Shown here: piece after piece, positions 1 through 64,000 of the stretch
Layout: every line of letters begins with the position of its first letter
How positions within the stretch are numbered: position 1 is the stretch's first letter
Assembly (NCBI GenBank): GCA_041690595.1
Contig: JAWLHB010000008.1
Location: 1 to 64,000 of the forward strand
Source: Lentisphaeria bacterium
GTDB lineage: Bacteria; Verrucomicrobiota; Lentisphaeria; JABSQK01; JAWLHB01
DNA: 64,000 nucleotides
Direction: 5' to 3'
Program-made: the position numbers and the translations under genes
Notes under the pieces: generated by a model
What the model was told of the DNA's origin: nothing
What the model saw: the letters and a program-made list of their open reading frames with translations, nothing else
The model's database searches: none

Positions 1-470
1 GGCGAGAAGTACCTGTCCCCAGATTGTGTCCCTGTCCCCAGATTGTGCGACTTCTGTCCCCGAACTTGAGGCGAGAAGTACCTGTCCCCAGATTGTGCCT
101 GTCCCCGAACTTGAGGCGAGAAGTACCTGTCCCCAGATTGTGCCTGTCCCCAGATTGTGTCTCCCCAGATTGTGCGACTTCTGTCCCCGAACTTGAGGCG
201 AGAAGTACCTGTCCCCAGATTGTGTCTTCAGCTCAGGACAAGTCGGACAAGTCGGACATGCTGCGTGCACCGCAGATGCCCGTCGGGGGGGGGACGGACG
301 ATCTCGAAGGGGCATGGCCTAGGGCGGTGCCTGGCCGAATGGTGCCAGCTACGCCGATGAGGACGCGGGCATCATCCGTGCGACTTCTGTCCCCGAACTT
401 GAGGCGAGAAGTACCTGTCCCCGAACTTGTGTCCCCGAACTTGAGGCGAGAAGTACCTGTCCCCGGATTG
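1..470. repeat. Mosaic short-repeat cluster built on CTGTCCCC (REP-like)
   Basis: GAGGCGAGAAGTACCTGTCCCC at 1 (partial), 68, 113, 195, 401, 443, interleaved with CTGTCCCCAGATTGTG and CTGTCCCCGAACTT; runs off the window start. Confidence 0.9.
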
Positions 471-635
471 AGGCGCTTCGTTCCCGGAAAGGAATCTGCC
501 GCTCCGCTGCCCTCTGCCGAACCTCGCCACGATGTGCGATGACTGCTTTGAATTGAGATGGCATGGCTGAGGCCGAACAGCGGAACAGCAGCCGCATCCA
601 GTTGATCAGCGGGGGCAAGCGTGATACGTTACCCC

Positions 636-1259
636 ATGCGGAACATCTCCTCCTACCTCCACAATGATGATACTCTGCCCGTTTTTCCCCTGCCGGAATT
701 CGTGCTCTTTCCTGGCGTCACGGCGCCACTGCATATCTTCGAACCACGCTACCGCCAGATGATTCAGCATGCGTTGGACGGTAAGGGTGTCTTCTGCATG
801 GCACTGCTCCGTGACGGATCGCGAGGGCGGCATCTGGGTAATCCCGATTTCTGGGGGATGGGCTGCGCCTGCCGCCTGCTCGACTATGACAAGCTGCCGG
901 ACGGCCGCTATAACATCCTGGTGGAGGGGCTGGTCAAAGTCCGCATGCGGGAACTTCCCGGCAAGGCACTCTACCGCACCGCACAGGTAACGCTGACGCC
1001 GGCGGAAGAGGATCCTCCTGTGGAGCCCCACAAGGAAGAGCGCATCCGACTTCTGATGAGCCGGATCATGGCCGCGACTCCCGAGGCGCCCCAGCCGCCT
1101 GAAGAAAGCCTGGAGAAGGTCGCCTTTCCCATGCTGCTCAACCTCATGGCGTATCACTGCCCGGTCGCGGTCGAGGACAAGCTCAAACTCCTCTACGCAC
1201 CCACGGTCTCGCAGCTCTGCGATCGTCTCATCAAGCTCTACGATACAGTGGATTTCTGA
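636..1259 (+). CDS. Lon peptidase N-terminal (substrate-binding) domain protein
   Basis: LPVFPLPEFVLFPGVTAPLHIFEPRYRQM and LPDGRYNI motifs; no AAA or protease domain; ATG 636 preferred over GTG 621. Confidence 0.85.
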   Translation: MRNISSYLHNDDTLPVFPLPEFVLFPGVTAPLHIFEPRYRQMIQHALDGKGVFCMALLRDGSRGRHLGNPDFWGMGCACRLLDYDKLPDGRYNILVEGLVKVRMRELPGKALYRTAQVTLTPAEEDPPVEPHKEERIRLLMSRIMAATPEAPQPPEESLEKVAFPMLLNLMAYHCPVAVEDKLKLLYAPTVSQLCDRLIKLYDTVDF

Positions 1260-1266
1260 CCTCGTA

Positions 1267-2379
1267 TCACTGCAGGGCCATTTCCAGGGCCAGCATGGCA
1301 TAGGCGGTGGTGAGGTGTGGATTGTCTTCCATCCACAGCGGCCGCACGTTGCGCCATTCGCCTTGCCCCTTCTGGCGGCTCAGGAGTTGGTTGATCACCG
1401 CGCGACGCCAGTTGAGCCGGCTCCCATCCGGCAGCTCGATTGTATCGTCCTTGAGCAGCTTGTGAGTCGAGACGAGCATGTAGTAGTAATAGTAGAGCCC
1501 GCCCTCACCCAAGCCGGGATTCTCCGTGATGCTGAAATGACGCAGCAGCCACTCCCGGGCGGCCTGCAGCGTCGAGTCGTCGGGTTCCATTCCGGCGTAC
1601 ATGAGACTCTTGACCGCGCCATAGGTCAGGCTGCCCCAGACCGGCTCATGCTGCAGCAGTTCCCCGTGCCGCTGCTGGTCGTCGCCAACCGTCACGTCAA
1701 GAGGATAGTAGGTGAACCCGCCGCGATCCTCCGCCGCGAAGCCTTCGGTATCGCCGGGTACTTGACAACTGGCAATGACCTTCTTGGCGACTCGCCAGAG
1801 TTGTTGGAGTTGCGCTTGCTTCAGGTCGTCCTCCGGGCGCGGCGACTGGCGTGCCACGTGCAACGCTTCCAGCGCCCAATGGGTATTGGAGATATCCGGG
1901 TAGGTTGCGGTGGCGTAGCGGAAGCCGAGCCCGCCATAGCCGGGGCCGGTTGGCAACTGCGAAGCAATGAGGCGATCCTGAAGGCGCAGCACCTGATCGC
2001 GGTGGTCGTCCGCATCAAGACTGCTAAGCGCCAACAGTACGCCGGCAGTCGAGTAGATATCCAGATCGCCGGGGATCCGGCTGATGGAACCATCCGCACG
2101 CACCCGCGCCGCGACAAAAGCCGCCGCACCGGCAATGGCCTGCCCCACCTCTTCGCGTTCCATGTCAGGACTGTGAAGCAAGGCCAGCAGGCACATCGCC
2201 GTGATGCCTGGATGAGCAGACCAGGAGCCATCCCGAGCCTGCTCCGCCAGCAGGTAGCCCGCCGCCCGGCCCAGCGCCGCGTGCGTCTCCAGCGAGACGG
2301 AGAGTTCGACCTCCGGCTCGACTGGCTGGCAGTAGCCGGCCAGGGTCACAACGAGCAGGATCAGGACAAGGCGGCACAT
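1267..2379 (-). CDS. Exported prenyltransferase/squalene-oxidase repeat (terpene-cyclase-like) protein
   Basis: QARDGSW, GGLGFRY..PDISNT, GGFTYYP, QKGQGEW QW-type repeats; hydrophobic N-terminus. Confidence 0.75.
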   Translation of the reverse strand: MCRLVLILLVVTLAGYCQPVEPEVELSVSLETHAALGRAAGYLLAEQARDGSWSAHPGITAMCLLALLHSPDMEREEVGQAIAGAAAFVAARVRADGSISRIPGDLDIYSTAGVLLALSSLDADDHRDQVLRLQDRLIASQLPTGPGYGGLGFRYATATYPDISNTHWALEALHVARQSPRPEDDLKQAQLQQLWRVAKKVIASCQVPGDTEGFAAEDRGGFTYYPLDVTVGDDQQRHGELLQHEPVWGSLTYGAVKSLMYAGMEPDDSTLQAAREWLLRHFSITENPGLGEGGLYYYYYMLVSTHKLLKDDTIELPDGSRLNWRRAVINQLLSRQKGQGEWRNVRPLWMEDNPHLTTAYAMLALEMALQ

Positions 2380-2410
2380 GGACTTCTCCGGGGGTGAGGG
2401 TTGTCGCTAC

Positions 2411-3574
2411 CTAAGATAGCACCTCTTTGGCTGCATTGCGGAGTTTGCGGATCAGCGCCGTCACCTCGTCCCGTTTCCGGTCGGGATGATTCCCGATCAT
2501 CACCGTGCGATTGAGGATGTCGAGGGACTTCTCGCACATCTGCGGCGAGTAGTCCATGCGGCATTCCTTGTTTTCGGGCATGAGGAATGGATTGAGGCTG
2601 GGATGGTGACCGCCCTTGTGATCGAGGATGGCATGCCAGACGGTGTAGACGTGGCGCCCAGTCTTGCCGGCGATGCCGCACCCGGCCGCTGCCGCGAATG
2701 CCTCGGCCTGCGCAACGGAGGGAAGGGTGAACATGGTATGCGTACCGCACTCATGATCGATGCTGTTGAGGCGCGCCGGGAGGAGGCCGGTATCGGCGGT
2801 TTCCTTGAGGATGCGCTTCTTCTGGCGGCGCATCGCCTTGATCATGGAGTCGATGCGATCGAGCTGCACATTGAGGATGGCCCCGGCGATCTCCGTCGCC
2901 CTGGCACCATTGCTGATATAGTGTTCCGCCTGCTTCTGGTCGCCGGTCCAGTAGTAGCTGCAGCAGTCGATGCCACACTGCGCACGCTGCATGAGGGCCG
3001 GGTCGTTGGTGACGATGGCACCCCCCTCACCGGCAGTCATGTTCTTGTAGAAATTGAAGCTGAAGGCGCCCATGTCGCCGATAGTGCCCAGTTTGCGCCC
3101 TTCGTAGCCGCCGCCGACGCCTTGGCAAGCATCTTCGATCACCAGCAACTTGTGGCGCTTGCAGATATCCATGATACGATTCATATCGCAGGGCAGCCCC
3201 CACATGTGCACCGGAATGACGGCGCGGGTGCGCGGCCCCACGGCAGCTTCAAGGGCGTCCGGATCGAGGGTCAGAGTATCGGCGATGTCGACGATCACGG
3301 GGATCGCCCCAGCCGCGAGAACCGCGACGGCGGTTGCCATGTAGGTGTGACAGGGAACGATCACCTCGTCGCCCGGACCGATCTGGAGTGCCTGCAGGCC
3401 GGCAGTCAGGGCGTTCGTACCGCTGGCCGTCATGAGCACGTGCTTGACGTCGAGATACTTGGCATAGCGCGCTTCGAAACGGCTGCACTCCCCACCTTTC
3501 ATGTAGCGAAACGGTTGCCCGCCGAGCAGTACTTTTGCCACGGCATCCACTTCTTCCTGACCAATCTTATACAT
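2411..3574 (-). CDS. DegT/DnrJ/EryC1/StrS family PLP-dependent aminotransferase
   Basis: GIGPGDEVIVP-like segment, IEDACQG, FSFNFYKNMTAGEGG. Confidence 0.92.
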   Translation of the reverse strand: MYKIGQEEVDAVAKVLLGGQPFRYMKGGECSRFEARYAKYLDVKHVLMTASGTNALTAGLQALQIGPGDEVIVPCHTYMATAVAVLAAGAIPVIVDIADTLTLDPDALEAAVGPRTRAVIPVHMWGLPCDMNRIMDICKRHKLLVIEDACQGVGGGYEGRKLGTIGDMGAFSFNFYKNMTAGEGGAIVTNDPALMQRAQCGIDCCSYYWTGDQKQAEHYISNGARATEIAGAILNVQLDRIDSMIKAMRRQKKRILKETADTGLLPARLNSIDHECGTHTMFTLPSVAQAEAFAAAAGCGIAGKTGRHVYTVWHAILDHKGGHHPSLNPFLMPENKECRMDYSPQMCEKSLDILNRTVMIGNHPDRKRDEVTALIRKLRNAAKEVLS

Positions 3575-3577
3575 AGC

Positions 3578-4381
3578 TTATTCCTTCAGATGATTGCGTT
3601 CGTGTTGTTTCGCTTCATTCCAGAGGGCATCCAGCTCCGCCAGGTTGTACGCCTCGAAGGGGCGACCACTCGCTTCAACGGATTCTTCGATATGCCGAAA
3701 CCGGCGATAGAATTTCCGCACGGTGTGTCGCAGAATCTCCTCAGCCGATTCCTTGCGGTAACGGGTGAGATTGGCGATGGAAAAGAGCAAATCACCGATC
3801 TCTTCGTGAACGGCACTGGGTTCCCCCTCGCGCAACGCCTGCTTCAATTCTTCAAGCTCTTCTTCGATCTTGTCGATCACCCCTTCGACAGCCGGCCAGT
3901 CAAAACCGAGTTTGGCGGCCTTGCGTTGAATCTTCTCCGCCTGGCTCAGTGCCGGCAAATGACGGGGCACGCCATCGAGTGCAGAGGTACGCGTACGCGA
4001 GGTCGACTCCTCCCGCTTGATCTCCTCCCATTGGCGCAGCACGGCATCGCTGTCATCGACCGCGGCCTCCCCAAAGACATGCGGATGCCGACGGATCAAC
4101 TTCGTGCAGATACCGCGCGCCACCTGCTGAAGGTCAAAACGCCCTTCTTCCTGGGCAATCTGCGCATGAAAGACGACCTGCAGGAGGACATCGCCGAGTT
4201 CATCGCGAAGCTGTTCGTCATCGCCATCATCAATGGCATCGACCAGCTCGTACGCTTCCTCGATCAGATATTGCTTCAGCGTCTGGTGGTCCTGCTCCTG
4301 ATCCCAGGGGCAGCCATCCGGGGCGCGAAGGCGCGCCATGATCTCCACCAACTCCGCCAGCCAATCTTTCTTTTCGTCCAT
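3578..4381 (-). CDS. mazG: Nucleoside triphosphate pyrophosphohydrolase MazG
   Basis: RLRAPDGCPWDQEQ, EEAYE, ELGDVLLQVVFH, second domain EEIGDLLF; start re-set to ATG 4381. Confidence 0.95.
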   Translation of the reverse strand: MDEKKDWLAELVEIMARLRAPDGCPWDQEQDHQTLKQYLIEEAYELVDAIDDGDDEQLRDELGDVLLQVVFHAQIAQEEGRFDLQQVARGICTKLIRRHPHVFGEAAVDDSDAVLRQWEEIKREESTSRTRTSALDGVPRHLPALSQAEKIQRKAAKLGFDWPAVEGVIDKIEEELEELKQALREGEPSAVHEEIGDLLFSIANLTRYRKESAEEILRHTVRKFYRRFRHIEESVEASGRPFEAYNLAELDALWNEAKQHERNHLKE

Positions 4382-4658
4382 GTCGTCAATGATCCTCAAA
4401 AAATCGCGTCCGTGAAGCCCCTCAGATGAATATGGTAGCTTCACCCGGAAAGTCCAGACTGAGCTTCGGGAAAAGCCCGACACACGTCACGTCGCCCAAT
4501 TCACGAATCTTACTTCAGTCACGATGATTGTTTCGCCAAATGGCCATACTTGAGTGAATTTTTCGCAAAGCCTGTTTTTCCTGCAGAGTACTGCGTTAAT
4601 CTAGGATAGTGAAAAGCTGATATTCAGTGCGACGTACCCGACACCTGAGAGGCATAAG

Positions 4659-4973
4659 ATGAACAGGCACGAGCAAGAGCAGCGTATCTTGTGGGAGTAT
4701 CGGCGGCAGGCGAATCTGTGGGAACCCCTGCCGTCGGAGATGTTTCTCGAAACTTCCCCCAATGGGGAGGTCCATCTGCCACTGCATGAAATCTGCGGCA
4801 CTCATCTGGTCTTCATGACCAATCGCAAGGAAGCCGAGGGACTCGGCAACCGGGCTTGCCAGACCATTCCTGATTGGATTCCGCCGCCCGCCTTCCAGCT
4901 GTCGGAGTTCGACCTGGTCCAGCTCGGCTTCATCACCCTCCTTGCCTCCCCCACCAAGCGCCTCCAAAGCTGA
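4659..4973 (+). CDS. Hypothetical protein (104 aa)
   Basis: GAGAGG RBS before ATG, divergent from mazG; no recognisable motif. Confidence 0.5.
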   Translation: MNRHEQEQRILWEYRRQANLWEPLPSEMFLETSPNGEVHLPLHEICGTHLVFMTNRKEAEGLGNRACQTIPDWIPPPAFQLSEFDLVQLGFITLLASPTKRLQS

Positions 4974-5108
4974 CCCCTACCCTTCCTGCTCGTCCCTGCT
5001 GCTTTCCTCGCGGCAAAGCCAGAGAAAGCCTTTTCGCTTGTGGCTGACAGATACTCCGATTACCTTATCGAACTATCGACCTTTCTCAACCATTTTCAGG
5101 ATAACTCC

Positions 5109-5873
5109 ATGAGCAAGCATTCACTTTCCAGTCAGCAGACCGATCACTACCAGCAGAACGGGTACGTCATCTGGGAAAACGCCTTCACGCCCGAGGAATG
5201 CGACGCATTCGTCGCGCACATGATGGATCTGCAAGCTGGGCGCAAGAAGCTGGAAGGCTTCGCCGCCAGGGAGCCGGACAACTGGGGGCGCACCCACAAC
5301 CAGCATGTCTATGACCCCGATGCTCTGGCCCTGATCCTGGATCCTCGCCTCCGTCAGCCCCTCGCCCAGTGTTTCGGGGAAGAGGCCGATGCCATCCAGA
5401 CCATGTACTTCTGGGTGGGCTCCACCCAGCGGCGTCATCAGGATGCCTATTATCTGCCCGACTGCATGAGCGCCTGGATCGCTCTGACTGATGTCAGCAC
5501 GGAGAATGGCACCATCTGGGTCCAGCCCGGTTCACACCGTGGTAAGCTGATCACGCCCGCCGACCTTGGCGCGCGTGCCGCCATGGAAGTTGAACCGCGC
5601 GAGCGCTACAACGACAAGATGGATGAGTTGTTCGAGCAGAATCGCCGGGAGCATGGCTGGGGAGAGGTAGCGGTCGAGGCGCCAAAGGGCTCGGTTGTGC
5701 TCTTTCACGGCCATTTGATCCATCGCGGCGGCCCCATCGGCAAGCCCGGCTCGTTTCGCCATGTCATGGCCTGCCACTACATCCCCCACAACGCCACCTC
5801 GTGGCCATACGCCGACTGGCCACGCTACACCTTCGACGGCACGAAGTACTTCAGCGAGACCCCCGCCGAATAG
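5109..5873 (+). CDS. Phytanoyl-CoA dioxygenase (PhyH) family Fe(II)/2OG dioxygenase
   Basis: HQD facial-triad motif, WIALTD..ENG..V.PGSH, distal LIHRGG. Confidence 0.88.
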   Translation: MSKHSLSSQQTDHYQQNGYVIWENAFTPEECDAFVAHMMDLQAGRKKLEGFAAREPDNWGRTHNQHVYDPDALALILDPRLRQPLAQCFGEEADAIQTMYFWVGSTQRRHQDAYYLPDCMSAWIALTDVSTENGTIWVQPGSHRGKLITPADLGARAAMEVEPRERYNDKMDELFEQNRREHGWGEVAVEAPKGSVVLFHGHLIHRGGPIGKPGSFRHVMACHYIPHNATSWPYADWPRYTFDGTKYFSETPAE

Positions 5874-5980
5874 AGAAATCGCTTCGGATGCCGATCATGG
5901 CTCGACTATGGACGACAGGATGTGTAGAGTTCCGCTCCGCACTCTGCCAAATGAACGCCTGCATGTGAAGGATATCTCTT

Positions 5981-7318
5981 ATGTCATCTCCGAAGATTGT
6001 CATGGTCGGCGGCGGCTCCAACGCCTGGACGCCCAACATCGTCAAAGACATGATGCTCACCCCCGAACTGGCCAATAGCCACTTCGTCCTCTATGACATC
6101 GACAGAGCGGCGGCAGAGCTGGTCAAGGGCTACCTGGACAAGCTGGACGACCAGCATCTGCATGGCGGCGCCACCATCGTCGCCACCGACGTGCCGGAGG
6201 AGGCATTCGAGGGGGCCGATTACGTCATCATCACCATTTCAACGGGCCGCCTGGAGTCCATGGCGCACGACCTGGCGATTCCGGAAAGCTTTGGCATCTA
6301 CCATACCGTCGGCGACACCTCCGGCCCTGGCGGCTGGGCTCGCGCCATCCGCAATTACGACGCCTTCGTCGAGCTGGCCGACTACATCAATCGCTATTGC
6401 CCGACCGCGATGGTCCTCAACTACACCAATCCCATGACCGTCCTCACCGGCCTTCTCCGCGACCTCTGCCAGGGGCCGGTAGTCGGACTCTGCCACGGCC
6501 TTTTCGAGAACCTCCGCTTCATCCGGGATCTTTACAAGCTGGAAAGCGAAGACGAAATCTCCGCCCGCTATGCTGGGGTCAACCACTTCTTCTGGATCAC
6601 GGAGTGCCGAGCCGCGGGGCGGGATGTTCTGGCCGATCTCTCGGAGCGCCTTGCGGTGCATTCGCTTACGGATCTGCTGCGCGATCTGTCGCCGGATCCG
6701 ATGGGCTTCAGCTCCAATCGTGAGCTGGCCACCATGCTCTTCCGCCACACCGGCATCATGCCCTATATCGGCGATCGTCACACCTGTGAGTTCTTCCCCA
6801 CCTACCTCACCAGCAATGAGAATCTTGCCGCCTACAAGCTCGTACGTACAACCATCGAAGAGCGCTACGAAGCTTTCAACACGCGACAGCGGAGACTCCA
6901 GGAGATGGTCAACGGCACGGAGTCCATCGAGGCGCCGAGCCGCAGCCGCGAGACAGCCGCGGATATCGTGGCCGCTCATCTCACCGGCCAAACCTTTGTC
7001 GATGTCGGCAATCTGCGCAACATCGGCCAGGTAGCCAATCTGCCCTTCGGCAGCGTGGTGGAGACTCCGGTCCTTGTGGATGGAACCGGGTTCTCGCCCA
7101 TCTGCCAGGGGAACCTGCCCGAGCCCGCGGTCGCATATGTCGAGCCTTACACCTTCGTCTTCGACATGACCTTGACGGCCTGCCATGAAGGGGATCGCCG
7201 CAAAGCCATCCAGGCCCTGCGCCTCGACCCGGTGACCTCCCATCTCACCACCGAGCAGGTGACCGACCTCGCCAACCAGCTTCTCGTCGCCCACGCGCCC
7301 TATATCACCGTCTTCTGA
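5981..7318 (+). CDS. Glycoside hydrolase family 4 (NAD-dependent alpha-galactosidase/glucosidase-like)
   Basis: KIVMVGGGS, GDTSGPGG, LNYTNPM, GLCHG, GVNHFFW. Confidence 0.9.
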   Translation: MSSPKIVMVGGGSNAWTPNIVKDMMLTPELANSHFVLYDIDRAAAELVKGYLDKLDDQHLHGGATIVATDVPEEAFEGADYVIITISTGRLESMAHDLAIPESFGIYHTVGDTSGPGGWARAIRNYDAFVELADYINRYCPTAMVLNYTNPMTVLTGLLRDLCQGPVVGLCHGLFENLRFIRDLYKLESEDEISARYAGVNHFFWITECRAAGRDVLADLSERLAVHSLTDLLRDLSPDPMGFSSNRELATMLFRHTGIMPYIGDRHTCEFFPTYLTSNENLAAYKLVRTTIEERYEAFNTRQRRLQEMVNGTESIEAPSRSRETAADIVAAHLTGQTFVDVGNLRNIGQVANLPFGSVVETPVLVDGTGFSPICQGNLPEPAVAYVEPYTFVFDMTLTACHEGDRRKAIQALRLDPVTSHLTTEQVTDLANQLLVAHAPYITVF

Positions 7319-7324
7319 AGAAGA

Positions 7325-7358
7325 AAGCCCCGCCGGCTAAGAACAACCGGCGGGGCTT
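7325..7358 (-). terminator. Intrinsic terminator hairpin between convergent GH4 gene and fdhA
   Basis: Perfect 12-bp stem AAGCCCCGCCGG / CCGGCGGGGCTT with 10-nt loop; pyrimidine-rich tail on the minus strand. Confidence 0.75.
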
Positions 7359-7378
7359 CCAGAACGGACAACGAATCC

Positions 7379-8572
7379 TTACGCGGCGACAATGCCGTGG
7401 GGATCGAGGACGAACTTCTTCGCGGCACCCTTGTCGAAGTCGCGATAGCCGCTGGGAGCGGCGTCGAGGCTGATCGTGGTGACGTTGACGGCGCCGGCGA
7501 TGTCGATCTTGTCGTAGAGGATCGCATTCATCAACTGGCGGTGGTAGCGCATCACGGGGCACTGACCAGTGACCAGGAAGTGTGACTTGGCCCAGCCGAG
7601 CCCGATGCGGATACCGAGCTGGCCGATCTTGGCATTCTCATCCGCCGCGCCCGGATCACCGGTCACATAGAGGCCCGGGATACCGATGCCGCCGCCGGCG
7701 CGGGTAATCTCCATCATCGAGTTGAGGACGGTGGCCGGATGTTCTTCGCAGGAGCAGCCGCCATGGCCGCGGGCTTCGAAGCCGACGCAGTCAATGCCCG
7801 CGTCCACTTCGGGAACGCCGATGATCTGCTCGATCTGCTGGGATACGGTGGCATCGCTGCGACTGACGTCGACCGTCTCGCAACCGAAGCTGCGAGCCTG
7901 TGCCAACCGCTCTGGAATGAGGTCGCCCACGATGACGCAGGCAGCGCCAAGCAGGTGACACGAAGCGGCGCAGGCCAGTCCGACGGGCCCGGCGCCCGCA
8001 ACGTAGGCGATGGAGCCGGGACCGACGCCCGCGGTCACCGCGCCATGAAAGCCGGTCGGGAAGATGTCGCTCAGCAAGGTCAGGTCCTTGATCTTCGCCA
8101 ACGCGTGATCCCGATCCGGAAACTTGAGGAGATTGAAGTCCGCATAGGGGACCATCACGTATTCCGATTGGCCGCCCACCCAGCCACCCATGTCGACGTA
8201 GCCATAGGCGGCGCCCGGGCGAGCCGGATTGACGTTCAGGCAGATCCCCGTCTTGCCTTCCTTGCAGTTGCGGCAACGGCCGCAGGCAATATTGAAGGGG
8301 ACGGAGACGATGTCGCCGACCGATATGTACTCCACATCGCTGCCGGCTTCGATCACCTCGCCGGTGATTTCATGCCCCAGCACCAGCCCTGCCGGAGCGG
8401 TGGTACGACCGCGAACCATGTGTTGATCGCTGCCGCAGATGTTGGTGGAGACAACCTTGAGGATTACTCCGTGTTCACATCGGCGATTGCCCAGTGCCAG
8501 CTTCGGAAAGTCGATGGATTGGACTTCCACTTTACCGGGCTCCAGATAAACCACGCCACGATTCTCTGCCAT
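7379..8572 (-). CDS. fdhA: Glutathione-independent formaldehyde dehydrogenase
   Basis: TNICGSDQHMVRGRT, LGHEITGEV, GYVDMGGWVGGQ, LSDIFPTG, FDKGAAKKFVLDPH. Confidence 0.95.
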   Translation of the reverse strand: MAENRGVVYLEPGKVEVQSIDFPKLALGNRRCEHGVILKVVSTNICGSDQHMVRGRTTAPAGLVLGHEITGEVIEAGSDVEYISVGDIVSVPFNIACGRCRNCKEGKTGICLNVNPARPGAAYGYVDMGGWVGGQSEYVMVPYADFNLLKFPDRDHALAKIKDLTLLSDIFPTGFHGAVTAGVGPGSIAYVAGAGPVGLACAASCHLLGAACVIVGDLIPERLAQARSFGCETVDVSRSDATVSQQIEQIIGVPEVDAGIDCVGFEARGHGGCSCEEHPATVLNSMMEITRAGGGIGIPGLYVTGDPGAADENAKIGQLGIRIGLGWAKSHFLVTGQCPVMRYHRQLMNAILYDKIDIAGAVNVTTISLDAAPSGYRDFDKGAAKKFVLDPHGIVAA

Positions 8573-8683
8573 CTTGCGCTTGCTCCTTGCCTGATTCGAT
8601 TAGTGTGATACGCGGCGATGCGCATTTCCTTAAAATTATGTAAAGTATTCTCCAATACAAGCACCGGGCCAGATTTGTCAGGG

Positions 8684-9613
8684 TCAGGCGTCCTGCAGCC
8701 GGGCAACGATTTCATCAACGAAGGTATCCATGTACTCTGGACCATAGGCGGAGGCATGGGGCATGATCAGCAGATTGGGCGCCTGGCGCAACGGCGAATC
8801 CATGGGCAGGGGTTCCTTCTGGAAGACATCGAGGCAGGCGCCTCCCAGAGTGCCTTGCCGCAGGGCGTCGACAAGGGCTGCCTCGTCAATGCAGTTGCCG
8901 CGCCCGAGGTTGTGCACCCAGGCGTAGGAGGGCAGCAGGCTGAAGCGCCGGCGGTCGAGAAGAAGGTCGGTGGCGCTGCCGCTCGGCAGGCAGACCACAA
9001 GGTGATCCGTGTCCGGCAGGATCGCGTCCAATTCGGCCATTGTGGCGAGGCGGTCTTGGGAATTGAAGTAGTCGGGCCGTTCCCCGCCATGCCGGTTGAT
9101 GCCGGTAAGGCGAGGTCCGAAAGGCTTGGCCAGGCGGCCGATCCAGCGCCCGATGTTACCGAAGCCCAGGATGACAACATGGGAATCGCGTAACAGACGC
9201 ATGGAGCTTGACAGCAGCGCGGAGGGCCATGGATCGCACCCCTTCGCCTGCATCGCGAGAATAATCCCGCGACTGGCGCCAAGTAGCATGCCAACCGCCG
9301 TCTCCCCCATCAGCTTTCCGTGAAAGCTCCCATAGAACTGCCGGACATGGGGTGGTGGCGAAACCGCAAAATAATCCCTTCCCGCGGCGGGAGTGATCAG
9401 CCACCGCAGCCGCGGCGCCAGGTCGAACCACGCCTGCTCGAATCGCCAGACGATGACGATCCGTGCCTCTGGAAGAAAGTGCAGCAAGTCTGCTTCGTCG
9501 CGGCAGATCGTGATGTCGAGTTCCGGCATGGCCCGCTTGAGCCGCTCCACCTGAAGCGGCCCGAAATTGAAGCAGGGAGTGCCCATGTTGTTGAGATAAA
9601 CGATAGTACGCAT
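8684..9613 (-). CDS. D-isomer specific 2-hydroxyacid dehydrogenase
   Basis: GFGNIG Rossmann motif, NLGRG..DEAAL, LDVFQKEPL, PHAS. Confidence 0.88.
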   Translation of the reverse strand: MRTIVYLNNMGTPCFNFGPLQVERLKRAMPELDITICRDEADLLHFLPEARIVIVWRFEQAWFDLAPRLRWLITPAAGRDYFAVSPPPHVRQFYGSFHGKLMGETAVGMLLGASRGIILAMQAKGCDPWPSALLSSSMRLLRDSHVVILGFGNIGRWIGRLAKPFGPRLTGINRHGGERPDYFNSQDRLATMAELDAILPDTDHLVVCLPSGSATDLLLDRRRFSLLPSYAWVHNLGRGNCIDEAALVDALRQGTLGGACLDVFQKEPLPMDSPLRQAPNLLIMPHASAYGPEYMDTFVDEIVARLQDA

Positions 9614-9659
9614 AGAGGAACCTTAATGGAAAAAGAGGTCGTCTGTCAAACCGCTCCGT

Positions 9660-10232
9660 TCAGATCCACTTGTCGTCCGGCGGCTCGTAACTATAGCTTT
9701 CGAGACAGGGTAGCACCTCATCGACATCGTTCACCACATGGTAGAGGGCGAGGGACTCTGCCCGGGCAAAGCGACCGGTCACAAAGTGCTGGAAGACCTC
9801 CAGCAGCGGATCGTAGAAGCCCTTGTAGTTGACCAGCACGATCGGCTTGCGGTGGTAGTGCAGTTGCTTCAGGGTGATGACCTCGATCAGCTCTTCGAGG
9901 GTGCCGAAGCCGCCCGGCAGCACGATGTAGAGATCGCCCAACTCCTCCATGAGCGCTTTACGCTCACCCATGGTGCGGGTGACGATCAGTTCGTCGGCTT
10001 CGGCGTAATCGAGTCCCTTGCCGGCGAGATACTCGGGAATGACACCCGTCACTTCACCGCCCGCGGCATGAACGGCAGCCGCCAGCGCGCCCATGCAGCC
10101 GATATTGGCGCCCCCGTAGACCAGGCGATAGCCGCCTTGCGCCAGCAGCGAACCAAGGCGCTGCGACAGCTCCAGGAAGTGAGGCGCCACGGCCTGGCTC
10201 GACGAACAGTAAACAGATGCACTCTTGCCCAT
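9660..10232 (-). CDS. LOG family (TIGR00730) nucleotide phosphoribohydrolase
   Basis: LVYGG, ERKALM, LPGGFGTLEE. Confidence 0.92.
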   Translation of the reverse strand: MGKSASVYCSSSQAVAPHFLELSQRLGSLLAQGGYRLVYGGANIGCMGALAAAVHAAGGEVTGVIPEYLAGKGLDYAEADELIVTRTMGERKALMEELGDLYIVLPGGFGTLEELIEVITLKQLHYHRKPIVLVNYKGFYDPLLEVFQHFVTGRFARAESLALYHVVNDVDEVLPCLESYSYEPPDDKWI

Positions 10233-10250
10233 GGCTTCCTTTCCGGTTGG

Positions 10251-11144
10251 TCAATCTGGCTTGGCTGCACCCACGGTCGCCTCGGGCAATGCCGAGGCGC
10301 AACGCACATGCCGTTCGTGGAGGATCAGCGATGCCGCGATGATCGCGCCACCGAGGAGCAGCCGCGGCAGGTTGGCATCCTCGCCAAAGATAAACAGTGA
10401 ACAGGCGACCGCAAGGGGAATCTTCAGGTTATTGGCGATGGCGAGGGCTCCCGGAGTGGTCTGCCGGGCTCCGTGGTTCCAAAGAAAAAAGCAGATGCCC
10501 GAGGCCAGGACGCCCAGATAAAGGAGCGCCAGCAGCTGCGAGGTGTCGAGGCTGAGGCTGCTCCACGGTGTGGTCACCACCGCCATGCTGCCGGCCACGG
10601 CAAAGGCGCCGACATAGAGGAGCGCAAAGACCTGATGGTCGCGCAGGTCGCCGGCATCCGCCATCGTCTCGCGATAGGCGATCTGTCCATAGGCAAAACA
10701 GCCATTGGAGAGCTGCATGAGGAGGAAACCGAGCAGGAGGCCGCTGTCCGCCAGGCCATGAAAGAGAATAATGGCGGTGCCGGCTACCGCCAGAAGCGCG
10801 GTACCCAGCGAGAACGGGTGAAAGCGGCGGCGGCGCAGGTCATGCAGCAGGGTCACGTAAAGGGGGGTGAAGATGGTGAAGAGGGCCACGTGATAGCTGG
10901 CCAGCCACGTGAACGCGTAGATATACGTCACATACATGAGCCCATACTGGATGGCACCGATGAGCATCAGGCGGCGGCGCAACGGCCAGGGAATGCGCCC
11001 CAGCCTCAGGAATGGCAGGAAGACCAGTAAGGAAAGGCCCAGCCGTGCCGCCGCCACGAAGCTGCTGTCCAAGCCGACCAACTGCTGCTTGATCAAGCCA
11101 AAGCTGAAGGCCCAGATGAAGGATACGATGATCAGATGAATCAT
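10251..11144 (-). CDS. EamA/DMT family transporter
   Basis: About 10 hydrophobic segments, IWAFSF start, two EamA repeats. Confidence 0.88.
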   Translation of the reverse strand: MIHLIIVSFIWAFSFGLIKQQLVGLDSSFVAAARLGLSLLVFLPFLRLGRIPWPLRRRLMLIGAIQYGLMYVTYIYAFTWLASYHVALFTIFTPLYVTLLHDLRRRRFHPFSLGTALLAVAGTAIILFHGLADSGLLLGFLLMQLSNGCFAYGQIAYRETMADAGDLRDHQVFALLYVGAFAVAGSMAVVTTPWSSLSLDTSQLLALLYLGVLASGICFFLWNHGARQTTPGALAIANNLKIPLAVACSLFIFGEDANLPRLLLGGAIIAASLILHERHVRCASALPEATVGAAKPD

Positions 11145-11158
11145 GGTAGTGCCGGTGT

Positions 11159-12106
11159 TCAGGTCATGACGAGGATGATCACCAGAGCGGGAAGGGCCAG
11201 CACGGTGGAGGTCATCACGATGCTGCCCGCCAGCTCGCCGTCACTGCCCATCTGCTCGGCCATGATGTAGGAAGCGACCGCGGTGGGCGTGGCGAGGAAG
11301 AGCATGGCCACCAGCAGAGAGGGGGGATCGAGGCCGATGGCTCGCCCGATAAAGAAGCCGGCCAGGGGAGCAAGCCCCACCTTGATCGAGGCCGCGATTA
11401 TAGAGCGCAACGCCTGTCGGTGCATCCCCCCAAAGGTGAGCATGCCGCCGATGCCGAGAAGGGAGAGCGCGAGCGAGGTGTTGCCGACGGAGACGAGGGT
11501 GCGGTCGATGGAGAGTGGCAGTCGCCAGCCCAGCGTCGCCAGCAGGAGCCCCCCCACACAGGCGAGAACCAGTGGATTGGTGGCCACGTTGACCAGCAAC
11601 TTGCGCAGTCGCACCCACCAGTGCATGTCCGCCGCATCGTCATGGCCGAGCAGCAGCACCACGACGCCAACGGCATTGTAGATCGGGATGAGCGGGGCGA
11701 TGGCGATGATCGCCAGGCTCTCGTGGGCCGCGGTCGCCTGGCCGCTCGCACCTTCAAGAGCGAAGAGGACGACGGGCAGGCCCACATAGGCGAGATTCCC
11801 GCGGTACCCACCCTGCACAAAAGCCCCAAGCGCCTTTCCTGGCATCCGCAGCAGGAGGCCGATCAGATACCCGGCAATCGTGCAGGCGATCATTCCGCCA
11901 AGTAGCACCAGAAAGATGCGAATGGCCGTGCCGGCAGACTCGATGGGCTGCGCGGTTTTCACCAGCAGCAGAGCCGGTAGTCCGACCCAGTAGACAAGCC
12001 GATTGGTCTGCCGAAAGGCTTCAGCGCTGAAAAAGCCGGTTCGGCGCAACAGGAGCCCGATCATGACGATCAGGAAAATCGGTGCGAGCGTATTGACCAC
12101 GTTCAT
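11159..12106 (-). CDS. AEC (auxin efflux carrier) family transporter
   Basis: LAPIFLIV, RGNLAYVGLP, ATPTAVASYIMA. Confidence 0.88.
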   Translation of the reverse strand: MNVVNTLAPIFLIVMIGLLLRRTGFFSAEAFRQTNRLVYWVGLPALLLVKTAQPIESAGTAIRIFLVLLGGMIACTIAGYLIGLLLRMPGKALGAFVQGGYRGNLAYVGLPVVLFALEGASGQATAAHESLAIIAIAPLIPIYNAVGVVVLLLGHDDAADMHWWVRLRKLLVNVATNPLVLACVGGLLLATLGWRLPLSIDRTLVSVGNTSLALSLLGIGGMLTFGGMHRQALRSIIAASIKVGLAPLAGFFIGRAIGLDPPSLLVAMLFLATPTAVASYIMAEQMGSDGELAGSIVMTSTVLALPALVIILVMT

Positions 12107-12167
12107 GAGGCAGCGTTCGTCTGGAAGGAATGCAAAAGGTCACACATATCACCGCATCGAGGCGCCG

Positions 12168-14408
12168 TCAACCGGCACTCGCCGATGTGCTCTTGGGCGG
12201 TGGGCGCAAGTTGCCCTGCAACTCTTCTATACGACGGCGCAGCTCGGCAAGCTCTTCGGGGGCGGTTTCGCCGGCGCCGAAGGCAAGACGCTGCACCATG
12301 GTCGTCAGCTCGGCGAATTGTTCGGCCCACGGATAGCGTGTCTCCGCGGCACGCTGCACGAGCTCATCGGGAGTGTGCACGTTATCACATCGAAAGCCGA
12401 AACGTCGCAGGTGTTCGAGCATGCATTCGTAGCGCAGAAGTGCCGCGTCACGCGGCGCGTGGCGGTCAGCCCGGCGCCACCGCAGCCACCAGCGCACACG
12501 CTCCGCCACCATGCCGCCAAGGGTCGCGACGGCGATCGTCAGGACAAGGATCGTCAAGGCCAGGAGAGGCCACACCTTGTGCGCCATCAACCAGCTCCAG
12601 CTCCTGCTCCAGGTGGAGGTGGTCCACAGCAGAAGCGCCTGCCACGTTGCCTGGAGTTGGCCGGCGGTCTCGCGGAGGGTCATCTGTTCATGATGCATTT
12701 GATCAGGAGCGGGCAGGGCCTCCAGGTCGATGCCGCCTGGGGTCGCATCGAAGTCGACCCAACCGAAGTTGGGGAACCAAACCTGGGTCCATGCGTGTGC
12801 GTCGCGCTCACGCACCTGCAGGAGCATGCTGCTGGTGCGCTGGTAGCTGGGGAGGTAGCCCAGCGCCACGCGCGCCGGAATCCCTACGATGCGACAGGCG
12901 ACCGCCAGCGAACTGGCGTACTGAACGCAGGAGCCCTTCTGCATCTCGAAGAGAAAAAACTCCGTGGCTTCCGCCACATTGCCCGGCAGGGTAATGGGGT
13001 TGCGCGTATACGTTTTTTCATGCTTCACCATATTGACCAGCTTCTGCACCGCGGCCAGACGGCGAAGTTCGCCATCGAGTGCTGCCTGACAGTGGGTGAT
13101 CAACTTCGGGGAGACGCTCGGCAACTGCAGGTATTGCTCGGCGAGTTGCACCTCGTCATCGCCGATCCGAACCTCGCGGACCTCCGCCAGGTTTGGCGTT
13201 CCCAGAAGCACCTCATAGTGCAAGCCGCGCCGGATCGGGTCGTTCGAATAGAGGTTATTGAGCGGATCCCGATAGACCCGCTCCAGATTGCCCCGCAGCA
13301 GAGTACGGCCGGTGACTGGAATGGCCAGTTCGTAACCCAAGCCGGTCTGCGGCCAGATCTTGCAGAGCGCGCTGGGGTCGAAGCTCGACCGCATCGTCGG
13401 CAGGCGCTCGGGAAGCGAAAGCTGCGGCGGTATACGGCTGCCGGCCGCCAAAGGCTCCAGATCGAGCTTCATCGATGGCGCCCAGGCCAGGCCGGAATAG
13501 TGGTCAAGAACGGTCGTGCGCAGATAGACATGGCGCCGTGTGTCGAGGATGTAGAGCAGGCGCCGCGAGATCTCGCGCGGATAGCTCTGGGTCAGATCGA
13601 GCATGGCAGGTTCGGTATTGCGGGCCAGCATGGCCATCTCCCGCAGTTGCCGCTCCGGCTCGATGCGCGACGGCACCCGCGACTCCACCTCCAGCCCCAG
13701 GTTGGCCCGCACGTAGGTGACCCACATCTGCGTCTGGCTGTCCGTCGTTTCTTCGCGCAGGGTGGGAATATGGCGGGCGACGACGCGGCTGCCGAACCAG
13801 GCAATTGCGGCAAAGATGGAAATGCGAAGCGCCAGGGCGGCCCAGGGTATGGTCGATCTGGTGGCGCGCCGTCTCTCCACTTCGGCGGGAGCGCTGCCCT
13901 GCAACAGGCACGCGGAGGTAACGCCGAGGAGGATCAGGGGAACCAGCATGTCGAGCGGCAGTGCCCCCAGGTGCCGTATGATGGCAATAACCAGCGCGAA
14001 GGATGCCAGTTGCATGAGGGCGTAGTGGCGCAGGCGACACGCCCCCATTCCCTGTGCAAGCAGCAGCCCCACAACCATCCACTCGAGAGCGTTGATCAGG
14101 GGCAATTCCAGGCGAAGTTTCAAGTAGACAGCGCCCGCCAGGGCGGCCACCGCGGCTATGGCAGCCGCCATCTGCAACCAGCTTGCATGGCGCCGGAGCA
14201 CCAGACTCAGCAGGCCACCGAAAGCCAGCGCGGCCACCAGGAACCAGGCCATTTGCTCGTGCATCAGTAGCTCGACGCTCCGCTTCATCACGACGCCGGA
14301 GAGCAGAAAGGTCGTGATGTGCAACAGCCAGGAGGGGCTGCTGGGGAGGCGCGCCAAAGTGGCCGCACGCTGTTCGAGGGTGGGTTTTGCCATCTTCTTC
14401 GCCATCAT
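12168..14408 (-). CDS. Membrane transglutaminase-like protein (DUF3488/TGase/DUF4129 architecture)
   Basis: N-terminal TM helices; GSCVQYAS, HAWTQVW, GWVDFDAT Cys-His-Asp motifs; ATGA overlap with upstream gene sets start 14408. Confidence 0.85.
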   Translation of the reverse strand: MMAKKMAKPTLEQRAATLARLPSSPSWLLHITTFLLSGVVMKRSVELLMHEQMAWFLVAALAFGGLLSLVLRRHASWLQMAAAIAAVAALAGAVYLKLRLELPLINALEWMVVGLLLAQGMGACRLRHYALMQLASFALVIAIIRHLGALPLDMLVPLILLGVTSACLLQGSAPAEVERRRATRSTIPWAALALRISIFAAIAWFGSRVVARHIPTLREETTDSQTQMWVTYVRANLGLEVESRVPSRIEPERQLREMAMLARNTEPAMLDLTQSYPREISRRLLYILDTRRHVYLRTTVLDHYSGLAWAPSMKLDLEPLAAGSRIPPQLSLPERLPTMRSSFDPSALCKIWPQTGLGYELAIPVTGRTLLRGNLERVYRDPLNNLYSNDPIRRGLHYEVLLGTPNLAEVREVRIGDDEVQLAEQYLQLPSVSPKLITHCQAALDGELRRLAAVQKLVNMVKHEKTYTRNPITLPGNVAEATEFFLFEMQKGSCVQYASSLAVACRIVGIPARVALGYLPSYQRTSSMLLQVRERDAHAWTQVWFPNFGWVDFDATPGGIDLEALPAPDQMHHEQMTLRETAGQLQATWQALLLWTTSTWSRSWSWLMAHKVWPLLALTILVLTIAVATLGGMVAERVRWWLRWRRADRHAPRDAALLRYECMLEHLRRFGFRCDNVHTPDELVQRAAETRYPWAEQFAELTTMVQRLAFGAGETAPEELAELRRRIEELQGNLRPPPKSTSASAG

Positions 14409-15664
14409 AACACCTTGCGCAGGGAACGACTGGCTTTCCAGTCGGGCAGCATCGCTGTCGGGATGGATACGGGATGCTCCAGATCTTGTTTCAGGCGGGC
14501 CATGTTTCTCGCATGACATACGGCCAGACCGTGCCGAGCCAGCAGTTGCACCGGATGACGCTTTCCAGGGCGGGCACCATCCGCCTGGGGCGCGGCGATC
14601 ACCACGCTCAGATTAATGCCCTCGCCACGCAGGGCCTGCATGGCCTGTACGAAGCCTTCCGTGGGTGTCGCCGTCACCACGATAAGCGATTGGATGCCGG
14701 TCACCAGAATGTGCCCCAGCTCAGGCCGGCCGCGGCGCCCTTCCTGCTGCACGCCCGCCAACACCGAGATCATCTGGCGGACATTGTCCATGCCGGATGC
14801 CGGCATGATGGTCAGCGGCTTCCTGCTCAAGGTGAGGAGCCCCACCTCGTGCTCGGTCTGGGCGGCAAAGCGGACAATGGAAGCGGCGGCACTGACCGCC
14901 AGCTCGAAGGCGGCGGGCGAGCCCAGCATCGGCAGAGGGGGCCGGCTGCAGTCCATGACCAGCAGGACCCGCCGCTGAATGGGGGCCTGGAACTGACGGG
15001 TCATGAGCTGCTGCATGCGGACGGTGCTGAGCCAGTGAATCCAGCGCGGGCTGTCGCCATGCTCATAGGGGCGGATCGCGTAGAAGTCGTTGGAGAAGCC
15101 GGGCGTCGGCATGGTCTTTTCGGGGTCGCGGAAACCGGCGCCCGATTCGATGAAGGGAAAGGCGTCCAGCTCACAAAAAGCGGGTAACACTTCGATCTGA
15201 AAGCTCGACTTGAAGCGCCGCTCAAGCGAGAAAAGGCCCAGAGGATCGGAATAGACCAGCACCACCGGCCCAACCTCATGCCGTCCCCGCTGGCGGCAGG
15301 TTGCCTCCAGACAGACCTCTCTCTCGCCAAAAGTCCCGAGCCGATCGACCCACGTCCAGACAAAGGTTCCGTCCTGGCCGCCTGGCGGAAAGTGTACCCG
15401 CCACAGGAGGCCGAAGCGCGGTAGAAGCCACCGGTTGTAAACCGTCAGGCGAAGGGTCGCATCCTCCCCCAACACCCCCTGGCGCGGGCCGCGGAGGGTG
15501 GCGCCCAGACCAAGGCTGGTCACCCACGTATACAGAAAACAGGCGACAAGCAACGTGCCGAAGATGCCGGTCACTTCCATGAAGGCCGGAATATCGACGA
15601 TCAGTACCGCCACATAGCTGACGATGGCGAGGATAAGAAGAATGAGGCCGCGTTTTGTAATCAT
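14405..15664 (-). CDS. DUF58 domain protein
   Basis: RGRHEVGP..SDPLGLF, IRPYEHGDSPRWIHW; typical position after MoxR. Confidence 0.9.
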   Translation of the reverse strand: MITKRGLILLILAIVSYVAVLIVDIPAFMEVTGIFGTLLVACFLYTWVTSLGLGATLRGPRQGVLGEDATLRLTVYNRWLLPRFGLLWRVHFPPGGQDGTFVWTWVDRLGTFGEREVCLEATCRQRGRHEVGPVVLVYSDPLGLFSLERRFKSSFQIEVLPAFCELDAFPFIESGAGFRDPEKTMPTPGFSNDFYAIRPYEHGDSPRWIHWLSTVRMQQLMTRQFQAPIQRRVLLVMDCSRPPLPMLGSPAAFELAVSAAASIVRFAAQTEHEVGLLTLSRKPLTIMPASGMDNVRQMISVLAGVQQEGRRGRPELGHILVTGIQSLIVVTATPTEGFVQAMQALRGEGINLSVVIAAPQADGARPGKRHPVQLLARHGLAVCHARNMARLKQDLEHPVSIPTAMLPDWKASRSLRKVL

Positions 15665-15686
15665 GGAAGCTGCCGGTAGTTGGCCA

Positions 15687-16643
15687 TCAGCTGTGACGAC
15701 TGACTGCCGGAACGGGAATCTGGTTCACCACTTCGCGCACCACCTCTTCAGTGGAGACGGTCTCGGTGCCGGTGTAGGGATTGGCGACGACTCGGTGCGC
15801 CAGAACTGGGACGGCGGCATGCTTCACATCCTGAGGAATCACGTAGTTTCGCCCCTGAACGGCCGCGATGCCCTGAGCGATGCGCACCAGCACGATCGAT
15901 GCGCGCGGGCTGGCCCCAAGGCGAATGTCCGCATGTTTACGGGTACCGCTGCAGACGCGGATCGCGTAGTCGCGCACCTTGTCGTCCACATAGACTTCGC
16001 GGATCGCTTTGCGGATAGTCAGGACCATCTCCAGATCCATCACTTCGCCAAGCTCTTCGACCGGCTCCGACATGATGCGGGAATGGACAATCTGGTTTTC
16101 TTCCTGGAGAGTCGGATAGCCGAGACGCAGGCGCATGGCAAAGCGGTCGAGTTGGGCTTCCGGAAGGGGATAGGTGCCGTAATGCTCGACCGGATTCTGC
16201 GTGGCGATAACGAAGAAGGGCAAGTCAAGGCTGTAGGTGACCCCGTCAGCCGTGACCTTGTACTCTTCCATGCATTCGAGCAGGCTCGACTGCGTACGGG
16301 GCGTACCGCGGTTGATTTCGTCGGCCAGGAGAATGTTGGTGAAGACGGGCCCTTGGCGAAACTCGAACTGCTGCGACTTCATATTGAAGATCGTTGCTCC
16401 AGTCACATCCGCCGGAAGCAGGTCCGGGGTGAACTGAATGCGCTTGTACTTGGCCGAGACGGATTTTGCCAGGCTTCGCGCCAGCATCGTCTTGCCAGTA
16501 CCCGGCACGTCTTCGATCAGAACATGGCCGCCGCTGAGCAGCCCCAGCGCCAGCATTTCCACGACATCATGCTTGCCGACGATGACCCGTTCGATATTGT
16601 CAACGAGCTTGCTTATCGCTGACTGCAGCTCCGTTAGTTCCAT
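15687..16643 (-). CDS. MoxR family AAA+ ATPase
   Basis: DVPGTGKT, RIQFTPDLLPAD, ADEINR, ATQNP, LPEAQLDRF, GASPRA. Confidence 0.95.
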   Translation of the reverse strand: MELTELQSAISKLVDNIERVIVGKHDVVEMLALGLLSGGHVLIEDVPGTGKTMLARSLAKSVSAKYKRIQFTPDLLPADVTGATIFNMKSQQFEFRQGPVFTNILLADEINRGTPRTQSSLLECMEEYKVTADGVTYSLDLPFFVIATQNPVEHYGTYPLPEAQLDRFAMRLRLGYPTLQEENQIVHSRIMSEPVEELGEVMDLEMVLTIRKAIREVYVDDKVRDYAIRVCSGTRKHADIRLGASPRASIVLVRIAQGIAAVQGRNYVIPQDVKHAAVPVLAHRVVANPYTGTETVSTEEVVREVVNQIPVPAVSRHS

Positions 16644-16712
16644 GCCTGACCTTCCCTCTTCGGTTAAAGACTACCCCCCACGATGCCACGCGCGGACAAA
16701 CCGGCGCTGGAC

Positions 16713-18380
16713 TCAACGATTCTTGCCGACCTTCTGCTCCGGATCGATCATCATCAGCTCGGGCTTCTCACGCTCCCATTTGATCAGCATCTTGCGCCGG
16801 ACCACATCATTGGCCTGCCGCATTCCCGCGTAGTTGGTGAAGGCGCGAACGCCAATGCTGGTGGGCGAACCGATGGCCGCCAGCGGCAGGGAGAATTCCA
16901 CGCACTGGGCCTGCGCGAAGGTAACGCCCTGGAGCTTGATCGACGTGGTGTTCTCGTAACTGCGGCTGCCGCGCAGATCCCAGATCCATGGCGCGATCCC
17001 ACGGGCTACGCCAATCTGGTAATCCCACTCCTCTGTCGAGTCGTCATAGGCAAAAGCATTGAGGTCGATCGCCACGCAATACTGATCCCCTTCGTTGGGA
17101 GGAGCGGCGAAATCGAACCGGAAGTAGATCTTCTCACCTTTTACCGCGACATACAAGGCGGTAAGGTCGCTGGCGGGCCCGCCACGAGCATTGTCCCCTA
17201 CCGGATCGACGATGAGAGGCTCGATGCCCGTCCAGTCATTGGCCAGGCCATCCTCGATGATATCCTGCTTTGTCGTCACGTCCGTAAGATGACCATAGCG
17301 TTTGAGCGCGAGCGCCGCGATGCGGACGAGCCGATCGTTGGCTTCGCCGCCGGCGGAAGAGTCGGGGAATTCGCGCAGCAAGCGCAACCAGGCCGCATAC
17401 TCGGCGCCATAATCTTCCAGAGCGCCATGGCTCCTTGCAATCTGCGCCAGGGCCACTTCGCGGCGCCCAGAGCCGAGATTCTCACGCACAAGACCTTCGT
17501 ACAGCTCGATGGCATCCCGATACTGGCCATTCTCGAAGACGACCGCGGCCCGATCGTGGCGGCGTCGCAGGCTGTTGTCTCTGGCCTGCTGTCGAGTCTC
17601 CTGTTCGACCGCGGCATAGCGCGCCGCCTGGCTCGCCTCAAACTTGCGGTACCCCCAGGCGCTGCCGGCGATAACCAGAGCGATGATTCCGATGCTGGCC
17701 AGCACCTTGCGCGGATGACGCGACCAGAGCAGGCGAGGATCGAAGCCCGCCGCGCTGACCGCCAACTGCAATTCGCTTTCGTAGCGCAGGAGGTCCTCCC
17801 GGTCGATGGCCTGAAGCCCATCCACCAGAGACGATATGGTCTGGCTTCGCTTGTCGGGATCGCGTTCTATCGCGCGCTGAATGAGCGAAGCGATGGCAAC
17901 GGGAAGACGTCTGCTGGGGCCCCCGCTTGGTACTTTGCCGATCAACAGCCAGTGCAGCAGCACGCCGAGGCTGTAGACATCGCATCGACTGTCGGGAACC
18001 GTGCCCTGCGCAATCTCCGGGGCGGCAAACGCGCGCCATGTTCTGTTCTGGCGTGCGAGGAATTCACGATCGCCCGTGCTCATCTCTTCATCTGGAACAC
18101 CGAGATGACAATGCTGGGCGCCGCCGCGGAAGATGAGCTCCGGCTGCAGGTTTCCATGCAGCACGCCATGGTCATGGAGGTAAACCGCCATGCCGGCAAC
18201 CTGATAGAAAACCGCCAGTGCATCGCCGAGCTTGAGCGGCCCCTCGGCTTTCACCACCTCCCCAAGTGTTCCGCAGGACAATTCCGTCTGCGCCATCCAG
18301 CCTGCGTGCCCCAGGCGCAACCGCGTCAGGCGATTGTGGGGCGGTAGCGTTCGCCGTTCCGTCTCCGACTGTGTCGGCAT
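16713..18380 (-). CDS. Membrane-anchored pseudokinase with TPR-like and DOMON/CBM9-like C-terminal domains
   Basis: Kinase C-lobe motifs (LHGNLQP, APE, DVYSLG, DPDKR), one TM segment, TPR-like helices, DG..NDW..DPVGD..DL..LYV..IYFRFDF; GAGGAG RBS. Confidence 0.7.
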   Translation of the reverse strand: MPTQSETERRTLPPHNRLTRLRLGHAGWMAQTELSCGTLGEVVKAEGPLKLGDALAVFYQVAGMAVYLHDHGVLHGNLQPELIFRGGAQHCHLGVPDEEMSTGDREFLARQNRTWRAFAAPEIAQGTVPDSRCDVYSLGVLLHWLLIGKVPSGGPSRRLPVAIASLIQRAIERDPDKRSQTISSLVDGLQAIDREDLLRYESELQLAVSAAGFDPRLLWSRHPRKVLASIGIIALVIAGSAWGYRKFEASQAARYAAVEQETRQQARDNSLRRRHDRAAVVFENGQYRDAIELYEGLVRENLGSGRREVALAQIARSHGALEDYGAEYAAWLRLLREFPDSSAGGEANDRLVRIAALALKRYGHLTDVTTKQDIIEDGLANDWTGIEPLIVDPVGDNARGGPASDLTALYVAVKGEKIYFRFDFAAPPNEGDQYCVAIDLNAFAYDDSTEEWDYQIGVARGIAPWIWDLRGSRSYENTTSIKLQGVTFAQAQCVEFSLPLAAIGSPTSIGVRAFTNYAGMRQANDVVRRKMLIKWEREKPELMMIDPEQKVGKNR

Positions 18381-18712
18381 GCACCTTACTCCTCTAGGCG
18401 TAGTACTCGTAGCTCATGCAAAATGCTGGTTATCTGCTTCGACCCCAACTCCTGACAGCTGTTCGCTGAAACCATGCTTTTTTTCTGCCTCCCTTCCAGA
18501 CTCCCAGCACACCGCTCTTCCGGCCATGCCGGCAGTTCCCGCAACTCCTTGCGAACAGCAGAGTTGCACCCTCATGGACAGTTGCCACGGACGAGTCACA
18601 GCCGGTGCTTTTTCGATCGTCAAGCATCCATTCATCGAGTTTGATACAGTGTCTCTCAACTTCCTCTCACATTCAGTAGATGCCAGCGCAGCCTATACAC
18701 CCTGAATCCGAG

Positions 18713-19027
18713 GAGCCGGATGACCTCGTGGACGAGAATCGGCGCCTCATCGTTCAGGCCGGCAGCCGGGCTGCCACCCTCGCCATCGTCCTTCGCGCCA
18801 CGGAACTGGTAGCGGTAGATGCGAATGGCGCCCTCGGACCTTGGCCAGGAACAGGTCCAGCGTCTGAACGAAGGTGTACCCGCCGTGCTCCTTGGCAAAG
18901 AACAGAAAGTCCTTCACCCCCAGCGCATCAGGTACGGCTGGTGCTTCGCGAGCGCCAACGCCTTCTCCCGCAGGAAGCTGGCGTATGCTTCGAGAACCTG
19001 CTCCTGTCGCTCGCCATAGCCGCGCAT
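18713..19027 (-). pseudogene. Integron integrase N-terminal remnant (frameshifted, truncated)
   Basis: Three frames join to MRGYGER..YASFLREK..PYLMRW / VKDFLFFAK..LDLFLAKV / AIRIYRYQF..HEVIRL, resembling the SAM-like N-terminus of long IntI proteins; divergent from an attI-like site and cassette. Confidence 0.65.
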
Positions 19028-19164
19028 ATTGAATCACCCGAGTTATACCCCAGTTACCATAACACCGGTATTCCAGTATAGAGGTAGCTCTTGCCGCAAC
19101 GATTCCCGGCCTCGCCCCGGAAGATCTCGACAAATCAGCTTGCAGTGCTTCGTCGCATGGCTAC

Positions 19165-19203
19165 TTTTGATACAACGGTTACGTCAGTCGGCAAAAGTTC
19201 GCC
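19165..19203 (+). other. attI-like recombination site
   Basis: AT-rich ...GTCGGCAAAA-GTTCGCC; core GTTCGCC at 19197-19203 immediately before the cassette ORF. Confidence 0.55.
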
Positions 19204-19211
19204 GGGGCTGA

Positions 19212-19961
19212 ATGGCAAGTTCCCTACCAGAGATGACCACAAACACACTACTACTCAACCGAAGTTTGGGATTTGCAGTCCCGGAGGACTATGTCTCTTG
19301 GGCAGTAGATCGTCTTTGTGAAGGAGATGATGGCCAGTCCTTGTGCATTCTGGCCGGGCTCAACGTAGAGCTTGATCGCGACGAAGTAGAGCACTATTTC
19401 AAATTGAGCTGCGAGGAGTTGGGCGTCGAAGTCCCTGCTGAGCCAAAGGTCCCCCGTGACGCAGCTGTTTACATACGGCAGGGATACGAACAAGGGGAGC
19501 TGGATGCCAATGCAGCTCTTGGCATGATGGAGGCACTGTATCAGCAATCTGAATACTCAGACCCACTTCTGGCAATCTGGCCCTACATTCAAGAAGGCCT
19601 TTCCCTGAAAGGCTCGGGCTATGAGGGGTCTTTCTACCCTCCCGAACTGCTGGAGGATCTTGATGCACTCTTCGAGCAAGAATGGGAGCTTTACCACAGA
19701 GCTGCGGCTCTGGATTTGCCAGAAGACTTCCTCAACTTCATTGAGTGCTCAGCATGCGGCCACGTGGGAAGAGCGGTCTGGAAGCAACGTTCGTTTGTCG
19801 ACGGGATCAAGGCTCTTTTCTCCGGACGGAAACCGGCGAAATGGACCACATGCTCAGAATGTGGCTCATTCGATTACACGAGCCTGACCGATCCCGAAGC
19901 AAGAGATAGGTACTTCACCAGAATCGAAGGCGAACAAGCCTCCTGCAACCGTACGTCGTAA
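19212..19961 (+). CDS. Integron-cassette hypothetical protein with C-terminal CxxC...CxxC zinc-finger-like motif
   Basis: 249-aa ORF, visibly lower GC than neighbours, CSAC and CSEC motifs, stop codon inside attC. Confidence 0.8.
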   Translation: MASSLPEMTTNTLLLNRSLGFAVPEDYVSWAVDRLCEGDDGQSLCILAGLNVELDRDEVEHYFKLSCEELGVEVPAEPKVPRDAAVYIRQGYEQGELDANAALGMMEALYQQSEYSDPLLAIWPYIQEGLSLKGSGYEGSFYPPELLEDLDALFEQEWELYHRAAALDLPEDFLNFIECSACGHVGRAVWKQRSFVDGIKALFSGRKPAKWTTCSECGSFDYTSLTDPEARDRYFTRIEGEQASCNRTS

Positions 19962-19988
19962 ACTCCGCCAGAGAAGAGCACGTTCACC
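19929..19988 (+). other. Degenerate attC site
   Basis: R'' GGCGAAC (19929-19935) is the exact reverse complement of GTTCGCC (19197); R' GTTCACC at 19982-19988; 60 bp; inner L boxes pair poorly. Confidence 0.6.
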
Positions 19989-20120
19989 CCTCGGCCCAGC
20001 TGGGGTATCTGGACCACGATCAGTTGCTGCGCGACCAGTACATCAGTGACCTCTTCGATCTTCTTTTCCGCCCAGCCGACCGGGTGATGTTGCGGCAGTT
20101 GAGGGGGGAGGAGTGACGGG

Positions 20121-22007
20121 TCAGGAGCCGCGTTTTTCCTCGAGTTCGGCCCAGCGGCTGAAGCAGGTGTCGTGACGGGCTTTGGCGGCGGCCAGCCGGG
20201 CGGTGAGATCCGCGACGCGGTCGCGATGGCGTTCGTAGAAGTTCGGCGTAGCGAAGGTGGCCTCGATGTCGGCAATCTCCGCGTCGAGCTTGGCGATCTC
20301 TGCTTCAAGGGTCTCCAGTTCGCGTTCCTCTTTCCAGGAGAGCTTTCGGGCGGCAGGGGCAGGCTTCGGCTTGGGAAGGGAAGGCGCGGGGGCCAGCTCG
20401 CGAGGCGGTGCCTCGTTGGGCAGACCATGGTGCTCGATGTAGTAGTCGTAGTCTCCTTCCTGATAGACAACATCACCCTTGCCGCTGAACCCGAGAATGC
20501 CGGTGCAGACACGGTTGAGGAAGTAACGGTCATGGCTGACCACGAGCACGCATCCGCCAAAGCTGGAGAGTCCTTCTTCGAGGACGCGAAGGGTTTCGAG
20601 ATCAAGGTCGTTGGTGGGCTCGTCAAGCAGCAGAAAGTTGCCGCCATACTTGAGGATCTTGGCGAGGAGGAGGCGATTGCGTTCGCCACCGCTGAGACGG
20701 CCAACCTGGGTGCGGATACGCTCGTCGGTGAAGAGGAAACGGCTGAGGTAAGTCCAGAGTGAGACTCGCTGGGCGCCGAGCATGACGAAGTCCTTGCCCT
20801 CGCCCACTTCCTCGAAGACGGTCTTCGTATCGTCGAGGCGCAGGCGTCCCTGGTCGATGTAGTTGAAGCGGGTCTGCTCGCCACGCTCGATCCGGCCGGC
20901 GGAGGGCTGAAGCTCGCCGATAATGAGACGCATGAGGGTGGTCTTGCCGACGCCGTTGGGGCCGACAATGCCGATGCGGTCGCCGGCCTGGATCTCGAGA
21001 TCGAGCCCGGAGAAGAGGCTCTTGCCGGCGAGGGCGATGGAAACGCCATGGAGGTTGAGGATTTTGTCGCTGAGCCTTCCAGGCGGGGGGATGATGAGGT
21101 CGACATCCTCTTCGAGTTCGGGTGCGGCCTTGTCGTTGGCGGCGGCGAATCGCTGGAGGCGGCCCTGGTCCTTGGTGGTGCGCGCCTTGGGTCCGCGCAG
21201 GACCCATTGCAGTTCCCGGCGGAGAAAGCTCTGCCGGCGATGTTCGGACTGGGCGGCGCTGGCGAGCCTGGCGGCCTTGTTTTCCATGTAATCGGTGTAG
21301 TTGCCCTCATGCGAATAGATGGCGCCCTGGCTCAGTTCGAGCATGCGCTGACAGACGCGGTCGAGGAAGTAGCGATCATGGGTGACCATGAGAATGCTGC
21401 CGGGATAGCGCAGCAGTTCGCCTTCGAGCCATTCGATGGCCGCAATATCAAGATGATTGGTCGGTTCGTCGAGGAGGAGAAGATCGGGAGTGCCGAGCAG
21501 GGCGCGACAAAGGGCGACGCGTCGCCGTTCACCACCGGAGAGGGTGCGGACGGAGCGATCGAGATCGGGCACGGCGAGGCGTTCGGCGAGTGCTTCGATG
21601 CGCACCTGCAGGTTCCAGCCATCGGCAACACTGAGGGCGTGTTCGATCGCACTCATGCGCGCATGGGAGGTACCTGGCGCCTCATACTCATGGAGCATCG
21701 CTTCGAGATGGCTGGCGCCGGCGCGGATGTTGGCCTCGACGGTGGCGCTGTCATCCAGTTCGAACTCCTGGGGCAGGTGGCCGATCGCCAGACCGCCGCT
21801 CCGGCTGATTTCGCCGCCATTGGGAGCCATGACGCCGGCCAGGACCTTGAGAAGCGAGGACTTGCCGGAACCGTTGCGACCGATCAGCCCGATGCGTTCC
21901 CGTTCATGGACGGTGATGTCGACTTCGTTGAGGACGATCTGGTTGCCGATATGAAGCGTCAGGCCACGTCCGGAGATGAGGGGCGCGGTCGTTTGCTTTC
22001 CATTCAT
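20121..22007 (-). CDS. ABC-F family ATPase (Uup-like)
   Basis: Two ABC domains (GRNGSGKS, LSGGE, DEPTN; GPNGVGKT, LSGGE), no TM segments, C-terminal KLSWKEEREL coiled coil. Confidence 0.92.
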   Translation of the reverse strand: MNGKQTTAPLISGRGLTLHIGNQIVLNEVDITVHERERIGLIGRNGSGKSSLLKVLAGVMAPNGGEISRSGGLAIGHLPQEFELDDSATVEANIRAGASHLEAMLHEYEAPGTSHARMSAIEHALSVADGWNLQVRIEALAERLAVPDLDRSVRTLSGGERRRVALCRALLGTPDLLLLDEPTNHLDIAAIEWLEGELLRYPGSILMVTHDRYFLDRVCQRMLELSQGAIYSHEGNYTDYMENKAARLASAAQSEHRRQSFLRRELQWVLRGPKARTTKDQGRLQRFAAANDKAAPELEEDVDLIIPPPGRLSDKILNLHGVSIALAGKSLFSGLDLEIQAGDRIGIVGPNGVGKTTLMRLIIGELQPSAGRIERGEQTRFNYIDQGRLRLDDTKTVFEEVGEGKDFVMLGAQRVSLWTYLSRFLFTDERIRTQVGRLSGGERNRLLLAKILKYGGNFLLLDEPTNDLDLETLRVLEEGLSSFGGCVLVVSHDRYFLNRVCTGILGFSGKGDVVYQEGDYDYYIEHHGLPNEAPPRELAPAPSLPKPKPAPAARKLSWKEERELETLEAEIAKLDAEIADIEATFATPNFYERHRDRVADLTARLAAAKARHDTCFSRWAELEEKRGS

Positions 22008-22162
22008 GTGGGGATTCTCGATCTGCTGGGTTCAGGGGGAAAAGAGCTATACGGTACACCCGGTCTGGAGAAAGAGAAGGGCAGAGCCGGTGGCGTATTT
22101 TGCGGGGAGGGGGTACAGTGATCCCGCACGGCAAGCGAATCGTGGTGGAAGCTGAGGGATCA

Positions 22163-25100
22163 ATGGCCATTCGACTCTATTTTTCGAATAATCTGGGGAG
22201 CCTGGCGGAGCGGCTGGCGGAGGAGCTTCGGGAGGAGCGCCGGCAGCGCGACCCGTTTGTGGCCTCGTCGATCATCGTGCCCAACCCGAATCTGAAGAAG
22301 TGGCTTCAGTTGCGGTTGGCGGAAGGAGCGGGCGTCGCGATCAATCTGGAGTTTCCCTTCCTGGAGAAGGGGCTTTGGGAGGTACTCTGTTCGTTGGAGG
22401 GGAGCATCTCGTCACAGGTAGAGTTGCTGACCCAGCAGCGGCTGCATCTGCTGCTGGCGAGTCGGCTGCTGCAGGAGGATCCTGAGCACCCCGGGCTGGC
22501 CCCTTTGCGTAGTTATCTGCTGACCAGCGAGGGGCAGACGCGGCCGGACACCGTGCGGCGAGCCTGGCAACTGGCGGGGCGGCTGGCCATGTACTTTCTC
22601 GAATACGCGTATCAGCGCCAGGAGATGATCGAAGCCTGGCGACGGGGAGAGCTGTCGCGGGATGCCGCCCGAAGCCATGCGGCAAATGTGGAGATGGAGG
22701 CTTGCCAGCGGTCGCTTTACCTGGAGGTCCTTGGGCCGGATGGCTTGCGGGACCGGTGGGCGGCGAAGCAGGGGCGACGCCCGGTGACGCTGCCCGAGCT
22801 GGCGGAACTGACCCTTGGGCGGCAGCAGCGGACGAGAACCAGAGAGCCGCGGCCGCTTCACTTCTTCGGCCTGTCACAGATTTCGCCCTTTCATCGCGAC
22901 CTGCTCCTGCGCCTTTCGGCGAGCCACACCCTGCACATCTACCAGATGAATGTGTGTGCGGAGTTCTGGGAGGACGTGACCAGCGACCATGAGGATCGCT
23001 GGCTACGCCGTCAACGGATCGGGTCGGCGGAGATCATCGAGACGGCGGAGGGGCTGGAGCTGGAGGCGGATCCTCTGGAGAATCCGATCCTGAAATGGTG
23101 GGGCAAGCCTGGCCGGGAGAATCAGCGGCTGTTGAGCGAGCTGGAGGAGCGGAGCAGCGGACATACGCCCTTCGAGTCCTTCTGGCTGGCCACCTCGCCG
23201 GTTCCCTCGCCAGAACCGACCGTGCTGGAGTGGGTGCAATACCAGGTTCTGCGACGAAGTTCGGAGCGTCCGGATCCGCCGCCGCCACAGGATACGAGCC
23301 TGCAGGTCATCGGCGCACCCGGCATCTTCCGGGAGGTCGAGACGGTCTACCACAGTATCCTCGGCAACATGCGGGAGGATCCGGATTTGCTGCTGACGGA
23401 GATCGCGGTGCTGGTGCCGAACATGACCAGCTACCGTCCGGTGATCGATTCGGTATTCAGCGCGGCGGAGCATCCGATTCCATTCAACCTTAGCGATGCG
23501 AACGCGGCGGATGAAAGTGTCTACGGACGTTCGGTACTGGCCTTGCTGGAGCTTGCGGCAGGCTCGTTTACGCGCCGGGAGGTTTTCGAGCTGGTGCTCA
23601 ACCCCTGCTTTCTGGCGGCGGCGCGGCTGACGCGGCAGGAGGCGCTGGTCTGGGTGAAGTGGGTGGATGCACTCAATGTCTTTCACAGCCTCGATGCGGC
23701 AGACAAGAAGGCGCGCGGCTACGGGGATTCGGTGTTGTATACATGGCAGCAGGCCCTGATCCGACTGAGGCTCGGCCGCATCATGGAACCGCCACCGCGC
23801 AAGAGCATGGGACCCACCCCGGACTATCAGCATTACATTCCCTATGCGGATCTGGAGAGCCGCGACACGGAGACGCTGGGCACCTTCTGCAGCGTCCTCG
23901 AAACCCTTTTTGCGGGCTTGCGCGGCTTGACGAAGGCACGGCTTCCGGCAGAGGAATGGCGCGAGCGGCTGCAGGCCATCCTGACAAGTCACCTGCAACC
24001 GCCGGCGGAGTTGCCGGCCGAACGGCAGATCCAGTCGGCGCTTCAGGAAGGGCTCATGCAGCTCGACGAATTTGCGGCATTGCGCGAGTTGCAGGGGGGC
24101 CCGCGGCGGGAAGAGGTGGATCTGGCGCTGGTGGCGGAGCTGATACGGGGCGTGCTGACGGCGATCCCCAGCCGCCATGGCAGCTACCTCAGCGGCGGCG
24201 TGAATATCTCGTCGCTCCGGCCGATGCGACCGATTCCTTTCAAGATCGTCTATGTTCTGGGCCTCGGCGAGGGGGAGTTTCCGGGGATGGCGCAGCAGTC
24301 GACGCTCGACCTTCGGCGGCGGTACCGGCGGATCGGGGACGTGTCGACGCCTGAGGAGAACCGGTACCTCTTTCTGGAAACGATGGTGTCGACGCGTCAC
24401 AAGCTGTACCTGATGTATGTCGACCGGGAGGTATCGAAGGATCAGCTCTTTCATCCATGCTCGGTGGTGAATCAGTTGTGCAGCTATGTGAAAGAGGCGG
24501 TGACGGGGCGTCGCTTCGAGCTGCTGCACATGCCGCTGCAGTCGCACAGCGAGAAGTACCTGCTGCCGAGTCCGGTGGATAGCAGCGACGCCTGGGTGAA
24601 CTTCTCGCGGCAGGCGCGGCTGGTCTGCCTGGCGGACAAGGTGGCGCGCAGCCGCTCGGCGCCCACCGCGGCAGTGGAGCTGCTGCCCGACCCGCTGGTG
24701 GAGTTGAAGGCGCCGGCGATGGTGGAGCGACAGGTGCGCCCCCAGGTGCATATCGGGGAACTGACGCGGCTGTTGCGCAATCCGCTGGAGGCGGCCCTGC
24801 GCCGGCATCTGAACCTCTACGACGATGACGAGTGCGATCCTCTGGTTGACTGCGATGAGCCCTTTTATACCCGCTTCCCGGGCAACGTGCAGTTGGTGAC
24901 CGATGTGCTCTATCAGGCGATGGCGGACAATCAACGGGAGACGGCGGGGATTGCCGAGATCGGCCTGCGCCTGCTGCACCAGAGCTACGATGCCTATCGG
25001 CGGCGCGGGCGGACACCGGATGGTGCCTTCGCGGAGCACGACCGGCGACAGGCGGCGGATCGTCTGAGCGACCGTCTGGCAGGTGGCGGGGATATCGCGG

Positions 25101-25801
25101 CAGAGTCATCGCTTCACCAGTTTGCGGGAGATCGGCGGGTGGCCACCTGCTATCCACTGATCGCGCTTGGCGCCTGTGCCGGAGAAGATGCCCCCGACCT
25201 GGTGCTGCCGGCGGCACGCTTCGACATCGAGATCGCGGGTTGTACGCATGAGGTCGAACTGCACGGGGAGCAGCGCCTCTGCTGGCACCACGCCGGCGAC
25301 GAGAGCTATCATGTGCTGACGATCAACGACGCCAACAAGCCGGCTCGCGAGGCGATAGACAAGAGCCTGCTGGGGCCCTTCCTCTTCTGTCTTGCTGCCA
25401 GGTTGGTTGCGCCGAAAGCCGGAGCAGACTGGTTGGCGGAAAAGGCGTTCACGATCCACGTCGCCCACCGGAAGGGGATCACCTCCACCACCTACAGGTG
25501 CAGCGTGGAGCAGGCAGAGGCCTACCTGCGGCGCCTCCTGACCGACCTGCTCGATCCGCGGCGCTTCGATCTGCTGCCCCTGGAGATCATCAACCAGGCA
25601 AGCAGCAAGCCCTACCTTCCGGAGTGCACCGTGAGCCGGAAGGAGTACGCCGACGAACTCGCGAAGCTCTGCCTGGAGGCGGATGATGGGAGCTTCGGGT
25701 GGACGCCGCCGGAGCTGGTGGCGCTGCTCGATGCGGAGGTTCCCGATGATGCCCAGGAGCTTGTCCGTGAACGCTTTACCCCGATCTATGGCGACAAATG
25801 A
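22163..25801 (+). CDS. recC: Exodeoxyribonuclease V gamma subunit
   Basis: SN.L..LA start, IIVPN, NPIL..WGKPGRE, REVE, MRPIPFK; first of recC-B-D with ATGA overlaps; start re-set to ATG 22163. Confidence 0.9.
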   Translation: MAIRLYFSNNLGSLAERLAEELREERRQRDPFVASSIIVPNPNLKKWLQLRLAEGAGVAINLEFPFLEKGLWEVLCSLEGSISSQVELLTQQRLHLLLASRLLQEDPEHPGLAPLRSYLLTSEGQTRPDTVRRAWQLAGRLAMYFLEYAYQRQEMIEAWRRGELSRDAARSHAANVEMEACQRSLYLEVLGPDGLRDRWAAKQGRRPVTLPELAELTLGRQQRTRTREPRPLHFFGLSQISPFHRDLLLRLSASHTLHIYQMNVCAEFWEDVTSDHEDRWLRRQRIGSAEIIETAEGLELEADPLENPILKWWGKPGRENQRLLSELEERSSGHTPFESFWLATSPVPSPEPTVLEWVQYQVLRRSSERPDPPPPQDTSLQVIGAPGIFREVETVYHSILGNMREDPDLLLTEIAVLVPNMTSYRPVIDSVFSAAEHPIPFNLSDANAADESVYGRSVLALLELAAGSFTRREVFELVLNPCFLAAARLTRQEALVWVKWVDALNVFHSLDAADKKARGYGDSVLYTWQQALIRLRLGRIMEPPPRKSMGPTPDYQHYIPYADLESRDTETLGTFCSVLETLFAGLRGLTKARLPAEEWRERLQAILTSHLQPPAELPAERQIQSALQEGLMQLDEFAALRELQGGPRREEVDLALVAELIRGVLTAIPSRHGSYLSGGVNISSLRPMRPIPFKIVYVLGLGEGEFPGMAQQSTLDLRRRYRRIGDVSTPEENRYLFLETMVSTRHKLYLMYVDREVSKDQLFHPCSVVNQLCSYVKEAVTGRRFELLHMPLQSHSEKYLLPSPVDSSDAWVNFSRQARLVCLADKVARSRSAPTAAVELLPDPLVELKAPAMVERQVRPQVHIGELTRLLRNPLEAALRRHLNLYDDDECDPLVDCDEPFYTRFPGNVQLVTDVLYQAMADNQRETAGIAEIGLRLLHQSYDAYRRRGRTPDGAFAEHDRRQAADRLSDRLAGGGDIAAESSLHQFAGDRRVATCYPLIALGACAGEDAPDLVLPAARFDIEIAGCTHEVELHGEQRLCWHHAGDESYHVLTINDANKPAREAIDKSLLGPFLFCLAARLVAPKAGADWLAEKAFTIHVAHRKGITSTTYRCSVEQAEAYLRRLLTDLLDPRRFDLLPLEIINQASSKPYLPECTVSRKEYADELAKLCLEADDGSFGWTPPELVALLDAEVPDDAQELVRERFTPIYGDK

Positions 25802-28800
25802 GTAAGTCCGTGACCAATCTGGAAGAGATCGACCTGGATCGCCACGCGGTCATCGAGGCGTCGGCGGGTACGGGCAAGACGTATACGATCGAGAACCTCG
25901 TGGTGCGGATCCTGGTGGAGAAGGCGCTGCCGATCGAGCAACTGCTGGTGGTGACCTTCACCGAGAAGGCGACCGGAGAGCTGCAGGCGCGCATCCGGGC
26001 GAAGATCGAAGCGCAGCTTCAGCTCATGCCGACGAACGGGCATCTGCGGCAGGCACTGGATTCCTTCGACAACGCGTCGATCCACACAATCCACGGCTTC
26101 TGCCAGCGCCTGCTCACGCAATATGCTTTCGAGAACAGTGAGTCGTTCGAGCATGAGGTCGTGGACGACCGGCCGATTCACACGCGGATGCTGCATGAGG
26201 TGATGCGGCGCCAGTGGCCGCATACCTATGGAGCGGAGTTGCCGGACCTCCTGGCGCTGACCGACTATCCAGGGGCGGGTTTCGACGAGAGCAGCTGGGA
26301 GCGGGATGTTGCCAACCTGTGCCAGAAGTTTCGGCCGCAGTGCGGGGACCGTCTGCTGCCGGACATCCATGAGATCAACGTACAAAGCGCCAGCCAGACA
26401 CTGCGCCGGCATCTGGATGCCATCCAGGAGGTGGTCGGCGCAGTCGATCCGCAATCGCCGTCGAGTAGCGAATTCTATCAGCTCTACACGAGCTTGCCGG
26501 TCAGCGGCCGCAGCCTCAATACGGTGCTCAACCGCATCCTGGTGCCGGCGCTCAAGCTGATCCTTGCTCATCAGAAGGGCGAGGCGACGCTGGCTACGTA
26601 TGCCGCCTGCCTCCATGCGTGCAGCCAGAACGACAAGTTTGTCAGCGAGGGATTCGAGCGGCTGCAGAGCGTGCTGACCTCGGCCAAGGATCGACCGGAG
26701 CACCAGCCGGGGCTGAAGCGGCTGCAGCGCCTGATCGAGCGGTTGGATGCATTGCATCGGGAGATCGACCTTCATGCACTCTGCGGAGTGCTCAAGATCG
26801 AGACGATCGAGGCCTTGCGCGAGGAAGTGTGCCGCTACAAGAGCGAGCGGGGCTTCATCAGTTACAATGACATGCTGGAGCTGGTGCGGCAGGCGCTCGA
26901 CGAGAGGGTCAACCCGCAGGCGGGCAATCTGGTGACGACCCTGCGGCGACGCTACCGCTACGCGCTGGTGGACGAATTTCAGGACACGGATCCGATCCAG
27001 TGGGAGATCTTCCGGACGCTCTTCATCGGCAGCGACGAGCACCGTCTCATGCTGATCGGCGATCCCAAGCAGGCTATCTACGGCTTTCGCGGCGCGGATG
27101 TTCATACCTATCTGCGCGCCCGGGACGAGTTGCTCCACGACTGTGATGCCGGCAACTACACGCTGCCGATCAACTATCGCGCCCGGGCGCCGCTGATCGA
27201 CGCCTGCAACACCGTCTTCTCGTCGGATTACTGGTTCGAGCCAAAGGCGGCAATCGGCTTCGAGCCGGTACAGGCGCCGGCGACGAATCCGCTGGTGCCG
27301 CGGCTCGAGTCGAGCGATCAGACGGGTCGAGCGGCGCTGGTGCGGGTGCGGCTGGCGGATGACCAGACAGCGAAGGCAAATCGCGAGCGCTTTGCCCGTT
27401 TTGCCGCGGCGGAGATCGGCGCGCTCCTGGCGCAGCCCCATATCATCCAGTTGCCGGACAAGGAGAAGGGGGAGTTGCGAGAGCTTCAGGCGGACGACAT
27501 CTGCCTGCTGGTGCGCAAGAGCAGCGAAGCGCTGGTGGCGGAGCGGGTGCTGGCGGATGCAGGCATCCCGACCTCGCATTACAAGAAGAGTGGTCTTTAC
27601 CAGAGTGCGGAGAGCCTGCACCTGATCCATGTGCTGGATGCGATCGCGCGGCCGGACGATCCTGGGGCCTTTCGGAAAGCGCTGCTGACCCGCTGGTTTC
27701 GCGTGGCACCCGCCGACCTGCCGGGTTATGAAGAGCTGGCGGCGTCGCACCCGGTGCGCCTGATCATGGAGCGGTGGGTGCAACTGGCGAGCGAGCGGAA
27801 GTGGCCGAGCCTCTGCCGACACCTGCTGCACGACACAGGTCTGCTCCGCCGGGAGATCGCGGAGCCCGACGGCGAGCGGCGGGTGGCCAATTACCATCAC
27901 CTGCTGCAGGAGCTGCAGTTGCGGGCGGAGGAGCGCAACCTGGATACCGGGGGCATTGTGGAGTACCTGCGCCGGCTCCGCAAACGGGCGGCTATCGCTG
28001 AAAACGACAGCGATCTCCACCGGCTGGAGACGGAGCGGCCCAAGGTCCTGATCATGACGATGCACGCGAGCAAGGGGCTGGAGTTCCCGATCGTCTTTCT
28101 GGCGGGAGGCTTCACCGAAGGGACCCATTGCCAGTATTACACCTTCCATGACGAGCAGAAGCACCTGGTCTACGACTTGAACAAGGAGGCCGAGAACAAG
28201 CTTCACCATCTGCAGGAGGAAGCGGCGGAGTTGCGCCGGCTCTACTATGTGGCCTTCACCCGCGCCTCGCACCGGCTGTACGTACCGTGGTTTCCCGCGT
28301 CAGCGGCACGCCGTTGCGGTCCCTTGGGGGAGTTCATCCGCCTGGCGCTGGATCAGGAAGCGCTGACGCCGGCGGTCTCGTGGCAACAACCGCTGCATCT
28401 GCCTCCCGCGGACGAACGCGCGGCGACCTCGGCGGCCGCGGCGGAGGCGGCCTTTCCGGAGCCTCTGCTCCCGCCGGAACCACCGGATCTGTGGTCGCGG
28501 CGGCTGCGGGTGGAGTCGTTCAGCAGCCTCCACACGCATCAGTTCCACGGGGCGGCGGAAGGGGCGCTGGCGCGGGCGACCGACGCGCTGCAACGCACCT
28601 ACGAAGATCACACGCTGCGGATCGAGGATGAAATCGCCCACCCGGATTCCATCCCGGGTGGCAATTCGGTGCTGCCGGCCGGCACGCGCACGGGATCGCT
28701 GCTGCACGACCTTCTGGAGAAGGTGGATTACGGGGAGGTGGCGGCAGCCGCTTCCGCCGCCGTCCTGCTTGCTTCGCCGGCCATGCGCCTGCTGCTGGAC

Positions 28801-29322
28801 CAGTGCATCGAGCGCTACCAGCTTACCGCCAGGATGGAAGCCGCGGAGGCGGATCGATGCCGTGAAGAGATTGTCTCCATCGTCTGGCGGAGCCTGCGGA
28901 CTCCGCTTCAGGATGGGCTGCGCCTCTGTGACCTGCCCCCCTCAGATCGGCTGCATGAGCTGGAGTTCTATTTTCCGGGTCCCATCACCGATGCGGAGGC
29001 CATTCCCGAGGTCCGGCTGGGAGAAGACGGCTTCATTCACGGGTACATCGACCTGCTCTTCCGCTGGCGTAACCAGTTGTACATCCTGGACTGGAAGTCG
29101 AACCTTCTGGCTGAAGGCTATGATCGGGTTGCCTTGGATCGGGCGATGAACGATGCCAACTATCACCTGCAGTACAGGTTGTACAAGGTGGCGGTGGAGC
29201 GCTGGCGTGAAGGGCTGCAGGGTGCGCCGCGCTTCGGCGGCATCTATTATCTCTTTCTGCGCGGGATGAATGGCAAGGATTCGAGCAGCGGGGTCTTTCA
29301 TGTTTCTGGAGGTGGGTCATGA
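25798..29322 (+). CDS. recB: Exodeoxyribonuclease V beta subunit (UvrD helicase plus nuclease)
   Basis: EASAGTGKT, VDEFQDTD, IGDPKQAIYGFRGAD, MHASKGLEF, YVAFTRA, nuclease GYIDLLF..LDWKSN. Confidence 0.95.
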   Translation: MSKSVTNLEEIDLDRHAVIEASAGTGKTYTIENLVVRILVEKALPIEQLLVVTFTEKATGELQARIRAKIEAQLQLMPTNGHLRQALDSFDNASIHTIHGFCQRLLTQYAFENSESFEHEVVDDRPIHTRMLHEVMRRQWPHTYGAELPDLLALTDYPGAGFDESSWERDVANLCQKFRPQCGDRLLPDIHEINVQSASQTLRRHLDAIQEVVGAVDPQSPSSSEFYQLYTSLPVSGRSLNTVLNRILVPALKLILAHQKGEATLATYAACLHACSQNDKFVSEGFERLQSVLTSAKDRPEHQPGLKRLQRLIERLDALHREIDLHALCGVLKIETIEALREEVCRYKSERGFISYNDMLELVRQALDERVNPQAGNLVTTLRRRYRYALVDEFQDTDPIQWEIFRTLFIGSDEHRLMLIGDPKQAIYGFRGADVHTYLRARDELLHDCDAGNYTLPINYRARAPLIDACNTVFSSDYWFEPKAAIGFEPVQAPATNPLVPRLESSDQTGRAALVRVRLADDQTAKANRERFARFAAAEIGALLAQPHIIQLPDKEKGELRELQADDICLLVRKSSEALVAERVLADAGIPTSHYKKSGLYQSAESLHLIHVLDAIARPDDPGAFRKALLTRWFRVAPADLPGYEELAASHPVRLIMERWVQLASERKWPSLCRHLLHDTGLLRREIAEPDGERRVANYHHLLQELQLRAEERNLDTGGIVEYLRRLRKRAAIAENDSDLHRLETERPKVLIMTMHASKGLEFPIVFLAGGFTEGTHCQYYTFHDEQKHLVYDLNKEAENKLHHLQEEAAELRRLYYVAFTRASHRLYVPWFPASAARRCGPLGEFIRLALDQEALTPAVSWQQPLHLPPADERAATSAAAAEAAFPEPLLPPEPPDLWSRRLRVESFSSLHTHQFHGAAEGALARATDALQRTYEDHTLRIEDEIAHPDSIPGGNSVLPAGTRTGSLLHDLLEKVDYGEVAAAASAAVLLASPAMRLLLDQCIERYQLTARMEAAEADRCREEIVSIVWRSLRTPLQDGLRLCDLPPSDRLHELEFYFPGPITDAEAIPEVRLGEDGFIHGYIDLLFRWRNQLYILDWKSNLLAEGYDRVALDRAMNDANYHLQYRLYKVAVERWREGLQGAPRFGGIYYLFLRGMNGKDSSSGVFHVSGGGS

Positions 29323-31448
29323 AGGACCATAAGGCGGTGTATGGGCAGCTGCTCGCTCTGGGTGTCTTCGATGAGCGAGACGGCGAGGTGGCGGCGCTGC
29401 ACCGCTCCGCACTCGAAGAGCTGGAGCTGACCCTGCTGGACTACCTGACGCTTCGCGACCTGCTGCTGCTGTCGCGGACGAGCGGGGCCGCCGCCCATGC
29501 CATGCTGCTGGCGATGTTCACGGCGCTTGGCGAGGGGAGCCTCTGCCTGCCGCTCGAGCCGCGTCTTCTGCGTGAACGGCTGGCGCGCTTTGCCGGGGAG
29601 AAGGCGGAAGGCCTTGCCGAGCAGATCATCGCGCGGCTTGTCGGGAATGAGTGGGAGAGGCTGGTGGCACCGGACGTCGAGAGCTACATGCCTCTGGTTC
29701 TGCATGAAAGCGATCAGCGGCGCTTCCTGTACTTCCACAAGTACCGTCTCTTCGAGCAACGGCTGGAGGAGCGTCTGCGCACGCTGCTGGGCAGCCCGCC
29801 CGCGCCGCTGGCGCCGATTCCAGAACTGGCGGTGACGCTGCGGGAGGTGCTGGAGGAGCGGCCGGTGATGCTGAATGGCAAGCCAATGCTGTTCAACGAT
29901 GCGCAACGGCGCGCGGTCGCCCTGCCCCTGCTGCGGGACATGGTGATCATCTCCGGTGGTCCGGGGACGGGAAAGACGTCGATCGTGGTGGCCTTGCTGC
30001 GTACGCTGATTCGGAGCGGCATTCCGGCATCGGAGATCCGGATGGCGGCCCCCACGGGACGGGCGGCGCAGCGGCTGAGCGAGTCGCTCGCCAAGAGCCT
30101 TCAGTCAATCGAAGGGGAGCTGGTGGAAGCGGATCGGGAGGTGAGCCTGGTCAGCAGCGAAACCCTGCACCGCTTGCTGCGCTACGTGCCGAGCCAGAAT
30201 CGGTTTCGACACCACGCCGGCAATCCGCTGACGGCGCGGGTGATCATCATCGATGAGGTCTCGATGGTCGACGTCAGCATCATGGCGCAGTTGCTGGAGG
30301 CGCTGGCGCCGGGCACACGCCTGGTGCTGCTGGGGGATAAGGATCAGTTGCCGTCAATTGAAGCGGGAGCGGTGCTGGCGGAGCTGATTCCGCACGACGC
30401 GAACCAGCACTTCAGCCCTGCATGTCTGGCGCAACTGGCGGAGCTGCTGCCGGAAAGCGCGCCCCCGCCGCCGGTGGACTCCGCCCTGCCGACGGTGGAT
30501 CGGATCGTCATCCTGCGGCACACCTATCGGTCTCAGGACGAGATCCTGCAGGTGGCGCGCCAGATCAACTTGCAGCAGCTGACGGTGATCGACCGGATCC
30601 CGCGCCTGGAACAGCCGGATTCGTTGAGCGACAACCTCTTCACCATGTCGGGCTGTCATTTTCGCGACCTTGGGGAGGAGGCCGGCAAGCGCTGGGAAGC
30701 GCTGCTGGCGACGTGGGCGCACTGGCACTATGGTCGCGGCATAGCGCTGCCAGGGAGCCCAACCTATCGCGAGCTGGTGCTGGCGAGCCGGGAGGTGGCG
30801 CTGGATATCTCTTTCATTCCGATAACCGATCCGGCGGGCGAGCTTTTGTCGCAGCTCTTCCGGGCGCTGCAGGCGGGGCGTGTGCTGACGCTGGTGCGCC
30901 ATGGTCCCTTCGGCGCGACAGGCGTCAGCAATCACCTGGCAACGTTGCTGCGGCCGGTGCTCGATCCCCATGGCCGAGGTCACTACTTTGCCGGCTGTCC
31001 GATCATGGTCATGCGGAACGATCATCAGCGGGGGCTGTACAATGGGGACGTGGGCATTGTGCTGAGTGGGCGTGACGCGGTCTGCCGGGCGCTCTTTGCG
31101 CGCGGCGACGGGTGGTACGTGTATGCCTTGAACGCGCTACCGGCGAATGAGCTGGCCTTCGCGACGACGGTCCACAAGAGCCAGGGGTCGGAGTACGATC
31201 ATGTGCTGCTGGCGCTGCCGCCGGTGCCGGGCCATCGGCTGCTCTGCAAGGAGATCCTCTATACGGGGCTGACCCGGGCGCGAACGCTGGCGGTGATCTG
31301 CGCCACGCCGCTGGTCTTCCAGCAAGCCCTGCGCCGGACGATCGACCGGCAATCGGGGCTGGATATCTGGCACCGCCCGGTCCCGACGCCGATGCATGAG
31401 CGGGCGGCGCTTCGCCACACGCACAGCCTGCCGCTTTTCGATTCCTGA
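29319..31448 (+). CDS. recD: Exodeoxyribonuclease V alpha subunit
   Basis: SGGPGTGKT, APTGRAA, IDEVSMVD, GDKDQLPS, TVHKSQGSEY, LYTGLTRA. Confidence 0.95.
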   Translation: MKDHKAVYGQLLALGVFDERDGEVAALHRSALEELELTLLDYLTLRDLLLLSRTSGAAAHAMLLAMFTALGEGSLCLPLEPRLLRERLARFAGEKAEGLAEQIIARLVGNEWERLVAPDVESYMPLVLHESDQRRFLYFHKYRLFEQRLEERLRTLLGSPPAPLAPIPELAVTLREVLEERPVMLNGKPMLFNDAQRRAVALPLLRDMVIISGGPGTGKTSIVVALLRTLIRSGIPASEIRMAAPTGRAAQRLSESLAKSLQSIEGELVEADREVSLVSSETLHRLLRYVPSQNRFRHHAGNPLTARVIIIDEVSMVDVSIMAQLLEALAPGTRLVLLGDKDQLPSIEAGAVLAELIPHDANQHFSPACLAQLAELLPESAPPPPVDSALPTVDRIVILRHTYRSQDEILQVARQINLQQLTVIDRIPRLEQPDSLSDNLFTMSGCHFRDLGEEAGKRWEALLATWAHWHYGRGIALPGSPTYRELVLASREVALDISFIPITDPAGELLSQLFRALQAGRVLTLVRHGPFGATGVSNHLATLLRPVLDPHGRGHYFAGCPIMVMRNDHQRGLYNGDVGIVLSGRDAVCRALFARGDGWYVYALNALPANELAFATTVHKSQGSEYDHVLLALPPVPGHRLLCKEILYTGLTRARTLAVICATPLVFQQALRRTIDRQSGLDIWHRPVPTPMHERAALRHTHSLPLFDS

Positions 31449-31599
31449 GGGGGGTCGCGAAAGAGTATCCGTGATTCAGCAACAAGTGGGCCTGTGAAGG
31501 TGGCGGAAGGCATCTATAGTATGCGACTGTCAAGAAGCGCCGTCATCCGATTTGGGATAGTCTGGCCATCAACGCGATGAAACGCAAGGAGCCGATCCA

Positions 31600-32970
31600 A
31601 TGAGCGATTTTCTGGGGGAAACCTACCTGCTGAGCACTGCGCCCGCCCGCGACCTCTACGCGGCGGTAGCCGATCTGCCGATCATCGATGCGCACAACCA
31701 TGCCGACGTCAAGGAGATCGCCGAGAACGCGTGCTACACAGACCTCTGGCAGATCGAGGCGGCGACGGATCATTATGTATGGGAGCTGCTGCGCAAGCGG
31801 GGCGTTCCGGAGCGGCTGATCACGGGCGACGCGAGCAATCGGGAGAAGTGGCTTTCGGCGGCTCGCGTATGGGAGGAGCTTGCGGGCAATCCAACTTACG
31901 AATGGGTGCACCTCGACCTCAAGCGGCTTCTCGGGATCGACGAGTTGATCAACGGCGAGAATGGGGCGATGATCTGGGAGCGCAGCGCGGCGATCCTGCA
32001 ACGAGACGACATGCGGCCTCAGGCGTTGCTGAAGCGGATGAAGGTAGAGGTGATGGGGTCGACGGACGATCCGATCGACAGCCTGGAGCATCACCAGAAG
32101 CTGCAGGATTCGCCTATCGCGGGCATGGTGCGGCCGACCTTCCGTCCCGACAAGGCGATGAACATCTTCAAGCCGGATTGGCGGGACTACATTCACAAGC
32201 TGGAGAAACGGGTTGGCGAGAGCTTTCGGTCGATCAGCGACCTGATCCAGGCTCTGCGTCAGGCCCATGATTATTTTGCGGCGAACGGGTGCCTGGCGAG
32301 CGACCACGGGGTGGAGATCCCCTACGCGCACTTCGTCGACGAAGCGGATGCGGATGCGGTCTTCCGGAAGGCGCTGCGTCGCGAGGCAATCGGCAAGGAG
32401 GAAGAGATCGCCTATATGTCCTACGTGATGCACGAGATGGCACGGCTGGACAGCGAGAAGGGGTGGGTCTTTCAACTGCACATGGGGGCGGTGCGAGATA
32501 TCCGCGATTCGCTGTCGCGGGAGCTTGGCCCCGATACGGGCGGTGACATCTCGAATCATCACATGCCGATCGTGGCGCCGCTGCGCGATCTGCTCAACCG
32601 CTTTGACGGCAACCTGAAGGTGGTCCTCTACTGCCTGGATCCAACGCATCAGGCGACGCTGGCCACGCTGGCCCGCGCCTTCGGCAAGAATGTCAGCCTG
32701 GGTTCGGCCTGGTGGCTCAACGATACACCAGTGGGCATGCGCACACAGTTGGAGTATATTGCCGGGGTCGATCTGCTGATGAACTCGGCCGGCATGGTCT
32801 CCGATTCGCGCAAGCTCTTCTCCTATGGCTCGCGGCACGAGATGTTCCGGCGCGTGCTCTGCGATGTCGTCGGCAACATGGTATCGCTGGGCCGCATGCC
32901 GATGCGCGTGGCGGAGAAGCTGGTGGTGCGCGTTGCCTATGACAATCCAAAGTCGCTCTTCGGCTTCTGA
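31600..32970 (+). CDS. uxaC: Glucuronate (uronate) isomerase
   Basis: LPIIDAHNH, DHYVW, GNPTYEW, PTFRPD, QLHMGA, GSAWWLND, SDSRK. Confidence 0.93.
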   Translation: MSDFLGETYLLSTAPARDLYAAVADLPIIDAHNHADVKEIAENACYTDLWQIEAATDHYVWELLRKRGVPERLITGDASNREKWLSAARVWEELAGNPTYEWVHLDLKRLLGIDELINGENGAMIWERSAAILQRDDMRPQALLKRMKVEVMGSTDDPIDSLEHHQKLQDSPIAGMVRPTFRPDKAMNIFKPDWRDYIHKLEKRVGESFRSISDLIQALRQAHDYFAANGCLASDHGVEIPYAHFVDEADADAVFRKALRREAIGKEEEIAYMSYVMHEMARLDSEKGWVFQLHMGAVRDIRDSLSRELGPDTGGDISNHHMPIVAPLRDLLNRFDGNLKVVLYCLDPTHQATLATLARAFGKNVSLGSAWWLNDTPVGMRTQLEYIAGVDLLMNSAGMVSDSRKLFSYGSRHEMFRRVLCDVVGNMVSLGRMPMRVAEKLVVRVAYDNPKSLFGF

Positions 32971-33073
32971 GCTGAAGTTGACAGAGGGGCAAGGGCGTGG
33001 TCATTTACAGAGCGACGCCCCAGCTCCGCGTCACTTGTTTTTTTCTCTTCGTCACCCATTGAAAGGAATCGAC

Positions 33074-34234
33074 GTGCAACATCCCCTGCACACAGAAACA
33101 CTGGCAGCATACGAAGCGCATTTTGGCGCTTCTCCGGCCGTCGTGGCCCGTGCCCCTGGACGGCTCGAAGTACTGGGTAATCATACGGATTACAACGAGG
33201 GCTTCGTAATCAGTTGCGCCATCGATCGGAGTACCTGGGTTGCGGCCGGTCCGGCGGCGGGCGACGAATGCGTCCTCTGTCTCGCGGCGGACGGCACCGA
33301 ACGACGCTTCCGGCTGGCGGAGCTGTCCACGCCCGAACGAGGCGACTGGGCCAATTATATCAAGGGATTGGTGGTGGAGCTTCAGGAGCGGGGCCATGCG
33401 GTGGCGCCGTTTCAGGCGATGGTCCTCAGCGACGTGCCGATGTCGGCCGGGATGAGCAGCTCGGCGGCGCTGGAAATGTCCGCGCTGCTGGCACTTTGCC
33501 AACTGAACGATGTGGAGCTTCCGGCCGCCGAGCTTGCCCGGATCGGCCAGGCGTGTGAGAACCGTTACGTCGGCGCCAACACGGGCTTGCTCGATCAGTT
33601 CACCTCGCTCATGGGCAAGGCCAATCAGCTCGTTTATATCGACTTCCGCACCCTGGCCGTGGAACAGATTCCCTGCCCGGAAGAGGCCGCCTTCGTGGTA
33701 GCGAACAGCGGCGTGAAGCACGATCTTACGCAGGATTACAACGAGAGACGGGAACGGTGCGAGGAAGCAGCGGCCGTGCTGGCCCGGCTCAACCCGCGGG
33801 TCCGGAAGCTCCGAGACGTATCGACGGAGGAGTTGAATGGGGCGCGAGACCAGATGGCTCACCTTGCCTGGTGCCGCGCGCGTCACATAACCGGGGAGAA
33901 CGAGCGGGTGCAGGCGGGGCTGACCGCCCTGCAGGCGGGCGATCTGGAAGCCTTTGGACGCCTGCTCTACGAATCGCATCAGAGTTCACGCGACTACTTC
34001 GAGAACAGCTGCCCGGAGCTGGACATCCTGGTAGAGACGGCCAAGTCGCTGGGAGCGCTTGGCGCGCGCCTGAGCGGCGGCGGCTTTGGCGGCATCTCGA
34101 TTCATCTGGTCGAACGAGACGAAGCCGAGCTTTATCGGCAGCGTCTGGCGACCGCCTTTCAATCACGCACAGGCCGGAAACTGGAAACCATGATCTGCAC
34201 CATCGGTGAGGGAGCGCACGCCCATGTTCGATAG
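33074..34234 (+). CDS. galK: Galactokinase
   Basis: APGR..LGNHTDYNEG, PMSAGMSSSAALE, GARLSGGGFGG; GTG start after AAGGA. Confidence 0.88.
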   Translation: MQHPLHTETLAAYEAHFGASPAVVARAPGRLEVLGNHTDYNEGFVISCAIDRSTWVAAGPAAGDECVLCLAADGTERRFRLAELSTPERGDWANYIKGLVVELQERGHAVAPFQAMVLSDVPMSAGMSSSAALEMSALLALCQLNDVELPAAELARIGQACENRYVGANTGLLDQFTSLMGKANQLVYIDFRTLAVEQIPCPEEAAFVVANSGVKHDLTQDYNERRERCEEAAAVLARLNPRVRKLRDVSTEELNGARDQMAHLAWCRARHITGENERVQAGLTALQAGDLEAFGRLLYESHQSSRDYFENSCPELDILVETAKSLGALGARLSGGGFGGISIHLVERDEAELYRQRLATAFQSRTGRKLETMICTIGEGAHAHVR

Positions 34235-35642
34235 CTTGACCGACAAGCTGCAAGAGACCTTTCGCGACCTGACGGGACGCGGTAGATTGACAGAGCAGAA
34301 TATCGAAGACGCCATGCGGCAGGTACGCCTGGCGCTGCTGGAAGCGGATGTCAACTACAAGACCGTCAAGGATTTCGTGGCGGACGTTCAGCAGGAATGC
34401 CTGAACGAAAAGGTGCTCAAGAGCGTGACGCCTGGGCAGCAGGCGATCAAGGTGGTGAACGACAAGCTGGCGGCGCTGATGGGAGAAGCGAATGCGCCGC
34501 TGGAGCTGACGTCGCAGCCGGCACCGATCATGATGGTGGGGTTGCATGGCAGCGGCAAGACGACCACGACCGCCAAACTGGCAAACCACCTGCGGAAGCA
34601 GGGGAGGAAGGTCCTGCTGGTGGCGGCCGACGTCTACCGGCCGGCGGCCATCGATCAGCTGGAATTTCTGGGCAAGCAGCTGGGGATCAAGGTCTACAGC
34701 GATCGCGCCTCGACGGACATCAGCAAGATCGCACTGGCGGCGCGCGATTACGCGCGACAGGAGCATCTGGATACGATGATCCTGGATACGGCGGGCCGTC
34801 TGCAGGTGGACGAAGAGCTGGTTCAGGAGCTGATCACGCTGAAGCAGACGATCCAGCCGAACGAGGTCCTGCTGGTGGCCGATGCGGCTCTCGGACAGGA
34901 AGCTGTCTCCGTCGCGACGCATTTTGATGAAGCGCTGGCGATCACCGGCATCATCCTGACGAAGCTGGACGGCGATGCGCGGGGCGGCGCGGCGCTCTCC
35001 ATGCGCAAGGTCACGGGCAAGCCGATCAAGTTCGTGGGCGTGGGCGAGAAGATCGAGGATCTGGAGCCCTTCCATCCGGAACGCATGGCGTCGCGCATCC
35101 TGGGCATGGGCGATGTGGTGAGCCTGGTCGAGAAGGCCGCCGAGACCATCTCGATGGATGAAGCGAAGCGGCTCGAAGAGAAGATGATCAAGAATCAGTT
35201 CGACCTGAACGATTTTCTCAATCAGCTCAACCAGCTGCGCAAGCTCGGGGGGATGAGCACCGTCCTCAATATGATCCCCGGGGGCCGCAACCTGACGCAG
35301 GGGATGGACATCAACGAGGACATGCTGCGCCATGTCGAGGCGATCATCTTCTCGATGACGCCGTACGAGCGCTCACATCCGGAAGTGCTCAACCAGATCA
35401 CGCGGCGCAAGCGTATCGCGCAGGGCTGCGGTCGTCCTCTGGTGGACGTGCAGCAGTTGCTGAAGCGCTTCGAGGTGATGCGTCAGATGATGCAGCGCTA
35501 CGGCAAGATGTCGAAGGCGATGAGCGCGGGCGGAGCACCGCCGTCGCCTGGCCAGATAGCCCAGGGTGGCGGCGGCGGAAACGCCCCCCGCCGCGAGAGC
35601 CAGAAAGAGAAGAAGAAGCGCCGCAAGAAGGGCCGCCGCTAG
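34224..35642 (+). CDS. ffh: Signal recognition particle protein Ffh
   Basis: MFDSL, GLHGSGKTT, DTAGR, TKLDGDARGG, PERMASRILGMGD. Confidence 0.97.
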   Translation: MFDSLTDKLQETFRDLTGRGRLTEQNIEDAMRQVRLALLEADVNYKTVKDFVADVQQECLNEKVLKSVTPGQQAIKVVNDKLAALMGEANAPLELTSQPAPIMMVGLHGSGKTTTTAKLANHLRKQGRKVLLVAADVYRPAAIDQLEFLGKQLGIKVYSDRASTDISKIALAARDYARQEHLDTMILDTAGRLQVDEELVQELITLKQTIQPNEVLLVADAALGQEAVSVATHFDEALAITGIILTKLDGDARGGAALSMRKVTGKPIKFVGVGEKIEDLEPFHPERMASRILGMGDVVSLVEKAAETISMDEAKRLEEKMIKNQFDLNDFLNQLNQLRKLGGMSTVLNMIPGGRNLTQGMDINEDMLRHVEAIIFSMTPYERSHPEVLNQITRRKRIAQGCGRPLVDVQQLLKRFEVMRQMMQRYGKMSKAMSAGGAPPSPGQIAQGGGGGNAPRRESQKEKKKRRKKGRR

Positions 35643-35644
35643 GC

Positions 35645-35730
35645 GGGGACGCGGGGACGGGCGAAGGTATGCAGGAGGATTAACCACAAAGAACGCAGAG
35701 ATCGCAAAAAACGAGCGGGGGCGGGGAGCG
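35645..35730 (+). repeat. 86-bp dispersed repeat, copy 1
   Basis: 79/86 identical by eye to 38683-38768; contains AACCACAAAGAACGCA. Confidence 0.9.
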
Positions 35731-35993
35731 ATTCGAGGCTCTTCGAGCAGCGGGGTTGCTTTGGGAGGCCGTAGAGGTAATCGAATGAATCGACTTAAGT
35801 CGAGTAAATCGAAAGTGTCGAGATCACGGAGGCGCGGGGACGCGGAGGCGGAAACATCAGGCAGCCCACGGGGCTCAGCATACCATCAGTGCGCGCGCCG
35901 CCCGCAACAGCTCCGCCTCATGTCGCCGCTCGGAGAGCGCCTCACTAATAAGTCCCATTGAATTGAGTTCACGCGGGGAGGGGGCGACGGCGT

Positions 35994-36098
35994 GGACGCA
36001 ACCCCCGAATGGGGTTGATGGGGCGGCGGGAGTTTACCCAGGGTAGCACCGCCTTTGGCGGCACAACCCTGGGCTAAGGGACGTAGCCCCGTTGGGGC
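35994..36098. repeat. REP-like palindromic element
   Basis: Hairpins CAACCCC-cgaat-GGGGTTG, CCCAGGGT...ACCCTGGG and GCCCC-gtt-GGGGC. Confidence 0.65.
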
Positions 36099-36303
36099 AA
36101 AGGGCAAAAAGAGACGGCGTTTTCTGTAAAATTGAGCTCACGCGGGAGGATGGCATTGGATTTGAACTTATGAAGAACAATGTCCAGGCAACGGCCGGGT
36201 GGGGACTCCCACTTTGACGGAGAGATCGGTGCGACAGTGGAGCGCATCGTAGGTGTACTCGACCGGATAGGTGCGAGCCGCAGAATCCGGGAAGGAGGTG
36301 GGC

Positions 36304-37053
36304 TCAGAACTCGACGTACCACTGGGGCTTGTTGGACGAGCCCAAGGGCAGAGGAGCCTGAAGAACCTGCACATGCCCGTCGCCATGGAGGGAGTTCAGT
36401 CTATCGCTGTGCCGGGCGACAAAGGGGTAGGCAGTGCTCATGGGTTGCCAACTGGGGTAGCGGCCGAATCCACGACCGTCAAACGAGAGGACGAGTTGAT
36501 CCGGAAACTTGGCCCGGGTGTTCATGGAGGGAAAGGCGCGTTGCGGATTGTATATTGGATCCCAGCCATTGACAATGTAGGCAGGGAAATAGAGGTTGCC
36601 GTCGCCGACATCCCAACTGTGGTAGGCGTCGCCGCTTTCCGGCATGGTGCGAGTCGGGCAATTGAGCAGATTGTCCATTCGTAGACCGTATTTGTTATCG
36701 CCTATGGCAATAACATTCTTTGCCCAGTAGTTGGACCAAGCGCCCGTACCGACCACAGGATTCTCCTCTTGGCCAAGGTAGGGTCGAAGCATATTGAACC
36801 AGGTCCAATCGAGATTATTGCCAGGCATTGGGCTTCCGCCATAGCAATAGGGGAGCCAGGCGTCGTTCTCCTCGGCATACATGGAGAGGGCCAGCCCCTG
36901 CTGTTTAAGGTTGTTCTGGCAACCCGTGGCGCGGGCTTTTTCGCGTGCCTGGCTCAGCGCCGGCAAAAGCATGCTGGCCAGAATGGCGATAATCGCCACG
37001 ACTACCAGCAACTCGATGAGGGTGAACATGGAGCTGAGACGCGAGGCTTTCAT
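36304..37053 (-). CDS. Prepilin-type N-terminal cleavage/methylation protein with H-X9-DG C-terminal motif (DUF1559-like)
   Basis: [53 protein letters not shown]. Confidence 0.92.
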
Positions 37054-37403
37054 GAGGGACTCCCATTTCGGATTGTGATTGAGTGGGATGTGAAGCAAGT
37101 AGACGACAAAACATCCAACGACGAAGAACGTTGCCCTACTTTTATCAATCCTTAATCAGACTTATTGTGAGCGGCACTACCTATATATACGCAATACCAT
37201 GGCCCCATTCAAGCGCGGCCCTGAAAGATTGACCCCTCAGCGTGCCTGGAAATCGTCATGCATGGGAGTGAACTACCAACGCATCACAAGCACTCTATCC
37301 GACGGGTTGCGAGGGACCTGAAGGGTGGCTGGGATCACTGAGGGGAGAGAGATGGGCTCAGAATTCAGCCCTTGACACCAAACCAAATACCATCTCATTT
37401 CAC

Positions 37404-37422
37404 GCTTTTATCAAATAAAAGC
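37404..37422. promoter_or_regulatory. AT-rich perfect palindrome, candidate operator
   Basis: GCTTTTAT-CAA-ATAAAAGC between the GntR gene and the prepilin-like gene. Confidence 0.35.
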
Positions 37423-37470
37423 AGCAAGAGCCGCCGGGGTCTGCATGAGGCAATGGGCAGCGGTGCAGTG

Positions 37471-38550
37471 TCAGCCGGTGGAGCGGCCGATAATGAGGCG
37501 GGGGCGCAACCAGATGGTATGGCGGCGATCGGGGTGCTGGCGCCGCTGAAGCAGTTCGACGGCAGCGTGGACGAAGCCCTCGTTCTCACTGCTGAGGGTG
37601 GTGATGCCGCACTCCTCCGACCACGGCGTGGCGAGGCAGCCGGTCACCGCGAGATCGTCGGGAATGCGCAATCCGGCCTGCTCAGCGGCGCGCATGACCA
37701 TGACAGCTTCCCAGTCGTAGGTACAGACCACGGCGTCCGGCCTGTCGGGCTGCGAAAGGCGTTTGGCGATGGCGACAATGTTTGCATTCTGTCCATTGCC
37801 GATCGGAGACCTGCTGTACTCGAAGATATCGGTCCGATCCCAGCCGCCGCAGACGCTGAGGGCATGCCGGAAGCCGTCCGTGGAATGATAGGAGAAGCCA
37901 CTCCTCGGTATGTGCTGAAGGAGAGTCACGCTACGCCGGCCCGTCTCCCAGAGGTGGCGCAGCACTTGCAGGTAACCGTATCCGAAATCAAGCGCCACGA
38001 GGTCTCCGGGCAGGTCGGCCTGCAATGCCGTACCTTCCGAGATCCAGACGATCTGGTCGTACCTGTGGCCCTCTTTCAGGATGTAGTCGATCAGAGGGCC
38101 GCTGTGGATCTGCAGGAGCAGGCGACGGCAGCCGACCCGGTACAAGCGCTCGAATACTTCCCGCAATTCGGTTTCAGAACGGTGCTCGCCCATGTCGAAG
38201 ACGGTGGGCACGAGACCGTTTTCCTGCATGTGGCTGACCAACAACTGCGCGCGCTCGCCATAGACATCGCCAGTGGTCATCAGCACGGTCGCCACCATGG
38301 GGGAGGCGGTGGACTCGCCAGCCAGCGCGGTGATGTAGGTGCCACTGCCACGCCGACGCTCGATCAGCCCCTCGACCTCGAGTTCTTCCAGAGCAAAGCG
38401 CAGGGTCTGCCGGTTGCACGAGAATTTCTCGGCCATCTCGACTTCAGGCGGCATTCTGTCGCCGGGAGAGAAGGCGCCACTGCTGATCAGCAGCCGCAGT
38501 TCCTCTTCGACCTGATTGCGCAATAAGGGGCGCCTACCGAGTTTTGTCAT
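37471..38550 (-). CDS. GntR-family regulator with LacI/periplasmic-binding-type sensor domain
   Basis: PGDRMPPE..R.TLR.AL..L..EGLIERRRGSGTYI HTH; PDAVVC..GLRIPDDLAV C-terminus. Confidence 0.9.
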   Translation of the reverse strand: MTKLGRRPLLRNQVEEELRLLISSGAFSPGDRMPPEVEMAEKFSCNRQTLRFALEELEVEGLIERRRGSGTYITALAGESTASPMVATVLMTTGDVYGERAQLLVSHMQENGLVPTVFDMGEHRSETELREVFERLYRVGCRRLLLQIHSGPLIDYILKEGHRYDQIVWISEGTALQADLPGDLVALDFGYGYLQVLRHLWETGRRSVTLLQHIPRSGFSYHSTDGFRHALSVCGGWDRTDIFEYSRSPIGNGQNANIVAIAKRLSQPDRPDAVVCTYDWEAVMVMRAAEQAGLRIPDDLAVTGCLATPWSEECGITTLSSENEGFVHAAVELLQRRQHPDRRHTIWLRPRLIIGRSTG

Positions 38551-38632
38551 CGACGCTCAACCTCCACGCTGGATGGGAAAAGGGCGAGGTGAGGGCATGC
38601 CGCGCCCACTGACATACCCGCAAACTGGTTCC

Positions 38633-38661
38633 AAGATGCACGGGCACTCGGTTGATGTCAA
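38633..38661 (-). promoter_or_regulatory. Candidate sigma70 promoter of the GntR gene
   Basis: Minus strand TTGACA-17 nt-CATCTT. Confidence 0.4.
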
Positions 38662-38682
38662 GCCAGCAGGAGAAGATGTGTG

Positions 38683-38768
38683 GGGGACACGGAGACGGGC
38701 GGAGGTATGCAGGAGGATTAACCACAAAGAACGCAAAGATCGCAGAGAACGAGCGGGGGAGGGGAGCG
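38683..38768 (+). repeat. 86-bp dispersed repeat, copy 2
   Basis: Direct repeat of 35645-35730. Confidence 0.9.
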
Positions 38769-38901
38769 CACGGGGACGCGGGGACGCGAAGTGGACGAAG
38801 TGGACTGACGGGGCCGTTTGGGGCAACGGCCCAAAACGAACCGAGGACGGCAATGCAGAGCGCACAGAATGGATGTCGATGAATAGTTTTGTTTTTCCGA
38901 C

Positions 38902-38931
38902 TTGACTTTTGCGTTATTTATGATATACATT
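38902..38931 (+). promoter_or_regulatory. Candidate sigma70 promoter upstream of the intron-interrupted ORF
   Basis: TTGACT-18 nt-TACATT in an AT-rich patch. Confidence 0.4.
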
Positions 38932-38976
38932 AAAACGTCCATAGGATAGTTACCATAAGCTTTGTGGGGAGTGGAA

Positions 38977-39236
38977 ATGAGGGGACTTGGCGAGAGGATG
39001 CGGCGGTTTGCGGAGGAGTCTGTGAAGGACTTATGTGCGGCGAAGGCGGCGCCGCGGGCGGGTTATGCGGAGTCGTTCGCGAAGGCGCGGGCGACGGAGT
39101 TGCTGCAGGTTAGGAGGGTGCCGTTGCTGGTGCGGGAGTTGGTGGGGGAGGAGAAAGAGGCGCTGGGGTATGGGTATCTGGTGAGGAGGGACTTGGCGGA
39201 CCGAGTGGCAAGGCGAACGAGTGGGCCGAATCGTCG
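38977..39236 (+). other. Orphan ORF 5' part, putative exon 1 of the intron host
   Basis: GGAG RBS plus ATG 38977, open up to the predicted intron start; extremely G-rich; no recognised family. Confidence 0.35.
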
Positions 39237-41182
39237 TTGCGATTCGGGGAACCGATGGAAAGCGCCGGTAAAGGCCGGCATGGAGTAGAGGATGAGAGAG
39301 CCTTACAGTGAAGACTTAGCCAGTAGCACTGGCCCCGAGCTATGCCTCGACGACCCGCAAGGGCGTGGGGAAGCGTTAGTAGGGGTACGCAGAAGCGGGC
39401 TATTGAGCTCCGATATGATCATTCGGGTGCCGGTCCCCTCATCGGACGGGTCGGCGACACGGTGGGCGGCGCCTTGGCGAGCCGCGCCCCGGCTCGACGG
39501 AGTCACAGAACCTGGCACCTGCGGAAACTCCATGCACGGAAACCGGGAGAGCTTGGCGAATGCCTCGTCAGCGTACGTTTGCACGCGAGCGCGAGGGGGT
39601 TGCGTGAAGCCGATGAGGCGCGCGACGCAATCTGGAGTAGCCAAGCAGTCAGACGACAGCGTAGTACCAAAGAAGGTGCCGAACAAGGGAACGGCGGTTC
39701 CCGCGGAGACACTGGAGGGAAGGCATGTCGACTGAGAGGAACGTGGACAAGCAAGCCGTGCTCCGGACGCAGAGCCGGGCTCGCACGTCGTCCTTACTTG
39801 CTCGCGTGCGTGAACGAAGTACGTCAGACCGGCACACCCGGTTCACCAACCTGTACAGTCACCTGAGTGTGGACCTGTTGCGCGACAGCTTCTATGAGCT
39901 GAACCGCTCGGCCACGCCGGGGATTGACGGAGTCACGTGGGCTCGGTATGCGGTCAATCTGGAGTCCAACCTGACGAGGCTGCACAAACAGCTACACACG
40001 GGGACGTATCAGGCGCGGCCGGTGCTGCGTCGCTACATCCTCAAGCGGGATGGACGTCAGCGACCGCTGGGGCTCACGACGCTGGAAGACAAGCTTGTGC
40101 AGCAGGCCTGCGCCGCGCTGTTACAGGCGGTCTACGAGCCGCTCTTTGCGGGTTTCAGCTATGGCTTCCGTACGGGCTGCCAACCGCATCACGCGCTGGA
40201 CGCGCTGTATGCGGGGGTGGTACGCAAGAAGATCCGCTATGTGCTCGATGCTGACATCAAGGGCTTTTTCGATGCAATAGACCACGATCTGCTACTTAAC
40301 GCGTTGAAGCGGCACATCAGCGATCCGCGCTTGCTGCGCCTGATCTGCAAATGGCTGAAAACCGGCCATGTGGAGGACGGGACTCGGCATCCGGGCACGG
40401 TAGGTACGCCTCAGGGAGGGGTCATTTCCCCGATCCTGGGTAACATCTACCTGCACTACGCGCTCGACCTGTACGCCGAGAAATGGCGAAAGTCGCAGAC
40501 ACGCGGTGACATGATCATAGTCCGCTATGCGGACGACTTCGTGGTGGGCTTTCAGTACTACCACGAGGCCGAGCGTTTCCGCCGCGACTTGGCGGCACGC
40601 TTCGAGCAGGTCAAGCTCACGTTGCATCCGGAAAAGACACGCCTGATCGAATTTGGTCGCTTTGCCGAGCAAAACCGCCTTGAGCGCGGCGAAGGACGAC
40701 CGGAAACCTTCGACTTCCTTGGCTTCACGCACTGCTGTGCGAAGACGACCCAAGGAAAGTTCTGGATCCGCCGACTCACGATCAAATCGCGCCTGCGCGA
40801 CAAGCTGCTCGCGATCAAGCAGCAGCTGTGGTCCCGCATGCACCAACCGATCAGCGTGACCAGCGCGTGGCTGAGAAGTGTCATCACCGGCTACATGCAG
40901 TACCATGCTATCCCCGGTAATATGGGGCGCGTGGGCATGTTTCGTGATGAGGTGGTGACTCACTGGCTCCGCGTCATCCGACGCCGCAGCCAGAAAGGTC
41001 GAAAATGGACGTGGGCACGATTCAATCAGTATCTGAATCCGCTCCTTCCACAACCGACCCTCTGCCATCCGCTACCCCTGACTCGTTTTGACGCCACTAC
41101 TCAAGGTAGGAGCCGTATGAAGTAGTACTTCACGTACGGATCTGTGCGGGGGGTGCCGGGCGACCGGCATCCCTACCGCGAT
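39237..41182 (+). mobile_element. Group II intron (IIB-like, probably bacterial class E; no endonuclease domain)
   Basis: Domain V GAGCCGTATGAAGTAGTACTTCACGTACGGATC (about 41110-41143; AGC triad, AC bulge), domain VI with bulged A ending ...CCCTACCGCGAT (41182); intron-like GGAAACCGGGAG and GTAGTACC segments before the ORF; 5' end TTGCG at 39237 is uncertain. Confidence 0.88.
39725..41125 (+). CDS. ltrA: Group II intron reverse transcriptase/maturase
   Basis: PGIDGVT, RPLG...DKLVQ, SYGFR, DIKGFFD, GTPQGGVISP, RYADDF, FDFLGF, maturase X domain; stop falls in the domain V loop. Confidence 0.95.
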   Translation: MSTERNVDKQAVLRTQSRARTSSLLARVRERSTSDRHTRFTNLYSHLSVDLLRDSFYELNRSATPGIDGVTWARYAVNLESNLTRLHKQLHTGTYQARPVLRRYILKRDGRQRPLGLTTLEDKLVQQACAALLQAVYEPLFAGFSYGFRTGCQPHHALDALYAGVVRKKIRYVLDADIKGFFDAIDHDLLLNALKRHISDPRLLRLICKWLKTGHVEDGTRHPGTVGTPQGGVISPILGNIYLHYALDLYAEKWRKSQTRGDMIIVRYADDFVVGFQYYHEAERFRRDLAARFEQVKLTLHPEKTRLIEFGRFAEQNRLERGEGRPETFDFLGFTHCCAKTTQGKFWIRRLTIKSRLRDKLLAIKQQLWSRMHQPISVTSAWLRSVITGYMQYHAIPGNMGRVGMFRDEVVTHWLRVIRRRSQKGRKWTWARFNQYLNPLLPQPTLCHPLPLTRFDATTQGRSRMK

Positions 41183-41200
41183 TGCCGGGACCGAGGAATC

Positions 41201-41731
41201 GACCGAGGTTTTGGGATGGAGCGAGGCGCGGGAGGCCACTCAGGCGAGTGGCGTGCCCGGGGAGCGCGGGAGGAAGGATGGAGATTGGGAAGGGGCAATG
41301 TCCAACGCCGGTGCCACTCAGGCGAGTGGCGTGCCCAGGAATGCGACCGAGGTTTTGACCGAGGTTTTGGGATGGAGCGAGGCGCGGGAGGCCACTCAGG
41401 CGAGTGGCGTGCCCAGGGAGCGCGGGAGGAGTGGTGGAGGTTGGGAAGGGGCAATGTCCAACGCCGGTGTCCGTCGGTGGACGGACGTGGCCGCCATTCA
41501 GGCGAGTGGCGTGCCCAGCAATGCGACCGAGGTTTTGACCGAGGTTTTGGGATGGAGCGAGGCGCGGGAGGACACTCAGGCGAGTGGCGTGCCCAGAGAG
41601 CGCGGGAGGAGTGATGGAGATTGGGAAGGGGCAATGTCCAACGCCGGTGTCCGTCGGTGGACGGACGTGGCCGCCCTTCAGGCGAGTGGCGTGCGCAGGA
41701 ATGCGACCGAGGTTTTGACCGAGGTTTTGGG
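41201..41731. repeat. Tandem array of 156/180/180-bp units with REP-like hairpins
   Basis: Units start at 41201, 41357, 41537, 41717 (partial); CAGGCGAGTGGCGTGC at 41241, 41319, 41397, 41499, 41577, 41679. Confidence 0.95.
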
Positions 41732-41911
41732 CGAATCGTTGGGGAGCGGCCGCAGGGGAGCCGCCGTCGAGGTGAAGGGGAGAACGGAGAATGAAACGGC
41801 GACCAATAGTGCCGCGATACTGCCTGAAAGCGCTTGCTTCAGGGGCGGCGTCGTGGTAGTGTAACGTTTCGCCCGGGTTTGTCGTTTTTATTGTATCAGG
41901 AAGAGTCAGGC

Positions 41912-42889
41912 ATGAGCAAAACGAGTCACGTCTGCACCATGGATGCCCAGCAGGCAGAGCAACTGCGGCATATTCTGGAGCAGCAGAATTGGGAGTTGGA
42001 TACAATTCCCTATGCCCGCTATCGGGCGCGCAAGAACAAGACCACGGTCACTGCCTATGAATCGGGCAAAGTGACGGTGCAGGGGCGCGAGACGGCGGAG
42101 CTGGTGCAGTTTTACATCGAGCCGGAGATCCTGAAGGAGGCGCGCTTCGGGTACGAGGCGGAGATGGCGCAGGTGGAGCATCCGGACATGTTCGAGCCCC
42201 ACGCGGGCATCGACGAGAGCGGCAAGGGTGACTTTTTTGGTCCGATGGTGATCGCATGCGTGTATGTGGATCAGGAAAGCGGCTTGAAGCTGGTGGAAGC
42301 GGGGGTGCAGGATTCGAAGGCGATCAAGAGCGACAAGCGGATCACGATGCTGGCGCAGGAGATCCGCAAGATCGTGCGGGGGCGCTACAGCCTGGTGCGC
42401 ATCGGGCCAGGCTCCTACAACCGGATGTACCAGAACATGCGCAACGTCAATCGCCTGCTTGCCTGGGGGCATGCGCGGGCTTTGGAGAATTTATTGGAAA
42501 AGGTACCGGAGTGCCCGCGGGCGCTATCCGACCAGTTTGCCCGCAAGAGCGAGGTGCTGAACGCGCTGAAGGAGCGCGGCCAGCGCATTCAGCTCGACCA
42601 GCGACCGAAGGCGGAGTCGGATATTGCGGTGGCCGCGGCGTCGATCCTGGCGCGCAAGGGGTTCATCGATCAGATGGCGGAACTGGGCGATGTGGCGGGC
42701 TGCACGTTGCCGCGAGGCGCCTCGAAGCAGGTACTCGCCACTGCCGCCAACGTGATCCAGCGGCTCGGTGAGGAGAGGCTCGGCGAGTTCGCCAAGCTGC
42801 ATTTCCGCACGGCGGCCACGGCGGTGGACATGGCAGCAGAGGGTGACTTCGAGACTGAACCCGCCAGCCCCCCGAAAGCGAACTCATGA
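41912..42889 (+). CDS. rnhC: Ribonuclease HIII
   Basis: TBP-like N-domain (AYESGKVTVQG), GIDESGKGDFFGP, DSK, DQF, KAESD.AVAAASILAR, KLHF. Confidence 0.92.
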   Translation: MSKTSHVCTMDAQQAEQLRHILEQQNWELDTIPYARYRARKNKTTVTAYESGKVTVQGRETAELVQFYIEPEILKEARFGYEAEMAQVEHPDMFEPHAGIDESGKGDFFGPMVIACVYVDQESGLKLVEAGVQDSKAIKSDKRITMLAQEIRKIVRGRYSLVRIGPGSYNRMYQNMRNVNRLLAWGHARALENLLEKVPECPRALSDQFARKSEVLNALKERGQRIQLDQRPKAESDIAVAAASILARKGFIDQMAELGDVAGCTLPRGASKQVLATAANVIQRLGEERLGEFAKLHFRTAATAVDMAAEGDFETEPASPPKANS

Positions 42890-45800
42890 TCCTGCATGCT
42901 TTCTGGGAGGTCGATAGTTGCGCCATGGCCTTTTGGGCCGAGCGGTCGCGCGAGGAGTGGCTTCAGGAAGTCCCTTCCGGAAAGCCTCCGCGCCATCCGG
43001 GCACGCTGCCTTTCAGCCAACTCAAGGGCGTGGTGCCGCGGGCTCTCGATGTCTATGAGGACGAGATTACGATCCTGCTGCCGACCTCGGGGTACCTGCC
43101 TCGCGCCACCCTCGAAGCCGCGCGGAAAGATGAGCGGCTGCGCCCGTGGTACCTGCAGACGGCCCATTCAATTGGCGACTGTGTCATGGAATGGATGTTC
43201 GAACGGGACGAAGATCTCCCCGACTTCAAGCTGGCCGAGGGAGCCAACCTGGAGTTTGGGGAGACAGTGCAGTTCTGGCTGAAGGCCGCGGAGTTCGCGC
43301 GGGTGCTCGTCTGGCGGAGTTCTTTCGCGCCGGGCATCGTGCGGTTGGAACAGCGTTACTACCCATCGTGGCAGGCGGTCTTCACGCCCAACGAGGAAGC
43401 GTACTGGCATGAGCTGGAGCGGCACATGCCGGCGGCCTGCCTGGCGAACTACCAGAGCGAGGGGGGCCACGACAAGCTGCTTGGCGCGAAGACCATTCTC
43501 CTTTCCTTCATCGATGCGGCGGTGGACCACCTCGTGCGTCGACGGCTGCTGCGGCAGAACGCGCGTCGCCTGCAGAAGAAGAAGGCGAGCGCCCCACCCC
43601 ACCGGCAATGGCTGAGCCTGCTCAAGCATGGCCGCCTCTCGTCGCTGGAGGGCACGCCGCGGGAGCTTTCGCAGTTCGCGGACGAAGTGCGGTCGTGGAA
43701 CCAGTTCATGCGCCTGCCGTACCTGAAGACGCCGTTCCGGCTTGTCTTTCAACTCTCGTCGCCGCCGGACGAGGAGGAACCGTGGCGGGTGCATTATGCG
43801 CTTCAGGCGGCCCGGGATCCCTCCCTGCTCCTGCGCGCGGAACAGCTTTGGAATCCGGATGCGGACACCAGCAGTGCGCTCACGGCGCGGGGCCGCGAGA
43901 CCCTGCTGGCCGGCCTTGGCCGCGCCATCGGCGTCTTCCCCCAGATCCGGGAGAGCCTGGCCGGCGGTGAACCGGCATGGTGTGAGCTGGACAAGTTCGA
44001 GGCCATCGAGTTCATGTCGAAGACGGCGCCCCTGTTGCGCCGGCATGGCTTTCACGTCATCCTGCCATCGTGGTGGGAAGACCCCGACGATGCGCTTCAC
44101 CTGACGCTGCGCATCACGCCTGCCGGTCTCGACGCTGGGGATCGACAGCCCGCGCTGGGTATCGAACAGCTCGTGCAGTACCGGTGGGATGTCGCGCTTG
44201 GAGACCAGTTGCTGAGCGAAGACGAATTCCGGGCTCTGGCGCTCACCAAGGAGCCCCTGATCCACCGCGACGGGAAGTGGTTCCGGCTGGATGCACAGGC
44301 GCTGCGCAAGTCGGTGAATCTGCTGGACAAGCGGGAGCGGGAGGGACATACATCGCTGGAGAAGGCGATGAAGCTCAGCCTGGAGTTGGAGAAGAACGGG
44401 GTGGTGCCGATCATCGATTTTCAGACGGAGTCGGACCCCACGGAGCTGCTGCGGAACATCAAGCCCAACATGGTTTTCCGGGAATTCGAGCCGCCGCCTG
44501 GTTTCATCGGCGAGCTCCGTCCTTACCAGATCAAGGGTTTTTCGTGGCTCAGCTTTGTGGGGAGTCTTGGCTACGGAGCCTGCCTGGCGGACGACATGGG
44601 TCTCGGCAAGACGGTCCAAATGATCACGGCGCTCCTTCAGCAGCGGGTGGACGAACCGGAAGAAGATCGTCCGTCGCTGATCATCTGCCCCATGTCGGTG
44701 GTGGGCAACTGGGTCAAGGAGATCAACCGCTTTGCGCCGGCCTTCAAGGTGATGGTGCATCACGGCAGCGACCGGGAGCAACTGGAGCAGTTTGTGGAGA
44801 GCGCGAATCAGCACGATATCGTCATCACGACATATGCGCTGGCCGTGCGCGACCAGGTTTGCCTGCTGCGCTGCTACTGGAGCAATATCATTCTCGACGA
44901 AGCGCAGAACATCAAGAATCCGAGCACCAAGCAGGCGCTGGCGATCCGTTCGCTGCGGGGCGGCTATCGTTACTGCCTGACCGGCACGCCGATCGAAAAC
45001 CGCCTCACGGAGCTGTGGTCGATCATGGAATTCCTGAACCCCGGCTACCTTGGCCGGCAGAGCTCATTCCGGGCGAATTTCTCGGTGCCGATCGAACGCG
45101 ACAAGAATCCGAGCCGGGCCGACGTGCTGCAGAAGATCATCCGCCCCTTTGTGCTGCGGCGCCTCAAGTCGGACCGTGATGTGATCCGCGACCTGCCGGA
45201 GAAGCAGGAGATGAAGGTCTTCTGCAACCTCACGACGGAGCAGGCGGCGATCTACCAGGCGGTGGTGGACGACATGCTGACGGCGATCGACGGGCAGAAC
45301 GGCATTGGCCGGCGGGGCATGGTGCTCACGACGCTGATGAAGCTCAAGCAGGTGACGAACCATCCCTCGCACTTCCTGCGGGACAACGACCAGCTCAAGT
45401 CGGAGCGTTCCGGGAAGCTGCAGCGCATGGAGGAGATGCTCGAGATCCTGCTTGAAGAGCGGGATCGGGCTCTGGTCTTCACGCAGTTCAGTGAGTTCGG
45501 CGGCATGCTGCACAAGAAGCTCGAACGCAAGTTCGGCATCGAGGTGCTCTACATGCATGGGGGCACGCCGAAGCACAAGCGGGAGGAAATGGTCAACCGC
45601 TTCCAGGCCCGCAATGGACCACAGATCTTCCTGCTCTCTCTCAAGGCCGGCGGCGTCGGGCTCAATCTTACGGCGGCTTGCCATGTCTTCCACTTCGACC
45701 GCTGGTGGAATCCGGCGGTAGAGAATCAGGCGACGGACCGGGCCTTCAGGATTGGCCAGACCCGCAACGTTCAGGTTCACAAGTTTGTCTGCATCGGCAC

Positions 45801-45948
45801 GGTCGAGGAAAAGATCGACCAGATGCTGGATGAAAAGAAACGCCTTGCCGATTTCATCGTCACCCCTGGTGAAGAGATGCTCACCGAGCTGTCGACCGAA
45901 GAGCTGCGCCAGATCTTCAGCCTAACCCGGGACGCCGTAGTCGAATGA
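42886..45948 (+). CDS. SNF2-family helicase-like ATPase
   Basis: LRPYQ, LADDMGLGKT, LDEAQNIKN, LTGTPIEN, SLKAGGVGLNL, WWNPAVENQATDRAFRIGQ. Confidence 0.95.
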   Translation: MILHAFWEVDSCAMAFWAERSREEWLQEVPSGKPPRHPGTLPFSQLKGVVPRALDVYEDEITILLPTSGYLPRATLEAARKDERLRPWYLQTAHSIGDCVMEWMFERDEDLPDFKLAEGANLEFGETVQFWLKAAEFARVLVWRSSFAPGIVRLEQRYYPSWQAVFTPNEEAYWHELERHMPAACLANYQSEGGHDKLLGAKTILLSFIDAAVDHLVRRRLLRQNARRLQKKKASAPPHRQWLSLLKHGRLSSLEGTPRELSQFADEVRSWNQFMRLPYLKTPFRLVFQLSSPPDEEEPWRVHYALQAARDPSLLLRAEQLWNPDADTSSALTARGRETLLAGLGRAIGVFPQIRESLAGGEPAWCELDKFEAIEFMSKTAPLLRRHGFHVILPSWWEDPDDALHLTLRITPAGLDAGDRQPALGIEQLVQYRWDVALGDQLLSEDEFRALALTKEPLIHRDGKWFRLDAQALRKSVNLLDKREREGHTSLEKAMKLSLELEKNGVVPIIDFQTESDPTELLRNIKPNMVFREFEPPPGFIGELRPYQIKGFSWLSFVGSLGYGACLADDMGLGKTVQMITALLQQRVDEPEEDRPSLIICPMSVVGNWVKEINRFAPAFKVMVHHGSDREQLEQFVESANQHDIVITTYALAVRDQVCLLRCYWSNIILDEAQNIKNPSTKQALAIRSLRGGYRYCLTGTPIENRLTELWSIMEFLNPGYLGRQSSFRANFSVPIERDKNPSRADVLQKIIRPFVLRRLKSDRDVIRDLPEKQEMKVFCNLTTEQAAIYQAVVDDMLTAIDGQNGIGRRGMVLTTLMKLKQVTNHPSHFLRDNDQLKSERSGKLQRMEEMLEILLEERDRALVFTQFSEFGGMLHKKLERKFGIEVLYMHGGTPKHKREEMVNRFQARNGPQIFLLSLKAGGVGLNLTAACHVFHFDRWWNPAVENQATDRAFRIGQTRNVQVHKFVCIGTVEEKIDQMLDEKKRLADFIVTPGEEMLTELSTEELRQIFSLTRDAVVE

Positions 45949-46784
45949 TCCCACACGACCCTACCATTGTCTGGAAGCCGCTGACGAACCCGGATCAGAA
46001 CCCGGAGCTGCACCTCACGAACGGGCTGCTGCCGCGCAACCCGCGTGGCCGTGGGAGTCAGAGTTGGTGGGCGGATCGCCTGGAGGACGCTCTGGAGGCG
46101 ACCGAGCAGAAGCAGGCGCTGGACAACGGCCGCCGCTACATGCGCAAAGGGCAGATCGTGGAGATGCAGCTGCAGCCGGGGCGAGTTGTCGCTCGCGTGC
46201 AAGGCTCGGCCGACAAGCCGTACGAGACGGCCATACACCTTCCCACGCTGGACGACGAGCAGTGGGCGCGGGTGATCGAGCGCCTGCTTCAGCAACTGGA
46301 TGCGGTCGCCGAGTTGATGGCCCACATCATGCCTCGCACCATCGAAGAGAGCTTTAGCGCCGTCGACGCCCGGTTGTTCCCGCTCAACCTGAACGACTGG
46401 CAGATCTCCTGCACCTGCAGTGAGGAGAATGCTCCCTGCACGCACGCTTTCGCCGCCATGTTTCTCTTCATCGACCGCTTCGACACCGAGCCCTTCCTCC
46501 TCTTCCTGCTCCGTGGCCGCGGCCGCCAGGAACTCGTAAGCAAACTGCGTCAGTCCTGGGGCATGGGCATGCTGGACGATGAGGAAGAGGAAGACGAGGA
46601 GTCGCTAGTCAGCAACTATGATCTCGCCACCTTCTTCAACATGCGCGGCGAGCTGCCCGAGTATGCGGGTACCCCTCCGCCCCCCGAGGGCATCAAGGTC
46701 ATTCGCCGCCTCGGCTTTCCCCCGTTCTTCCCTGCCGGTGACCGCACCGTCCAGCAGACCCTCGAGAACCTCTACGAAGAGTAA
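45945..46784 (+). CDS. SWIM zinc-finger protein (SNF2 partner)
   Basis: GRRY.RKGQ, A.VQGS...PY, CTC......CTH, PFLLFLLRG; ATGA overlap with SNF2 gene. Confidence 0.88.
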   Translation: MIPHDPTIVWKPLTNPDQNPELHLTNGLLPRNPRGRGSQSWWADRLEDALEATEQKQALDNGRRYMRKGQIVEMQLQPGRVVARVQGSADKPYETAIHLPTLDDEQWARVIERLLQQLDAVAELMAHIMPRTIEESFSAVDARLFPLNLNDWQISCTCSEENAPCTHAFAAMFLFIDRFDTEPFLLFLLRGRGRQELVSKLRQSWGMGMLDDEEEEDEESLVSNYDLATFFNMRGELPEYAGTPPPPEGIKVIRRLGFPPFFPAGDRTVQQTLENLYEE

Positions 46785-46810
46785 CCGGACAACGCCCAGG
46801 AGCAGCCCTC

Positions 46811-47773
46811 ATGCCTGACACCCCTCCCCGACTCGTCGTCCTCGATGGCCAGACGCTCAATCCCGGAGATCTCTCCTGGCAGCCCCTCGAAGCACTCGTC
46901 GAACTGACCGTCCATGCGCGTACGCCAGCGGACGAGTGCGTGTCGCGGGCCGAAGCCGCGGAGTTGCTCCTCACCAACAAGGTCGCGCTGGGGGCCGCGG
47001 AGTTCGATCGGCTGCCGCGCCTCCGCTACATCGGCGTGACCGCCACGGGCTATAACGTGGTGGATGTGGCCGCCGCCGCCGCCCGGGGCATCACCGTAAC
47101 CAATGTTCCCGCCTATAGCACCGAGTCCGTCGCCCAGACGGTCTTCGCGCACCTTCTCAACCTGACGCACCAGGTGGCTCGGCATAACGATGCCGTTCAC
47201 GCCGGACGCTGGACACACGCGCCGGACTTCTGCTTCTGGGAGAGCCCACTGGTCGAACTGCACGGGCAGACCATGGGAATAGTGGGCCTCGGTCAGATTG
47301 GCCTCGCCACCGCGCGCCTGGCGTCAGCCTTCGGCATGCGGGTCATCGCCACCACGCGTACGGATCGTCAGCATGCCGGCATCGAGCTTGTCGATCTGGA
47401 CACCCTCTTCCGCGAGGGTGATGTGATCAGCCTGCACTGCCCACTCACGCCTCAGACGCAGCACCTGGTGAATGCCAGGCGGCTCGCCTTGATGAAAGCC
47501 GACTCCTTCCTGATCAATACCGGGCGTGGCCCGCTGATCGATGAAGCCGCCCTCGCCGATGCCCTTCGCGCGGGTCGATTGGCCGCTGCCGCCGTTGATG
47601 TTCTTTCAACTGAACCTCCAACTGCCGACAATCCCCTTCTTCATGCACCAAATTGCGTCATCACCCCGCACTATGGCTGGGCCACAAAGGCCGCCCGGCA
47701 GCGACTCATGGATACCGTAACAGCGAATATTGCCGACTTCCTTGCCGGCCATCCGCGCAACGTCGTCAGCTGA
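46811..47773 (+). CDS. D-2-hydroxyacid dehydrogenase (glycerate dehydrogenase/hydroxypyruvate reductase-like)
   Basis: LDGQTLNPGDLSW, ATGYNVVD, GLGQIG, NTGRG, DVLSTEPP, ITPH. Confidence 0.92.
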   Translation: MPDTPPRLVVLDGQTLNPGDLSWQPLEALVELTVHARTPADECVSRAEAAELLLTNKVALGAAEFDRLPRLRYIGVTATGYNVVDVAAAAARGITVTNVPAYSTESVAQTVFAHLLNLTHQVARHNDAVHAGRWTHAPDFCFWESPLVELHGQTMGIVGLGQIGLATARLASAFGMRVIATTRTDRQHAGIELVDLDTLFREGDVISLHCPLTPQTQHLVNARRLALMKADSFLINTGRGPLIDEAALADALRAGRLAAAAVDVLSTEPPTADNPLLHAPNCVITPHYGWATKAARQRLMDTVTANIADFLAGHPRNVVS

Positions 47774-47896
47774 CATTTCGGCTTTGGCGGACTTGCTCTC
47801 CCGTGGTGTTTGAATTCGCCTTAGCAGTGCGCATAGTGTAGGCAGGATCATCTTCATCCGAATTCAGAGCAGCAATCAGACAGGAAAAGCAAGCCA

Positions 47897-49843
47897 ATGC
47901 GTCGGTGGCACGAACTTTTCGTACCGGGTCGAGTCTGCCTGTTCGGCGAGCATTCAGATTGGGCCGGCAGCTATCGCCGGATCAACTCGAAGCTTCAGCC
48001 GGGTCAGGTCATCATCGCGGGAACCAATCAGGGGCTATACGCGCGAGTTCGAGCCCACCACGACAAGCTGATCGTGCGTTCGATCCTGCCCGGCAGTGAC
48101 GAACCGCAATCGATCGAGCTGCCGATGGATCGGCACGAGCTGCTGCAGACGGCCGAGGCCGGCGGCTTCTTCAGCTATGCCGCTGGGGTCGCCTACCACA
48201 TGCTCACCTTCTACCGCGTCCAAGGCATCGAGATCGACAATTACCAGACGACGCTGCCGGTGCGCAAAGGGCTCAGTTCCTCGGCGGCCTTCTCCGTGCT
48301 GCTGGCCCGCGCCTACAATCGCGTCTACGACCTGAAGCTCACCATTCGGGCCGAGATGGAGGCTGCCTACCAGGGAGAAATTCGTACTCCCTCCCGCTGC
48401 GGTCGCATGGATCAGGGTTGTGCCTTCGGGCAGGTTCCGGTCAAGATGACCTTCAATGGCGAGCTTCTGCACACCCATCGCCTGACCATTGGTGCGCCGC
48501 TGCACATGCTCGTGGCCGACCTCAATGGCAAGAAGGACACGATCAAGATCCTTGGCGATCTCAACCGCGCCTTTCCTTTTGCCGACGATGATGAAAGCAT
48601 GCGCGTTCAGCAGTACCTCGGCCCCATCAATACGGAGCTTGTCGAACGCGCCAGTACTCATATAGCGGAGGGAGACGCCGAAGCACTCGGCAAGCTGATG
48701 ACCGAGGCGCAGCGCCTCTTCGACGACTACCTCATGCCCGCCTGCCCGGAAGAACTCACCTCTCCCAAACTGCACAGGGTGCTGAACGATCCGCGCATAC
48801 AAGGGCTGACTTGGGGTGGCAAAGGGGTCGGCTCGCAAGGCGACGGCTGCGTCCAGTTCGTCACCCGCAGCGTTTCCGATCGCCAGGAGTTGGTCGACTA
48901 CCTGGCCAATACCTACGGCATGAAGGCGTTCGAGCTTGATCTCACGCCGCCGCAGGCCGTCCGCAAGGCCGTCATTCCCGTGGCCGGCTACGGCACCCGC
49001 ATGTTTCCTGCCTCGAAAGCGCTCAAGAAGGAGCTTTTCCCGGTTATTACGCCGGATGGCATGGCCAAGCCAATCATCCTGGCGGTCGTCGAGGAAGCCG
49101 TGCAGGCCGGCATCGAGGAGATCGCGCTGATTGTCCGTAGCGGCGACGAGCAGTTCTATGACGACTTCTTCAATCAGCCAGTGGCGCGGGATCACTACAG
49201 TCACTTGTCAGAAAGCCACCAGAAGTACTGCCAGTATCTGCACAATCTGGGCGAACGCCTCACCTTTATTCCGCAACAGGAGCAGGCCGGCTTCGGCCAT
49301 GCCGTCTACTGCGCCCGCGACTTTATCGGCAAAGATCCCTTTCTCCTCATGCTGGGCGATCACCTGTATGTTTCGCAGAGCGAAGTGCCATGCGCCCGGC
49401 AACTGATCGATGCGTATGAGCAGTGTGGCGCCCGCCGCAGCGTGGTGGGCTGCTATGTCGCCGATGTCGAGGAGATCTCCAACTATGGCACTCTCGCCGG
49501 CGAAGCCCTGAACAGCGATCAGCGCCTCCTGGAAGTTCGCGAGTTCGCCGAGAAGCCGAACCGCGATTATGCCCGGCGCAACCTCGTCACGCCCGACCTG
49601 CCGCCGGACAAGTTCCTGTGCATCTATGGCCAATACATTCTCAGTCCGGCAATCTTCGAGTGTCTGGGCCGCCAGATCGATGCCGATGCCCGCGAGGCCG
49701 GCGAGTATCAGCTGACCACCGCGTTGGAAACCCTGCGCAAGCAGGAGGGGGTTCTCGGCTACCGCGTCGCCGGCAGGCATTATGATACCGGGCTGCCGGG
49801 ACCCTACGTGCAGACTCTTCACGCCATCTATCACGGGGAATAG
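47897..49843 (+). CDS. GHMP sugar kinase fused to GalU-like sugar-1-phosphate nucleotidyltransferase
   Basis: N-half PGRVCLFGEHSDW, P.RKGLSSSAA, CGRMDQ, GGKGVGSQGDG; C-half KAVIPVAGYGTRMFPASK..KELFP, GFGHAV, EKP, GEYQLT. Confidence 0.88.
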   Translation: MRRWHELFVPGRVCLFGEHSDWAGSYRRINSKLQPGQVIIAGTNQGLYARVRAHHDKLIVRSILPGSDEPQSIELPMDRHELLQTAEAGGFFSYAAGVAYHMLTFYRVQGIEIDNYQTTLPVRKGLSSSAAFSVLLARAYNRVYDLKLTIRAEMEAAYQGEIRTPSRCGRMDQGCAFGQVPVKMTFNGELLHTHRLTIGAPLHMLVADLNGKKDTIKILGDLNRAFPFADDDESMRVQQYLGPINTELVERASTHIAEGDAEALGKLMTEAQRLFDDYLMPACPEELTSPKLHRVLNDPRIQGLTWGGKGVGSQGDGCVQFVTRSVSDRQELVDYLANTYGMKAFELDLTPPQAVRKAVIPVAGYGTRMFPASKALKKELFPVITPDGMAKPIILAVVEEAVQAGIEEIALIVRSGDEQFYDDFFNQPVARDHYSHLSESHQKYCQYLHNLGERLTFIPQQEQAGFGHAVYCARDFIGKDPFLLMLGDHLYVSQSEVPCARQLIDAYEQCGARRSVVGCYVADVEEISNYGTLAGEALNSDQRLLEVREFAEKPNRDYARRNLVTPDLPPDKFLCIYGQYILSPAIFECLGRQIDADAREAGEYQLTTALETLRKQEGVLGYRVAGRHYDTGLPGPYVQTLHAIYHGE

Positions 49844-49847
49844 CATC

Positions 49848-52076
49848 ATGTACTACGATCGCTGCCTGCAGCAGTTGCGCAACTGGTGGCCCGCCGCGGA
49901 AAGATGGTGGCATGTGATCCCGGGCCAGCCCAACCTTGGCTGCTACGGCACCGGCTACAACATGTGGGGCGTACAGACCAACCAGAAGTACCTGGCCGCC
50001 ATGGCCGCGCTGGGCACCCTGCCGGCCGACCATGTCTCGGACGATCTCCGCTCCGCCGCCCGCGAACGCGCTCTCGCCGCGCTCCGCTTCAGCCTCTGGA
50101 GCCACTGCTCCGGCGAAGGCGCCTGCACTGATGGCACCCAGTGGGGGCACACCTGGATCAGCTCCCTCGGCATTGAACGCATGATGTTCGGGGTCCAGCT
50201 CCTTGCACCCTTCCTCGATGACGATGACCAAGACAACCTGCGCCGCATGCTCTGCAGTGAAGCCGAATGGATCTGCGACTCCCACATACGCGGCAGCGTC
50301 AGCGGCGTCAGCGCCGACGTCTGGGCCTCCTCCGGCCGCAACAACCCGGAGTCCAACCTCTGGAATGGCGCCCTCCTCTGGCGCGTTTCCGCCCTTTATC
50401 CCGAGCACGGCGACACCGAGGCCTGGCGGCTGCAGGCCAATCGCTTCCTCATGAACAGCATCAGCGTCGCCGACGATGCGACGGACGAGCGGCTCCTGGC
50501 CGGCCGCGCCATCAGCGACTGGCACGTGGGCGCCAACTTCTTCCCCAACTACGCACTCGATCACCACGGCTACATGAACGTCGGCTACATGGTCATATGC
50601 ATCTCCAACGCGGCCATGCTGCATTATGACCTGGCTGCCCTGGACGAACCTGCCCCGCAAGCGCTCTACCACCACAATGACGATCTCTGGCAGGTCATCC
50701 GGCGCATGATCTTCAACGACGGCCGCCTCGCCCGCATCGGGGGCGACAGTCGCCTGCGCTACACCTACTGCCAGGATTATCTCCTGCCGTCGCTGGTCTA
50801 CGCCGCCGACCACCTGCAGGATCCGGCGGCGACCCATTGGTTGGATGGACAACTGACCATGATCGAGCAGGAATCCGCCGGCAACGCGGATGGCAGCTTC
50901 TATGGCAGCCGCCTCAACAGTCTCCGCGACGAGAGCCCCTATTACTACACCCGCCTCGAATCCGATCGCGCGGTTGGCCTTGCCATGGTCGCCGCCTATC
51001 ACCAGCATGCCGATCTCTCCGTCAAGCCCGATGCCCCCTCTGCCTGTGAAGCCCTGGTCGCCGGCGGCTGGTGCGAACCGGAGTATGGCGCCGTCCTGCA
51101 TCGCTCCCCTACCCGCTTCGCATCCTTTGCCTGGCGCGCCCATGGCTATGCCCAAGGCATCTGTCAACCACCGGACGATGGCCACCTCGCCGATTGGTCC
51201 TACAATCTTGGCGGACGCATCCGCTTCCTTGGCGACAATGGCATCATCGAGGGCGGCCAGTCTCCCCATCGCCTTCTCGTCGAGCAGCAGATCCTTCCCT
51301 TCGATGGCGGCTTTCTCACCTGGGGAACTCTCATCGAAGGCGTCAACACCCTCGTCGCCGAAGGCTGGCGCGGCACCGATCAAGCTCGCCACGAGTTAGT
51401 GATCTGCGCCCTCCCCGACGGCCACACGATGCTGGGCATCCAGCTCTGCCGCGCCGCCGACAAGCGCGTCTACACCCAGGACATCAAGGGGTTGCATCTC
51501 AACCTACCCAACGACCTCTACAACGGCTTCGAACGTTCCCTTGTCACCGCCTCCGGCACGGTCACCCTGCGGGCGCCGGCCGAGAGCGACGGTGTGCTGG
51601 TGCTCGACGCTCGCTGGCTCTCCATCGAGGAGCGTGTGGGCACTGTCGGCATCTACGGCACCGACTCGCTGATGATCAGCCGCTCCACCGAGAGACGCGG
51701 CGGCAAGTTTGCCTCCCTGCATGTCGAGGAGATCTGCTGGCCCTGCCAGACCGAGACACGAGCATGGAATCCGGGCGAGGTCATTCTCGATATCGGCTGG
51801 GGCGTACTCTCGTCAGTCGATGCGAAGACGACCGCCGCGGCGGCCGACTCCGCCCGTCAACTCGACCTTGGAGATGCGTTCAGCCTGCGGGGAATCGTCA
51901 TCCGGGGCCAGGATGCCAAACGCTACGCGCTCGTTACCAATCTGAGCGATGAAGAGGCGCGGATACCGGCGGAATCGCTGCCCGGAGATGCGCCTTGGAA
52001 GGTGGTCGAAAACGGGCGGCGCAAGATCGATCCGCTGCGCCTTCCGCCGAGGTCAGCGCGCTTGTTGCGACAATAG
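49848..52076 (+). CDS. Hypothetical protein (742 aa), possibly a carbohydrate-active enzyme
   Basis: Long ORF with host-like codon usage starting 4 nt after the upstream stop; W/Y/H-rich helical N-half and beta-rich C-half. Confidence 0.8.
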   Translation: MYYDRCLQQLRNWWPAAERWWHVIPGQPNLGCYGTGYNMWGVQTNQKYLAAMAALGTLPADHVSDDLRSAARERALAALRFSLWSHCSGEGACTDGTQWGHTWISSLGIERMMFGVQLLAPFLDDDDQDNLRRMLCSEAEWICDSHIRGSVSGVSADVWASSGRNNPESNLWNGALLWRVSALYPEHGDTEAWRLQANRFLMNSISVADDATDERLLAGRAISDWHVGANFFPNYALDHHGYMNVGYMVICISNAAMLHYDLAALDEPAPQALYHHNDDLWQVIRRMIFNDGRLARIGGDSRLRYTYCQDYLLPSLVYAADHLQDPAATHWLDGQLTMIEQESAGNADGSFYGSRLNSLRDESPYYYTRLESDRAVGLAMVAAYHQHADLSVKPDAPSACEALVAGGWCEPEYGAVLHRSPTRFASFAWRAHGYAQGICQPPDDGHLADWSYNLGGRIRFLGDNGIIEGGQSPHRLLVEQQILPFDGGFLTWGTLIEGVNTLVAEGWRGTDQARHELVICALPDGHTMLGIQLCRAADKRVYTQDIKGLHLNLPNDLYNGFERSLVTASGTVTLRAPAESDGVLVLDARWLSIEERVGTVGIYGTDSLMISRSTERRGGKFASLHVEEICWPCQTETRAWNPGEVILDIGWGVLSSVDAKTTAAAADSARQLDLGDAFSLRGIVIRGQDAKRYALVTNLSDEEARIPAESLPGDAPWKVVENGRRKIDPLRLPPRSARLLRQ

Positions 52077-52219
52077 TTTACACCTTTTTCGGCTCCTTGC
52101 GGCCCTGAGTATTGAGGCCAATAGAGGGATGCGCCACGGCGACAGGTTGCATCCCAGGTGGCGCGATGGTTAGCGTAACAGTACCTCTCTCCCTGTTACC
52201 CTCACCCTGGTTTACCGGA

Positions 52220-54820
52220 ATGCCAATCTTGACTGAACTGGATGATTCCGCGGTCGAATACGAGGCCGACTCTCTTCGGCGTCCCCTGATGATACTCGCC
52301 GGCCTGACCCTCTTTGTCATTGCCATTCTGGCACTGCATCGTCAGTTCACCGCCATCGACTATACACAGCTCGTTGGCGCCATGCGTGCCGTGCAGGGAA
52401 GCCCCCTCGTCATCGCCCTGCTCCTCACCGCTTGCGGCTATACCTTTGTCTGCGGCTACGACCTTCTGGCCCTTTCCTACCTGGATCGCCATCTCCCCCC
52501 TCGCCAGACCCTGATAACCAGCTTCATCAGCTATGCCTTCTCCAACAGCATCGGCATGTCCATGCTCGGCGGCAGCGTGGTTCGTTATCGCCTCTATTCC
52601 GCCTGGGGATTGACGGGATTCGAGATCAGCCGCGTCATCGGCTTCTGCTACCTGACCTTTTGGCTCGGCTTCCTCGCGCTGGGTGGCGCCACCTTTGTCA
52701 TCGACCCGCTGGTCTTGCCTCCCGCCACCAGATTACCCTTTGAAACGGTGCGCCCGATCGGCCTGTTGATGCTTGCCGGCCTTGGCGGGATCGTCATCTG
52801 GATGCTGCGGCGGGAGAAGCCGTTGCGGCTGTATCGCTGGGAGATCCATACGCCCCGCGCCACCATCATCGGTGGCCAGATCCTGGTGGCCTCGCTGGAA
52901 CTTCTCTGCGCCGCCGGCGTCCTCTATGCCCTCCTTTACCGCGTCATACCCCTCAGCTATGGCCAGTTTCTGGCGATCTTCCTGCTCGCCCTGATCATTG
53001 GTCTGATCAGCCATGTGCCTGGCGGGCTGGGGGTCTTCGAGATGATCATGGTCGCCGCCCTGCCGCGGGTGCCACCGGCCCAGCTTCTGGGCGCCCTGAT
53101 CGTCTATCGGCTGGTCTACTATCTTCTGCCCCTCACTCTGGCAGCCCTGGCCCTCGCGGTGCTGGAATGGGAGCGGGCCGACAAGCGGGTGCGCCGAACC
53201 GCTGGCCTCCTGGGCGATGCCGTGCAGGGACTGACTCCCAGCGTCTTTGCCGCGGCCATCTCACTGACGGGACTGGTCCTCTTGATCAGCGGCGTGCTGC
53301 CCGCCGCACCGGCCCGCCTGCAGTTGCTCGACCGTTTTCTGCCCGTTGCCGTCATCGAAGGGTCACACCTGCTCTCCGCCGTCGTGGGCGTACTTCTCCT
53401 TGTCCTTGGCAGAAGCCTCCACCGGCGCCTCGATGCTGCCTGGCTGAGCGCCATCGTCCTCCTCGCCATGGGCTCCCTGCTCAGCCTGATGCGCGACGGC
53501 GGCTACGAACAGGCGATTTTACTGGCCCTGGTCCTTGTCGCCCTTCTGCCCTGCCGCGACGCCTTCTATCGCCGCTCACCGCTCCTCGAAGAGCAATTCA
53601 GCCTCACCTGGCTGCTCATGATCACCGCCGCCATCGGCAGCACCATCTGGCTTGGCCTCTATGCCTATCGCTCCATCGACTACACCTCCCAGATCTGGTG
53701 GGTCTTCGGTCTCGACGCCCATGCCCCGCGCTTCCTGCGTGCTACCGCCATCGCCGCGATCACTCTCCTCGTCTACACCACCGTGCGCCTCATGCAGGCA
53801 TCCAGCCCCCCACTCGATCCCGCCAATGGACGCCTCCTGGCCGATGCCCACCCCATTGTCAAGGCCAACGATCGCGCCGCCGCCAACCTCGTCTTCCTCG
53901 GCGACAAGTCTCTCATCTTCTCCGATGACAACCGAACCTTCCTGATGTACGCCATCTCCGGCCGCAGCTGGATCGCCATGGGCGACCCCGTCGGCCCCGT
54001 CAAGGAGTGGCCCGACCTCCTCTGGCACTTTCGCGAGTTCTGCGAGGAGTACCAAGGCCGCACCATCTTCTATCAAGTCCACCCCGAAATGATCGACCTT
54101 TACCTCGACATGGGCCTCACCTCCATGAAGATCGGTGAAGAAGCGCGCCTCTCCCTCAAGGACTTCACCCTCGACGGTCCCGGGCGACGCGACCTGCGCC
54201 AGATCGCCGCCGGCATGGAGCGCGAAGGCGTCAGCGTCTCCATCGTCCCCCCTGAAGGGCAGCGCCTCGTCATGCCTCATCTCAAGCGAATCTCCGACAA
54301 CTGGTGCCGCGACCGGAATGCCACCGAAAAAGGCTTCTCCCTCGGCTGGTTCAGCCCCGAGTACATCAGCCGCTTTCACCTTGCCACGGTTCGCCATGAA
54401 CGGCGCATCGTTGCCTTCGCCGCCATCTGGCAGGCCGCACCCGGCACCGAGATGGCCATCGATTTCCTCCGCTACGACGACCACGCCCCCGACGGCATCA
54501 TGGAATACCTCTTCATCCAGCTCATGCTCTGGGGCAAAGTCCAAGGCTACAGTTGGTTCAACCTCGGCATGGCCCCCCTGGCCGATCTCGATCAGGATGC
54601 CCTCGCCCCCCTCTGGAACCGCCTCGGCAACCTCGTCTACCGCCATGGCGAACACTTCTACAACTTCCAGAGCCTGCGCCAGTTCAAGGAGAAGTTCGCC
54701 CCCACCTGGGAGCCCCGCTACCTGGTCTTCCCCCGCGACTTCGCCCTCCCCATCGTCCTCTCCGACCTCACCCGCCTCATCAGCGGCGGCGCCACCGCCA
54801 CGCCCCCCACCCACCGCTGA
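52220..54820 (+). CDS. mprF: Bifunctional aminoacyl-phosphatidylglycerol flippase/synthase MprF
   Basis: Many TM helices, GGSVVRYRLYS, VPGGLGVFE, GDKSL, GDPVG, EKGFSLG, FNLGMAPL, FKEKFAP.WEPRYL. Confidence 0.93.
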   Translation: MPILTELDDSAVEYEADSLRRPLMILAGLTLFVIAILALHRQFTAIDYTQLVGAMRAVQGSPLVIALLLTACGYTFVCGYDLLALSYLDRHLPPRQTLITSFISYAFSNSIGMSMLGGSVVRYRLYSAWGLTGFEISRVIGFCYLTFWLGFLALGGATFVIDPLVLPPATRLPFETVRPIGLLMLAGLGGIVIWMLRREKPLRLYRWEIHTPRATIIGGQILVASLELLCAAGVLYALLYRVIPLSYGQFLAIFLLALIIGLISHVPGGLGVFEMIMVAALPRVPPAQLLGALIVYRLVYYLLPLTLAALALAVLEWERADKRVRRTAGLLGDAVQGLTPSVFAAAISLTGLVLLISGVLPAAPARLQLLDRFLPVAVIEGSHLLSAVVGVLLLVLGRSLHRRLDAAWLSAIVLLAMGSLLSLMRDGGYEQAILLALVLVALLPCRDAFYRRSPLLEEQFSLTWLLMITAAIGSTIWLGLYAYRSIDYTSQIWWVFGLDAHAPRFLRATAIAAITLLVYTTVRLMQASSPPLDPANGRLLADAHPIVKANDRAAANLVFLGDKSLIFSDDNRTFLMYAISGRSWIAMGDPVGPVKEWPDLLWHFREFCEEYQGRTIFYQVHPEMIDLYLDMGLTSMKIGEEARLSLKDFTLDGPGRRDLRQIAAGMEREGVSVSIVPPEGQRLVMPHLKRISDNWCRDRNATEKGFSLGWFSPEYISRFHLATVRHERRIVAFAAIWQAAPGTEMAIDFLRYDDHAPDGIMEYLFIQLMLWGKVQGYSWFNLGMAPLADLDQDALAPLWNRLGNLVYRHGEHFYNFQSLRQFKEKFAPTWEPRYLVFPRDFALPIVLSDLTRLISGGATATPPTHR

Positions 54821-54833
54821 AGCCTCTCATCTC

Positions 54834-55892
54834 TCACTCCGCTCGCAGAGAGCTCATGTCGATGACAAAGCGGTACTTCACATCCGACCTGACCATCCGC
54901 TCGTAAGCCTCATTCACCTTCTGGATCGGGATGACTTCGACTTCGGCATGGATGCCGTGCTCACCGCAGAAGTCCAGCATCTCCTGCGTTTCGGCGATGC
55001 CACCGATGAGCGATCCGGAGAGACTGCGGCGCCCAAAAAGCAAAGCGAATGCAGATACAGCCAGGGGCTTCTCCGGCGCCCCGACCAGAGTCAGGTTGCC
55101 ATCGACACCGAGCAAGTTGATATAGCTGTCAATGTCATGATCCGCGGCAATGGTATCCAGGATGAAGTCAAACGAATTTGCCTGCTTCCGCATCGACTCG
55201 TTGTCGGTGGAGATGACGACCTCATGGGCTCCAAGGCGAAGAGCATCCTCTCGCTTGTTCGGCGACGTCGTGAAGACGACGACATTCGCCCCAAAGGCCC
55301 GCGCGAACTTCACCCCCATGTGCCCCAGTCCACCCAGCCCTACCACGCCCACCTTCTTTCCAGGCCCCACCATCCAGTTGCGCATCGGCGAGTAAGTCGT
55401 GATCCCCGCACAGAGCAGCGGCGCAGCCCCCGCCGCATCGAGAGTGGCAGGCACCCGCAACACGAAGCGCTCATCCACAACAATGCTGTCGCTGTAGCCG
55501 CCGAAAGTCACTCCCCCCAGATGCTTGTCCGGGGAGTTGTAGGTCAAAATCGCACTTGGGCAGAACTGCTCCATATTCTCTTGGCAATGGGGACAGCTCT
55601 GGTCCGAGTCGACCAGGCAGCCGACTCCGGCCAGCTCCCCCGCCTTGAACCGTGTGACCGCGGAACCGACTTTGACGATCCGCCCGATGATCTCGTGGCC
55701 TGGCACAATCGGGTAGACGGTGGGCATCACGCTGCTCCACTCATTGCGCACGCAATGGAGATCGGAATGGCAGATGCCGCAGAAAAGGATTTCGATCTGC
55801 ACGTCCCGTTCCGTCGTCTCCCGGCGGGTGATCTTGTCCGGTGAAAGTGGCGACGTGGCGCTGGCAGCGGAGTAGGCTCTGGCATGGTACAT
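54834..55892 (-). CDS. NAD(P)-dependent zinc alcohol dehydrogenase (cinnamyl ADH family)
   Basis: CGICHSD, PGHE, LLCAGITTYSP, GLGGLG, DVKYRFVID. Confidence 0.93.
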   Translation of the reverse strand: MYHARAYSAASATSPLSPDKITRRETTERDVQIEILFCGICHSDLHCVRNEWSSVMPTVYPIVPGHEIIGRIVKVGSAVTRFKAGELAGVGCLVDSDQSCPHCQENMEQFCPSAILTYNSPDKHLGGVTFGGYSDSIVVDERFVLRVPATLDAAGAAPLLCAGITTYSPMRNWMVGPGKKVGVVGLGGLGHMGVKFARAFGANVVVFTTSPNKREDALRLGAHEVVISTDNESMRKQANSFDFILDTIAADHDIDSYINLLGVDGNLTLVGAPEKPLAVSAFALLFGRRSLSGSLIGGIAETQEMLDFCGEHGIHAEVEVIPIQKVNEAYERMVRSDVKYRFVIDMSSLRAE

Positions 55893-56017
55893 GGGTCTTT
55901 GCTCCTATGGCGAAAGGCGTGGTTTTGAAATCCCGGTAGGATAGTCTACCGTCATCTGCCCACAACCGCCAAATCCAGCAAGGCCCAGGCCGCGCAAGCT
56001 CGGAGCCACGCCCATCG

Positions 56018-56515
56018 CTATTGCTTCTGTTCAAGCCCGGCGTAGCGCATGCGTCGCACGGCCCCAACCAGCCCCCGCCTTCCCAGAATCAGCACCAGGC
56101 CGAGCAGCACGCTGACAAGGGTGGCACCCAGGCTGAGCTTCGTGAATGGTGAGATTGGCTGGACGACCGGACCGGCATTCATTCGGGTAACCAGGATACT
56201 TGTCACCTCAGAAGCCAACTTCGGCAAGTTCAGGATCAGCACCACCAGGCCACCCATGAAGCAGGCCAGGTGCTCATAGTCTATGCCCTGAACTGGAGTG
56301 CTTGTCTCCCCTGCTTCGAGTGAAGCTGCAAGTCGTGGTGCCGCCAGCCAGAGCCATATGCCGACCGCGCCGAAGACAAGCACAGGCAACAAGAACAACA
56401 TGAGAGCGGCCGACTTGTTATCCCGAAAGAAGAAAAGCACGTGAGGTTGTTGCAGAGGCATGAGCGCCTGCAAGAAACAATAGATCGCAAGTAGTTTCAC
56501 GCCGCCTTGAATCAT
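56018..56515 (-). CDS. Hypothetical membrane protein (about 4 TM)
   Basis: Four hydrophobic segments; GGGGG RBS-like before ATG. Confidence 0.7.
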   Translation of the reverse strand: MIQGGVKLLAIYCFLQALMPLQQPHVLFFFRDNKSAALMLFLLPVLVFGAVGIWLWLAAPRLAASLEAGETSTPVQGIDYEHLACFMGGLVVLILNLPKLASEVTSILVTRMNAGPVVQPISPFTKLSLGATLVSVLLGLVLILGRRGLVGAVRRMRYAGLEQKQ

Positions 56516-56648
56516 GCTACACCCCCGCTGTTGTTATCCACCGATGACGCCCCGTACGCCGACCACCGCACTGTAGCGCGCAGCCCTCCCGAATCAACCA
56601 GATTGCCACAGTTTGCTCCAAAAGCCAACCGCCATCTTCATCCTTTCG

Positions 56649-57632
56649 TCAGCGCATCAACTCGATGGTGGGCTTCCTGCCTTCGCTCACCACCTCATGC
56701 GCAATTCTGGCAAGAAAAACCCGGTCCTCTTCCGTTATACCCCCTGGCTGCATGGGGAGCGAGTCGACACGCAAGCCGGTGAAGAACTCATACCAGACAG
56801 CCGCCGCCAGATATTTGCCCTGCGTGCTCGCGTGATGAGAGTCGCACTGCAGCACCGGTGGCCCCTCCGCCGGCCGCCGCCAGGACCAGCCGCGATTCAG
56901 TGAGTTGCGATCATCCGGCAACGCCGGCGGCTCCAGCTTGGTGCGATCCGTCGTGGTATCCGGCACAAAGGGACGATCCTCCCGAGCCACCTGAAAGGCC
57001 CACCCCACCGGAATGAGACGCACCCCCAGCTCCTCCGCAATCGTCATGTACGCCGACGTCAGATCCCGATACATAGCCTCCTGATCGTAACCGGGAATAG
57101 CCGCAAAGACTCGGTCGAAGTCCCCATCCGCCCGATAGGCCCACGTCTGATGCAGGACCACTTCCGCCTTCGGCGCATAGTCGAGAATGTACGCCATCAA
57201 CTCCTGCGCGTGCGGACGATAGTTCTCCACATTGTGACTCAACCGGCTCACCTGCTGAATCGTCACCACATCCCAATCGCCTGTCTCCAGCAGATACTTC
57301 AGGCTCACCTGCTCCCGCACCTTCTTGCCCGCACCATCCGTTATCCAAGCCGTGTACGGCTTGCCCGCCGGATCCGTCGGATCCGCTTCATGCAGCCGCG
57401 CCAACTGCACGTGCTTCTCCAGCGACGAACCGCCGATGATTGCCCGTCCGAGAATCAGCCGATGGGCCGCGCTCTTATCCCCCATCTCCTCCAGCAGCGC
57501 AAAGGCATCCACCGTGAAACTGTTACCAACCCCCAGAATCCGTGTCGACTTCGCCCCCTCCTCCTCCTCTGCCGCTGCCATCCACGCCACGCTCACCAGC
57601 ACCAACACCATTGCCAACAGCTTACGCATCAT
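56649..57632 (-). CDS. Exported DUF4886/SGNH-hydrolase-like protein
   Basis: Signal peptide, ILGVGNSF, WDVVTIQQ.S, HQTWAY, D.HHA..G.YLAA. Confidence 0.8.
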   Translation of the reverse strand: MMRKLLAMVLVLVSVAWMAAAEEEEGAKSTRILGVGNSFTVDAFALLEEMGDKSAAHRLILGRAIIGGSSLEKHVQLARLHEADPTDPAGKPYTAWITDGAGKKVREQVSLKYLLETGDWDVVTIQQVSRLSHNVENYRPHAQELMAYILDYAPKAEVVLHQTWAYRADGDFDRVFAAIPGYDQEAMYRDLTSAYMTIAEELGVRLIPVGWAFQVAREDRPFVPDTTTDRTKLEPPALPDDRNSLNRGWSWRRPAEGPPVLQCDSHHASTQGKYLAAAVWYEFFTGLRVDSLPMQPGGITEEDRVFLARIAHEVVSEGRKPTIELMR

Positions 57633-57692
57633 CCGCTCCCCTTCTGATTTTTCAGATCGCCCCCAGCGCAACCGCCGGAGGCCCCCATGTCA

Positions 57693-58928
57693 TTAACGGC
57701 CTTGTGCCTGAATGGCCGCGGCCCGGCCACTCGCTTCGCCGGTGGCGGCCGCATTCCCCGTGACGCGATAGCTGGAGTGAGCGAGGAAATCACCACTAAG
57801 GCAACGCCCGGCAAGAAAAAGGTTATCCAGATCGGCGGCGATGAGCGCGCCAAGGGGGATCTCGTACGGCTGCGCACGACCCACGGCAATGGCGTCCTTG
57901 CTCTTTGCGGGATTGGTCGCATGCACATCGAAGCCAAACGTCACTTCGCAGACAGCATCGCTGTGTCGGGCGCCTTGCCGAAGATCGTCTTCAACAACCG
58001 TATAGCGACCGTGTATGCGCCGGCCCTCGCGCGTACCGATCTGATCGGCGGTCGCGATCAGGTGCAGATGCTTCCACCTGCCACCGCTCGCCCGCAACCC
58101 ATCGACCAGCTTGTGCAACTCGGCGCGCGCCTCGAGCGTGGCCAGCGTCACGTCGTCCGCATTGAAGGCCCTAACCCCGTACTGGTGGTTCCACATGATC
58201 AGGAAGAGCCCCTGGCCCAGATGCGCCAGGAACGGAGAGTGATACGAGGGATCGAGACCGACTCGGCGGAACTCCGCCAACAAGTTGGCCTTTGCCGCAC
58301 CAAGGCCGCGCGCCTCACAAACCAGACGTGTGCAGTCGGCCACCTCCTCCACATCGAGACCTCCGACCACCCCGATCAGACTGAAAGGCTGGGCCTCACC
58401 CGTCTCCGGATTTGCGTACTCCCACCCGCAACCAGACAGCGCGCTCAGATCGCCATCACCGGTAGTATCGACAAATGCTTTCGCCGCCCATGCTTCTCGA
58501 CCGCTCTTGGACTCGGTAACCGCGTGGGTGAGCCGGCGACCATCGGTCTCAGCGGCCACAATTCGCGTGTGCAGCCGTACGCGTACGCCAGCCTCCAGAC
58601 AGAGCTGTTCCAGGATGTATTTGCATACCTCCGGCCTGGTCAGAAAGTGCGCCCCATGCCACTCCCCCCAAAGCGTGGCCATGCGTGCGGTCACTTCGGC
58701 CAGCAAGCCCGGCTTGTTTCTGGCATCCAGAAACCACGACAGCAACCCTGCCGTCCAGATCCCCCCAAGGCAGCCCGCCGTATCGATCAATTGTACCGAT
58801 GCGCCCGCCCGCGCCGCCGAAATGGCCGCCATGACGCCAGCAGGGCCGCCACCCGCCACCAGCACATCCGTGCTCCCGACAACCGGAGTCTCCCGTGCCT
58901 TCTCGTGTAGTTCCCTCTTCATCGCCAT
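57693..58928 (-). CDS. FAD-dependent oxidoreductase
   Basis: DVLVAGGGPAG, LGGIWT.G, FVDTTGDGDL, REGRRI.G, NLFLAGRCLS, ATGEASG. Confidence 0.9.
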   Translation of the reverse strand: MAMKRELHEKARETPVVGSTDVLVAGGGPAGVMAAISAARAGASVQLIDTAGCLGGIWTAGLLSWFLDARNKPGLLAEVTARMATLWGEWHGAHFLTRPEVCKYILEQLCLEAGVRVRLHTRIVAAETDGRRLTHAVTESKSGREAWAAKAFVDTTGDGDLSALSGCGWEYANPETGEAQPFSLIGVVGGLDVEEVADCTRLVCEARGLGAAKANLLAEFRRVGLDPSYHSPFLAHLGQGLFLIMWNHQYGVRAFNADDVTLATLEARAELHKLVDGLRASGGRWKHLHLIATADQIGTREGRRIHGRYTVVEDDLRQGARHSDAVCEVTFGFDVHATNPAKSKDAIAVGRAQPYEIPLGALIAADLDNLFLAGRCLSGDFLAHSSYRVTGNAAATGEASGRAAAIQAQGR

Positions 58929-59312
58929 CGTGTCAACTCCTCATCGTTGTCCGCGGTTCGCCCTCAAGGTACATCCCGTCAGCGAAAAGTCTCACCAACC
59001 GCCCCCAGAAAACGCTGACCGGCCACGTCGGTCAATACGATCCCGGTACCTGGCAGTAGTGGCACGCACGCGGCTGCGACTTCTTTGGCTACGCGTGGGG
59101 CACCTCGCCAGACTTCAAACCGCATCCCTCCTTCGACACCGAAGTGGCAGTCGTGCGCAAGACGTTCCACGCCATCCCCTGATTGCGTCCAGCCTGCGCA
59201 CAGAGTGCCAGGCGGGTTGCCGTCATGGCACTGCATTCGATAAATCCGGTTATAGTAATTCTAAGCTCCCATGCAACCGGAACGTCACGCGTCAATGCCA
59301 GGCAGGTGACAC

Positions 59313-60548
59313 ATGAGCAGTGCCCTTCAGTGCGATTTGCGCAGATGGCTGGCGGACCAACAGCCATGGGCGGAAAAGCGACTCGTAGACTACTGCTCCA
59401 TCAGCAGTTGCACCCACGAGCCCGACGGCATCGCCGCCATGCAGGATCTGGTAACCGAAGATCTGACCGCCCTGCCTGCCCGCGTCGATCGTCGTCCCGT
59501 GGCGCCCCTCACCTGGCACGACGACACCGGCGCCTCCAGATCGCAGCCCCTCGGAGCACTCCTCACGGCCCGCCTTGAAGGTGCCGCCCCACTCCGCGCG
59601 CTCCTTCTCATCCATCTCGACACCGTCTATCCCCAGGCCACCCACTGGAAAGCGCGACGCGATGGCCAGCGTCTCCATGCACCTGGCGCGGCGGATGCCA
59701 AGGGCGGCCTCCTCGTCATGCTCCTCGCCGTCAAGGCATTGAGGGAAACCGCCCCCGCACTCTGCCCCTCCCTTACCCTGGCCATCAATGCCGACGAGGA
59801 GATCGGCTCCCCCGGCTCCGCCCCCATGCTCGATCAACTCGCCCGCGAACACGACGTAGGCCTTGTCTTCGAGCCATGCCTGGAAGACGGCTCCATGGTC
59901 GCGGCGCGAGGCGGTTCCGCCAACTTCACCCTCCTCGTCCGCGGCCGCGGCGCCCATGTCGGCCGCGATTTCGCCCGCGGTCGCAACGCCATCGTCCACC
60001 TGGCACGGTGGATCGATCAGCTCGATCGCCTCAATCTCACCCACCCCGGCCTCCATCTCAACATCGGCAGGATCTCCGGCGGCGATGCCGCCAATTGCGT
60101 TCCGGACCTCGCCATCGCTCGCGGAAACCTCCGTTTTCATGAGGCCGAGGCGTGGCCATGGCTGCGGAACCAACTCACCCGCATGGCAGCGGAAATTGGC
60201 GACGAAGAGGGCTTCCGCGCCAGCTGGGATGGCTATCAGGCCAATCCCCCGAAAACTCTCGGCACCGCCACCCGTTCCCTGATGAACGCCTGCGAAGCGG
60301 CGGCCCACGATCTCGGCCTGCCGATCCATTGGCGCGATACCGCCGGCACCTGCGACGGCAACAAGCTCGCGGCAGCCGGCCTGCCGGTCATCGACACCCT
60401 CGGCGTGCGGGGCGCCAATCTGCACCATCGAGACGAGTTCTGCCTGCTGCCCAGCCTTGGCGAGCGGGCAGCCCTCACTGCCCTCCTCCTGCTCCGTCTT
60501 GCCACTGGCGAAAGTCAACTGGTGGAGGATCCCCATGAACCAGCATGA
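59313..60548 (+). CDS. M20 family metallo-hydrolase (putative desuccinylase/deacylase)
   Basis: HLDTVY, PGAADAKGG, DEEIGS, FEP, G.GAH.G, CDGN, DTLGVRG..LH..DEF. Confidence 0.85.
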   Translation: MSSALQCDLRRWLADQQPWAEKRLVDYCSISSCTHEPDGIAAMQDLVTEDLTALPARVDRRPVAPLTWHDDTGASRSQPLGALLTARLEGAAPLRALLLIHLDTVYPQATHWKARRDGQRLHAPGAADAKGGLLVMLLAVKALRETAPALCPSLTLAINADEEIGSPGSAPMLDQLAREHDVGLVFEPCLEDGSMVAARGGSANFTLLVRGRGAHVGRDFARGRNAIVHLARWIDQLDRLNLTHPGLHLNIGRISGGDAANCVPDLAIARGNLRFHEAEAWPWLRNQLTRMAAEIGDEEGFRASWDGYQANPPKTLGTATRSLMNACEAAAHDLGLPIHWRDTAGTCDGNKLAAAGLPVIDTLGVRGANLHHRDEFCLLPSLGERAALTALLLLRLATGESQLVEDPHEPA

Positions 60549-61917
60549 CAATCACGATCCGGCCGACGCCCGTGCTGCTCTGGTTCACGCCTGCGCTGCG
60601 CGCCAGCTCGCGTATCGAGCCGTCAGGCCCCCAGATCCCGAGCGCCAGGAACAGGCGCGGGCCATGATCGAACGCGCCGGCGCCCTGCGGGGACGCCCCC
60701 TCTGGTATCCGTACCTGGCCACGGGCAACGGCCATGGCCCCTACGTCGAAATGGTCGACGGCAGCGTCAAACTCGACTTTGCCACCGGCATCGGGGTGAA
60801 CTTCTTCGGCCACAATCATCCCGACCTGCTGGCACATCGTCTGGAGGCCGTATGCTCGGGCACCGTGATGCGTGGCAATCTGCATCAGAGCCCCGCCGAG
60901 TGCGAGCTGATGGCCGAGCTGCTGGAGGCCGCCAATGAAGACGGCGCCGGGCTGAGCCATTGCTTCCTCACCACCTCCGGCGCCATGGCCAACGAAAATG
61001 CCCTCAAGTTGCTCTTTTACCATCGCCAACCCGCCGATCGTCTGCTGGCCTTTCAGCACGCCTTTGCCGGGCGCACCATCGCCCTCGCCCACCTCACCGA
61101 CAAGCCAGCCAACCGCATCGGCCTGCCGCCCGCGCTCGCGGTCGACTACCTGCCCTTCTGCCAGCCGGACAATCCGGCCGCAAGCACGGAACTGGCCGTC
61201 GCCGTCCTCCGTGAACACGTCGCACGCTACCCCGGACGCCATGCCGGCCTCTGCGCCGAACTCATCCAGGGAGAGGCTGGTTTCTACCCGGGCACCAGGC
61301 CATTCTTCCAAGCCCTATTCACGGAAGCGCGACGCCTGGGTGTCCCCATCCTGATCGACGAGATTCAGACCTTCGGTCGCACGGAGCGCACCTTCGCCTT
61401 CCACCATTTTCAGCTCAGCGAGTTCGCCGACATCGTCACCGTCGGCAAGATGCTCCAAACCTGCGCCACCCTCTTCCGGGCGGACTTCGCCCCCGGCACC
61501 AGACTGCTCAGCCAGACCTTTACCGCCAGCGCCGAGGCGATCGCCGCCGCCCGCTGGGTGCTCAGCCAGTTCCGCACCGGCGACTTTCGTGGCAGCGACG
61601 GCCGCAACACGCGCCTTCATGCCGCCATCCGCACCCATCTCCAAGCCATGGCCGCCCGCCATCCCCGGTCACTTTGCGGCCCCTATGGCATGGGCGCCAT
61701 GATCGCCTGCACCCTCTTCAACGGCGATGCCGAAGCCACCCATGCCTTCCTCCAGGCGCTCTTCCGCAATGGCCTCATCGCCTTCGTCGCCGGCGAACAC
61801 CCCACCCGGGTCCGCTTCCTACCCCCCTTCGGAACCCTCACACTCGCCCACATCGACGAAGCCATGAGCATCTTCGAACGAACCCTTGAACAGGAAGCCG
61901 AAAGGCAAGGAGGCTGA
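60535..61917 (+). CDS. Class III aminotransferase (putative succinylornithine transaminase)
   Basis: LDFATGIG..FGH, SGAMANENALK, ELIQGEAG, DEIQTFGRT, DIVTVGK, VRFLPP; ast operon context. Confidence 0.8.
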   Translation: MNQHDNHDPADARAALVHACAARQLAYRAVRPPDPERQEQARAMIERAGALRGRPLWYPYLATGNGHGPYVEMVDGSVKLDFATGIGVNFFGHNHPDLLAHRLEAVCSGTVMRGNLHQSPAECELMAELLEAANEDGAGLSHCFLTTSGAMANENALKLLFYHRQPADRLLAFQHAFAGRTIALAHLTDKPANRIGLPPALAVDYLPFCQPDNPAASTELAVAVLREHVARYPGRHAGLCAELIQGEAGFYPGTRPFFQALFTEARRLGVPILIDEIQTFGRTERTFAFHHFQLSEFADIVTVGKMLQTCATLFRADFAPGTRLLSQTFTASAEAIAAARWVLSQFRTGDFRGSDGRNTRLHAAIRTHLQAMAARHPRSLCGPYGMGAMIACTLFNGDAEATHAFLQALFRNGLIAFVAGEHPTRVRFLPPFGTLTLAHIDEAMSIFERTLEQEAERQGG

Positions 61918-61919
61918 GT

Positions 61920-62951
61920 ATGTACATTGTTCGCCCCGTCCGCGGCGATGATCTGGATGGCGTTGTCAACCTTGCCACCCAGGCAAGTTGTGGGCTCACC
62001 ACCCTCCCGAACGAACCCGACGTCCTCAAGCGGCGGATCGACGAAAGCATCCGCTTGGTCACCCTCCCTCCTTCCCGCCCCGGCGGCGAGTGTTTCCTCT
62101 TTGTTCTCGAGGATACCACCACCCGCACCCTTTGCGGCACCTGCGCCATCGCCACCAAGGTCGGCGGCTTCGAGCCATGGTATACCTATCGCCTGCGCAA
62201 GCGCGTCCTCAAGTCACCCAGCCTCGGCATACGCCGCACCGTGCACCTCCTCGAACTGCGCGCCGAACACGATGGCCCGACGGAAATCGGCACCCTCTTC
62301 CTTGCCCCAGATGCCCGCGGCAACGCCCTTGGCCGGCTCCTCTCTCTCAGCCGATTCCTCTTCATGGCCGAGCATCCACACTTCTTCGAACCGTTGGTCG
62401 TCGCGGAGATGCGCGGCGTCATCGACAGCGAAGGCCGGTCTCCATTCTGGAATGCGATCGGCAATCACTTCTTCGGGATCGAGCTGCGCATGGTCGACCT
62501 CATGGTCAACCACAGCAAAGCCTTCATCCAGGAACTCATGCCTCCCGAGCCGATCTACGTCGAACTGCTCCCCCCCGATGCACAGGCCGTCATCGGCAAA
62601 GTCCATCCGGAAACCGAACCGGCCCTCCATATGCTCGAACTCGAAGGCTTCCGCCGCAATCACGAAGTCGATATCTTCGAGGCCGGACCGAGCGTCAGTT
62701 GCGTGCGCAGCGCCATTCGTACCGTCCGCGAAAGCCAGGAGGCCAAGTTGGCCGTCGCGCCCGCCGGCGATGGCGAAGCGGAATGGCTGGTGGCCCGCGC
62801 CGGCGAGCCTGCCCAGTGGCGCGTCGCCCTCTCCTCGCTCGAAAACCGCGGTCCGCACCACATCGGCCTGCCTGATGCCACCTCCAAAGCCCTCGAGGCC
62901 GCCCCCGGGGATCCCATCCGCTATGCGCCACTGCGCGCCCGGAGGGAATGA
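61920..62951 (+). CDS. astA: Arginine N-succinyltransferase
   Basis: GLTTLP, FVLED, EIGTLFL, LLSLSRFLF, AEMRG, SPFW, DIFEAGP. Confidence 0.93.
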   Translation: MYIVRPVRGDDLDGVVNLATQASCGLTTLPNEPDVLKRRIDESIRLVTLPPSRPGGECFLFVLEDTTTRTLCGTCAIATKVGGFEPWYTYRLRKRVLKSPSLGIRRTVHLLELRAEHDGPTEIGTLFLAPDARGNALGRLLSLSRFLFMAEHPHFFEPLVVAEMRGVIDSEGRSPFWNAIGNHFFGIELRMVDLMVNHSKAFIQELMPPEPIYVELLPPDAQAVIGKVHPETEPALHMLELEGFRRNHEVDIFEAGPSVSCVRSAIRTVRESQEAKLAVAPAGDGEAEWLVARAGEPAQWRVALSSLENRGPHHIGLPDATSKALEAAPGDPIRYAPLRARRE

Positions 62952-64000
62952 TGAAACTCACCGGCAATATCCTCATTGATGGACGCTGGCAGCCCGGCAA
63001 CGGCGAAGCCATTGACTCAAGCAACCCCGCCGCTGGTGCGTCCGTCTGGCACGGAAGCGCCGCTGACCGAAGCGACGTCGACGCAGCACTGATCGCTGCA
63101 GCCAACGCCGCCGCCGACTGGGCTAGGCGACCCAGCGACCAGCGCATCGCCATCCTCCGCGCTTTTCAGGAGCAACTGCGCTCTGCCCAGGACTGGTTGG
63201 CCGAACTGATCAGCCGCGAGACCGGCAAGCCCTTATGGGAGAGTCACACCGAAATCGCCGGCATGATCGCCAAAGTCGACATCTCCATCCGCGCCTGGGA
63301 CGCGCGCTGCCCCCCCTATGGCGGCCGTCAGGGCGATCTCCACTGGTCCACCCATTACCGTCCGCACGGCGTGATGGCCGTCCTCGGCCCCTTCAATTTC
63401 CCCGGCCACCTGCCCAACGGCCATATCGTCCCCGCCCTCCTCGCCGGCAACGCCGTCGTTTTCAAGCCGAGCGACCGAACCCCCGCCGTCGGCGAGGCCT
63501 GCGCCCGACTCTGGGAGCAGGCAGGGCTTCCAGAAGGCGTCCTCACCCTCCTCCACGGCGGTGGCAACACCGGCCGCGCCATCGTCGAACATGCCGCCGT
63601 CAACGCCATCCTCTTCACCGGCAGTTACGCCACCGGCAAGGCCATCCATCGCCTGCTCGCCGGCAGGCCCGAAGTCCTGCTTGCGCTCGAAATGGGCGGC
63701 AACAATCCCCTCGTCATCGGGCACACCCAGGCAAGCCAGGCTGCGCTCTACATCGCCATCGCCTCAGCCTTCGCCACGACCGGTCAGCGCTGCACCTGCG
63801 CGCGCCGCCTGATTCTCATCCAGCCCGAAGTGCCCGACACCTTTCTCCCGGAACTCATCGACGCGGCTCGGCGCCTGCGCCAGGATGCCTGGAACAGCCA
63901 ACCCGACCCCTTCATGGGGCCGCTGATCGACAAAGATGCCGCCACCGCTGTCGCCAGCGCGCAGCAGCAATGGATCGACGCCGGCGCCAAGCCCCTGCTA
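62948..64000 (+). CDS. astD: Succinylglutamate semialdehyde dehydrogenase (partial, runs off window)
   Basis: Translated by eye: MMKLTGNILIDGRW.., ETGKPLWES, GPFNFPGHLPNGHIVPALLAGN, FTGS, ALEMGGNNP, GQRCTCARR; overlaps astA stop. Confidence 0.92.
   Translation, partial: MMKLTGNILIDGRWQPGNGEAIDSSNPAAGASVWHGSAADRSDVDAALIAAANAAADWARRPSDQRIAILRAFQEQLRSAQDWLAELISRETGKPLWESHTEIAGMIAKVDISIRAWDARCPPYGGRQGDLHWSTHYRPHGVMAVLGPFNFPGHLPNGHIVPALLAGNAVVFKPSDRTPAVGEACARLWEQAGLPEGVLTLLHGGGNTGRAIVEHAAVNAILFTGSYATGKAIHRLLAGRPEVLLALEMGGNNPLVIGHTQASQAALYIAIASAFATTGQRCTCARRLILIQPEVPDTFLPELIDAARRLRQDAWNSQPDPFMGPLIDKDAATAVASAQQQWIDAGAKPLL

Follow-up and report, generated by a model that had tools for sequence, protein, structure and literature searches.

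Structure of the locus

The window analysed here is the whole stretch of 64,000 nucleotides from a Lentisphaeria bacterium (contig JAWLHB010000008.1, positions 1 to 64,000 of the forward strand). Within it lies a real, intact-looking group II intron that interrupts a promoter-bearing open reading frame (ORF) in sense orientation. A regulator gene (37471-38550) and a gene starting at 41913 border the locus. The upstream exon encodes an HTH of the type found in small terminase subunits, and the downstream exon runs through an array of REP palindromes. The features are as follows, in order along the window:

38902..38929, + strand: promoter, with the -35 element TTGACT at 38902-38907 and the extended -10 element TGATATACA at 38921-38929
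38966..38971, + strand: ribosome-binding site (RBS) GGGGAG
38977..39257, + strand: exon 1 of 93 codons and 2 further nt, encoding a small-terminase-type HTH (residues 6-61) followed by a linker
39226..39247, + strand: 9-bp hairpin in the 5' exon (-9.1 kcal/mol, z -2.52)
39252..39257, + strand: IBS1 CCGATG, the perfect complement of EBS1
39258-41182, + strand: group II intron of 1925 nt, 5' GAAAGCG ... GAT 3'
39286..39288, + strand: TAG that ends the unspliced ORF (103-aa product)
39295..39512, + strand: core of ribozyme domains I-IV (RF02005, group-II-D1D4-6; 131.5 bits, gathering score 49, with the whole model of 225 positions covered, 1-225)
39440..39445, + strand: EBS1 CAUCGG, within the loop of the domain Id hairpin
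39725..41125, + strand: reverse transcriptase (RT)/maturase of 466 aa, an intact ORF with YADD and without an endonuclease domain
41108..41182, + strand: domains V and VI (RF00029, 40.4 bits, gathering score 40)
41183..41864, + strand: exon 2, 227 codons plus the stop codon (41862-41864), with T-E-V-L / ATQASGVP repeats
41189..41731, + strand: tandem array of 78-, 102- and 180-nt units with six REP palindromes, starting at 41235, 41313, 41391, 41493, 41571 and 41673

Identity and boundaries of the intron

The original prediction for this locus held that the RT/maturase was intact, and the profile scores bear this out (RVT_1, 122.5 bits; TIGR04416, 320 bits, cut-off 300). Among solved structures, LtrA, the GsI-IIC RT and the T.el maturase are closest to the RT and are alike in this respect (E 1e-35 to 1e-40), which gives no pointer to the intron class, and many of its nearest relatives, at about 50% identity, come from Chlorobium and Chlorobiaceae records. 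Domains V and VI had been predicted to end at 41182. This agrees with the RF00029 match, whose margin over the threshold is just 0.4 bits, and with the fold of the region (-41.4 kcal/mol, z -4.54 when scored against shuffles), in which the AGC triad, a 2-nt bulge and a bulged branch A are present. The intron terminates in ...CUACCGCGAU, a 3' end of the AY type, and the predicted start of exon 2 at 41183 and its stop at 41862-41864 likewise hold.

The 5' splice site is another matter. It had been placed at 39236|39237, with an intron starting TTGCG and with a caveat on its uncertainty that proved justified, as the intron begins 21 nt downstream, at 39258, with GAAAGCG. Two intron-free paralogs, C2:114544 and C5:288269, read TTCGGGGAACCGATG|TGCCGGGACCGAGG, as do the window flanks, and the uninterrupted 29-nt site in these paralogs is identical to the joined window flanks at 29/29 positions. 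Three further intron-free sites differ from the joined flanks by 3 mismatches. EBS1 and IBS1 form six of six possible Watson-Crick pairs at 39257|39258, and CCGATG also makes up the final six bases ahead of the junction in C2 and C5. The pairing covaries: in 11 of 13 related introns, the six bases that end the exon find their complement in the homologous hairpin, in nine of these introns at the assumed boundary and in two only after a 2-nt shift. L003 and L011 do not fit, yet three of the four sister copies of L011 do. A variant of EBS1 also occurs in metagenomes. At the 3' side as well as the 5' side, related intron copies on metagenome contigs lose similarity close to these limits (at 39251 and 41182).

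An intron spanning 39237-41182 and yielding a 313-aa product can hardly be correct and was rejected. Such an intron would be in frame, and a UUGCG 5' end has a precedent in another intron (PMC7923331). Against it, the 15 bases TTCGGGGAACCGATG are exon in C2 and C5, the EBS1 hairpin lacks a complement of TCGTCG, and homology with 12 related introns sets in only at GAAAGCG. As the 21-nt shift of the 5' site is divisible by 3, the argument from the reading frame survives. The claim that joining the exons restores the frame therefore stands, with the frame restored as in the intron-free copies, while the length of the resulting ORF is corrected from 313 to 320 aa.

GAAAGCG differs from the canonical 5' end GUGYG. 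Across the clade, 5' ends vary (GUGCG, GUAGCG, GAUGCG, GAGCG and GAAAGCG), and GAAAGCG itself is common to four of the 12 related introns that were aligned (L004, L020, L073 and L023). Since the variant is common to relatives, the non-GUGYG start is no argument against group II membership, and a subclade of this kind is relevant to intron-finding pipelines anchored on GUGYG. Judged by its sequence features, the intron is apparently competent for splicing. Several checks had been proposed along with the original prediction. Searching with intron models and for EBS1/IBS1 returned the Rfam domains and the 6-bp pairing, and looking for intron copies and intron-free alleles fixed the boundary through C2 and C5, the intron itself being a single copy in the 8.1-Mb assembly.

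The intron appears most like bacterial class E, while Rfam places its RNA only in subfamily D1D4-6. Class E (IIE) is exemplified by Ch.ph.I2-1 of Chlorobium phaeobacteroides and by Cl.be.I2 (Nagy et al., 2013, PMC3753933), and the Chlorobium origin of IIE examples in that paper is, next to the Chlorobium relatives of the RT, a hint at this class. As far as class E is characterised in the sections of that paper drawn on here, its ribozymes measure 450-700 nt, and the window ribozyme is also small at 524 nt without its ORF (1925 - 1401). Further points of agreement with that description are the lack of an endonuclease domain in the intron-encoded protein, the 6-bp EBS1-IBS1 pairing that defines the 5' site, and the 3' end AY (PMC3753933). 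The domain V loop can also be drawn as 5 nt (GAAG-UAGUA-CUUC), in keeping with class E (PMC3753933), although ViennaRNA closes one extra pair and leaves a loop of 3 nt. Unlike class E as described there (PMC3753933), the window intron starts with GAAAGCG and not GUGYG. A search for an EBS2-IBS2 pairing, a feature of IIA/IIB-type classes, found none of at least 6 bp in one common alignment column among the 13 introns aligned.

The host gene and its paralogs

The ATG at 38977 had been predicted to follow a promoter-like patch and an RBS, and comparison with paralogs upholds this, the patch being conserved in 15/15 close paralogs. TTGACT is exact in 13 of these 15, the -10 element aligns as TAtnnT in all of them, and a GGAGG-like purine-rich block precedes the ATG in every one. 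A promoter scan returned one sigma-70-like site at the patch, which is not above the count in shuffles. On the + strand from 38500 to 42100, zero terminator-like sites were found. Exon 1 matches PF03592 with 30.9 bits (cut-off 26.1) over profile positions 3-58 of 141 and the phrog_51 terminase small subunit with an E-value of 2.1e-7, and the ORF joined at 39257|41183 aligns across the junction with C5 and C2. Contigs joining 39257 to 41183 numbered zero in metagenome runs X1, X2, X4 and X5, in which 38842-39083 was uncovered. Neither the 33 nt at the end of exon 1 nor the 34 nt that open the intron had an exact match in the metagenome contigs scanned (0 stretches each).

The ORF had been described as an orphan. 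It is instead one of 16 small-terminase-like (PF03592) genes in this genome, the other fifteen having been found by tblastn and genome search. The family is lineage-specific and scattered, with a promoter conserved in fifteen of its members, and is absent from 40/40 relatives searched. In a long copy, PF03592 is matched over positions 2-129 of 141, which includes the core, and the long copies align over ~145 residues with terminase-like proteins of 160-200 aa. The six long copies give dN/dS values of 0.10-0.53 over their 15 pairs. NCBIfam holds no family matching the long terminase-like domain, and a word-based homolog search returned two paralogs from the same genome, one JGI "phage terminase small subunit" and nothing else.

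As in the phage small terminase subunit (PF03592 Terminase_2, phrog_51), an N-terminal HTH is present in all family copies. Unlike the phage protein, the family comprises 16 scattered copies, and none of the four loci read (the window, C36, C7 and C12) forms part of a packaging module, with neither a large terminase nor other phage genes beside them. Terminase_6N has one match in the genome, 53 kb from the nearest family copy, and PF03354 has none. The window copy departs furthest from the phage protein, as it consists of the HTH alone. It lacks the ~150-aa terminase core and is thus maybe a decaying copy. Its first 47 codons contain 7 private changes, all of them non-synonymous (0 synonymous), the family maximum (long copies have 0-1), and two of the private changes are prolines in the HTH. 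The window copy looks degenerate. Short paralogs show 3-6 private non-synonymous and 1-2 private synonymous changes.

REP elements and their reading frame

The repeats in exon 2 are REPs of this genome. Three repeats had been noticed in the C-terminal part of the predicted protein, and these correspond to units of 180 nt at intervals of 156 and 180 nt, or 52 and 60 aa. The caution that several frames of the array are open also holds, on both strands. The REP is a 23-nt palindrome with 281 copies genome-wide, 157 of them identical, and the copies are too uniform for stem covariation to be assessable. Its hairpin folds at -11.8 kcal/mol (z -3.91). The genome contains 106 dispersed arrays totalling 25.6 kb, of which 20 lie at most 400 nt from contig ends (counted by hand) and two contain N runs. 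By a hand count of rows, 95/106 arrays are not adjacent to a terminase-like gene. A REP-associated tyrosine transposase (RAYT) is encoded on contig C26 (NF047646, 89.2 bits, cut-off 80), and eight REPs flank it at C26:129 (-), 297 (+), 1165-1729 (-, five copies) and 1894 (+), with inverted pairs among them.

REPs are by definition extragenic. The window array and six other terminase-linked arrays fall outside this definition, their REPs lying within ORFs at a fixed phase. The combination of REP/BIME elements and a RAYT is termed a REPtron (work by Nunvar, as summarised in PMC2936281). The present system resembles REPtrons, as presented in that summary, in having a dispersed palindrome with hundreds of copies and a RAYT flanked by REPs, and differs in that REPs here also form the in-frame tails of a 16-gene family, most other arrays being extragenic.

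REPs are kept in frame within the terminase-like family. Across 7 loci, all REPs inside family ORFs (25/25) are in phase 0 relative to the ATG, and the two REPs located past stop codons have other phases. With the 1925-nt intron taken out, the six REPs of exon 2 all fall into phase 0. REP spacing is divisible by 3 in 16/17 cases near family genes compared with 45/134 elsewhere, and 107 of the 112 ACCGAGG motifs within the 15 ORFs are likewise in phase 0. In the intron-free paralogs, the reading frame carries on unchanged across the intron site and into REP arrays. These phase counts are not independent, since the paralogs have a common ancestry and have probably undergone gene conversion. By our own reading, there are only ~5-6 types of domain-to-array junction. 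In addition, with a canonical unit of 78 nt, a pristine array would be in frame without any selection. The original prediction had offered two alternatives, in which either the repeat protein depends on splicing or the intron had homed to a place beside a REP-like array, and each is partly right. The first gains from the sense-oriented intron in a promoter-bearing ORF, from paralogs that read through in frame and from REPs kept in frame in this family, unlike those elsewhere. The second gains from the repeats being true REPs with a RAYT. It is these in-frame REP tails that are the unusual part of the case, the intron itself being of a known type.

Proposed explanation and alternatives

The whole is probably best explained by a full-length intron residing in one member of a REP-tailed gene family, whose splicing gives a 320-aa protein. 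Close family members all carry a conserved sigma-70-type promoter, an N-terminal HTH and a C-terminal tail running in frame through REP arrays of the genome. The intron would recognise the linker ...CCGAUG|U through its 6-bp EBS1-IBS1 pairing and enter it by retrohoming or retrotransposition, and the promoter of the gene would then drive a precursor transcript. The unspliced precursor would give a 103-aa HTH protein, with its stop within the intron, and the spliced precursor a 320-aa protein with the REP-encoded tail typical of the family. Splicing in vivo, translation and usefulness of the tail, and continued importance to the cell of a copy that looks degenerate are all things that we infer from sequence. 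The openness of the arrays in several frames and the detachment of most of the 106 arrays from family genes count against this explanation, as do the private changes and missing core of the window copy, the non-independence of the phase counts, the 5' end other than GUGYG, the failure to find an EBS2-IBS2 pairing and the narrow RF00029 margin. Moreover, two perfect target sites (C2 and C5) are empty, and the intron could be immobile now.

It is less likely, though far from negligible, that the intron simply homed to CCGATG + T at the edge of a REP array, an incidental in-frame insertion into junk from which no fusion protein matters. The window copy would then be a truncated, decaying, pseudogene-like paralog, and the open frame would simply follow from gene conversion among paralogs and from G+C-rich repeats of 12- and 78-nt units in which stops are scarce. 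The genome-wide dispersal of REPs with a transposase of their own, the many arrays away from terminase-like genes, the excess of private non-synonymous changes in the window copy and the private changes of the short paralogs all fit such an origin, and so does the array-like sequence that flanks related introns on metagenome contigs X2 and X5. REP-associated introns also have a published precedent in Pseudomonas putida KT2440, where 2/9 group II intron copies are reported to be of this kind (Tobes and Pareja, 2006, PMC1525189). What argues against it is the phase of the ORF-internal REPs and ACCGAGG motifs over ~5-6 junction types, the contrast in spacing between family genes and other arrays, the retention of promoter and RBS in every copy, truncated ones included, and the dN/dS below 1 of the long copies.

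A dead intron, which has lost splicing and has permanently cut the gene to a 103-aa HTH protein, is improbable. It would accord with the GAAAGCG start, with the single copy despite two perfect free sites, with a D5/D6 score barely over the Rfam threshold and with the reduced, ORF-less derivatives of the RNA family that same-order relatives carry. Yet GAAAGCG occurs in four other introns, one of them a 10-copy family in a Phycisphaerae MAG whose 99.7-99.8% identity indicates that it was recently mobile. The RT is encoded by an intact ORF, has YADD and scores above the equivalog cut-off, the D5 triad, bulge and branch A are preserved, and EBS1-IBS1 is perfect.

Under the preferred explanation of a splicing-dependent, REP-tailed protein, a further step can be proposed only tentatively, and it is rather doubtful: REPs may have been recruited as translated, frame-maintained tails. 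With a class-E-like intron homing to the conserved hinge between HTH and REP tail, the HTH of this copy would always be made and the tail only upon splicing, which would amount to intron-gated domain addition in a bacterium. The protein family might act together with the REP system, for instance through an HTH that binds REP arrays, or might be a variable-tail contingency family. If translation were confirmed, the definition of REPs as extragenic would be blurred, and a REPtron would be tied, in a way open to testing, to a family of DNA-binding proteins.

Comparison with other bacterial introns

To our knowledge, bacterial group II introns within ORFs where splicing decides the protein are rare, and the window offers a cleanly bounded case in which intron-free paralogs from the same genome serve as built-in controls. 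Ll.LtrB sits in the ltrB relaxase gene, the product of which depends on splicing. Like Ll.LtrB, the window intron lies in sense orientation within an ORF, with the full-length product expected only after splicing. Unlike Ll.LtrB, its host gene is redundant and probably a degenerate paralog, and the C-terminal tail alone would be splicing-dependent. Class C introns insert behind terminator hairpins or attC sites (PMC3753933, PMC7923331) and have a short IBS1 pairing. The window intron differs from them in its full 6-bp IBS1 and its D5 triad AGC. As with the REP-associated introns reported for P. putida KT2440 (PMC1525189), insertion took place at the border of a REP array. Related metagenome copies are also flanked by array sequence, which is a further likeness to palindrome-associated introns, whereas the site in the window is, unlike theirs, inside an ORF, in frame and in sense orientation.

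For the 10-copy Phycisphaerae intron family, a hairpin suspected in the 5' flanking sequence proved no better than shuffles (z 0.69). In the window, the intron insertion point lies 10 nt past the hairpin at 39226..39247, and the TTGCG once taken as the intron start sits in the loop and 3' arm of that hairpin.

Identity and Copy Number of the Intron

The group II intron is real and looks intact, as judged from its Rfam matches, the reverse transcriptase (RT)/maturase ORF, and the fold of domains V and VI (D5/D6).

Intron features in the window
39295-39512, + strand: RF02005 (group-II-D1D4-6), Rfam, 131.5 bits against a gathering score of 49, full model
39725-41125: RT/maturase ORF of 466 aa, between the two Rfam matches
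41108-41182, + strand: RF00029 (domains V/VI), Rfam, 40.4 bits against 40

The original prediction of an intact RT/maturase is upheld: the ORF contains YADD and scores 122.5 bits against RVT_1 in a profile search and 320 bits against TIGR04416, the NCBIfam equivalog for group II RT/maturases (cut-off 300). An endonuclease extension is absent. D5/D6 folds with an AGC triad, a 2-nt bulge, and a bulged A (-41.4 kcal/mol, z -4.54). The window corresponds to C8:1-64000 of the assembly G000. The intron is present in a single copy in this 8.1-Mb, 99-contig assembly: the genome search returned one match, and all other BLASTN matches to the query 39200-41250 are confined to its exon 2 portion, the final 72 bases.

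Intron Boundaries

The 5′ splice site had been placed at 39236|39237, with the intron beginning TTGCG, but three independent lines move it to 39257|39258. Among the 14 close paralogs of exon 1 in the genome, those on contigs C2 and C5 are intron-free and read uninterrupted TTCGGGGAACCGATG|TGCCGGGACCGAGG, identical at 29/29 positions to the two flanks in the window, while C27, C39, and C46 carry a matching site with 3 mismatches. The 15 bases before the bar in C2 and C5 correspond to 39243-39257, which had been assigned to the intron. These intron-free paralogs contradict the 5′ end first proposed. The second line is the pairing of exon and intron.

IBS1 and EBS1
39252-39257: IBS1, CCGAUG, perfect complement of EBS1
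39440-39445: EBS1, CAUCGG, in the domain Id hairpin, perfect complement of CCGAUG

The complement of the exon end first proposed is absent from the EBS1 hairpin of the window intron. In an alignment of 13 introns (the window intron and 12 relatives from public genomes, at about 50% RT identity), 11, the window intron counted, have in the homologous hairpin a stretch exactly complementary to the final six bases of the exon; nine fit at the assumed boundary and two after a 2-nt shift that makes the start GAGCG. The related introns L003 and L011 do not fit, though three of four sister copies of L011 do. Third, similarity to related introns starts at GAAAGCG. All seven of these bases open four relatives (L004, L020, L073, and L023), and the others begin with GUGCG, GUAGCG, GAUGCG, or GAGCG. 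In metagenome contigs with related intron copies, similarity is lost at 39251 and 41182, with array-like sequence beyond. The 3′ end at 41182|41183 stands as originally placed, with RF00029, the paralogs, and the ...CUACCGCGAY ends of the relatives in agreement. The intron is therefore 1925 nt long.

The non-canonical GAAAGCG end is compatible with recent mobility, since L004 represents a 10-copy family of 99.7-99.8% identity from a single Phycisphaerae MAG (L004-L010, L014, L018, and L029). Eight of these copies are alike in both flanks, suggesting that there, too, the target is a repeated element. In related copies on metagenome contigs X2, X4, and X5, C replaces A at the equivalent of 39441, within EBS1; with this change EBS1 would be predicted to pair not with CCGAUG but with CCGAGG, which forms the core of the 12-nt repeat in the arrays. 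This is a lead only. Same-order relatives contain ORF-less, shortened derivatives of this intron RNA family (L098, G012:C97:953-1221; L094, G014:C348:1034-1695; also L093 and L095), in which just 270-700 nt or so separate RF02005 from RF00029 and no RT gene intervenes.

Joined Reading Frame and Host Gene Family

Exon 1 (38977-39257) and exon 2 (41183-41864) together give 963 nt, a 320-aa ORF with one stop, which is terminal. The predicted uninterrupted frame therefore holds, but at 320 rather than 313 aa; the earlier junction is open as well because the two sites lie 21 nt apart. Where the exons meet, the joined product has the sequence ...DSGNRC|AGTEESTEVLGW..., aligning with ...GSGNRCAGTEESTEVLGW... 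of C5 and C2. Without splicing, the stop codon at 39286-39288 closes the ORF after 103 aa.

Exon 1, previously regarded as part of an orphan ORF, matches the HTH of Pfam Terminase_2 (30.9 bits, cut-off 26.1) as well as phrog_51, and belongs to a family of 16 small-terminase-like genes (L081-L090 and L103-L108, on contigs C7, C29, C25, C6, C49, C36, C12, and others). Six are long copies, in which a domain of about 225 aa spans positions 2-129 of the 141-position profile; its dN/dS of 0.10-0.53 over 15 pairs indicates purifying selection. One copy is divergent (C12:1908), and nine, including that of the window, are short, keeping the first 47-57 residues before repeats begin. All 15 close copies have a promoter with an aligned extended -10 (TTGACT is exact in 13), a variable leader, and a purine-rich RBS. 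Every family gene runs into a low-complexity or REP tail, the C36 copy into about 50 tandem 12-nt units encoding TEDS/TEHS.

The family genes are dispersed among unrelated genes, with no phage genes beside them at the four loci read. Terminase_6N has a single match in the genome, 53 kb from the closest family copy, and PF03354 has none. At E 1e-5 or better, a search of 40 genomes from the same order or class did not recover the family. A full HMMER scan covering 1.84 billion representatives returned 226 matches at E 1e-3 or better and six at 1e-10 or better; the lengths of these six (371, 541, 248, 136, 103, and 182 aa) are those of this genome's own paralogs, and the remainder are ordinary terminase-like proteins.

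REP Arrays and Frame Maintenance

The original prediction offered two readings, a splicing-dependent repeat protein or an intron that homed next to a REP-like array. The second is right about the nature of the DNA, given the dispersed palindromes and a REPtron on contig C26. The array in the window holds six copies of a 23-nt palindrome (hairpin -11.8 kcal/mol, z -3.91), which occurs 281 times genome-wide at up to 5 mismatches, 157 of them identical. At the REPtron (G000:C26:1-2000, locus L101), a REP-associated tyrosine transposase (NF047646, 89.2 bits, cut-off 80; Y1_Tnp, 26.4 bits, cut-off 23) lies amid eight such REPs in both orientations, the classical layout; the five downstream are spaced at exactly 141 nt. 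Similar repeats form 106 arrays totaling 25.6 kb, most not adjoining a terminase-like gene, and of the 42 that reach 200 nt or more, about a third by the report's row count have no open frame across them. Twenty of the 106 arrays, by the report's count, are no more than 400 nt from where a contig ends, and N runs occur in two (C7 and C2); the repeats thus break this draft assembly, and array lengths are lower bounds.

Behind terminase-like genes, the arrays keep a reading frame. Within 2.5 kb of a terminase-like start, 16 of 17 same-orientation REP-to-REP spacings are multiples of 3; elsewhere in the genome the figure is 45 of 134, the chance level. REPs inside family ORFs are in phase 0 from the ATG in 25 of 25 cases at seven loci, the six in the window once 1925 nt are subtracted, and the two REPs past stop codons fall in the other phases, 1 and 2. 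The 12-nt repeat has the core ACCGAGG, and of its 112 occurrences across the 15 ORFs, 107 are in phase 0. These phase counts are not independent, as the loci are paralogs that probably exchange sequence, distinct domain-array junction types number only about five to six by the report's own reading, and the canonical 78-nt unit holds frame unaided. The counts are taken as moderate evidence for a maintained, and hence translated, T-E-V-L / ATQASGVP frame.

Proposed Mechanism and Precedent

The intron is sense-oriented, looks intact, and lies at a hinge sequence conserved in five other family members, with EBS1 and IBS1 matched perfectly over 6 bp. Introns that lack an endonuclease are known to move by reverse splicing with priming at the replication fork, and insertion here presumably followed that route into the hinge site. 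The conserved promoter would yield a precursor transcript, which without splicing would encode a 103-aa HTH protein and, after splicing assisted by the intron-encoded protein, the family-typical 320-aa protein.

Group II introns within bacterial ORFs are already known. This intron type is likewise known, its 5′ end is uncommon, and the host family with in-frame REP tails is the unusual element. The intron was compared with bacterial class E as set out in PMC3753933, which it resembles in its RT relatives in Chlorobium records, its 524-nt ribozyme, and a DV loop for which a 5-nt drawing is possible; these three features make it a candidate member of class E. In Pseudomonas putida KT2440, two of nine group II intron copies are REP-associated, according to a table in PMC1525189.

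The Window Copy and Its Surroundings

The first 47 codons of the window copy carry seven private non-synonymous changes, two of them prolines, and no private synonymous changes. This is the family maximum; long copies have zero to one private non-synonymous changes. Given this excess and the absent terminase core, the copy may be decaying, either as a cause or as a result of harboring the intron.

By eye, no phage or mobile-element context is visible in the neighboring ORFs, which resemble a LacI-type regulator (37471-38550, - strand), an RNase HIII-like protein (41913-42889, + strand), and an SNF2-family helicase (42886-45948, + strand). Upstream of the promoter, a motif beginning ATTAACCACAAAGAACGCAAAGATCGCAGAGAAC... 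(38717-38759) recurs upstream of the paralogs on C14, C49, and C5 and looks like a further dispersed repeat type of this genome. Positions 38812-38831, also upstream of the gene, hold the hairpin GGCCGTT-TGGGGC-AACGGCC, and the C12 paralog has a similar hairpin in its aligned upstream sequence.
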